The notes beneath the pieces are model-generated. The model saw only the letters and a list, made by a program, of their open reading frames with translations, was not told where the DNA came from and searched no databases. This document shows, piece after piece, positions 1 through 32,000 of a stretch of DNA of 32,000 nucleotides (its first letter is position 1; the number at the start of each line of letters is the position of its first letter). A program made the position numbers and the translations under genes. The stretch comes from Erysipelotrichaceae bacterium. Its GTDB lineage: Bacteria > Bacillota_I > Bacilli_A > Erysipelotrichales > Erysipelotrichaceae. Location: the NCBI GenBank assembly GCA_963663995.1, contig OY760660.1, forward strand, positions 1,470,001-1,502,000. The letters are read 5' to 3'.

Positions 1-1089
1 CTTAAATCTTTAGATGTTGAAGTCGAACAAAAAGGTGAAGATATTATTATCGATCCTAGTCATATGAATAATATTGCTTTAGATCATTCATCTGTTACAA
101 AACTGAGAGCTTCCTATTATTTTATGGGTGCTCTTTTAGGCCGTTTTAAGAAAGTTTCCATGAAAATGCCGGGAGGCTGTTATCTAGGACCTCGTCCAAT
201 TGACTTACACTTAAAAGGATTTGAAGCTTTAGGTGCAAGCGTCGATTACTCAAATGGGTTTTATCACATTCAAGCTAAAGAACTTGTTGGAGCAAAAATC
301 TATTTAGATACAACATCAGTAGGTGCAACGATCAACATTATGATGGCTTCTGTTTATGCAAAAGGTCGGACAACGATTGAGAATGCTGCAAAAGAACCAG
401 AAATTATTGATGTTGCGACATTCTTAAATAAAATGGGAGCACAAATTCGTGGTGCAGGGACGAATATCATCACAATTGATGGAGTTGAAGAACTCAGTGG
501 TTGTGTCCATGAAATTATTCCTGATCGTATTGAAGCAGGTACATTTATTGTGATTGCTGCAGCAGCTGCTAAAGAAATGGTTATTGAGAATATCATTCCT
601 CATCACTTGGATTCACTCTTATCTAAACTGGAAGAAATGGGTGTTCCTTTACAAATAGAAATTGATAAAGTTACTGTTAGAGCTGCCAGTCATTTAAAAG
701 CAGTTGATATCCAGACACTTCCTTATCCTGGTTTCGCGACAGATCTTCAACAACCCTTAACGCCACTTCTTTGTGTGGCTGAAGGAAATAGTCAAGTTAA
801 AGAAACTATTTATGTTGAACGCTTTAAGCACTGCCTTGAACTACAACGTATGGGTGCAAACATAAATTTAAGTCCAGCTTTCGCAAACATTTCTGGTCCG
901 ACACATTTAAATGGTGATATCGTGACAGCAACAGATCTTAGATGTGGTGCAAGTTTAGTCGTGGCTGGTTTAATGGCTAAAGGTATTACTGAAATCCATG
1001 ATGTTTATCACATCGATCGTGGATATGATCGTTTAGATGAAAAATTAAGAGCCTGCGGTGCCAAAATCTGGAGAGAAGAAGTTCAATGA
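1..1089 (+). CDS. murA: UDP-N-acetylglucosamine 1-carboxyvinyltransferase (MurA), 5'-truncated by the window edge
   Basis: Frame 1 is open from base 1 ([21 protein letters not shown] precedes the first Met at 64), so the gene starts upstream of the window. MurA hallmarks are present: [35 protein letters not shown] (active-site Cys loop), [31 protein letters not shown]. Confidence 0.9.
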
Positions 1090-1529
1090 ATGAATTCATT
1101 CTAATCCATGTTGCTCATAACGATATTCAAATGGCTCTATGTTTAAAAATTCGAGAAGAAGTATTTATAAAAGAACAAAGTGTTCCTCGAGATATTGAAA
1201 TAGATGAACATGATGTATTAACAGATCCTGTATGCAAACACTTTTTATTGGTAGTTAATGGAATGCCTGCTGGTACAGCACGTGCGATAACTCTAGAAGA
1301 CCAATCCATTAAAATTCAAAGAGTGGCTATATACAAAAAATATCGTGGATTAGGATTTGGAAAAGTATTGCTTAACAATATTGAAGATTACTATAAAGCG
1401 TCAAAATACGTCCTTGGTGCCCAAGAACATGCGATTCCTTTTTATGAAAAGTTAGGCTATGTTATTACATCGGATATTTATTTAGATGCAGATATAAGAC
1501 ATAAAGATATGGAAAAGGTTATTAAATAG
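1086..1529 (+). CDS. GNAT-family N-acetyltransferase (147 aa)
   Basis: GNAT motif A: [20 protein letters not shown], then FYEKLGY. The start ATG overlaps the murA stop (ATGA at 1086-1089). Confidence 0.8.
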
Positions 1530-1537
1530 CCTTTTTT

Positions 1538-2368
1538 CTATTTGAACCGTGTTCGATAGGAACAGTGTTGGCATAGATCCTCAACTAAAGTGTTTTGTTT
1601 AAAGCCATTGGTTAGACTTATTAAACGCTTTGAACTTAAAATTTGATCCAATGACGATTCATAGATATTACCGATTTTTAAATGTGCTTGTGGATCTAAA
1701 CAACATGGTGTAACAGAACCGTCATTAAGAATAGCCAACATCTTTGTTCCTGCATGACATCGTCCTATATTTGAAACATGAGCAGAATTTAAACTTGGCC
1801 ATTCGAATTGATCATCTAAATCAATGGTTAAATTGTCTGTGTAACGAAGTCTCTTCTTTCCAATCGATTGAATAAGGCTAGAATCAAGATCAGGTAATAA
1901 ACGATTAAGAATAAGATTCATTTTTTCTGATTTTTGATTCCATATGCGTAAAAAAACGGATGCGTTTGACTGAAGAATACTTTCTTTAAGTTCAAGTAAC
2001 TGTTTGAGATGTTGATTAAATTTCACTTCATCAAACTCTTCCCAAGCATGAAGTGATATTGAAAGCTGAGCTAATGATGGATGTTTTAGAAAAGCATCAG
2101 ATAAGTTATAAAGTAGAGTACCATTTGTGACGATGTGCACTTTTAACTGATATTGATAAGCAATGTCACAAAATTGAAGTAGAAGAGGATGAGTTAAAGG
2201 TTCACCTTGAACATGTAGATAGATATGTTTTGTGTGAGTATGAATAGACTTAATAATATGAGTGAATTGATCAATCGACATTAATCCAGCTTCTTTTGTA
2301 GAAGGTGGACAGAAGGAGCAACTTAGATTACAACGATTGGTAATCTCAATGTAGACTCGTTTAATCAT
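1538..2368 (-). CDS. Radical SAM enzyme with a C-terminal Cys-rich (SPASM/twitch-like) region (276 aa)
   Basis: N-terminal CX3CX2C (NRCNLSCSFCP). GEPL glycine-rich SAM motif (VQGEPLTHP). C-terminal CHAGTKMLAILNDGSVTPCC fits CX12GX4C, followed by CQHC near the C-terminus. The start overlaps the yaaA stop by 8 nt. Confidence 0.8.
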   Translation of the reverse strand: MIKRVYIEITNRCNLSCSFCPPSTKEAGLMSIDQFTHIIKSIHTHTKHIYLHVQGEPLTHPLLLQFCDIAYQYQLKVHIVTNGTLLYNLSDAFLKHPSLAQLSISLHAWEEFDEVKFNQHLKQLLELKESILQSNASVFLRIWNQKSEKMNLILNRLLPDLDSSLIQSIGKKRLRYTDNLTIDLDDQFEWPSLNSAHVSNIGRCHAGTKMLAILNDGSVTPCCLDPQAHLKIGNIYESSLDQILSSKRLISLTNGFKQNTLVEDLCQHCSYRTRFK

Positions 2369-3080
2369 TTATATAGCGCACAAAGATACTTTGTGTTTGG
2401 TCGTGGGATTCTAAAATATAATCTTTTAAACATAGATGTCTTAAGTCATCAATAGTTTCTAGCTTACTAAGAATAGCCCATTCAAGTGTTTGACCACGAG
2501 CTTTCTTTGCTTCAGCTGAATTGATTGTTCTTTTCCCATTTTTCTCATCATAGAAATAGAGAGTATGGAGACAAGGATGTTGAATAAATTGGCTAAATTC
2601 TTCAGAAGCTATATTTAAAATCCAGTCTTCATTTTTAAAATAGTTTGATAGTTTATTTGCCCAAAACTTCTTTAAATTCAATTGTTTAAAAGACATGACA
2701 AAATCTAAACGATAGGGCCAGATTGGTGTTAAAGGACTAAGTACACCATACATTGCAGATAGTATGCTTAAATGTGATTCAAGATAATCAAGTTGGTCTT
2801 GATTGTAAGCTGAAATATGTAATTGGCGATAAGCTAAACCATTATAGAGTTCAATGGCATTGTACTTTGGCTGACTAGTATTGAAATTATGATATAAGTC
2901 ATAGGTCTCTTGCGTTAATTTATCGCTGATTTTCATACTTTGTTGAATGCTTTTTTTTGATAATTTGCTAAGTTTATTAAATAACTGTAGAGCTTCTGTT
3001 TCAAAGAATAATGATTTTTCATAAGAGCTTTCTTCACAGTTGAAATTTAAGGTTTTGGCGGGAGATAAAATAATTTTCAT
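2361..3080 (-). CDS. yaaA: YaaA/UPF0246 (DUF328) peroxide-stress family protein (239 aa)
   Basis: Characteristic N-terminus MKIILSPAKTLN (the SPAK motif) and a length typical of the family. Followed on the same strand by the overlapping radical SAM gene. Confidence 0.85.
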   Translation of the reverse strand: MKIILSPAKTLNFNCEESSYEKSLFFETEALQLFNKLSKLSKKSIQQSMKISDKLTQETYDLYHNFNTSQPKYNAIELYNGLAYRQLHISAYNQDQLDYLESHLSILSAMYGVLSPLTPIWPYRLDFVMSFKQLNLKKFWANKLSNYFKNEDWILNIASEEFSQFIQHPCLHTLYFYDEKNGKRTINSAEAKKARGQTLEWAILSKLETIDDLRHLCLKDYILESHDQTQSIFVRYIND

Positions 3081-3133
3081 GACTTTATTAAATCATACTA
3101 TGTCTTTATTAATTCTACTTTTGGATAATTTAA

Positions 3134-3146
3134 TAAAATAATAAAA
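3134..3146. repeat. Left copy of the 13-bp direct repeat TAAAATAATAAAA (target-site duplication of the IS)
   Basis: The identical 13-mer abuts the outer ends of both IS inverted repeats (3134-3146 and 4366-4378). Confidence 0.8.
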
Positions 3147-4365
3147 CCTCAATTGTAAAATGAACTCGTCCACCCGTTAGAAAAAGAAAAGCACCATTCA
3201 TAAGAATCCTAGTATCATTAAGTTGCGAAACACATGAGAAAGGACTTATGAACGATGCAACACAATGATATAACGACTAGAACTAAAGGACAACATTTAA
3301 GTTTGTCTGAACGGATAGAAATTCAAACACAGAAGCGATGTGGCTATTCTAATCGGCTGATCGCGAAAAATCTTAATCGAAGTCACTCAACGATTAACGA
3401 CGAAATCAAACGTGGTTCAGCGATTCAAAAGAAGATTGTGAATGGTTATACTTATACCACTGAACTCTATTACGCAGAGACGGGTCAAATCGTTTATGAG
3501 CGACATCGCTTAAACAGTCGACCACAGCCCAAGCTAGCTAAGGTAAAAGCCTTTATAGATTACGCTACACAAAAGATTAGTGTTGATAAGTGGTCACCTG
3601 ATATTGTCGTCGGACGAGCTTTAAAAGAAGGACATTTTGATCGGTCTGAAGCAGTCTGTGCTAAGACCTTATACAACTATATTGATAGAGGTTTAATCAA
3701 GGATTTGAATAACTTAAATCTATGGTTGAAACTTAGACGAAAGACAAAGTCTAAGAAAGCACCTAAACATCGTAGAGTCTTAGGTCAATCGATAGATTGT
3801 AGACCTCAAGAAATCAATGACAGAAGCACATTTGGTCATTGGGAAATAGATACTGTCATCGGAAAGAAGAAAAAGGATGAACCCGTTCTGCTTACTATGA
3901 CAGAAAGGCTAACTCGTTATCAAATCATTCTGAAGATTAAAGGCAAATATGAAGAAGCCGTTAATGAAGGACTTAAACAATTAAACCTAGATCATCCGCA
4001 TTTTCCACAAATCTTTAAATCCATTACCAGTGATAATGGCTCAGAGTTTGCAGGTTTATCAGAGCTTATACAAGATCTAAGTGATGTTTACTTCGCTCAT
4101 CCCTATTCATCTTGGGAAAGAGGAACGAATGAAAGACACAATGGAATAATTAGACGTTCTATTCCTAAAGGTAAATCATTAAAAACGATATCTGACTTAA
4201 CGATCGACCAAGTGGTTCATTCCATGAACCACTTACCACGTAAGATACTCAATTATCAAACACCCACTGAATCCATTCTTTTCCACTACAATCAAATTCA
4301 AACAACTTAATGATTCTTGATTTTCTTTATTTCAAAAAGTGGACGGGTTGATATTGCAATTTAGG
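3147..4365 (+). mobile_element. Intact IS30-family insertion sequence (1219 bp)
   Basis: A single transposase ORF is bounded by imperfect 27-bp terminal inverted repeats. IRL is 3147-3173 (cctcaattgtaaaatgaactcgtccac). The reverse complement of IRR 4339-4365 is cctaaattgcaatatcaacccgtccac. The two match at 22 of 27 positions. Flanked by a 13-bp direct repeat. Confidence 0.85.
3255..4310 (+). CDS. IS30-family DDE transposase (351 aa)
   Basis: N-terminal HTH region (LSLSERIEIQTQKRCGYSNRLIAKNLNRSHSTINDEIKRG). DDE/rve core with HWEIDTV, ITSDNGSEF and WERGTNERHNGIIRR, the typical IS30 signature. Confidence 0.9.
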   Translation: MQHNDITTRTKGQHLSLSERIEIQTQKRCGYSNRLIAKNLNRSHSTINDEIKRGSAIQKKIVNGYTYTTELYYAETGQIVYERHRLNSRPQPKLAKVKAFIDYATQKISVDKWSPDIVVGRALKEGHFDRSEAVCAKTLYNYIDRGLIKDLNNLNLWLKLRRKTKSKKAPKHRRVLGQSIDCRPQEINDRSTFGHWEIDTVIGKKKKDEPVLLTMTERLTRYQIILKIKGKYEEAVNEGLKQLNLDHPHFPQIFKSITSDNGSEFAGLSELIQDLSDVYFAHPYSSWERGTNERHNGIIRRSIPKGKSLKTISDLTIDQVVHSMNHLPRKILNYQTPTESILFHYNQIQTT

Positions 4366-4378
4366 TAAAATAATAAAA
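4366..4378. repeat. Right copy of the 13-bp direct repeat TAAAATAATAAAA
   Basis: Identical to 3134-3146 and immediately outside IRR. Confidence 0.8.
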
Positions 4379-4427
4379 GGATTATACTAATAGAAGAAAG
4401 AATTTATCTAAAGGGAGGAATAAAAAG

Positions 4428-4943
4428 ATGGGTAAATCAGCAGTCGCAATATTAAATTTAGATGTAGAGAAGTTAATTAATACCTTAAATGAGGCTTTAG
4501 CAGAAGAGTGGTTAGCGTATTATCAATATTGGGTTGGAGCACGCTTGATGGAAGGACCTATGCGGAATGAAGTTGAAACAGAACTTCTTATTCATGCAAC
4601 AGAGGAACTTGCACATGCAGATTTGATTGTTAATCGTATTATTCAATTAGGTGGTACTCCTTTAACCAATCCAGCACAATGGTTTGATAAAGCTAAATGT
4701 GCATATGAAGATCCAACGGATCCATATGTTGAAGTTATCCTTGAACAAAATCTAAAGGGTGAAAGATGTGCAATAGCGAGATATCAACAATTGGCTCAAA
4801 TGACCGATGGCAAAGATCATGCAACACATCAAATGGTGACACAAATTCTTAATGACGAATTAGAACATGAAGAAGACATTGAATCATTTATCGCAGATAT
4901 TCAAAGACTTAAAGACGATATTCGTAAAATTCGTTTTGAGTAG
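4428..4943 (+). CDS. Ferritin-like four-helix-bundle protein, Dps-like (DPSL / bacterioferritin-type di-iron site) (171 aa)
   Basis: Two ExxH motifs (EELAH, ELEH) plus upstream Glu residues (LAEEW, ILEQN) typical of a bacterioferritin-type ferroxidase centre. Mini-ferritin size. Two Cys (KAKCAY, GERCAI) 23 residues apart. GGGAGG Shine-Dalgarno at 4413-4418. Confidence 0.75.
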   Translation: MGKSAVAILNLDVEKLINTLNEALAEEWLAYYQYWVGARLMEGPMRNEVETELLIHATEELAHADLIVNRIIQLGGTPLTNPAQWFDKAKCAYEDPTDPYVEVILEQNLKGERCAIARYQQLAQMTDGKDHATHQMVTQILNDELEHEEDIESFIADIQRLKDDIRKIRFE

Positions 4944-4975
4944 AATTCTTTCGTTAAGAATTGCACACTTTAATC

Positions 4976-5005
4976 TTGCATAGTAGTAAATGCTTGTGCT
5001 ATATT
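4976..5005 (+). promoter_or_regulatory. Putative sigma-A-type promoter for rpmE
   Basis: TTGCAT (4976-4981), an 18-nt spacer, then TGC-TATATT (extended -10, hexamer 5000-5005). About 55 nt upstream of the rpmE start. Confidence 0.4.
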
Positions 5006-5059
5006 ATTAAAGCACTTACTTTAGGTTGACAAGATACCTAAGGCGGAAGGAGAAACAGT

Positions 5060-5263
5060 ATGAAACAAGGAATTCATCCAGAATATCATACGGTTAAAGT
5101 ACACTGCATTACATGTGGTAATGAATTTGAATCTAAATCAACAGCGAAAGAAATTCGTGTTGACTCATGTTCAAACTGTCACCCATTCTATACAGGTAAA
5201 CAACGTTTTGCTCAAGCAGCTGGACGTGTTGAGAAATTTAATCGTAAATACGGAATTAAGTAG
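5060..5263 (+). CDS. rpmE: 50S ribosomal protein L31, Zn-ribbon (Cys-containing) type
   Basis: [11 protein letters not shown]-terminus, CxxC (CITCGNEF) plus [12 protein letters not shown], 67 aa. GGAAGGAG Shine-Dalgarno upstream. Confidence 0.95.
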
Positions 5264-5270
5264 TCATCTA

Positions 5271-5297
5271 AAAGGAACGAAATGTTCCTTTTTATTT
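5271..5297 (+). terminator. Rho-independent terminator after rpmE
   Basis: Stem aaaggaac (5271-5278) pairs with gttccttt (5284-5291), with a 5-nt loop, followed by a T-rich tail. Confidence 0.7.
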
Positions 5298-5338
5298 GTG
5301 ATAAAATATAAACGTTTAGAAGAAGGACATAAAATATC

Positions 5339-5935
5339 ATGATGTATCAAATGTATCGACCAGGATATGTAGAAGTCATTTCCGGTTGCATGTTTGCGGG
5401 TAAAACTGAAGAGTTAATTCGTCGAATTAAGGTTTTAGAATTCGCAAAGAAAAATGTATTAGTTTTTAAACCAGCGATCGATAATCGTTATAGTGATACA
5501 AAGGTTGTATCTCATGCCGGTGGTAGCGTCGAGAGTTTTGTTGTAAGCGATGCAAGATCAATCTTAGACTTTATTAAAGACGATACAGATGTTGTTGCGA
5601 TTGATGAAGTTCAATTCTTTGAAGAAGATATTTTGCTCGTTGTCGACTACTTAGCTAAAAAAGGGATTAGAGTAATGGCTGCAGGTTTAGATACAGATTT
5701 TAGAGCTGAACCTTTTGGGGTGATGCCACAACTTATTACGCAAGCTGAGTTTGTCACTAAACTAACAGCTGTTTGTGTCAAATGTGGCGCACCAGCAACT
5801 CGTACTCAACGAATTGTGAATGGTAAACCAGCACGTTTTACCGATCCAATTATTATGGTTGGCGCAGCAGAAAGCTATGAAGCTCGTTGCCGTCACTGTC
5901 ATGAAGTTGTTGATAAACCTGAAATTAAAGGTTAG
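5339..5935 (+). CDS. tdk: Thymidine kinase
   Basis: P-loop [20 protein letters not shown], and C-terminal Zn-binding Cys pairs (CVKCG ... CRHCH). The start could be any of Met 1, 2 or 5. Confidence 0.9.
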
Positions 5936-5962
5936 CTAAATACAAGTAAAAAGGAAACACTA

Positions 5963-5991
5963 AGTAGCCATTTTTTGGTTACTTTCTTTTT
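5963..5991 (+). terminator. Hairpin plus T-tract between tdk and prfA (terminator or attenuator)
   Basis: agtagcca (5963-5970) pairs with tggttact (5976-5983), 8 bp including one G-U. Loop ttttt, then ttcttttt. It ends 5 nt before the prfA AGGAGG (5997-6002). Confidence 0.5.
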
Positions 5992-6007
5992 GATATAGGA
6001 GGATATT

Positions 6008-7090
6008 ATGCAAAATATCGATGTCATGCTTAAACGTTTAGAAACGATGCATGAAGAATACGTACAATTGAGTGAAGATGTTATGAATCCAGCTATGATG
6101 GCGGATAATCGTGAATATGCTAAACTCGCTAAAAAACAAGCATCCATGCGCAATGTTATGGATAAATATGAAGAATTACTCGAACTTAGAAAACACTTAT
6201 TTGAAGCCATTGAGATGAGTAACGAGAAAGATCAAGAACTTCGTGAACTTGCAGAAATGGAAATTGAAGAATTAGAACCTAAACATGATGATTTAGTGGC
6301 TCAACTTGAAATTCTATTGATCCCTAAAGATCCTAATGATGATCATGATGCGATTATTGAAATTCGTGGAGCTGCTGGTGGTGATGAAGGTAATATTTTT
6401 GCTGGAGATCTTTATCGTATGTATCAAAGATATTCAGAAGTTAATGGTTTTAAGATTGAAATTATGGAGGCTTCAGAAGCTGAAATGGGTGGGTATACAC
6501 TTATCTCGTTTTTAGTTAAAGGAAATGAAGCTTATCGTCATTTCAAATTTGAATCAGGATCGCATCGCGTACAACGTGTTCCTAAGACTGAAACTCAAGG
6601 TCGTGTTCATACTTCTACGGCGACAGTTTTAGTTATGCCAAATATTGAAGAAGAAGAAAGTGAAATCGATATGGCAGATCTAACTTTTGAAACTCACCGA
6701 GCTTCTGGAGCGGGTGGACAACATGTTAATAAAACAGATTCTGCTGTTCGTATTACACATGTTCCTACAGGAATCTCAGTTAACTGCCAAGATGGTCGAT
6801 CTCAACATGAAAATAGAGCGACAGCTCTAAGGATTATTCGTGCTAAAGTAGCCGAAGTTTTGGAAGAAAGAGCAGCAGCTGAAAGAGGCGAAGTTCGTAA
6901 AGCTAAAATTGGTACAGGCGATCGTTCTGAAAAAATTAGAACTTATAACTATCCACAAAACCGTGTAACTGATCATCGTATTGGTTTAACACTCAATCAA
7001 CTTGATCGTATTGTTGAAGGCAAACTAGCTGATGTTGTGGATGCACTTCTTGAAGAAGAACAAAAACAAAAACTTGCAGGTAATGCATGA
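6008..7090 (+). CDS. prfA: Peptide chain release factor 1
   Basis: GGQ motif (SGAGGQHVNK), RF1-type PxT tripeptide (RVPKTETQGRVHTS), 360 aa. Confidence 0.95.
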   Translation: MQNIDVMLKRLETMHEEYVQLSEDVMNPAMMADNREYAKLAKKQASMRNVMDKYEELLELRKHLFEAIEMSNEKDQELRELAEMEIEELEPKHDDLVAQLEILLIPKDPNDDHDAIIEIRGAAGGDEGNIFAGDLYRMYQRYSEVNGFKIEIMEASEAEMGGYTLISFLVKGNEAYRHFKFESGSHRVQRVPKTETQGRVHTSTATVLVMPNIEEEESEIDMADLTFETHRASGAGGQHVNKTDSAVRITHVPTGISVNCQDGRSQHENRATALRIIRAKVAEVLEERAAAERGEVRKAKIGTGDRSEKIRTYNYPQNRVTDHRIGLTLNQLDRIVEGKLADVVDALLEEEQKQKLAGNA

Positions 7091-7929
7091 TAATTAGAAA
7101 ACTCATTGTAAAGACACAAAAAGATTTAGCGAAGAATAATATTCCTGAATCTTATGTTAAATATGTTTTAAATGAACTCTTTCTTGAAAAAGGAAAAAGT
7201 CTTTATGATGCATTGGATGAAGAACTAGACCAAGAAACACAAAAAAGATTTGACGAAATTGTTGAACGTTTGTTAAAAGATGAACCTTTAGCTTATGTCT
7301 TAGGTTATCAATATTTCTATGATTATAAATTTGAAGTTAATCCAAGTGTTTTAATACCTCGTTTTGAAACAGAAGAATTAGTATTAAGAGTATTGATGGA
7401 ACTGGATGAATCTTTTGCGGAAGATTGTACATTATTAGACATCGGAACTGGTTCTGGAGCGATTGCCTGTGTCTTAAAAGCTGAAAAACCACAGATGAAA
7501 GTATATGCATCTGATATCAGTGAAGAGGCATTAGTTCAAGCACAAAAGAATGCAAAAAGTTTGAATCTTGATATTGAATTTATGCAAGGCGATATGGCTC
7601 AACCATTTGTTGATAAAGAAATCAAAGCTGATGTTTTAGTTTGCAATCCTCCATATATTCCACAAGATGAGAATATAGAGAACAGTGTTAAGGAATATGA
7701 ACCACATGTCGCATTATTTGGTGGCGAAGATGGTTTATATTTTTATCGCAAAGTATTGAAGTCAGCACCCAATATTCTAAATAAAAAAAGCTTACTTGCT
7801 TTTGAAATGGGATGGGATCAAAAAGTTAATCTAAGCAATTTAGTGAAAGAGACTTTTCCACAAGCCGATATCGAGTGCATACAAGATATGGCAGGAAAAG
7901 ATCGTATCTTAATTGTTCGTAATTTTTAA
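7087..7929 (+). CDS. prmC: Release-factor glutamine N5-methyltransferase (PrmC/HemK)
   Basis: NPPY catalytic motif (VCNPPYIP), SAM-binding LDIGTGSGAI. ATGA overlap with the prfA stop, in the classical prfA-prmC arrangement. Confidence 0.9.
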   Translation: MIIRKLIVKTQKDLAKNNIPESYVKYVLNELFLEKGKSLYDALDEELDQETQKRFDEIVERLLKDEPLAYVLGYQYFYDYKFEVNPSVLIPRFETEELVLRVLMELDESFAEDCTLLDIGTGSGAIACVLKAEKPQMKVYASDISEEALVQAQKNAKSLNLDIEFMQGDMAQPFVDKEIKADVLVCNPPYIPQDENIENSVKEYEPHVALFGGEDGLYFYRKVLKSAPNILNKKSLLAFEMGWDQKVNLSNLVKETFPQADIECIQDMAGKDRILIVRNF

Positions 7930-8295
7930 TTATTTTTTAGTCATTGATTCACATAGATGAACTAACGTTTTAGATACGAGCTCTTTAGATGAATCATCTA
8001 AATCATAGTATTCTTTGAATTGTTGAGAACTTAAAAAAGCATAAATAAAATCAAGCGGCGATCCATAATGGCCGCTTTCTTCTAGCAAAATAGGATCGAC
8101 TAATAAATCACTAACCTTTACATTGAAGTACGCTGCAAGTTTTTGGATTGCTTCAGGGTCAGGTGATGTTAGACCTAACTCCCACTTTGAGATAGTCTGT
8201 TGAGAATAATTTAAAGCCTTAGCCAAATCTTCTTGGTTAAGGTCTTTTCTTATTCTAATTCTTTTTAATCGTTGGGCAAAATCATTTCGATCCAT
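7930..8295 (-). CDS. XRE/Cro-C1-type helix-turn-helix transcriptional regulator (121 aa)
   Basis: N-terminal HTH_3-like segment FAQRLKRIRIRKDLNQEDLAKALNYSQQTISKWELGLTSP. About 55 aa of C-terminal domain of unknown function. Its stop codon abuts the prmC stop with no intergenic base. Confidence 0.85.
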   Translation of the reverse strand: MDRNDFAQRLKRIRIRKDLNQEDLAKALNYSQQTISKWELGLTSPDPEAIQKLAAYFNVKVSDLLVDPILLEESGHYGSPLDFIYAFLSSQQFKEYYDLDDSSKELVSKTLVHLCESMTKK

Positions 8296-8318
8296 GGTTT
8301 AAATTATAGTAAGCAATA

Positions 8319-8371
8319 AGTGTATATACGCTTATATACAACTAAAAGGTGTTATGAGTTGTATATACAAC
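8319..8371. promoter_or_regulatory. Divergent promoter/operator region with three related palindromic sites
   Basis: A perfect 14-bp palindrome GTTGTATATACAAC lies at 8358-8371. Related sites are AGTGTATATACGCT (8319-8332) and CGCTTATATACAAC (8329-8342). The -10 elements are TATAAT on the minus strand (8303-8308) and TGgTAGTAT on the plus strand (8375-8383). Confidence 0.5.
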
Positions 8372-8389
8372 ATATGGTAGTATAAATTC

Positions 8390-8926
8390 ATGATTAAACT
8401 ATTAAGCTATTATCTGCTTCAAGGGTTGAGTATTGTCTTGATTTTAATAATGACACAGATAAGTCTAAGTACAAGAATACTTTTATTATCTGTTTACTGT
8501 ATTTTAATTATCTCTATAAAATCTCGTTTCTTCTATGCGAAGGATCGAAAGTTATTTTCGACATCATTTTGTTTAATAGTGTTGATATTAACTAGCTATT
8601 ATTCACTATCCGTGTTTTATAGCCTCATCTTGATAATTGTTAGTGCAGGTTCATTTTTTGAGAAGGTTATAATTGATAAAAATCTTTTATCTAAGTTAGA
8701 ACAAGTTAATGAATACATTGAACTTAGTATCTTTTCATTATCGATTGATTCTAAGAAAAATGATGATTTAAAATTTTTTCCATTACAAAGTAGAGAGTAT
8801 GCGTATCTAAGAGATCTTCTTATTTATAAGTATCCACAGTCTAATTATTCTAATAAATTTTCTACTGGAGATATAAAGTATGAGATTTTTACTTTGAAAG
8901 TCTTTGAATTAGCCTCTAAAAATTAG
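8390..8926 (+). CDS. Hypothetical multi-pass membrane protein with a soluble C-terminal region (178 aa)
   Basis: About four hydrophobic segments in the first ~90 aa (LLSYYLLQGLSIVLILI, ILLLSVYCILIISI, FCLIVLILTSYY, YSLILIIVSAGSFF), then ~85 aa of hydrophilic tail. No recognisable motif and no Shine-Dalgarno. Very AT-rich (hand counts 12/60 and 14/60 G+C in lines 8461 and 8701). Confidence 0.55.
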   Translation: MIKLLSYYLLQGLSIVLILIMTQISLSTRILLLSVYCILIISIKSRFFYAKDRKLFSTSFCLIVLILTSYYSLSVFYSLILIIVSAGSFFEKVIIDKNLLSKLEQVNEYIELSIFSLSIDSKKNDDLKFFPLQSREYAYLRDLLIYKYPQSNYSNKFSTGDIKYEIFTLKVFELASKN

Positions 8927-8928
8927 GG

Positions 8929-9564
8929 GTGAGCTATGCTAAAATGTATGGGATGAAAACCCTTCATTTAAGACAAGAGGAAATCTCTTTAGCAAGCGAT
9001 GTTTTACTTAAAGAAGGTATCCTTGCGATACCAACTGATACAGTTTATGGATTAGCTGTTCGTTATGATAGTGAAACAGCCATTTCTCATTTGCGTCAAG
9101 TTAAACAAAGACCTGAAGATAAACCTTTTGCATTGATGGTTTCTTCGCTTAAAATGATTGAAGATTTAGCTGAATTAAGTGAGCGGGATATCCGTTTAAT
9201 AGAACGAACTCTTCCTGGAGACTTAACTTATATCTTTACTAAAAAAGAAGCGTTAAAAGAAGGGTATTTCAAAGAGGCAAAAACGATTGCATTTAGAATG
9301 CCTAAGGACGATTTTGTTTTAAGACTGATCAATCATTTAGGGGTAGGACTACTTGTTCCTAGTGCAAATATCAGTGGTGAAAAGGCCTGTGTTAACAGCG
9401 ATGAAGTCAGACAAGTTTTCGATGATGTAATTGAAGGTATTGTGCTTGGTCAAAGTGGACAAGCAGAGGCTTCTACGATTATTGATGCTAGCCAAGAGAC
9501 TTTAAAAGTTTTACGACAAGGGAAAGCACAATTAGAAGACATACTTAGAAAGGTAAAGGAATAA
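8929..9564 (+). CDS. tsaC: L-threonylcarbamoyladenylate synthase, short YrdC/TsaC type (YwlC position)
   Basis: YrdC-domain motifs ILAIPTDTVYGLA, KQRPEDKPFALMV, VPSANISGE. Sits in the ywlC position upstream of rpiB-glyA. The start is ambiguous (GTG 8929, ATG 8944 or ATG 8953). Confidence 0.85.
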   Translation: MSYAKMYGMKTLHLRQEEISLASDVLLKEGILAIPTDTVYGLAVRYDSETAISHLRQVKQRPEDKPFALMVSSLKMIEDLAELSERDIRLIERTLPGDLTYIFTKKEALKEGYFKEAKTIAFRMPKDDFVLRLINHLGVGLLVPSANISGEKACVNSDEVRQVFDDVIEGIVLGQSGQAEASTIIDASQETLKVLRQGKAQLEDILRKVKE

Positions 9565-9566
9565 TC

Positions 9567-10019
9567 ATGGAAATTGCTTTAGCATGTGATCATGGGGCTT
9601 TTGAACATAAGGAAGCGCTCAAGAAACATTTAGAAGAAAAAGGCTATACGGTAAACGACTTTGGACCTTTTACAGAAGAGTCTGTTGATTATCCTGATAC
9701 TGTTTATCCAGCCTGTGATTATGTACGAACACATCCTGAAAGTTTGGGAATTGTAATGTGTGGTACAGGTATTGGTGCAAGTATTGTGGCCAATAAAGTT
9801 AAGGGAATTAGATGTGCATTAGTATATGATGTAGAAGTTGCGAAAATAACACGTGAACACAATAACTCAAACGTACTTGCCAGTGGTGGACGTTTAGTGA
9901 GTGTAGAAAAGATGTTAGAGATTGCAGATATGTGGTTATCAACGGCGTTTAGCGAGGATGCTCGTCATCAACGTCGTATCGATAAAATTTCAACAGTGGA
10001 GGAAAAAGAAGATGAATGA
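9567..10019 (+). CDS. rpiB: Ribose-5-phosphate isomerase B (RpiB/LacA/LacB family)
   Basis: [35 protein letters not shown], 150 aa. Sits in the ywlF position. Confidence 0.9.
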
Positions 10020-11223
10020 TAAGGCTTTAGAACAAGCAATACAAAAAGAAGCAGAACGTCAACATTTAAACATTGAACTTATTGCTTCTGAAAACTATGT
10101 GTCAGAAGATGTTTTAGAAGCAGTGGGGAGTATTTTAACTAATAAATATGCAGAAGGTTATCCTGGTAAACGATACTATGGTGGCTGTGAAGAAGTAGAT
10201 GTAGCTGAGCAATTAGCGATTGATCGTGCCTGTGAAATTTTTGGTGCAGAACACGCGAATGTACAACCACACTCTGGCTCACAAGCAAACATGGGTGTTT
10301 ACTTCGCAATCTTAGAACCAGGCGATACTGTTTTAGGTATGGACTTAGCTGCAGGTGGTCACTTAACCCATGGTCATCCATTAAGTTTCTCTGGTAAACT
10401 TTATGATTTCAAATCTTATGGTGTAGATAAAGAAACACATCGTATTGATTATGATGCATTAGAAAAACAAGCTTTAGAAGTTAAGCCAAAACTAATTGTT
10501 GCTGGAGCAAGTGCTTATCCATTTATCCTAGATTTCCCACGCTTTAAAGAAATCGCTGATAAAATAGGTGCTTATTTAATGGTTGATATGGCTCACATTG
10601 CAGGTTTAGTTGCAGCAGGCGTGCATCCATCTCCAGTACCTTATGCTGATTTTGTAACAACCACAACTCATAAGACTTTAAGAGGTCCTCGTGGGGGTAT
10701 GGTTTTATGTAAAAAAGAACATGCAGCAATTTTAGATAAAGTTGTTTTCCCTGGAATTCAAGGGGGTCCGCTTATGCATGTTGTTGCCGGTAAAGCAGCT
10801 TGTTTCTATGAAGCTTTACAACCTGAATTCAAAACATATGCAAAACAAGTTGTTGATAATATGCAAGCATTGGTTGATGAACTTAAAAAAGAAGGTTTCA
10901 CTTTAGTGGGTGATGGTTCAGAAAATCATATGTGTTTAGTAAATGTTAAAGCGTCTGTTGGTTTAAGTGGTAAGAAATCTGAAAAGATTTTAGATGAAGT
11001 TGGTATTACATGTAATAAAAACTCAATCCCATTTGACCCAGAAAAACCATTTGTTACATCAGGTATTCGTTTAGGATCTGCCGCTATGACAACACGTGGC
11101 TTTAAAGAAGAAGAATTTAGACAAGTGGCAAGATGGATTAAACGTGCATTAACAAATGCTGACAATGAAGAAGCATTAGCTGAAATTAAAAAAGAAGTTG
11201 TTGTGCTTACATCTAAACACTAA
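10012..11223 (+). CDS. glyA: Serine hydroxymethyltransferase
   Basis: [40 protein letters not shown] (PLP lysine). I place the start at ATG 10012 (MNDKALEQ) because GGAGG at 9998-10002 lies 9 nt upstream. The track's 9922 start is an in-frame read-through inside rpiB. Confidence 0.95.
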
Positions 11224-11235
11224 GGAGTTATTAAA

Positions 11236-11856
11236 ATGTTAAAAGTATTAGATCACCCATTAATTACGCACAAGTTAACACAAATGCGTCAAACAAGTAC
11301 CGGGACAAAAGATTTTCGTCAAAATTTAGATGAAATTGCAGGCTTAATGGCTTATGAAATTACACGTGATATTCCAACTGAAGAAGTTGAAATTGAAACA
11401 CCAGTCGCACCAACCAAAACACGCGAAGTTAAAAAAGAAATTGTATTAGTTCCAATTCTTAGAGCAGGTTTAGGAATGGTGGATGGTATTCATCGTTTGA
11501 TTCCAACAGCTAAAGTAGGGTTTGTTGGTTTATATCGTGATGAAGAAACTTTAGAACCTCATGAATACTATGCGAAATTCCCTTCAAATCTAGCTGAAGC
11601 GGAAGTTATGGTTTTAGATCCAATGTTAGCAACGGGTGGTTCTGCATCCGCAGCGATTTCATTAATTAAAAAACGTGGCGCAAAAAGTATTAAGTTAGTT
11701 TGCTTAGTAGGAGCGCCGGAAGGTGTTTCAGTTATTGAAAAAGATCATCCAGATGTTGATATCTATTTAGCAGCACTTGATGAAAAACTAAATGACAAGG
11801 GCTATATTGTTCCAGGTCTAGGTGATGCTGGAGACAGAATTTTCGGTACAAAATAA
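11236..11856 (+). CDS. upp: Uracil phosphoribosyltransferase
   Basis: [19 protein letters not shown]-terminus, PRPP loop [12 protein letters not shown]-terminal [17 protein letters not shown]. Confidence 0.95.
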
Positions 11857-11858
11857 AG

Positions 11859-11882
11859 AAAGGGTTTTCATACCCTTTTTTT
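11859..11882 (+). terminator. Rho-independent terminator after upp
   Basis: aaagggt (11859-11865) pairs with acccttt (11872-11878), with a 6-nt loop, then a T-run to 11882. Confidence 0.7.
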
Positions 11883-11891
11883 GTGAAATTG

Positions 11892-11921
11892 TTAACAATT
11901 AGACAAAAACTGTGCTAAAAT
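11892..11921 (+). promoter_or_regulatory. Putative atp operon promoter
   Basis: TTAACA (11892-11897), an 18-nt spacer, then TGc-TAAAAT (hexamer 11916-11921). Only 9 nt separate the -10 from the ATG at 11931, and there is no Shine-Dalgarno. Confidence 0.4.
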
Positions 11922-11930
11922 AAAAACGCA

Positions 11931-12293
11931 ATGAAAGAATTAACTCAATCTTCAACAAAGGGTTTCTGGATTGCAACAGGACTTATTACACTAAGTCTTA
12001 CTATCATTAATATCAGTTATGGCATTGGATATGGTTTAGGAATTATCACTTCACTCTTAAGTTTGAAACTGCTGGTTTATCAAATAGATCAGATGATGTT
12101 TTACAAAAAATTTAATGCGTGGATTGGCATACCTTTCTATATACTTAAATCCTTTCTATTTGTCATACCGATGGTAGCAGCAATTCTTTGGCCAAATTGG
12201 ATTAATCTGTTTGCAGCTGTTGCGGGCTTATTAAGTCCAAAATTAATGTTTTATATCTCTGAATTATTAATAAAAAAGGAGTCCCATGGTTAA
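11931..12293 (+). CDS. atpI: ATP synthase protein I-like small membrane protein
   Basis: 120 aa with about four hydrophobic helices. First gene of the atp operon, directly upstream of and overlapping atpB. Confidence 0.6.
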   Translation: MKELTQSSTKGFWIATGLITLSLTIINISYGIGYGLGIITSLLSLKLLVYQIDQMMFYKKFNAWIGIPFYILKSFLFVIPMVAAILWPNWINLFAAVAGLLSPKLMFYISELLIKKESHG

Positions 12294-12975
12294 ATCAATA
12301 CAAGTTGAAATTCTATCAATCTTAATTATTACTACCATTTTACTAGGGCTCTTTTATTTTTTAGGTAAAAAAGTCAAAACAGCAGATGTTCTAGAGAAAC
12401 CAAATAAAATTGTAACAATCGTTATTCTTGTTCATGATTTCTTTAAAGACTTTACAGAAAGTAATATGGGTAAAAAAGCGGCTATTGCTTATACACCTTA
12501 TGTTGCATCGCTTGGGATTTATCTAGTGTTTGCTAATTTATCAGGTTTATTTGGTTTAACCTCACCTACAGCAAACTATAGTGTAACTTTAACCCTAGCT
12601 TTGATTACCTTCGTATTTATTCAATACACAAAAATTAAAGTTAATGGATTTGGTGGATTCTTACATGGGTTTATCGAACCATATGCACCATTTGTTGTCA
12701 TGAATGTATTTGGAACCATTTCACCACTGATTTCAATGTCACTTCGTTTATTTGGAAATATGACTGCTGGTACAGTCTTAATGTTGTTGTTCTATCAATT
12801 CACAGCATATATTTCAAGTTTTATTCCTGTTGTTGGTGCACTCAATATCTTTGGGATAGCGATTGCTCCAGCACTTCATGCATACTTTGATGTCTTTGCA
12901 GGTTTGATTCAAACTTACATTTTCATCAGTTTAACAACGATCTTGGTTGGGGTAGAAATTCCCCAAGAAGAATAA
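12286..12975 (+). CDS. atpB: F0F1 ATP synthase subunit a
   Basis: Conserved stator Arg motif SLRLFGNMTAG. Polytopic membrane protein of 229 aa, in the expected operon position. Confidence 0.9.
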   Translation: MVKSIQVEILSILIITTILLGLFYFLGKKVKTADVLEKPNKIVTIVILVHDFFKDFTESNMGKKAAIAYTPYVASLGIYLVFANLSGLFGLTSPTANYSVTLTLALITFVFIQYTKIKVNGFGGFLHGFIEPYAPFVVMNVFGTISPLISMSLRLFGNMTAGTVLMLLFYQFTAYISSFIPVVGALNIFGIAIAPALHAYFDVFAGLIQTYIFISLTTILVGVEIPQEE

Positions 12976-13236
<261 letters not shown>

Positions 13237-13266
13237 GAATTTTAAAACAGGAAGTGTGGTAGCAAG

Positions 13267-13776
13267 ATGAATTTAAATATTGATATTGCCGGTCAACTGT
13301 TTCCTGATGTACTGACGATGATTGTGCAACTAGCCGCAACAGCGGTCTTGTTCTATGGTTTCAAAAAGTTGTTATGGGCACCAATCCAAACTTACTTAGA
13401 GAAACGTGCACAACATGCTGATGCGCTATTAAAAGAAGCACATGATGCTAACTCGGTTGCTCGTGCTAACCAACTTCAATCTGAAGTGATGTTAACTGAA
13501 GCAGCTAAAGAAGCTAAGCAAATCATCGAAAATGGCAAAGTTGAAGGAGTTCGAGTTAAAGATCAACTCATTCAAACAGGTAAACTTGCAGCCGATGCAA
13601 AACTAGAATCAGCAACTCGTGAAATCGATCATCAAAGACGAATTTTACGCAGCGAAATTGAAGGCGAAATTGTGGATGTCGCACTTTTAGCCGCATCTAA
13701 ATTACTTGAAGGGAAAATTGACGAAGCCGAGGATCGTCGTCAGATCCAAAGCATGGTCAAGAATGTACGTAACTAA
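13267..13776 (+). CDS. atpF: F0F1 ATP synthase subunit b
   Basis: A single N-terminal TM helix, then a long charged coiled-coil. Expected operon position. Confidence 0.85.
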   Translation: MNLNIDIAGQLFPDVLTMIVQLAATAVLFYGFKKLLWAPIQTYLEKRAQHADALLKEAHDANSVARANQLQSEVMLTEAAKEAKQIIENGKVEGVRVKDQLIQTGKLAADAKLESATREIDHQRRILRSEIEGEIVDVALLAASKLLEGKIDEAEDRRQIQSMVKNVRN

Positions 13777-14312
13777 TGAGTAAGTTAGCGTCACGTTATG
13801 CCCAAGCGCTTTACGATTTATCCGTTGAAGAAAATTTAGAAGAAAAGTGTTTAGTAGAACTTAAAACGATTAAGGAATTATTTGATGATAATCCTGGTTT
13901 AGATAAGCTATTAGCACAAACTCAAATTTCTAAGGATGAAAAGAAGAAACTTCTTGATGAAGTCTTTGGTTGGGCTCACCCATACATTTTGAATACTTTA
14001 AAACTGTTGGTTGATAAACAACGTACGCAGATAGTCGTGGATTTGTGTAAAACCTTCCGTGAGTTATATAACAATGCTCACAATATTGTTCAAGGTGTTG
14101 CATACACAACCATTCCCTTAAGTGATGATGAACTACACACACTTGAGAAAGATTTAAGTTTAAAAGAATCGAAGACAATTGAGTTAATCAATCGTATAGA
14201 TCCAACCCTTGTTAAAGGGATAAAAATTCGCTACGGCGATAAAGTACTTGATGCGTCCTTAAAAGCACGTATTCAAGGCTTAAGAGATAGTTTAATTGAA
14301 GGAAGGTCATAA
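13776..14312 (+). CDS. atpH: F0F1 ATP synthase subunit delta (OSCP)
   Basis: [15 protein letters not shown]-terminus typical of delta/OSCP. TAATG overlap with atpF. Confidence 0.85.
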
Positions 14313-14314
14313 GG

Positions 14315-15837
14315 ATGGAAATTAGACCCGAAGAGATTTCTGCGTTAATAAAAGATCGCATTCAACATTACGCAGATGAAATCGATGAAAAAGATGTTGG
14401 TGTTGTCATCAAAGTTGGTGATGGGATCGCTATTGTTAATGGCTTAAGTGATGCCATGGCTGGTGAACTATTGGACTTTGGTAACGATATTAGAGGTATG
14501 GTACTTAACTTAGAAGAAGATTCTGTTGGGTGCGTACTTTTAGGTAGCGATCGAGACATTAAAGAAGGTGGCACAGTCACACGTACTAAAAAAATTGTTG
14601 AAGTTCCAGTTGGGGATGAACTTTTAGGTCGTGTTGTTAATGCATTAGGTGAAGCAATTGATGGTGGTCCAGCGATTACTTCTAAGAAGATGCGTCCAAT
14701 TGAACGTGTTGCACCAGGTGTTATGACTCGTAAATCAGTTGATCAACCAGTTCAAACTGGTCTTAAAATCATTGACTCAATGATTCCGATTGGTCGTGGA
14801 CAACGTGAACTTATCATTGGCGATAGACAAACGGGTAAAACCGCTATTGCGATTGATACCATCCTAAATCAAAAAGACCAAGATATGATTTGTATCTATG
14901 TTGCGATTGGTCAAAAAGCGTCAACTGTAGCACAAATCGTTGAAAGACTTCGTAATGAAAAAGCACTTGATTACACAGTTGTTGTTTCGGCAACAGCAAG
15001 TGAACTTGCACCTTTACAATATATGGCTCCATATACTGGTTGTGCGATTGGTGAAGAGTGGTTAGAACAAGGTAAAGACGTTCTGATTGTTTATGATGAT
15101 TTATCAAAACACGCTGTTGCTTACCGTACAATGTCCTTATTATTACGTCGTCCACCAGGTCGTGAAGCGTATCCTGGGGATGTATTCTATCTACACTCAC
15201 GTCTTCTTGAAAGAGCATGTCGTTTAAATGAAGCAAATGGGGGTGGTTCAATTACTGCTCTACCGATCATTGAAACACAAGCAGGTGATATCTCAGCCTA
15301 TATCCCTACAAATGTTATTTCAATTACTGACGGACAATTATTCTTACAAACTGAGTTATTTAACTCAGGGGCTCGTCCTGCCGTTGATTCAGGTCTATCT
15401 GTTTCACGTGTTGGATCTGCAGCTCAAACTAAAGCAATGAAACAAGTATCTTCAAGTTTAAAACTTGAATTAGCACAATATCGTGAATTATTAGCGTTTG
15501 CGCAATTTGGTTCTGATTTAGATGCAAGTACCAAATCTGTTATTGATCATGGAGCTCGTTTAACTGAACTCTTAAAACAAGGCCAATATTCACCATTAAC
15601 AATGGCGCATACTGTACTTTCACTATTTAGTGCTAAACATCGTTTTATTAAAGAAGTTCCAGTAGAAAATATTGTTGAATATCAAGAAAATTTATTAGCA
15701 GGTTTTGATCGTGATTACGCAGATCTTGTTAAAGAAATTGAAGATAAAAAAGCGATTTCTGAGGATTTAGAAATAAAACTCAAAAAAGCTATGGATCAAT
15801 TAACTAAACAGTACGTAAAGGTGAGTAGTAAAGCGTA

Positions 15838-15838
<1 letters not shown>
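14315..15838 (+). CDS. atpA: F0F1 ATP synthase subunit alpha
   Basis: Walker [26 protein letters not shown], 507 aa. Confidence 0.95.
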
Positions 15839-18107
<2,269 letters not shown>

Positions 18108-18110
18108 AAT

Positions 18111-18500
18111 ATGTTTAGAGTCAGAGTGGTTACACCTGAAGCAAGTGAACGTGACTTTAGATGTACACAACTGAATATTGATACACCTAGTGGACAAATG
18201 GGGATTTTAAGTCACCATATGCCACTTGTGACAAAGATTAACATTTCAATGTTAACAACGATTCATGAAGGTGAACGTAAACGTTATGCAATTTCTGGTG
18301 GTGTTTTATTCTTCCAAGATAATGAAGCGACGATTATGGCTGATGCTTTTGAACATGAAGGTGAAATCGATATTTCTCGTGCAGAAAAAGCTAAACAAAG
18401 AGCTGAGCAACGTTTAAAAGCAGCCGATGAATCAATTGATTATAAACGTGCTGAATTAGCTTTAAAAAGAGCTATTAATCGAATCAGTTTAAAAGGTTAA
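18111..18500 (+). CDS. atpC: F0F1 ATP synthase subunit epsilon
   Basis: 129 aa with a beta-sandwich N-terminal part and a helical C-terminus (RAEKAKQRAEQRL). Last atp gene. Confidence 0.85.
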   Translation: MFRVRVVTPEASERDFRCTQLNIDTPSGQMGILSHHMPLVTKINISMLTTIHEGERKRYAISGGVLFFQDNEATIMADAFEHEGEIDISRAEKAKQRAEQRLKAADESIDYKRAELALKRAINRISLKG

Positions 18501-18501
18501 T

Positions 18502-18699
18502 ATGAACCAAATTGTTTTAATTACATTATATTTTGTATTCTTTGCACTCAGCCTATATGGTTTGAGTGCGTTTGATTTTAAGAAAGTATTTCACTCAGCA
18601 AAAACAACACAGTCACAAATTCTTGTCTTATTATTAGCAATGTGTATAGCATACTTATCAGTGCAATTTTTATTGGGAATTACATTCTCACTATCTTAA
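18502..18699 (+). CDS. Small two-helix membrane protein (DUF1146 / YwzB-like position after atpC)
   Basis: 65 aa with two hydrophobic helices. Occupies the slot held by ywzB immediately after atpC in Bacillus. Confidence 0.5.
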   Translation: MNQIVLITLYFVFFALSLYGLSAFDFKKVFHSAKTTQSQILVLLLAMCIAYLSVQFLLGITFSLS

Positions 18700-18710
18700 A
18701 TTTACACACA

Positions 18711-18719
18711 TGATATAAT
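18711..18719 (+). promoter_or_regulatory. Extended -10 promoter element for mreB-like gene
   Basis: TGaTATAAT at 18711-18719, about 30 nt upstream of the AGGAGG (18737-18742) and the ATG at 18752. Confidence 0.4.
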
Positions 18720-18751
18720 AAGTTGTACTTTCATTTAGGAGGCTATTTTTT

Positions 18752-19741
18752 ATGGCATTTTCAAAAGCCGTTGGCATTGACTTAGGTACAGCAAACGTCC
18801 TTATTTATGTAAAGGGCGAGGGGATCGTATTAGACGAACCATCTGTTGTAGCTATTGAAGTAGAAACAAAAAAATCACTCGCAGTAGGGAACGAAGCTAA
18901 AATGATGTTAGGTCGTACTCCTGGTCGAGTTCAAGCAATACGTCCACTTAAAGATGGAGTTATTGCAGACTTTGAAGTCACAGAAATGATGTTAGATTAT
19001 TTCATTAAGAAATTAAAATTAAAGGGTGTTTTCTCACGTCCTACTATTTTAATTTGCTGTCCTTCAAATATTACATCTGTTGAACGTAACGCGATCCGTG
19101 ATGCAGCTTATCGCGCGGGCGCAAAAAAAGTTTACATTGAAGAAGAACCAAAAGTTGCAGCAATCGGTGCTGGTCTTGATATCTCTAAGCCTACTGGAAA
19201 CATGGTTTTAGATATTGGTGGTGGTACAACAGATGTTGCGATTTTATCATTAGGTGAAATTGTTACTTCAACATCACTTAAAATTGCAGGGGATAGAATG
19301 GATCGTGACATTATAAAATATGTTAAAGATACATATAAACTCTTAATCGGTGATCGTACTGCAGAACAAGTTAAAACAACAATTGGAACTGCATGGCGTG
19401 GTTCAAGAAAAGATAAAATGGACATTAGTGGTCGTGACTTAGTTACAGGTTTACCGCATACGATTTCTATTACATCTGATGAAGTAGAACTCGCAATTCA
19501 TGAAAGTCTACAAGAAATTGTTCGTGCTTGTCGTGTTGTCTTAGAACAAACACCTCCTGAACTATCTAGTGATATCGTAACCCGTGGTATAGTCATTACC
19601 GGTGGTGGTGCTTTACTTGATGGTTTAGATCAAATGTTAATGAACGAACTTGGTGTTCCTGTATATGTTGCTGAAAACGCATTAAGATGTGTTGCAGAAG
19701 GTACAGGCATCATGTTAGAAAACTTACATATAGTTGCTTAA
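18752..19741 (+). CDS. mreB: Rod-shape-determining actin homolog MreB/Mbl
   Basis: Actin-fold phosphate motifs GIDLGTANVLIYV and VLDIGGGTTDVAILS, plus GIVITGGGALLDGL. No mreC or mreD downstream, so the position is Mbl-like. Confidence 0.9.
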   Translation: MAFSKAVGIDLGTANVLIYVKGEGIVLDEPSVVAIEVETKKSLAVGNEAKMMLGRTPGRVQAIRPLKDGVIADFEVTEMMLDYFIKKLKLKGVFSRPTILICCPSNITSVERNAIRDAAYRAGAKKVYIEEEPKVAAIGAGLDISKPTGNMVLDIGGGTTDVAILSLGEIVTSTSLKIAGDRMDRDIIKYVKDTYKLLIGDRTAEQVKTTIGTAWRGSRKDKMDISGRDLVTGLPHTISITSDEVELAIHESLQEIVRACRVVLEQTPPELSSDIVTRGIVITGGGALLDGLDQMLMNELGVPVYVAENALRCVAEGTGIMLENLHIVA

Positions 19742-19742
19742 G

Positions 19743-19767
19743 ACTACCCAATTGGGTAGTTTTTTTA
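19743..19767 (+). terminator. Rho-independent terminator after mreB
   Basis: Palindrome ACTACCCAATTGGGTAGT (19743-19760) followed by seven T residues. Confidence 0.75.
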
Positions 19768-19800
19768 TGGGAAAAGCACTTATTGAGCATATAAGATAGT

Positions 19801-20355
19801 ATGGGAAATAGAATTATACCTGCCATCTTATCAAATCCATATGATAGCCATGATTTTGATGATGTACTTAAAAAATTATTAGTAAACTACAAAACACTTA
19901 TAAACCAAAGACCATTAGATGAAGCTTTATGTTTAATGGTTAGCACACAGAATTATATCGAAAGAAGTCAGTGGAAAAGAAATCCTTATCTAAATATCCA
20001 AGTTGGAGATTTTTGTTTTATAGACTATGGTAGTGCTTATCAATTAGAAGCAGGATATCAACACTTTGGACTAGTCTTATCTGAATGTAATGGGAAACTT
20101 TTTGTGATACCAATGAGTTCAAATCCATTTATTTTTAAACAAGCTTATGATGAATTTGATCACCCCAAAGGGAAAGTACATTTACATCGTCTCAAGAAAT
20201 GTTGTGGCTTAACTAGAGATTCTACTCTTTATTTGAATGATGCAAAATTTATTTCATCAGCCCGGGTAATAGAAGTCGTAGGTCACTTAGATAGTAAAGA
20301 TTATCGATTTAAGAAAATACAAGATCGATTATTTAAAACGGTATTTTATCGTTGA
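19801..20355 (+). CDS. Hypothetical protein with a C-terminal MazF/PemK-like (CcdB/MazF superfamily) domain and a ~65-aa N-terminal extension (184 aa)
   Basis: Alignment by eye to B. subtilis EndoA/MazF: [27 protein letters not shown] vs [36 protein letters not shown] vs [30 protein letters not shown] vs GFERDSVILLEQIRTIDKQRL. The stop codon abuts the tilS ATG. Confidence 0.55.
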   Translation: [184 protein letters not shown]

Positions 20356-21570
20356 ATGCTATACTTTAATTTGATGAGTAAAGATATTTTAAGTGAGTAC
20401 AAGAATCAAAAATGGATACTAGGTGTCTCTGGTGGACCAGATTCAATGGCTCTTTTAGATATGGCCTATCATGCAGGAGCAGCATGTTATGTTGTACATG
20501 TTAATTATCATAAACGTGACAGTGCACTACGTGATCAAAAAATAGTTGAGGACTATTGTTTAAAACATAAAATAGAATGTTCTGTATATAATGCACCTGA
20601 TTTTAGTAAAGGAAATTTCCAAGAAAAAGCACGTTCCTTTCGTTATCAAAAAATGATAGAAGTTTTAAGGAATGTTGGTGCTGATGCGATGGTTGTTGCC
20701 CATCATAAGGATGATGATTTAGAAACCTATCTCTTTCAAAAAAGTAGATCATCCCAAGTTGATTATTATGGATTAAAAAGTGAAATTATATTTAAGAAAC
20801 ATCGATTAATTCGACCGCTTTTAGATCTTACAAAAAATGAGTTAATCGATTATTGTGAATTGAATCATATTGAATATGGTATTGACGAAAGTAATGAGGA
20901 TCTACGTTATACTCGAAATAAAATTAGAAAAGAATTAAAAGCTTTATCAACTAAAGAGTTAGAAGTACTATTTTTAGAGAAAACAATTAAGAATCAAGAA
21001 CAAGCTAACTATCTAAACTCTCAAAAACAATTATTAGAAGATCACATCATCGAATTAAAGGTTTTCAACAATTTAGCTAATCAAAAGAAATTTTTATTGA
21101 ACTGGTTAAAAGAACATCATGTCAACAAAGCGCTATCGTATGCTTTTCTTCAAGAGTTACTTAGACAAATAAGTGAAGTAAGTTCTTTTGTGATGGAATG
21201 TGGAGATCTCAGAATTGTTAAACAATATGAAAAGATTAGTTTGTTAAGTAAAGAGATAAAACATTATAGCTATACCATTGAAAATACAGAAGATAGAGTA
21301 TTTGAAGAATTTACCTTGGATTTTACAAAAAACGGACAAATTCACATAAATTTGAGTGATTTCCCACTTACAATTAAGTCCTGTGAGGGAAATGAAATAA
21401 TTGGAAACATTCGTTTGAATCGTTGGTTTATTAAACATAAAATTCCTTTAGAGAAAAGAGAATTGTGGCCAGTTATTTACAATTCAAATGGTAAACTATT
21501 ATATATAGTAAATCGCAGTTTTCTTGGTGGGGTAAATCCTAACAAAATCACATTAACTGTGGTAAAATGA
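20356..21570 (+). CDS. tilS: tRNA(Ile)-lysidine synthase
   Basis: PP-loop SGGPDSMALL, HVNYHKR, AHHKDDDLET. Sits in the position upstream of hpt-ftsH. Confidence 0.9.
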   Translation: MLYFNLMSKDILSEYKNQKWILGVSGGPDSMALLDMAYHAGAACYVVHVNYHKRDSALRDQKIVEDYCLKHKIECSVYNAPDFSKGNFQEKARSFRYQKMIEVLRNVGADAMVVAHHKDDDLETYLFQKSRSSQVDYYGLKSEIIFKKHRLIRPLLDLTKNELIDYCELNHIEYGIDESNEDLRYTRNKIRKELKALSTKELEVLFLEKTIKNQEQANYLNSQKQLLEDHIIELKVFNNLANQKKFLLNWLKEHHVNKALSYAFLQELLRQISEVSSFVMECGDLRIVKQYEKISLLSKEIKHYSYTIENTEDRVFEEFTLDFTKNGQIHINLSDFPLTIKSCEGNEIIGNIRLNRWFIKHKIPLEKRELWPVIYNSNGKLLYIVNRSFLGGVNPNKITLTVVK

Positions 21571-21587
21571 CTCAATATGGAGGCACT

Positions 21588-22127
21588 ATGCATAAAGATA
21601 TAGAAACAATATTGATCTCAGAAGAACAAATATCAAATCGCTGTAAAGAACTTGGTCAGGAATTGACTGAATACTACGCAAAAAAAGGTGAAGTACCTCT
21701 GCTTGTGACCTTACTTAAAGGAGCTGTTCCTTTTTTAGTAGAACTAGCAAAAAATATTGAGTTAGATATTGAACTAGACTTTATGGATGTATCATCATAT
21801 GAAGGAACAGAATCAATTGGCGATGTTCGTATTATTAAAGATTTAGATCGTTCTATTAAAGAACAAAGCATTCTCTTAGTTGAAGATATTGTCGACACAG
21901 GTCGTACATTAAAATCGGTTAAGGAATTACTATACAATAAAGGGGCGAGCGATGTTAAAATTGTTAGCTTACTAGATAAACCATCACGACGTGTGATAGA
22001 AATTACAGCTGACTTTGTTGGCTTTGAAATTCCTAATCATTTTGTTGTAGGCTTTGGTTTAGATTTCAATGAAAAATACAGAAACCTAGCTTATGTTGGA
22101 GTTCTAAAAGAAGAATGTTATTTATAA
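21588..22127 (+). CDS. hpt: Hypoxanthine(-guanine) phosphoribosyltransferase
   Basis: PRPP motif LLVEDIVDTGRTL. The N-terminus MHKDIETILISEEQI matches the usual HprT start. GGAGG at 21579-21583 favours ATG 21588 over the track's 21567. Confidence 0.9.
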   Translation: MHKDIETILISEEQISNRCKELGQELTEYYAKKGEVPLLVTLLKGAVPFLVELAKNIELDIELDFMDVSSYEGTESIGDVRIIKDLDRSIKEQSILLVEDIVDTGRTLKSVKELLYNKGASDVKIVSLLDKPSRRVIEITADFVGFEIPNHFVVGFGLDFNEKYRNLAYVGVLKEECYL

Positions 22128-22144
22128 AGGAGTAATATTATTTT

Positions 22145-24001
22145 ATGCGTAATCAGAAACTAACTTCACTTGTACCATATCTATTTGTCATTATGGCGCT
22201 ATCTAGTTTAATGTTTCTTAATTTCAATGGAGAAATTCAAGAACTTACTACTGGCGAATATGAAAAATTATTGAACACAAACGAAGTTGAAACATCAAAT
22301 GTAACTCTTAGTAATGTCGTTATTACGATTGAAGGTTACTACAATGATGCAGACACACTTGTACCTTATACATTAACGGTTCCAAACACAGATCAAAACA
22401 ATGATGCATGGATGGAAAAAATTTATGAGGGAAGTGCAGAAGTAACAGTCATAGATTCCTATGAAAGCAATGTTTTCTGGGATTTAATTGGACAAATTGT
22501 ACCTTTCTTATTATTTGGAGCTTTAGCTTTCTTTCTATTATCTAGAATGAATGGTGGAAACAACAATAAAGCATTCGAATTTGGTCGTTCACGTGCTCGT
22601 TTAGAAGGCGATATAAAAGTTCGCTTTGACGATGTTGCTGGATGTGACGAAGAAAAAGAAGAAATGCAAGAACTCATTGCATATCTAAAGAGTCCTAAGA
22701 AATTTGAAAAAATGGGAGCTCGTATTCCTAAGGGTGTACTCATGGTTGGGGCACCTGGTACAGGTAAAACATTATTAGCGAAAGCTGTAGCTGGTGAAGC
22801 AGAAGTACCTTTCTATTCTATTTCTGGTTCAGACTTTGTTGAAATGTTTGTTGGGGTTGGCGCATCACGTGTTCGTGATATGTTCAAAAAAGCAACTTCA
22901 ACAGCTCCATGTATTATCTTTATTGATGAAATCGATGCCGTCGGACGTCAACGTGGTACTGGTTTAGGTGGCGGTCATGATGAACGTGAACAAACTTTAA
23001 ATCAACTCTTAGTTGAAATGGATGGGATTACAGATAACTCAGGGATTGTCATTGTTGCGGCAACCAATCGTCCTGACGTATTAGATCCAGCTTTATTAAG
23101 ACCAGGTCGTTTTGATCGTCAAATTACAGTAAGTTTACCTGATCGTAAGGGTCGTGAAGCTATTCTTAAAGTTCATGCAAGAAATAAAAAATTAGGTGAT
23201 GATATTGATCTTGAAGCACTCGCTAAAAGAACACCAGGTTTCTCTGGAGCTGATTTAGAAAATGTTCTAAATGAAGCAGCTATCTTAGCAGTGCGTTCAA
23301 ACAGAGATATTGTATTAATGGAAGATTTAGATGAAGCGATTGACCGTGTTATTGGTGGACCTGCTAAAAAATCTAAAAAATATTCTGATAGAGAAAAACG
23401 CTTAATCGCATTCCATGAAGTTGGACATACGATTGTTGGTTTAAAACTTGATGGTAGTGATCTTGTGCAAAAGGTTACGATTATCCCACGTGGCGTAGCT
23501 GGTGGATATAACTTGATGACTCCTCGTGAAGAAACCTTTGTTTCTACAAAGAAAGATTTCTTAGCGAAAATTACAGGATTACTTGGTGGTCGTGTTGCTG
23601 AAGAAGTGTTCTTTGATGAACAAACGACTGGCGCATCAAATGATATTGAACGTGCGACAAGAATTGCACGTGAAATGGTAATGACATATGGGATGAGTGA
23701 TCTAGGTCCTATCCAATATGAACATTCAAGTGGAAATGTATTCTTGGGACGTGATTATAGTGCTTCCCGTAACTACTCTGGTCAAATTGCATTTGAGATT
23801 GATACAGAAGTACGTCGACTCATTGATTCAGCATATGACACTGCAAAGAAAATTGTTAAAGAGAATAGAAAACTCATGGAACAAATTGTGGATGTCTTAA
23901 TTGAACAAGAAACATTAACCGCTGAACAAATTGAAAACATTGTGGAAGGTCGCAAGTTTAATGAATTTGTTACCCCAACAGTTGAAAAGGAAAGCGAATA
24001 A
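22145..24001 (+). CDS. ftsH: ATP-dependent zinc metalloprotease FtsH
   Basis: Two N-terminal TM segments, AAA+ Walker [19 protein letters not shown], Walker [13 protein letters not shown], and Zn-protease HEVGH. Confidence 0.95.
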
Positions 24002-24021
24002 CCCCTATCTTTAGGGGTTTT
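24001..24021 (+). terminator. Short hairpin plus T-tract after ftsH (weak terminator or attenuator)
   Basis: acccct (24001-24006) pairs with aggggt (24013-24018), then tttt. It lies only 9 nt before the hslO ATG, so termination is probably partial. Confidence 0.35.
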
Positions 24022-24029
24022 ATATCGAT

Positions 24030-24899
24030 ATGGACATTTTAATAAAAGCACTTGCGCATCAAGGCGCAATTCGTATTATTGTTTGTGATACGACTGAGAC
24101 TGTAAAACATGCTGCTCAAATACATCATACCTATCCAACCGCATCTGCAGCCTTAGGCAGAACTTTAAGTGCGGCAGCATTATTAGGTAGTCAATTAAAA
24201 GATGAGAATACTAAGATTACCATTCAAATCAATGGTGGTGGTCCATTAGGAACAATCATGGCTGATGTCAATTCAAATTGTGAAGTACGTGGTTTTGTCG
24301 CTAATCCTGGAATATATTTAGTTAACGAAGAGACAAATAAATTAGATGTTGGAAGGGCTGTTGGGAACAATGGTACTTTAAGAGTGACTAAAGATTTAAA
24401 GTTAAAAGATAAATTTACCGGAACGGTAGAATTACAAAGCGGTGAGATTGCTGAAGATTTTGCATATTATTTTACAATCAGCGAACAAACACCATCGGCT
24501 GTTTCATTAGGTGTATTGGTTGATGAACACAACGAAGTAATCGCATCGGGTGCACTAATGATTCAAATGATGCCATTTGCGACTGAAGCAGATATTCAGA
24601 TTGCAGAGGATGTCGTTGCGCACTTAAAACCGATCTCAACAATGATTCATGAAGGCATGAAACCTCAAGAAATTGCGGAAGCACTTTTTCAAGATGTTAC
24701 GATTTTATCATCACAGGAAGTTAGTTTTAAATGTGATTGCAGCAAGGAAAGAATGTTTGAAGCTTTACATAGTTTAAAAGAAAATGAATTACTTGAAATG
24801 ATTGAGGAAGATCACGGAGCTGAAGTCAGCTGTCATTTTTGTAATACAAAATATGCATTTAGTGAGGATGAGCTAAGATCGCTTATTAAATCATCATGA
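24030..24899 (+). CDS. hslO: Redox-regulated chaperone Hsp33
   Basis: C-terminal zinc/redox-switch Cys motif CDCSKER ... CHFCNTKY. 289 aa. Confidence 0.9.
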   Translation: MDILIKALAHQGAIRIIVCDTTETVKHAAQIHHTYPTASAALGRTLSAAALLGSQLKDENTKITIQINGGGPLGTIMADVNSNCEVRGFVANPGIYLVNEETNKLDVGRAVGNNGTLRVTKDLKLKDKFTGTVELQSGEIAEDFAYYFTISEQTPSAVSLGVLVDEHNEVIASGALMIQMMPFATEADIQIAEDVVAHLKPISTMIHEGMKPQEIAEALFQDVTILSSQEVSFKCDCSKERMFEALHSLKENELLEMIEEDHGAEVSCHFCNTKYAFSEDELRSLIKSS

Positions 24900-25879
24900 G
24901 TAAATGGAAAATTGGCGATATTGAAATAGCGAATCAAGTGACCATTGCGCCAATGGCTGGGATTAGTAATGGGGCGTTCAGATCGCTAGTTGCTCATTAT
25001 AAACCTGGTATTATCTATACTGAAATGGTCAGTGACAAAGCAATTGTATATAAGAATGAAAGAACGATGAAGATGTGTGAAGTCTATGAGGGTGAACACC
25101 CGATTGCTTTACAACTCTTTGGCGAAGATGTTGAGTCTATGACACAAGCGGCTATCTATTTGGATACGCAGACCAATTGCGATATTATCGATATTAATAT
25201 GGGTTGTCCTGTTCCTAAGATTGTTAAAGGTTCTGGTGGTGCATCCTTGATGAAGGATCCTGATAAAGCAGTGGCAATTGTAGAATCGATTGTTAAGAAT
25301 GTTAAAAAACCAGTGACAGTTAAAACACGTTTAGGCTGGGATTCTAAGAATATGAATGTAGTTGAATTAGCGAAGCGACTAGAAAAAGCAGGCGCAAAGG
25401 CAATTGCGATTCATGGTCGAACACGTGTTCAAATGTATGAAGGATCTGCTGATTATACTTTGATTAAGGAAGTTAAGGAAGCTTTAAATATCCCTGTTAT
25501 TGTAAATGGTGATATTACCGATATTGATAAAGCGAAAGAAGCTTTAGATTTTACTCACGCTGATGCTTTGATGATTGGGCGAGGAGTTCTAGGACGTCCT
25601 TGGTTTGTTAAGGAAGTCGTCGATGCTTTAGATGGTAAAGAAATTGAAGATATTAGTATTGATGAACGCTTTGAGATAGCTTTATTACATGCGAAAAGAT
25701 TAATAGAACTGAAGGGTGAAGTCCTTGGGATAAAGGAAATGCGTGGACAATTAGGGTGGTATTTAAAAGGTCTTCCGCACTCTCACAGAGTCAAGGATGA
25801 AATCGCAAAGATGATAAGTTTGGAAGATTTTGATAGAATAGTTAAGAATTATCAAAATGAATTAAAAAATAAGGATTAA
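24896..25879 (+). CDS. dusB: tRNA-dihydrouridine synthase (DusB-like)
   Basis: IAPMAGISNGAFR, DINMGCPVPKI (catalytic Cys), HGRTR. ATGA overlap with hslO. Confidence 0.9.
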   Translation: MSKWKIGDIEIANQVTIAPMAGISNGAFRSLVAHYKPGIIYTEMVSDKAIVYKNERTMKMCEVYEGEHPIALQLFGEDVESMTQAAIYLDTQTNCDIIDINMGCPVPKIVKGSGGASLMKDPDKAVAIVESIVKNVKKPVTVKTRLGWDSKNMNVVELAKRLEKAGAKAIAIHGRTRVQMYEGSADYTLIKEVKEALNIPVIVNGDITDIDKAKEALDFTHADALMIGRGVLGRPWFVKEVVDALDGKEIEDISIDERFEIALLHAKRLIELKGEVLGIKEMRGQLGWYLKGLPHSHRVKDEIAKMISLEDFDRIVKNYQNELKNKD

Positions 25880-27370
25880 ATGATGGATATTGAACGTACA
25901 GAACAAGAATTAGTTCGCATTGAGAAAATGAATGCGATGAAAGAGAAAGGCATTGAACCATTTGGTTCGGCTTTTTCAAGAACTCACAGAAGCTCAGATA
26001 TTGTAGAAGCTTATGGAGAACACAGTAAAGAAGATTTAGCTGAACTCAATCAAAACGCAATTATTGCAGGTCGTATTATGACAAAACGCGAAATGGGTAA
26101 AGCGGGTTTTATGCACTTACTTGATCGTGATGGTCAAATACAAGTGTATTTAAGAAAAGATGTTTTAAGTGAAGCGGACTTTGATTTATTCTTAAATGCG
26201 GATTTAGGAGATATTTTTGGGGTTGAAGGTACTATCTTTAGAACCAACCATGGTGAACTATCCGTAAAAGCAACTAAATTAACTCACTTAAGCAAAGCAC
26301 TACGACCACTCCCTGATAAATTTCATGGTTTGAATGATATTGAAGAAAGATATCGTCGACGTTATGTTGATCTAATTGCCAATGATGAAGCAAGAAGAAT
26401 CGCAATGCTTCGACCAAGAATTATTCGTGCTTTTCAACATTACTTTGATGGTTTAGGCATGATTGAAGTTGAAACACCTGTGTTACAACCAATTTTAGGA
26501 GGTGCTGCTGCACGTCCGTTTGTGACTCATCACAATACATTAGATATGGACTTCTACCTTCGTATTGCGACTGAATTACCACTAAAACGTTTAATTGTTG
26601 GTGGTCTTGAAGGTGTTTATGAAATTGGAAGACTCTTCAGAAATGAAGGGATGGATAAATCACATAACCCAGAATTCACAACTGTTGAAGCATACTTAGC
26701 CTATAGTGATATGCAAGGAATGATGAAACTAGTTGAAGGTTGCTTAGAGTTTGTGGCGATGGAAACTTTAAAAACAACTGAAATACATTGGAATGAAAAA
26801 GAAATTTCACTCAAAGGACCATTTAATCGTGTGCATATGGTGGATGCGGTCAAAGAAGCTTGTGGAGTAGACTTCTATCAAGTTAAATCAGTTGATGAAG
26901 CTTTAGAGATAGCAAAGAAACATGAAGTACATGTAGAAAAACATCAAAGAACATATGGTCATATCTTGAACTTATTCTTTGAAGAATTTGCAGAAAAGAA
27001 AATGGTTCAACCAACCTTTGTCTATGGCCATCCAATTGAGATTTCACCTTTAGCGAAGAAAAATACAGAGGATCCTCGTTTTACCGATCGTTTTGAACTC
27101 TTTATTGATGGGCGTGAGTATGCAAATGCATTTAGTGAACTCAATGATCCAATTGATCAACGTGAACGATTTGAAAATCAAATGAAGGAAAAAGATTTAG
27201 GTAATGATGAAGCGAATGAAATGGATGTTGATTTCGTTGAAGCATTAGAATATGGAATGCCGCCTACCGGTGGTGTAGGAATAGGGATTGACCGATTTGT
27301 CATGTTACTTGCGAATACAGAAAGTATTCGAGAGGTTATCTTATTCCCACATATGAAACATAGAGATTAG
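25880..27370 (+). CDS. lysS: Lysine--tRNA ligase, class II
   Basis: Class II motifs [11 protein letters not shown] (motif 2) and [14 protein letters not shown] (motif 3), with an OB-fold N-terminal anticodon-binding region. Confidence 0.95.
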
Positions 27371-27384
27371 TAACTTATAAATTT

Positions 27385-27417
27385 AAGTGTAGAATGGTAT
27401 TTCTACACTTTTTTTTA
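27385..27417 (+). terminator. Strong rho-independent terminator after lysS
   Basis: aagtgtagaa (27385-27394) pairs with ttctacactt (27401-27410), a 10-bp perfect stem with a 6-nt loop, followed by a run of T residues. Confidence 0.8.
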
Positions 27418-27447
27418 TTCATATTTATTAAAATTCGGATAATCTTG

Positions 27448-27456
27448 TGATATCTT
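27448..27456 (+). promoter_or_regulatory. Extended -10 element (TGaTATCTT) placed 6 nt upstream of the ATG at 27463
   Basis: TG at 27448-27449 and hexamer TATCTT at 27451-27456. No Shine-Dalgarno before the ATG. The geometry fits a leaderless transcript. Confidence 0.35.
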
Positions 27457-27462
27457 AAATCT

Positions 27463-29046
27463 ATGGAAAAATATGATGTCATTGTTGTAGGTGGCGGAAT
27501 GGCTGGATTGACCGCAACCAGTTATTTAAGTTCAAAATACTCGACTATTCTCATTGAAAAAGAATCAACTCTAGGTGGACTTGTTGGTTCATTTGAACTT
27601 GATGGTTTTGTATTTGACAAAGGTGCAAGAGGAATCATAGATTCTGGAATTGTTATGCCGATGTTAAGACAACAAGGCGTTGAAATAGATTTTTTAGAAA
27701 ATCCAATTAAGATGATAGTTGAAGAAGAATCTGTTGATTTGAAAAACAAAGAAGATATTATAAAGTACGGTGATTTGCTTAAAAGAGTTTATCCAGATCA
27801 AATAAGTGAAATTGATCAGATTGTTAAAGAAATTCAAAAAGTAATGACTTATATGGACGTTTTATATGGAATAGAAAACCCATTATTTATGCCTAAACCA
27901 TATTCAAAGGAATATTTAAAAGAAACTTTATTGCCATGGATGATTAAATTTTTACCAAACATTTATAAGGCAATGAAAATGATGGAACCGATAAATGTAT
28001 ATCTAAAGAAAATTTCAAAATCAGAGAGTTTAGTTGATATTATTACCCAACATTTCTTTGAAGAAACACCAACTTTTTTTGCATTATCTTACTTCTCACT
28101 CTTTCTTCAATATCAATATCCTAAAGGTTCAACTCAAAGTTTAGTTGATGCGCTTATAAAAGTTATTTTAAACAACCACACAAAAATTCATACGAGTGAA
28201 GAAGTTTTAAGCATTGACATAAAAAACTCTGTACTTTCAACAAATCTGAACTCATATCAATTTAAAAAGATTGTTTGGGCAGCTGATGTAAATTTAATGT
28301 ACAAACTCATTAATCAATCTGATTTAGAAAGCAGAAATTTAAGAAATCTAGAGAAGATGCTTCAAAAATATAAAAGTTTAAAAGGAGCAGATTCTATATT
28401 AAGCACTTTTGTACAATGTGAAATAGATCCATCATATTTTAAAGAATTATTTGGACCCCATTCATTTTATACTGAACGAAAAAAGGGACTGAGTCATATA
28501 AAATTAGAAGATATTAAAAATGGTCAAGATTTCATTAATGATAAGAGAGAAATATTTAAATGGCTAAAAGATTATCTCTTATATAATACCTTTGAAGTCT
28601 CTATACCTGTTTTAAGAGATGCAAATCTCGCGCCAAAAGGGAAAACTGGTTTAATAATATCAACGCTTTTAGATTATGGATTAACTAAACATATCGAAGA
28701 AAGTGGCTATTATGAAGAATTTAAGGATTTTATTGCGGATGAAATTATTCAAATATTTAGTAAAAAGATTCCACAATTAAAGAATAAGTGTTTAAAGGTA
28801 ATTGTTTCAACACCACTTACCATACAAAAAAAGACTTATGCTCATGAAGGAAGTGTTTCAGGATATTCTTTTTCTAATCATCCGTTCCCTGCAGAGTATC
28901 AATTTTTAAAAGTAAGTCAATCTGTTAAAACACCATTTAAGAATATTAAACAAGCAGGACAATTTGCCTTCAACCCAGCAGGTGTCCCAGTGGCAATATT
29001 AACGGGTAAACTAGCAGCTGATCAAATCATAAAGGAACTAAAATAA
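27463..29046 (+). CDS. FAD-dependent oxidoreductase, phytoene-desaturase/CrtI-like (COG1233-type) family (527 aa)
   Basis: N-terminal Rossmann dinucleotide motif KYDVIVVGGGMAGLTATSYL ... IEKESTLGG. C-terminal FAD segment typical of the CrtI/amine-oxidase superfamily (IKQAGQFAFNPAGVPVAILTGKLAADQI). Confidence 0.75.
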   Translation: MEKYDVIVVGGGMAGLTATSYLSSKYSTILIEKESTLGGLVGSFELDGFVFDKGARGIIDSGIVMPMLRQQGVEIDFLENPIKMIVEEESVDLKNKEDIIKYGDLLKRVYPDQISEIDQIVKEIQKVMTYMDVLYGIENPLFMPKPYSKEYLKETLLPWMIKFLPNIYKAMKMMEPINVYLKKISKSESLVDIITQHFFEETPTFFALSYFSLFLQYQYPKGSTQSLVDALIKVILNNHTKIHTSEEVLSIDIKNSVLSTNLNSYQFKKIVWAADVNLMYKLINQSDLESRNLRNLEKMLQKYKSLKGADSILSTFVQCEIDPSYFKELFGPHSFYTERKKGLSHIKLEDIKNGQDFINDKREIFKWLKDYLLYNTFEVSIPVLRDANLAPKGKTGLIISTLLDYGLTKHIEESGYYEEFKDFIADEIIQIFSKKIPQLKNKCLKVIVSTPLTIQKKTYAHEGSVSGYSFSNHPFPAEYQFLKVSQSVKTPFKNIKQAGQFAFNPAGVPVAILTGKLAADQIIKELK

Positions 29047-29481
29047 ATGTTAGATTTAAATGCACAAACAGTTAGAGATCTCTGGTCAAAAACGTATAAC
29101 GATAAAGATAAGCCAGACTGGTCGCATATCTTTCCTTACTATGATGAGAATATTGTTTTCATGGATTCCATTCAAAAAGTCGAGGGGTTTGAAGACTTTA
29201 AGGCGATGTGTGAGCGATTAACTGATCGTTGCGAAACCCTAAGCATGGATTTGTCTGAAGTTATTAAAGAAGGTGATCTCATTATCTTAGAATGGAAAAT
29301 GACCATGGAATTTAAAAAGACACCAAGCACTCCGATTTTCGGGGCAAGTTTTTTACGTTTAAATGACAAAGGGAAAATTGTTTCACAACGCGATTATTAT
29401 GATTTATGGGGTGACATCTTTAACGGTATACCAAAATTCAAACCTCATTATCGAAAATTTATGAAGAAACGATTTGGTTAA
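29047..29481 (+). CDS. SnoaL-like / NTF2-fold protein (144 aa)
   Basis: Size and pattern typical of SnoaL_2/NTF2-like cone folds (YDENIVFMDSIQKVEGFEDF ... GDLIILEWKMTMEF ... GASFLRLNDKGKIVSQRDYYD). The start is the very next base after the upstream stop codon. Confidence 0.6.
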   Translation: MLDLNAQTVRDLWSKTYNDKDKPDWSHIFPYYDENIVFMDSIQKVEGFEDFKAMCERLTDRCETLSMDLSEVIKEGDLIILEWKMTMEFKKTPSTPIFGASFLRLNDKGKIVSQRDYYDLWGDIFNGIPKFKPHYRKFMKKRFG

Positions 29482-29483
29482 TC

Positions 29484-30398
29484 ATGAACTATCCAGATGA
29501 ACTTATTTTTTTAAAGAATAGAAATGCAAAGCAACGAATTAGTCAATTTTCACTTAATGGGAAAACGATTGTATTAACGGGTGCTACTTCAGGAATCGGA
29601 CGAGAAACAGCTTTTCGTCTTGCTCAAGATTCAATACATTTAGCTATTATCATAAGAGATCTTCAAAAAGGAATGGAATTAAAGAGTTCGATTGAACATT
29701 TAACGGAATCAAAAGTTAGTGTTTTTATTGCTGATTTCTCAGATTTAAAATCTGTTTCAAAAGTTGCGGATGAAATAAAAACAAAATTAGATCATATAGA
29801 TGTATTAATACACAATGCAGGAATTCATTCGACAAAAAAAATAATAACAAAAGATGGGTTTGAACAATGCTTTCAAATTAATTATTTAGCATCTTATTTA
29901 CTAACTCAAAAACTTTTGCCATTATTAAATACATCTAAAGAGTCTACGATACTATATGTTAATTCTGAAGGACATCGATTTTCAAGTTTTGATGTTACTG
30001 ACTATAATTTCAATAAACATCACTATACTGGATTAAGGGCTTACGGATCTTCAAAAACAGCTCAGCTATTGAGTGTTTTAGTATTAAATGAAGATAAAAA
30101 TTATAAAAACATGAGATTTTTGTGCATGCATCCTGGGGATGTTAAAAGCGATATTGGCAAAAATAATGGGTTCTTGTATCGTCTATTTAGTAAATTATTT
30201 ATACAACCAATGCTCAGAGATCCGAAAACAAGTGCGATAGCTATTCATTGTTTATTATCAGATCCATTTTATCGAGAGCAACATGAACAATTCTATCATT
30301 TAACAATACCAGAAATCGCAGCGAATCATGCGCGAGATTATGTTAAAGCTCAAGAGCTTATCGAACTATCGAATAAACTAATAAATGATTTTATTTAA
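29484..30398 (+). CDS. Classical short-chain dehydrogenase/reductase (SDR), retinol-dehydrogenase-like (304 aa)
   Basis: Cofactor motif TGATSGIGRETA, NAG (HNAGI), catalytic YGSSK (YxxxK). 2-nt gap to the upstream gene. Confidence 0.85.
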   Translation: MNYPDELIFLKNRNAKQRISQFSLNGKTIVLTGATSGIGRETAFRLAQDSIHLAIIIRDLQKGMELKSSIEHLTESKVSVFIADFSDLKSVSKVADEIKTKLDHIDVLIHNAGIHSTKKIITKDGFEQCFQINYLASYLLTQKLLPLLNTSKESTILYVNSEGHRFSSFDVTDYNFNKHHYTGLRAYGSSKTAQLLSVLVLNEDKNYKNMRFLCMHPGDVKSDIGKNNGFLYRLFSKLFIQPMLRDPKTSAIAIHCLLSDPFYREQHEQFYHLTIPEIAANHARDYVKAQELIELSNKLINDFI

Positions 30399-30465
30399 TT
30401 AATAAAGACAAATTAATGTATCGAAGTTATTAATTACCAAGTACAATTATCAAAAAAGCAAACTA

Positions 30466-30480
30466 GTTGTTTTATACAAC
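30466..30480. promoter_or_regulatory. Inverted repeat GTTGT-TTTAT-ACAAC upstream of the MarR gene (candidate operator)
   Basis: 5-bp arms with a 5-bp spacer, 35 nt upstream of the preferred MarR start. Followed by TAATAAT (a -10-like element) and AAGAGG. Confidence 0.3.
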
Positions 30481-30514
30481 AAAACATGTAATAATACGAA
30501 TAAAGAGGTTTATT

Positions 30515-30937
30515 ATGCTATTTTGTGATATTAGTATTCAACATAGATACGGTAAAAATAAATTGGATGAAATGCTTTTTAAGTATGGTTTAGACTGGTC
30601 AAGAATGACAGTTATTCTAGTCGTGTCAGAAGTACCAGGAATAGAGCAAAATAAATTAATTCCTTTTTTACAGACAGATAAAGCTAATGTTTCAAAATTG
30701 TTGAAAAAGATGGTTAATGAGAACTTAATCATTTTAAATCATAATGCAATAGATAAACGAATTAACAAGTGTTATTTGACAGAAAAGGGCAATGAATTCG
30801 TGCCTAAAATGAATGAAATTTTAAGTGCTTGGGAATCGATTCTTTTTTCAGGAATAAAAGAAGATGAGCTTCAAGTTTATCTAAAGGTTAGTCAGAAAGT
30901 ATCAAATAATCTTTTGCCAAATTGGGAGAATAAATAA
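30515..30937 (+). CDS. MarR-family winged-helix transcriptional regulator (140 aa from ATG 30515)
   Basis: MarR-like wHTH: GIEQNKLIPFLQTDKANVSKLLKKMVNENLIILNHNAIDKRINKCYLTEKG. AAGAGG at 30503-30508 supports ATG 30515 rather than the track's TTG at 30467. The stop overlaps the next ATG (TAATG). Confidence 0.8.
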   Translation: MLFCDISIQHRYGKNKLDEMLFKYGLDWSRMTVILVVSEVPGIEQNKLIPFLQTDKANVSKLLKKMVNENLIILNHNAIDKRINKCYLTEKGNEFVPKMNEILSAWESILFSGIKEDELQVYLKVSQKVSNNLLPNWENK

Positions 30938-32000
30938 TGGGAATTCAAGGGAAAACTCTTTATGGGTTAATTTTATCTGGTGCAAATAATATTGTAGTAA
31001 ATGAAAATTTGTTAAATAAGATAAATGTTTATCCAGTACCCGATGGGGATACAGGTACAAATTTATCGCTTACAATGAATCAGATTCTTCTTGAGGCAAA
31101 AGAATTTGAACATGTTTTTATGCAAATCGAAAATATTGCAGAGATTGCTCTTAAAAATGCATATGGTAATTCAGGTATGATTTTTGCAGAATATTTAAGT
31201 GGTATGTCAGATTCTTTAATAAACCAAAAAGAGATACTAAAAATTGATTTGATAAAAGCCTTTAAAAATGCGTATTCTAAAGCACATAAATCGGTAGCAC
31301 AACCTAAAGAGGGAACAATTTTAAGTGTTATGAAGATTTGGTCCGAATTATTAGAAACCTCAATACATGATGAATTAGAACACTTATTTAACAGTAATCT
31401 GGAAAAACTTTATAAGTCAGTCGAAAATACAAAAAATCAAATGAAAATTCTTAGAGACAATAATGTTGTAGATGCCGGCGCTATGGCTTTCTTCTTTTTT
31501 ATTGAAGGAATGACTAAGTTCTTGAAAAATGGATTATCAATGAATCTCGAATTCAAAGCATCAAAAATGGAATTGATTAGTGAACCGTTAAAGTCCCTTG
31601 ATATTGGTGCTTATAGATATTGTTGTCAATATCAAGTAAAAGGAAATATTGATGTTAAAGAACTAGAAAAAGAGATTAATCCATATGGTGATTCAATTGT
31701 CATCCATCAAGATAATTCAAACATTAGTATTCATATGCATGCAAATGATCCTGCAATGCTTATGCAAAAACTTTTATCTATAGGTCCTGTTCTAAAACAC
31801 AAGATAGACGACATGTATTTGCAAACTCATATGAAGCATAAGCCAAAATCCAAAATTGCTATTTTAACTGATTCTATTGCAGATATACCTTCTACACTAA
31901 TTGATGATAACCAAGTCGCTGTATTACCTTTAAATATTATTATCGACTCAATTGTCTATAAGGATAAAATCACGATGACAGCTGACTACTTCTATAATTA
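30937..32000 (+). CDS. Dak2 (FakA-like) domain fused to a DegV (FakB-like) fatty-acid-binding domain; 3'-truncated by the window edge
   Basis: My own translation is open from ATG 30937 to the window end. The Dak2 part has VYPVPDGDTGTNLSLT, AYGNSGMIFAEY, PKEGTILSV, NNVVDAGAMAF. The FakA central-domain-like part has YRYCCQY ... YGDSIVIHQDNSNISIHMHANDP. From about residue 307 there is a DegV N-terminus: KIAILTDSIADIPSTLIDDNQVAVLPLNIIIDSIVYKD. It is absent from the ORF track because no stop is reached. Confidence 0.8.
   Translation, partial: MGIQGKTLYGLILSGANNIVVNENLLNKINVYPVPDGDTGTNLSLTMNQILLEAKEFEHVFMQIENIAEIALKNAYGNSGMIFAEYLSGMSDSLINQKEILKIDLIKAFKNAYSKAHKSVAQPKEGTILSVMKIWSELLETSIHDELEHLFNSNLEKLYKSVENTKNQMKILRDNNVVDAGAMAFFFFIEGMTKFLKNGLSMNLEFKASKMELISEPLKSLDIGAYRYCCQYQVKGNIDVKELEKEINPYGDSIVIHQDNSNISIHMHANDPAMLMQKLLSIGPVLKHKIDDMYLQTHMKHKPKSKIAILTDSIADIPSTLIDDNQVAVLPLNIIIDSIVYKDKITMTADYFYN

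Follow-up and report, generated by a model that had tools for sequence, protein, structure and literature searches.

A CrtI-like flavoenzyme, an NTF2-fold protein and a short-chain dehydrogenase form a widespread operon of anaerobic bacteria, possibly for oxygen-independent tailoring of lipid chains

The phytoene-desaturase-like enzyme UfaD is a fatty-acyl desaturase that acts on phospholipid chains; its products were seen only in aerobic cultures, and UfaO requires O2 (PMC7380195). In Pseudomonas, the light regulons of LitR include phrB, an SDR, an FAD oxidoreductase and ufaM (PMC9758184), and in Chlamydomonas singlet oxygen induces DUF1365, DUF2177, DUF1295 and CFA synthases (PMC4067076). 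According to the searched text of Chazan et al. (bioRxiv 10.1101/2021.02.16.431466), DegV, DUF2177 and DUF1295 are characteristic neighbours of heliorhodopsin in Firmicutes and Chloroflexi; the trio of CrtI-like, NTF2-fold and SDR genes described here is not named in that text. This trio lies in a window of 32,000 nucleotides (the whole stretch of DNA analysed) from an Erysipelotrichaceae bacterium (Table 1).

Table 1. Features of the trio and its surroundings, in positions of the window
Feature	Position	Strand	Basis
Intrinsic terminator of lysS	27385..27418	+	10-bp stem, 6-nt loop, T-run
CrtI-fold FAD flavoenzyme, 527 aa	27463..29046	+	GxGxxG at residues 10-15
NTF2-fold protein (SnoaL_2/DUF2358), 144 aa	29047..29481	+	Pfam, AlphaFold model
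Classical SDR, 304 aa	29484..30398	+	TGxxxGIG, NAG, N133-S151-Y187-K191 tetrad
Palindrome AGTTGT-N5-ACAAC upstream of MarR	30465..30480	+	motif
MarR-family regulator, about 140 aa	30516..30937	+	Pfam MarR/MarR_2
FakA (Dak2 + middle domain)-DegV fusion	30937..32000	+	Pfam Dak2, FakA-like_M, DegV

The three ORFs are intact and constitute one operon, as an earlier note on this DNA had held. The stop codon of the flavoenzyme gene (TAA, 29044-29046) abuts the ATG of the NTF2 gene (29047; gap of 0 nt), and that of the NTF2 gene (TAA, 29479-29481) is separated by TC from the ATG of the SDR gene (29484; gap of 2 nt), exactly the spacing that the note had given. The hairpin and T-run of the lysS terminator were also found, in agreement with a new transcription unit starting after it; the interval from the SDR gene to the MarR gene yielded no terminator-like site. 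The description of the block as an AT-rich island did not hold: with the gene mean of G+C content at 0.344 (sd 0.035), the CrtI-like and SDR genes lie at 0.295 and 0.298, but the NTF2 gene has 0.349, GC3 is unremarkable, and equally low values occur in tilS and elsewhere among the window genes.

All three protein assignments of the note were borne out. The flavoenzyme scored above the curated cut-offs of Pfam Amino_oxidase (55.8 bits) and NAD_binding_8 (46.8 bits), and its AlphaFold model (pLDDT 86.8) has a CrtI-type fold, with the carotenoid desaturase 4rep as best PDB match (TM 0.69/0.74) and CrtI 4dgk as the next. Its score against NCBIfam crtI_fam (62.5 bits) is far under the cut-off of 238 bits, and the carotenoid equivalog models gave 47-66 bits for cut-offs of 238-640. 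With more than 2692 homologues, and 134 invariant columns in an alignment of 16 sequences, the flavoenzyme represents a distinct subfamily without a characterised member, restricted to anaerobe lineages. The NTF2 protein matched SnoaL_2 (47.4 bits) and DUF2358 (33.4 bits) above curated cut-offs and no NCBIfam family; its AlphaFold model (pLDDT 84.4) is the expected NTF2 cone, with fold matches to LEH-like epoxide hydrolase, KSI and SnoaL2. This protein (2845 homologue clusters, mean identity of 63% across phyla, 45 invariant columns) is the most conserved member of the trio and the hub of the gene neighbourhood, and its deeply invariant residues are Tyr17, Tyr32, Asp40, Arg115, Asp116 and Asp119. 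The SDR exceeded the curated cut-off of adh_short (107 bits) and has intact catalytic motifs; these are kept in 48 orthologues, including an invariant NSEGHRF. The closest models are those of the PRK06197/PRK06196 (retinol-DH/WWOX-like) group, at 145.5 bits for PRK06197, under its 268-bit cut-off. Some JGI members of the SDR group carry the name retinol dehydrogenase-13, and in the PDB there is a weak match to 17-beta-HSD11.

A relative is present in 557 or more species genomes and in 583 or more metagenome contigs, all from anaerobe lineages of at least eight phyla, and the distribution is environmental (groundwater, sediments, digesters, oil reservoirs). The NTF2 and SDR genes adjoin the flavoenzyme gene in about 50 of 82 genome loci, in three arrangements that all keep the NTF2>SDR order. 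Among NTF2-anchored metagenome loci, the SDR gene lies directly downstream in 46 of the 54 with room for it, and a flavoenzyme gene is present in 13 of 17; three more NTF2-anchored contexts and three close relatives agree with a conserved cassette. The genes are syntenic across phyla, and the trio is a real, widespread cassette. Database searches found no characterised orthologue of any trio gene.

Downstream, the MarR gene and the Dak2/FakA_M/DegV fusion reported in the note are present by Pfam. For MarR, the ATG at 30516, with an AAAGAGG ribosome-binding site, is a more likely start than the TTG at 30467, and the palindrome probably serves as the MarR operator; it recurs upstream of the MarR gene of the closest relative (L090), whose MarR is 46% identical. 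The fusion, truncated by the window end, starts in overlap with the MarR stop codon (TAATG); its domains mark it as a predicted fatty-acid-kinase-like protein, 78% identical to a 591-aa fusion in L090. Both genes travel with the trio in L090 but not in general: MarR is absent from 82 distant loci and is a lineage-specific neighbour outside the conserved cassette, and Dak2-DegV recurs in one further lineage (L108), where a 31%-identical FakA-DegV fusion and DUF1295 follow the NTF2 gene.

The immediate flanks are otherwise random in a Pfam census of 135 neighbouring genes, where CrtO is the top family (3 members, tied with the generic GFO_IDH_MocA) and the only pathway-specific one. Accessory genes that recur are the CrtO-type acyltransferase (22 loci), CrtQ-like GT2 (20), heliorhodopsin (8), flavodoxin (8), YbgA (6), photolyase (4), DUF1295 (4), a CrtISO-like paralogue, DUF2177 and FakA-DegV. 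The counts given lie far above the expectation of 0.49 copies for a single-copy gene over 1.24 Mb of flanking DNA, figures that overstate independence because several of the light/stress loci are closely related. In L090 the trio is followed by photolyase, MarR, FakA-DegV, DUF1295, DUF2177, YbgA and a B12-binding gene, and in L024 it is adjoined by DUF2177 and heliorhodopsin. This link to genes of light and photo-oxidative stress was missed in the earlier note.

A possible counterpart was found in Salinivibrio and Pseudoalteromonas, whose clusters have the order (sigmaE-ChrR or MerR)-YbgA-phrB-NTF2-SDR-FAD oxidoreductase-DUF1365-CFA synthase (for instance Salinivibrio kushneri N8M53_RS15610-15600 and Pseudoalteromonas THAF3 FIU82_RS16925-16935). 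On sequence comparison, the NTF2 protein of the trio is homologous to that of these gamma-proteobacterial sigmaE-ChrR/LitR phrB clusters (pairwise E 5e-14, hhalign probability 98.4%), and 16 residues are invariant across the anaerobe and proteobacterial groups. The trio appears to be a distant relative of the NTF2-SDR-flavoenzyme triad in stress clusters of Proteobacteria. Among the three analogies drawn in the note, that with UfaD is the closest, a homologous NTF2 gene preceding the SDR and UfaD-type flavoenzyme genes in gamma-Proteobacteria. A furan fatty acid pathway is ruled out because UfaO and UfaM are missing: DUF1365 (UfaO), the CFA-synthase-like methylase, DUF2878, a CHI-like gene and DUF3833 were absent from all 166 anaerobe loci.

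We tentatively propose, with a probability of roughly 0.45, that the trio is an oxygen-independent module for tailoring or repair of lipid chains tied to photo-oxidative stress, which retains the earlier idea of a hydrophobic-chain tailoring module. The cassette would be self-contained and horizontally spread, and its enzymes would act on a hydrophobic lipid chain with no need for oxygen. The SDR would interconvert hydroxyl and carbonyl on the chain; the NTF2 protein may be an acid-base catalyst of the KSI/LEH type that shifts, hydrates or dehydrates the neighbouring double bond or, alternatively, an obligate substrate-presenting subunit; and the flavoenzyme would add, remove or isomerise a C=C bond. 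Its electrons would probably come from the adjacent flavodoxin in some hosts and, in a sister clade, from an Fe-S-tailed CrtISO-like partner. As the anaerobe counterpart of the triad between photolyase and UfaO/DUF1365 with the UfaM-like CFA synthase, the trio would most likely remodel or repair unsaturated chains of membrane lipids in a stress response, with a fatty acyl chain or free fatty acid as the most probable substrate. The product may be handed to the fatty-acid kinase (FakA-DegV) in some lineages and to the CrtQ/CrtO-type glycosyl and acyl transferase pair in others. Here, we infer the reaction order, the substrate class and the link to stress.

Several observations count against this reading. 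Homology to the proteobacterial triad is demonstrable for the NTF2 protein only, the SDR and flavoenzyme aligning with their counterparts just over the Rossmann N-termini. Upstream of the trio there is no copy of the MarR operator motif, light/stress genes accompany just a minority of loci, some 10-15%, and the anaerobic hosts come in many cases from groundwater and dark digesters. RSP1087, in the UfaD operon of R. sphaeroides, is presumably an SDR. Deletion of RSP1087, RSP1088 or RSP1089 gave no fatty-acid phenotype (PMC7380195), so that even the proteobacterial relatives are without a known role. Finally, carotenoid-type substrates are suggested by the accessory genes that recur most often (CrtO, GT2, CrtISO-like) and by the closest relatives in structure.

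The trio might instead tailor an isoprenoid or carotenoid-type (e.g., C30) membrane glycolipid, which we regard as unlikely. The flavoenzyme would desaturate, saturate or oxidise the polyene, the SDR would set its alcohol/carbonyl state, the NTF2 protein would hydrate a double bond or carry the pigment, and the product would then receive a sugar from the CrtQ-like and an acyl group from the CrtO-like enzyme, comparable to staphyloxanthin or to the glucoside esters of heliobacteria. Carotenoid desaturases and isomerases are indeed the best structural and profile relatives of the flavoenzyme, and its sister clade clusters with the CrtISO-like paralogue (614 aa, carot_isom 251 bits), CrtQ-like GT2 and CrtO acyltransferase (Pfam E 3.7e-32), with heliorhodopsin close by in Anaerolineaceae. 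Mixed clusters (L012, L040, L060, L113, L129, L133, L136) unite the trio with CrtO and GT2, the rank of CrtO in the census points the same way, and the presumed closest SDR relatives act on retinoids and polyprenols. However, no motif or homologue of squalene, phytoene or dehydrosqualene synthase was found in 83 sequences (82 loci and the window; the CrtM query was approximate), and spread into at least eight phyla without a backbone synthase needs a universal substrate. Moreover, the flavoenzyme is far under the cut-off of every carotenoid equivalog model, the proteobacterial NTF2 homologue sits in a fatty-acid cluster and not in a carotenoid one, and no pigmentation is known from cultured carriers. 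The earlier statement that a carotenoid role is not supported was too strongly worded in view of the sister clade and the mixed clusters.

A function without relation to light, in which exogenous unsaturated fatty acids are detoxified or biohydrogenated, seems still less probable. In that case the SDR would oxidise a hydroxy fatty acid, the NTF2 isomerase would conjugate the double bond and the flavoenzyme would reduce the enone, like CLA-DH, CLA-DC and CLA-ER of Lactobacillus but with unrelated folds. In its favour, the hosts are fermentative anaerobes from digesters and sediments where long-chain fatty acids abound, flavodoxin beside the flavoenzyme suggests reductive chemistry, a FakA-DegV fusion is next to the cassette in L090, in L108 and in the window, and the required move of an enone double bond from beta,gamma to alpha,beta is also catalysed by ketosteroid isomerase, whose fold the NTF2 protein matches. 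Nevertheless, known biohydrogenation genes, fatty-acid hydratase (MCRA) included, do not recur in the 135-gene census, a sequence relation to the Lactobacillus enzymes was neither found nor expected, and the photolyase, YbgA, heliorhodopsin and CrtO/GT2 neighbours are left unexplained.

Very unlikely, and argued purely by analogy, is a role in which an allylic isoprenoid alcohol (polyprenol, phytol or farnesol type) has its alpha-isoprene unit saturated via the aldehyde, as on the eukaryotic DHRSX / SRD5A3 / DHRSX dolichol route; the SDR would then handle the alcohol/aldehyde conversions, and the flavoenzyme would reduce the C=C bond. DHRSX belongs to the retinol-DH/WWOX group, to which the SDR is closest, albeit under the PRK06197 cut-off. 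The three-step dolichol route is documented (PMC11250103), membrane reductases of the DUF1295/Steroid_dh type recur close to the cassette, and polyprenols are universal, fitting a cassette without a backbone gene; but no polyprenyl-phosphate glycosyltransferase or glycan genes recur nearby, and the FakA-DegV and CrtO links stay unexplained. Steroid or bile-acid A-ring metabolism, with a hydroxysteroid dehydrogenase SDR, a KSI/BaiE-type NTF2 protein and a flavin delta-reductase or dehydrogenase, fits the enzyme logic, the KSI-like fold and the weak 17-beta-HSD11 match, and is highly improbable given the environmental, not gut-specific distribution, the lack of an NCBIfam match for the NTF2 protein and the absence of other bai or steroid genes from the 135-gene census. 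The steroid reductases and dehydrogenases known from bacteria are members of the OYE or KstD families and not of the CrtI family (see also PMC12238238).

Compared with described systems, the trio shares with the CLA-HY/CLA-DH/CLA-DC/CLA-ER set of Lactobacillus plantarum and with the bai operon the logic of dehydrogenase, isomerase/dehydratase and ene-reductase. BaiE has the NTF2 fold, and both CLA-DH and BaiA belong to the SDRs, whereas the CLA isomerase and reductase and the bai flavoproteins differ in fold from the trio proteins. The sequences themselves are unrelated, hydratase, CoA ligase and transporter genes of the CLA/bai type do not recur among the 135 genes, and nothing favours either of these earlier analogies. 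With the CrtI/CrtD/CrtISO family (TIGR02734 and relatives; 4dgk, 4rep) the flavoenzyme shares the overall fold, and its relatives cluster with CrtQ-like and CrtO-like genes; its constant NTF2 and SDR partners, however, are unknown in carotenoid pathways, and no backbone synthase was found near any trio locus searched. The DegV-DUF2177-DUF1295 set linked to heliorhodopsin is represented by all three families in L090, by DUF1295 and FakA-DegV in L108 and by the fusion in the window, although the window lacks heliorhodopsin and the association concerns a minority of loci. Like UfaD (R. sphaeroides RSP1091), the flavoenzyme belongs to the amine-oxidase/phytoene-desaturase superfamily of FAD enzymes and would work on a lipid chain, and the UfaD operon also encodes the presumed SDR RSP1087 and small proteins without an assigned role; it differs in being about 100 aa longer, in lacking UfaM and UfaO partners, in a similarity limited to the FAD-binding N-terminus and in its anaerobic hosts. 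The sigmaE-ChrR / class II LitR photolyase-Ufa cluster has a 241-aa SDR and a 419-aa UfaD-type flavoenzyme that are not orthologous to the 304-aa and 527-aa CrtI-type proteins of the trio, but both systems have the SnoaL_2/DUF2358, adh_short and Amino_oxidase/NAD_binding_8 architectures, the order NTF2>SDR>flavoenzyme, found in many anaerobe loci, and photolyase and YbgA (DUF523/DUF1722) as neighbours.

The three genes that follow lysS, encoding a CrtI-like flavoenzyme, an NTF2-fold protein and an SDR, form an operon that is real, intact and widely conserved. The earlier note had read three ORFs behind the lysS terminator, and they were confirmed at exactly those positions (see table); the ATG of the NTF2 gene abuts the TAA of the flavoenzyme gene, and the junction to the SDR gene reads TAA-TC-ATG. 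The window around them is of low G+C (34.5%) and comes from a housekeeping part of a Firmicutes-type genome; it carries murA, tdk, prfA, prmC, tsaC, rpiB, glyA, upp, the atp operon, mreB, tilS, hpt, ftsH, hslO, dus and lysS. The suggestion that the operon is an AT-rich compositional island was rejected, since its G+C lies within ~1.4 sd of the window's gene mean and its GC3 is normal, that is, ordinary gene-to-gene variation.

Coordinates of the operon in the window and of related clusters in other genomes
Feature	Sequence	Positions	Remark
10-bp hairpin + T-run	window	27385-27418	after lysS
Flavoenzyme ORF, 527 aa	window	27463-29046	
NTF2-fold ORF, 144 aa	window	29047-29481	
SDR ORF, 304 aa	window	29484-30398	
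Light-regulon-like neighbourhood beside the trio	L090	3146-9499	closest relative
Sister-clade cluster	L075	5082-12071	also L034, L054, L062, L068
Sister-clade cluster	L043	6117-11232	Acetobacterium paludosum
Full gamma-proteobacterial chromid block	L171	5753-14965	
Full gamma-proteobacterial chromid block	L173	3412-12903	

Elsewhere in the window, a 351-aa ORF with an HTH_38 domain (3255-4310), a domain that we take to be typical of IS30-type transposases, has a GC3 of 0.30, among the window's highest, and may be a mobile element within the housekeeping region. Three oxidative-stress-related genes are found near one another (1538-3080, minus strand, and 4428-4943) in what seems to be an anaerobe; they encode a radical SAM/SPASM protein, YaaA (peroxide stress) and a ferritin-like protein.

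The cassette is present in at least several hundred anaerobe species of at least eight phyla. Homologues in the protein collection numbered more than 2692 for the flavoenzyme, 2845 clusters for the NTF2 protein and 2107 for the SDR, and in a scan of one genome per species a relative was present in at least 557 genomes. The 80 best of these are essentially all anaerobe and belong to Erysipelotrichia, many Clostridia, Anaerolineae, Spirochaetota, Thermotogae, WOR-3, Atribacterota, Cryosericota, Actinomycetota and Bacteroidales. NTF2 and SDR genes adjoin the flavoenzyme gene in ~50 of 82 loci, in three arrangements (crtI>ntf2>sdr; crtI> <sdr<ntf2; ntf2>sdr>crtI), in all of which NTF2 immediately precedes SDR. 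An NTF2-anchored sample of 80 metagenome contigs, independent of the genome loci, had the SDR gene directly downstream in 46 of the 54 contigs with room for it and the flavoenzyme gene in 13 of the 17 with room on both sides; further locus look-ups agree with the conservation of the trio. The earlier note had staked its proposal on three points, and on each of them it held: the genes are syntenic in relatives, the small protein is modelled as an NTF2 cone, and the orthologues did not lead to a characterised pathway. Literature searches (SnoaL/phytoene/SDR, CrtI-like reductases, CLA reductase, DUF2358) returned no paper on the trio.

The flavoenzyme matches Pfam Amino_oxidase and NAD_binding_8 and carries an N-terminal GxGxxG motif (VVGGGMAGL, residues 8-16). 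Against the NCBIfam carotenoid desaturase/isomerase models it scores 47-66 bits, where the cut-offs are 238-640 bits (TIGR02734 crtI_fam, 62.5 vs 238.1; the equivalogs CrtD, 66.3 vs 549.7, and carot_isom, 47.5 vs 586.9). Its AlphaFold model (pLDDT 86.8) is matched best by Foldseek to the carotenoid desaturase 4rep (E 1.4e-23, TM 0.69/0.74) and next to CrtI 4dgk (E 1.9e-18), and the enzyme is thus predicted to have the two-domain FAD fold of CrtI/CrtD while standing outside every described family. The SDR is a classical one (Pfam adh_short, 107 bits), and its motifs TGATSGIG (TGxxxGIG) and NAG and its Asn133-Ser151-Tyr187-Lys191 tetrad are kept in 48 orthologues, in which an NSEGHRF segment is also invariant; the best models, retinol-DH/WWOX-like, fall below cut-off (PRK06197, 145.5 vs 268 bits; PRK06196, 138.1 vs 414), and some JGI members of the family carry the name retinol dehydrogenase-13.

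The NTF2 protein passes the Pfam thresholds of SnoaL_2 (PF12680, 47.4 vs 27 bits) and DUF2358 (PF10184, 33.4 vs 24.3), and no family was matched in an NCBIfam search. Its model (pLDDT 84.4) is an alpha+beta cone resembling an epoxide hydrolase of the limonene epoxide hydrolase (LEH) type, ketosteroid isomerase (KSI)-like proteins, SnoaL2 and ketosteroid isomerase itself (TM 0.6-0.78). When catalytic sets were compared (the Asp-Arg-Asp triad plus Tyr/Asn of LEH; Tyr14/Asp38/Asp99 of KSI), LEH aligned over the C-terminal strand motif RDY[YF]DL only (hhalign E 0.0014, probability 17%, with an approximate LEH reference) and an approximate KSI reference gave no significant alignment, and a catalytic assignment by this route was dropped, the aligned motif being so short. 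The invariant Tyr17, Tyr32, Asp40, Asp116 and Asp119 would be compatible with an acid-base site. The NTF2 protein is the best conserved member of the trio, its identity across phyla being 52-67% (flavoenzyme, 40-54%; SDR, 39-51%), and 45 columns are invariant in an alignment of 20 sequences; because this conservation is extreme, it suggests that the protein makes tight protein contacts.

We hypothesize, at a probability of roughly 0.45, that the operon encodes an oxygen-independent module for tailoring or repair of lipid chains. The SDR would interconvert a chain hydroxyl and a carbonyl, the NTF2 protein either would serve in acid-base catalysis, by which the double bond next to that position is shifted, hydrated or dehydrated, or would be a subunit needed to present the substrate, and the flavoenzyme would introduce, remove or isomerise a C=C bond. 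Operon structure, folds, motifs and gene associations are findings of the analysis, whereas the order of the reactions, the substrate and the stress link are inferred from them. The substrate would most likely be an unsaturated fatty acyl chain or a free fatty acid, for three reasons: a cassette able to cross phyla on its own must act on something that all its hosts contain, the sole homology that could be demonstrated for it points to a fatty-acid cluster, and FakA-DegV (the Dak2-FakA_M-DegV fusion, fatty-acid-kinase-like) and CrtQ-type enzymes both handle lipid carboxylates.

This homology came to light when plasmid and chromid records were searched by tblastn with the NTF2 protein, giving proteins of 22-30% identity in Vibrionales, Aeromonas and Pseudoalteromonas; a search of plasmid records with the flavoenzyme gave remote Bacillus matches only. 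The order in Salinivibrio is DUF523/DUF1722, MerR, phrB, NTF2, SDR, NAD(P)/FAD-dependent oxidoreductase, DUF1365, CFA-synthase family, DUF2878, CHI-like and DUF3833, and in Pseudoalteromonas this block comes after genes for a sigma-70 factor and the anti-sigma-E factor ChrR. The block is the photo-oxidative stress cluster of furan fatty acid synthesis, in which UfaD, a fatty-acyl desaturase resembling phytoene desaturase, acts with UfaO (DUF1365) and UfaM (PMC7380195), and the Pseudomonas cluster is light-induced through class II LitR (PMC9758184). The literature examined gives no role for the NTF2 or SDR genes of the gamma-proteobacterial block. The SDR of the R. sphaeroides operon is presumably RSP1087. 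A point against the lipid-chain reading is that deletion of RSP1087 or of either of its two neighbours in that species gave no fatty-acid phenotype (PMC7380195). By sequence comparison the homology of the NTF2 proteins is solid: the pairwise E is 5e-14 and the hhalign probability 98.4%, 133 of the anaerobe loci are hit when the Salinivibrio protein serves as query, and 16 residues are invariant in both groups (Tyr17, Lys22, Tyr32, Phe38, Asp40, Gly47, Trp83, Met85, Lys91, Gly99, Leu103, Arg115, Asp116, Tyr117, Asp119 and Pro129). The proteobacterial SDR and flavoenzyme have the same Pfam families and gene order as those of the anaerobes but align with them over the Rossmann N-termini only, and orthology was rejected for both; BLASTP of the window flavoenzyme against the UfaD-type FAD oxidoreductase of Salinivibrio (~420 aa class) showed no full-length similarity, aligning residues 6-47 only. 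DUF1365 (UfaO) and the UfaM/CFA-synthase-like methylase had zero matches in 166 anaerobe loci and the window, and DUF2878 and DUF3833 were absent from 166/166 anaerobe loci; therefore, the cassette is a variant of the NTF2-SDR-oxidoreductase triad and not the furan fatty acid pathway.

A Pfam census of 135 genes from at least 40 lineages found the flanks of the trio to be essentially random, from which it follows that the cassette is self-contained. Some genes do recur near it, namely photolyase (4 loci), YbgA-type DUF523/DUF1722 (6), heliorhodopsin (8), DUF1295 (4), DUF2177 (2), B12-binding proteins (3) and FakA-DegV fusions, and flavodoxin-like genes adjoin the flavoenzyme in 8 loci; over the surveyed flanks, 1.24 Mb in all, about 0.5 copies of a single-copy gene would be expected. 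This value is approximate; the loci are not independent, and some families are multi-copy. The putative tie to a sigmaE/ChrR or LitR regulon is one of neighbourhood, with photolyase, YbgA, B12-binding protein and heliorhodopsin near some cassette loci. Published work links several of the accessory genes to light and singlet oxygen: heliorhodopsin genes in Firmicutes/Chloroflexi have DegV, DUF2177 and DUF1295 as characteristic neighbours (bioRxiv 10.1101/2021.02.16.431466), and in Chlamydomonas singlet oxygen induces DUF1365, DUF2177, DUF1295, CFA synthases and SOUL proteins (PMC4067076). Against a stress connection, light and stress genes lie beside a minority of loci only, and many hosts live in the dark. 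Two related Erysipelotrichaceae genomes (L002:2315-4431; L007:654-1736) carry, ~4.5 kb upstream of the trio, genes for a 361-aa B12-binding_2/B12-binding protein and then a GGDEF protein, possibly the output pair of a cobalamin photoreceptor.

Of the relatives on long contigs the nearest is L090 (identity to the window: flavoenzyme 66%, NTF2 81%, SDR 67%). It has the trio followed by a convergent photolyase, which is divergent from MarR, then MarR, a 591-aa Dak2-FakA_M-DegV fusion that shares 78% identity with that of the window, DUF1295/Steroid_dh-like, DUF2177, a YbgA-like gene (DUF1722) and a 206-aa B12-binding protein without HTH; MarR, FakA-DegV, DUF1295 and DUF2177 overlap by 4 nt each. 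Judged by these genes, the neighbourhood looks like a light regulon. The question raised earlier, whether MarR and Dak2-DegV travel with the trio, has a divided answer: both are present in this relative and absent from 82 distant loci. Interest in the fatty-acid-kinase-like neighbour was reasonable, as the gene is kept in L090 and linked to NTF2 in another locus (L108), though it is lineage-restricted. In the latter (L108:7646-11013) the genes directly behind NTF2 encode a DUF1295-like protein and a FakA-DegV-like fusion of 602 aa, and the 18-kb locus contains neither an SDR nor a CrtI-like gene; the NTF2 protein can therefore associate with fatty-acid genes without its two partners.

Regulation of the trio by MarR was rejected, because the palindrome AGTTGT-N5/6-ACAAC that precedes MarR in the window (30465-30480) and in L090 was not found upstream of the trio in either. 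AGTTGT-N5-ACAAC occurs twice in the window (vs 0.08 expected by chance), the other copy (8357-8371) being flanked on one side by a divergent regulator of XRE type (7930-8295, minus strand) and on the other by an ORF at 8390-8926 (178 aa, 26% G+C, no Pfam match). The mechanical starts of the MarR and glyA ORFs are probably too far upstream: the former, from TTG 30467 (30467-30937), contains the probable MarR operator, and ATG 30516 with its AAAGAGG ribosome-binding site seems the likelier start; the latter, from TTG 9922 (9922-11223), overlaps rpiB by 98 nt.

Among the alternatives, a role in an isoprenoid or carotenoid-type glycolipid is rather unlikely, yet survives best, favoured by the fold relatives of the flavoenzyme and by CrtO, GT2 and CrtISO-like neighbours. 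The CrtO glycosyl-carotenoate acyltransferase is the top flanking family in the 135-gene census (3 members, tied with the generic GFO_IDH_MocA) and the sole pathway-specific one there. In a neighbour-joining tree the family includes a nested sister clade of the flavoenzyme (41-45% identity), where NTF2 and SDR give way to a 614-aa CrtISO-like flavoprotein (carot_isom 251 bits; Cys-rich C-terminal tail, weakly Fer4_20-like), followed by the 523-aa CrtI-like protein, a CrtQ-like GT2 and a Pfam CrtO acyltransferase, in hosts that include Acetobacterium paludosum, Parasporobacterium, Petrotoga and Anaerolineaceae; nine mixed clusters join the trio and CrtO/GT2 sets (L012, L040, L049, L060, L113, L122, L129, L133, L136). 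The Anaerolineaceae cluster has a heliorhodopsin gene 0.3 kb upstream and a 267-aa membrane protein downstream; this recurrent protein was rejected as a TspO/CrtK relative, showing no BLASTP or Pfam similarity. Against such a role, no SQS_PSY motif or CrtM-like match was found in the ORFs of 83 sequences (82 loci and the window; the CrtM query was approximate), no phytoene, dehydrosqualene or squalene synthase among the 135 flanking genes of the loci, and no backbone synthase near the sister-clade clusters. To our knowledge, hosts of these CrtQ/CrtO tailoring genes are not known as carotenoid makers.

A broader version of the lipid-chain proposal is doubtful: the triad could be an ancient, pan-bacterial, oxygen-independent means of repairing or re-tailoring photo-oxidised membrane lipid chains, acting on the allylic hydroxy and keto-ene products of singlet-oxygen attack, alongside FakA-DegV, DUF1295, DUF2177 and heliorhodopsin in anaerobic Firmicutes/Chloroflexota. 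If true, this version would supply the first concrete enzymology for heliorhodopsin-linked 'lipid remodelling' and explain the unassigned SDR and NTF2 genes of proteobacterial sigmaE/LitR regulons. Light-independent fatty-acid biohydrogenation is slightly less probable again and, like the two readings that follow, less well supported than the isoprenoid one. Saturation of an allylic isoprenoid alcohol, by analogy with the DHRSX/SRD5A3 pattern (PMC11250103), is very unlikely. Steroid or bile-acid metabolism, and with it the likeness to the bai operon once proposed, is highly improbable, given an environmental distribution, an NTF2 protein that fits no NCBIfam family and no bai partners (BaiE-type dehydratase, BaiA SDR, BaiCD/BaiH flavoproteins, CoA ligase/transferase) among the 135 flanking genes.

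The cassette is a good experimental target: it is broadly distributed, it is homologous to a part of the sigmaE/LitR regulon that lacks an explanation, and it has ties to lipid genes associated with heliorhodopsin. Its products are three small soluble proteins, easy to express, and once it is known what they act on, a new way of modifying lipids without oxygen could emerge and the heliorhodopsin lipid hypothesis could become testable. Compared with known systems, it belongs to a known kind, the CrtI-superfamily lipid-modifying clusters with an NTF2 and SDR escort, whose enzyme families in themselves will not surprise specialists. It joins three literatures so far separate: that of the furan fatty acid/singlet-oxygen regulon of Proteobacteria, with its SDR and small accessory genes lacking an assigned role; that of the DegV/DUF2177/DUF1295 gene set, the strongest genomic clue to heliorhodopsin function; and that of the staphyloxanthin-type CrtQ/CrtO tailoring genes.

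Follow-up and report, generated by a model that had tools for sequence, protein, structure and literature searches.

Is the open reading frame in which the domains of a fatty-acid kinase run on into a lipid-binding partner a real, intact gene, and could its product work as a kinase on its own? The question is raised by a 32,000-nucleotide stretch of an Erysipelotrichaceae genome (hereafter the window; C1:1470001-1502000 of a closed, single-contig genome), at the end of which a first-pass annotation had placed kinase-type Dak2 and middle domains joined to a true DegV domain, in the position where FakA has its C-terminal domain, FakA_C. In the known FakA/FakB systems of Staphylococcus and Streptococcus (PDB 7W7H, 7RM7, 4X9X; PMC10848957, PMC9136124) kinase and lipid-binding protein are two chains, whereas here they would be one.

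The frame that opens at ATG 30937 is still open at the window end, 32000, and when followed into the rest of the genome it continues to 591 aa without a stop or frameshift (the gene end would be 32712 in window numbering). The Dak2 motifs PDGDTGTN (residues 35-42), GNSGMI (77-82), EGTILSV (125-131) and VVDAGA (177-182), the middle-domain motifs YRYCCQY (226-232) and IHMHANDP (265-272), and the DegV N-terminal motif KIAILTDSIADIP (306-318) all lie where they had been annotated. Within the window Pfam recognizes Dak2 (2.6e-30), FakA-like_M (5.3e-18) and profile positions 1 to 49 only of DegV (4.5e-09); the full-length protein matches DegV (PF02645) over positions 1-279 of 280 with 211 bits (cut-off 27), and TIGR00762 with 229.3 bits (cut-off 99.7). 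All three domains exceed their Pfam cut-offs, in order and in a single chain (Table 1). The gene thus encodes an intact single-chain Dak2-FakA_M-DegV protein; with the frame unbroken and DegV complete, the chief threat to the annotated fusion, a stop or frameshift just past the window, is removed, and the replacement of FakA_C by a true DegV stands.

Table 1. Features of the locus, in window coordinates.
Feature	Position	Strand	Remark
CrtI/amine-oxidase-like flavoenzyme	27463-29046	+	upstream trio
SnoaL/DUF2358 gene	29047-29481	+	upstream trio
SDR gene	29484-30398	+	upstream trio
Putative palindromic operator, TAGTTGT-N5-ACAACAA	30464-30482		33-51 nt 5' of the MarR ATG
Likely MarR-family winged-helix regulator, 140 aa	30515-30937	+	TAA 30935-30937 overlaps the fusion ATG
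Dak2-FakA_M-DegV fusion, first 354 codons of 591 aa	30937-32000	+	full gene C1:1500937-1502712
Dak2 (DhaL-like, ATP/Mg) domain, residues 33-193	31033-31515	+	105 bits
FakA-like middle (dimerization/Zn) domain, residues 226-298	31612-31830	+	63.9 bits
DegV (FakB-type fatty-acid-binding) domain start, residues 306-586	31852-32000	+	window end falls at residue 354

The fused architecture is already known and widespread, and with this gene a catalogued family gains a further member. More than 120 database clusters contain it (the 120 listed have 41-79% identity and 98-100% coverage, one partial cluster at 80%), as do 32 of the 80 retained loci of species-representative genomes, and the family extends over about ten phyla. 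According to bioRxiv 10.1101/2021.02.16.431466, Dak2-DegV fusions of the same architecture were already reported by Erni et al. in 2006. The novelty implied by the first-pass annotation is therefore not supported. Since our literature search found no biochemical assay of any fused-family member, kinase activity and substrate are argued here from homology. In databases the fused proteins are annotated as "DegV family protein" only. In a quick IQ-TREE analysis of the Dak2 and middle-domain region, a single branch separates the fused from the canonical FakA rows (SH-aLRT 100), placing the fused family in a lineage apart from canonical FakA. Gene order differs as well: canonical fakA is preceded by an Asp23-like gene in 34 of 49 loci and followed by recG in 28 of 49, an arrangement seen in none of 36 fused loci; we take these neighbour clusters to be Asp23-like and recG from the yloU-yloV-recG order.

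Residues known to matter in FakA and FakB are largely retained. D36 and D38 of PDGDTG are predicted to be the Mg/ATP aspartates of the Dak2 domain, corresponding to D37/D39 of S. suis FakA (role in PMC10848957) and D38/D40 of S. aureus FakA; both are invariant in 26 fusions, as is GNSG (77-80), and D179 is invariant in the family too. In the middle domain C229, H266 and H268 are invariant (26 fusions) and match S. suis C244, H289 and H291, mutation of which affects activity (PMC10848957). The fourth ligand of that C1H3 zinc site, H226, aligns to P217 and is not conserved, which we count against a kinase. The carboxylate site of S. suis FakB2 consists of T61, S93, R170 and H264 (PMC10848957). 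The first is T or S in 31/31 fusions (S365 here), the second corresponds to S393/S397 (S397 kept in 31/31), and the arginine is R477 (again 31/31). The histidine, which in FakB contributes to holding the carboxylate, is replaced by N574 here, a second point against a kinase; this position is His in 24 and Asn in five of the 31 fusions, and Asn in four of 19 stand-alone DegVs. The predicted structure (pLDDT 86.4) agrees domain by domain with known folds: the DegV domain superposes on fatty-acid-loaded FakB structures with TM 0.81-0.90 and the Dak2 domain on S. aureus FakA_N with TM 0.89 and 1.6 A rmsd. Compared with FakA 7W7H the whole chain has the same domain order, with TM 0.33-0.36 and 24.9 A rmsd; it does not superpose rigidly, which also counts against the kinase reading and lends support to no particular interdomain geometry. 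A docking prediction of Dak2 against DegV as separate chains, run without controls, scored 0.00 against a mark of 0.32 and speaks neither for nor against binding.

The fusion belongs to an eight-gene operon comprising MarR, the fusion, DUF1295, DUF2177, a RudS-type tRNA 4-thiouridine desulfidase, a CarH-like B12-binding protein, a MacB-type permease and an ABC ATPase, in which genes overlap or are separated by at most 19 nt. The DUF1295 (202 bits; a steroid-reductase/ICMT-like fold) and DUF2177 (145 bits) genes, with overlapping stop and start codons, lie past the window end, out of sight of the first-pass annotation. Their adjacency to the fusion is kept in L010, the closest relative (72% identity), and in L012, L015 and L016; they are adjacent in the closest fused loci and in none of 49 canonical loci, and are not adjacent in distant fused loci (24-31% identity). 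The conserved core is fusion, DUF1295 and DUF2177. The same three genes, in the same order, have been published as a heliorhodopsin neighbourhood (bioRxiv 10.1101/2021.02.16.431466); here the set is headed by MarR and extended by the RudS-type, B12-binding and ABC exporter genes, and heliorhodopsin (PF18761) had no match in the closed genome in a search whose control matched in no genome either. This core set has also been linked in the literature to light and singlet-oxygen responses, and DUF1295 and DUF2177 proteins respond to singlet oxygen in algae. Light-responsive operons described elsewhere contain RudS (TudS-DUF1722), photolyase and B12-dependent LitR/CarH regulators (PMC11417400). A RudS-architecture gene and a CarH-like B12-binding protein likewise share the operon here, and a photolyase lies 2.3 kb away in a relative's locus; unlike in those operons, the B12 protein lacks a MerR DNA-binding domain, its gene overlaps that of the MacB-type permease, and the operon's regulator is MarR. 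Rather than a unit for scavenging fatty acids, this is a small operon of membrane-lipid and light/UV-stress genes, and, judging by gene content only, it may be regulated by light.

The genome also encodes a canonical fakA, two fakB (stand-alone DegV) genes and plsY, the product of which consumes acyl-phosphate; plsX was not found in it. Because fakA and two fakB genes are present, the fusion is not the housekeeping kinase. We consider it fairly probable that the intact fusion is a self-contained fatty-acid (lipid-carboxylate) kinase in a MarR-headed operon that serves to remodel or repair membrane lipid during photo-oxidative stress. Its DegV domain would hold the acyl chain with the carboxylate at the S365/S397/R477 site, and its Dak2 domain would bind Mg-ATP through D36/D38 and transfer the gamma-phosphate, yielding acyl-phosphate for PlsY. 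If FakA and DhaK/DhaL are a guide, the middle domain would dimerize the protein, with the DegV of one chain facing the Dak2 of the other. The fusion would be the first enzyme gene of the operon, probably repressed by MarR at the conserved palindrome, and the published light and singlet-oxygen link of the core set makes re-activation of fatty acids during photo-oxidative membrane repair its likely role.

One may also consider that the protein is a FakA variant, still dependent on separate FakB proteins, its fused DegV acting as dock or fatty-acid recipient in the manner of FakA_C and not loading fatty acid on its own. FakA_C, which has a degenerate DegV-like fold of its own, is proposed by Shi et al. 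to receive the fatty acid from FakB (PMC10848957); there is a weak PF13684 (FakA_C) match inside the DegV domain of the fusion; and besides the two stand-alone DegV genes of this genome, such genes lie beside or near the fusion in two other Firmicutes, L011 and L012, where cooperation with FakBs is therefore possible. However, the DegV score far exceeds that for FakA_C, both with Pfam (211 vs 32 bits) and with our own domain-trimmed HMMs (463 vs 0), which split proteins cleanly into a DegV or a FakA_C class, the FakA_C HMM giving 195-336 for canonical FakAs and 0 for every fused protein. Unlike FakA_C, the fused DegV also retains the invariant arginine of the carboxylate site. As for docking, FakB binds FakA_C through L181 and R202, and R202A abolishes binding (PMC10848957). 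The L181 position is F488 here and keeps its hydrophobic character, and the R202 position is L510; it is Arg in 9/31 fusions vs basic in 19/19 stand-alone DegVs. The fusion falls below the NCBIfam cut-offs for YloV (TIGR03599, 229.5 bits against 396.1) and FakA_VfrB (NF038248, 133.1 against 975), both matching its N-terminal part only, and for the FakB1 equivalog (NF038249, 116.2 against 350). Finally, in all 12 fusion-carrying genomes compared from outside the Firmicutes, the fusions are the sole DegV matches, with no stand-alone DegV in any of them, and canonical FakA_C is absent. Where the fusion is the only Dak2/DegV system a partner is probably not needed, so the fused protein probably acts independently of one, and we regard a dependence on FakB as unlikely.

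A second possibility concerns the substrate: a fusion that is no ordinary fatty-acid kinase but phosphorylates a different carboxylate lipid, such as an oxidized, methylated or isoprenoid-derived acid which the adjacent membrane enzymes produce or modify, or serves mainly as a lipid sensor. The tight coupling to the uncharacterized DUF1295 and DUF2177 would suit such a role, as would the replacement of the FakB His by Asn in the fused subfamily, the canonical Fak system already present in the genome and the effect of FakA on S. aureus signalling (PMC5539427). Still, the residues at the carboxylate pocket entrance are conserved, the DegV fold is close to fatty-acid-loaded structures, and where the fusion is the only system, general fatty-acid activation is the simplest role. 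We therefore hold this alternative to be rather unlikely.

The regulatory end of the operon proved particular to this lineage. The TAATG overlap of MarR stop and fusion start is confirmed at 30935-30939. For the MarR gene the most likely start is ATG 30515, which has a ribosome-binding site (AAAGAGG, 30502-30508) and aligns with the start of the 141-aa L010 homologue, rather than at TTG 30467, which sits within the palindrome. Its product likely belongs to the MarR superfamily: its Pfam scores fall just below cut-off (MarR_2 24.4 bits against 27, MarR 23.8 against 24.6), ten NCBIfam models of MarR type give matches between 1e-13 and 2e-3 (several of them between 1e-13 and 1e-6) without any reaching its cut-off, and the L010 homologue carries PF01047. 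The inverted repeat annotated upstream of the gene, GTTGTtttatACAAC at 30466-30480, is present within a longer palindrome, the arms of which are identical here and in L010 (there a perfect 7-5-7). Because the arms are conserved in a relative of 72% identity while spacer and flanks drifted, the palindrome is a likely operator. It is the sole exact copy in 18 kb, and a single one-mismatch match, in the flavoenzyme ORF, is within chance. Read by eye, a weak -35 (TTGTTT) and an extended -10 (TGtAATAAT, 30487-30495) overlap it; a consensus promoter scan returned 56 sites vs 60 expected and did not list this one. The proposed analogy with FabT is not supported: the NCBIfam search gave no match of the protein to a FabT-specific model, and MarR adjoins the fusion in this genome and L010 alone, the regulators beside it in other lineages being TetR, LexA-type or AraC. 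MarR coupling and palindrome are thus specific to this lineage, and we reject a FabT-type regulator.

FabT had been invoked as part of a larger unit, in which the flavoenzyme, NTF2-like, SDR, MarR and fusion genes together would modify and activate exogenous lipid. All five genes do share one strand, and a search for terminator-like hairpins gave none from the SDR stop to MarR but one after lysS, ahead of the flavoenzyme gene; the theme itself is plausible, given that other bacteria have comparable flavoenzyme and SDR genes in clusters that are induced by light and modify lipids. In L010, however, MarR and the fusion come immediately after lysS, with the remaining operon syntenic and the trio absent; among the fused loci compared, the trio was found beside no other fused gene; and the 116-nt gap between SDR and MarR holds the conserved candidate operator. 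The upstream trio is not a conserved partner of the fusion and is rejected as part of a conserved unit; together with the missing FabT match this makes the five-gene reading improbable. That the fusion is merely an artefact in which faulty sequencing or assembly linked two genes has nothing in its favour and practically no chance of being true, given a closed single-contig genome, a domain junction conserved across the family and the same unbroken frame here, in more than 120 independent clusters and in 36 examined loci.

Dihydroxyacetone kinases offer a parallel to the fusion, with an EDD-fold substrate module paired with a Dak2/DhaL nucleotide module in both split (E. coli DhaK/DhaL, two chains) and fused (C. 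freundii DhaK, one chain) versions; the fusion has weak matches to the NCBIfam DhaL and dak_ATP models. It differs in placing Dak2 first, the reverse of the C. freundii order, in having lipid-binding DegV rather than Dak1 as its substrate module, and in its extra middle domain. One can tentatively envisage, although we would not expect it to be the case, that the fusions are self-sufficient fatty-acid kinases of which FakA/FakB is a split derivative. Fatty acid would be phosphorylated by a DhaK/DhaL-like dimer while held in its own DegV, and this would be the sole acyl-phosphate salvage in many Gram-negative phyla (Gemmatimonadota, Pseudomonadota, Bacteroidota, Thermodesulfobacteriota and others); degeneration of the cis DegV into a docking domain would then have given canonical FakA/FakB. 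In the present Erysipelotrichaceae-like organism the fusion would have been recruited into a light/UV-stress operon, where under MarR control it would recycle fatty acids from photo-damaged membrane lipid.

Work on fatty-acid kinase has dealt almost exclusively with the two-protein system of Gram-positive pathogens, and there is still debate about where the fatty acid encounters ATP: while bound to FakB, or once it has been passed to FakA_C. An enzyme that is naturally a single chain, and in which a competent DegV pocket stands in for FakA_C, would be a simple system for settling that question. If the proposed activity is true, acyl-phosphate-based fatty-acid salvage would reach phyla where it has not previously been considered. 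The fixed link to DUF1295 and DUF2177, unstudied membrane proteins, provides a handle on their function.

[quoted passage not shown] This observation is correct: the open reading frame and all of the motifs quoted from it were found where the first-pass annotation had placed them, and the 354 codons inside the window contain no stop and match Pfam Dak2 (2.6e-30), FakA-like_M (5.3e-18) and the first 49 profile positions of DegV (4.5e-09). Extension into its own genome, which is closed and 1.95 Mb long and in which the window occupies C1:1470001-1502000, gave a complete gene of 591 aa in a single unbroken frame. This rules out an interruption of the frame beyond the window end, whether by a stop codon or a frameshift, and the Dak2-FakA_M-DegV architecture is nearly certain.

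Features of the fusion, its locus and other loci discussed in the text
Feature	Position	Strand	Remarks
Dak2 domain	fusion residues 33-193		105 bits (Pfam)
FakA-like_M domain	fusion residues 226-298		63.9 bits (Pfam)
DegV domain, complete	fusion residues 306-586		211 bits (Pfam); TIGR00762 229 bits
CrtI/CrtD-like flavoenzyme (527 aa), SnoaL/DUF2358, SDR	window 27463-30398	+	tight trio between lysS and MarR
Operon gene 1, MarR
Operon gene 2, Dak2-FakA_M-DegV fusion
Operon gene 3, DUF1295			202 bits
Operon gene 4, DUF2177			145 bits
Operon gene 5, TudS-DUF1722 protein			architecture of RudS, a characterised tRNA 4-thiouridine desulfidase
Operon gene 6, B12-binding protein (207 aa)	L009:8851-9474 = C1:1504850-1505473	+	outside window
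Operon gene 7, MacB/FtsX permease
Operon gene 8, ABC ATPase
Class II-like (B12-type) ribonucleotide reductase large subunit (836 aa), PduO-type cobalamin adenosyltransferase	L009:11399-14447	-	outside window, convergent to operon end
PlsY	C1:410345-410887	-
LexA-type repressor, Oscillospiraceae	L015:8856-9809	+	LexA_DNA_bind + Peptidase_S24
Broken fused gene, Treponema MAG	L018:2415-4267	+	123-aa + 494-aa ORFs
Two fused copies, Krumholzibacteriota MAG (G161, genome of L036)	C8:332558-333379; C9:68139-68960		both 654-aa frames

The implied novelty of the architecture did not survive, since the fusion is a new member of a family that is already catalogued and mentioned in the literature. Among the matches listed from a large protein collection, at least 120 clusters share its three Pfam domains (119 spanning 98-100% of the query, at identities from 79% to 41%), and the named clusters with the fused architecture are called just "DegV family protein". 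According to 10.1101/2021.02.16.431466, Erni et al. 2006 already reported Dak2-DegV fusions, and such fusions occur near heliorhodopsin genes; our literature search found no biochemical assay of any fused protein. With each species represented by a single genome, 80 loci were kept, which domain-trimmed HMMs built for this analysis sorted cleanly into a fused class (32/80; DegV HMM 49.9-348.5 bits, the lowest scores being copies cut by contig ends, and FakA_C HMM 0) and a canonical FakA class (48/80; FakA_C HMM 195-336 bits, DegV HMM 0). The fused loci come from Bacillota, Bacteroidota, Aminicenantota, Acidobacteriota, Thermodesulfobacteriota, Spirochaetota, Pseudomonadota, Gemmatimonadota, Krumholzibacteriota and Eisenbacteria. 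In an unrooted, quick-search tree of the Dak2 and middle region, a single branch with SH-aLRT 100 parts every fused row from every canonical row, which argues that the fused form is an old lineage of its own rather than a local accident.

Within the window's own order the distribution is patchy (13/151 genomes, 4/68 genera), and all seven genomes of its own genus carry the fusion. Two very different versions exist in that genus, one with 51-72% identity (G010, G106, G140) and one with about 35% (G018, G048, G086, G112), a split that points to either two sub-lineages or horizontal replacement. The copy in genome G100 has two in-frame stops (one TGA, one TAG), that of a Treponema MAG is broken within Dak2 by a frameshift, a sequencing error or pseudogene formation, and a Krumholzibacteriota MAG holds two near-equal copies.

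From the MarR gene onward, eight genes overlap or lie no more than 19 nt apart, the following gene being on the opposite strand. The closest relative (L010, 72% identity) has the identical operon, with MarR directly after lysS; the flavoenzyme/SnoaL/SDR trio is missing there and therefore looks like a recent insertion. The proposed five-gene unit of trio, MarR and fusion is thus not supported, and the true conserved partners, DUF1295 and DUF2177, lie downstream instead. These are retained with the fusion, in varying order, in more distant Firmicutes loci (one of which also has B12/ABC genes and a photolyase 2.3 kb off), adjoin 0/49 canonical fakA genes, and were not seen next to the fusion in distant fused loci (24-31% identity).

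The TAATG overlap of the regulator's stop with the fusion's start is real. The regulator more likely starts at ATG 30515, which is preceded by the RBS AAAGAGG and kept in the closest relative, than at TTG 30467; it falls under threshold on every single Pfam model, yet its MarR assignment is consistent over many MarR-type models. The suggested likeness to FabT is not supported, no FabT-specific match having been found, and the regulator beside fusion-DUF1295-DUF2177 changes from MarR (studied genome and L010) to TetR (L013), LexA-type (L015) or AraC (L011). The LexA-type gene stands directly 5' of the three genes and hints at SOS/UV control there. The upstream inverted repeat is backed by a two-genome footprint: TAGTTGT-N5-ACAAC, its sole exact copy within 18 kb, is unchanged between the studied genome and L010, where it forms a perfect 7-5-7 palindrome, while spacer and flanks have diverged. 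Autorepression of the operon by MarR from this candidate site is a reasonable inference.

The fusion-DUF1295-DUF2177 set has a light/UV-stress flavour. DegV, DUF1295 and DUF2177 are signature heliorhodopsin neighbours (10.1101/2021.02.16.431466), and in Chlamydomonas DUF1295, DUF2177, DUF1365 and CFA synthases are SAK1-dependent, singlet-oxygen-induced genes (PMC4067076). Heliorhodopsin had no match in the genome, in a search whose control was uninformative; a photolyase is encoded away from the operon. CarH and cobalamin-binding photoreceptor-type chains align with the operon's B12 protein, which has EH and E-x-H-x-x-G motifs but, unlike CarH, no DNA-binding domain. Its stop overlaps the start of the MacB/FtsX permease gene, the B12, MacB and ABC genes recur together in L010 and L011, and their products could form a light- or cobalamin-gated exporter. 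Cobalamin-related genes cluster at the operon end, where a B12-type reductase and a PduO-type gene follow.

The assignment of residue roles in FakA and FakB follows Shi et al. 2022 (PMC10848957). The Mg/ATP aspartates of S. suis Dak2 (D37/D39; D36/D38 here), GNSG 77-80 and D179 do not vary among 26 fusions, and neither do C229, H266 and H268, three of the four Zn-site residues of the middle domain, whose equivalents affect FakA activity when mutated (PMC10848957); the fourth Zn-site position aligns to a proline. By alignment, the FakB carboxylate site is largely kept in the fused DegV domain: the counterpart of T61 is S365, a position held by T or S in 31/31 fusions, and S397 and R477 (FakB R170) are present in 31/31. 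The H264 position is Asn in the studied fusion, His in 24/31 fusions and Asn in 4/19 stand-alone DegVs. FakB R202 is needed for docking on FakA_C, R202A abolishing binding (PMC10848957); in a purely descriptive count of mutually related sequences, this position is basic in 19/19 stand-alone DegVs, Arg in 9/31 fusions and Leu in the studied one. In a confident AlphaFold model (pLDDT 86.4, pTM 0.74), the DegV domain resembles fatty-acid-loaded FakB structures (TM 0.81-0.90) and Dak2 resembles S. aureus FakA_N (TM 0.89, rmsd 1.6 A), whereas the whole chain agrees with FakA in domain order only (TM 0.33-0.36).

Given intact fused domains with catalytic and most carboxylate-site residues kept, the proposed single-chain fatty-acid kinase stands as the best reading, its mechanism being somewhat favoured. 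In the studied genome the fusion is an extra paralogue, since a canonical FakA (547-aa frame, Dak2 plus FakA_C at 279 bits) and two stand-alone DegV genes are also present. PlsY, a consumer of acyl-phosphate, is encoded together with a FabF-type KAS; searches of this closed genome, rated 100% complete, gave neither PlsX (PF02504 or TIGR00182) nor an acyl-ACP thioesterase (PF01643). If the absence of PlsX holds, the organism would have no recognisable source of acyl-phosphate other than Fak-type enzymes.

In 12/12 fusion-carrying genomes of other phyla, a uniform result from two closed chromosomes and mostly MAGs of unstated completeness, the DegV matches are fusions only. Canonical FakA_C is absent from the same 12, three weak PF13684 matches falling within fused DegV domains. 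Added to the conservation of the carboxylate site and the weaker constraint on the docking arginine, this result makes the strongest case so far for the hypothesis that the fused protein is a self-contained enzyme. What our analysis adds is the separate clade, the 12/12 "only system" result and the finding that the docking arginine is usually lost, which together make self-sufficiency of the fused family directly testable.
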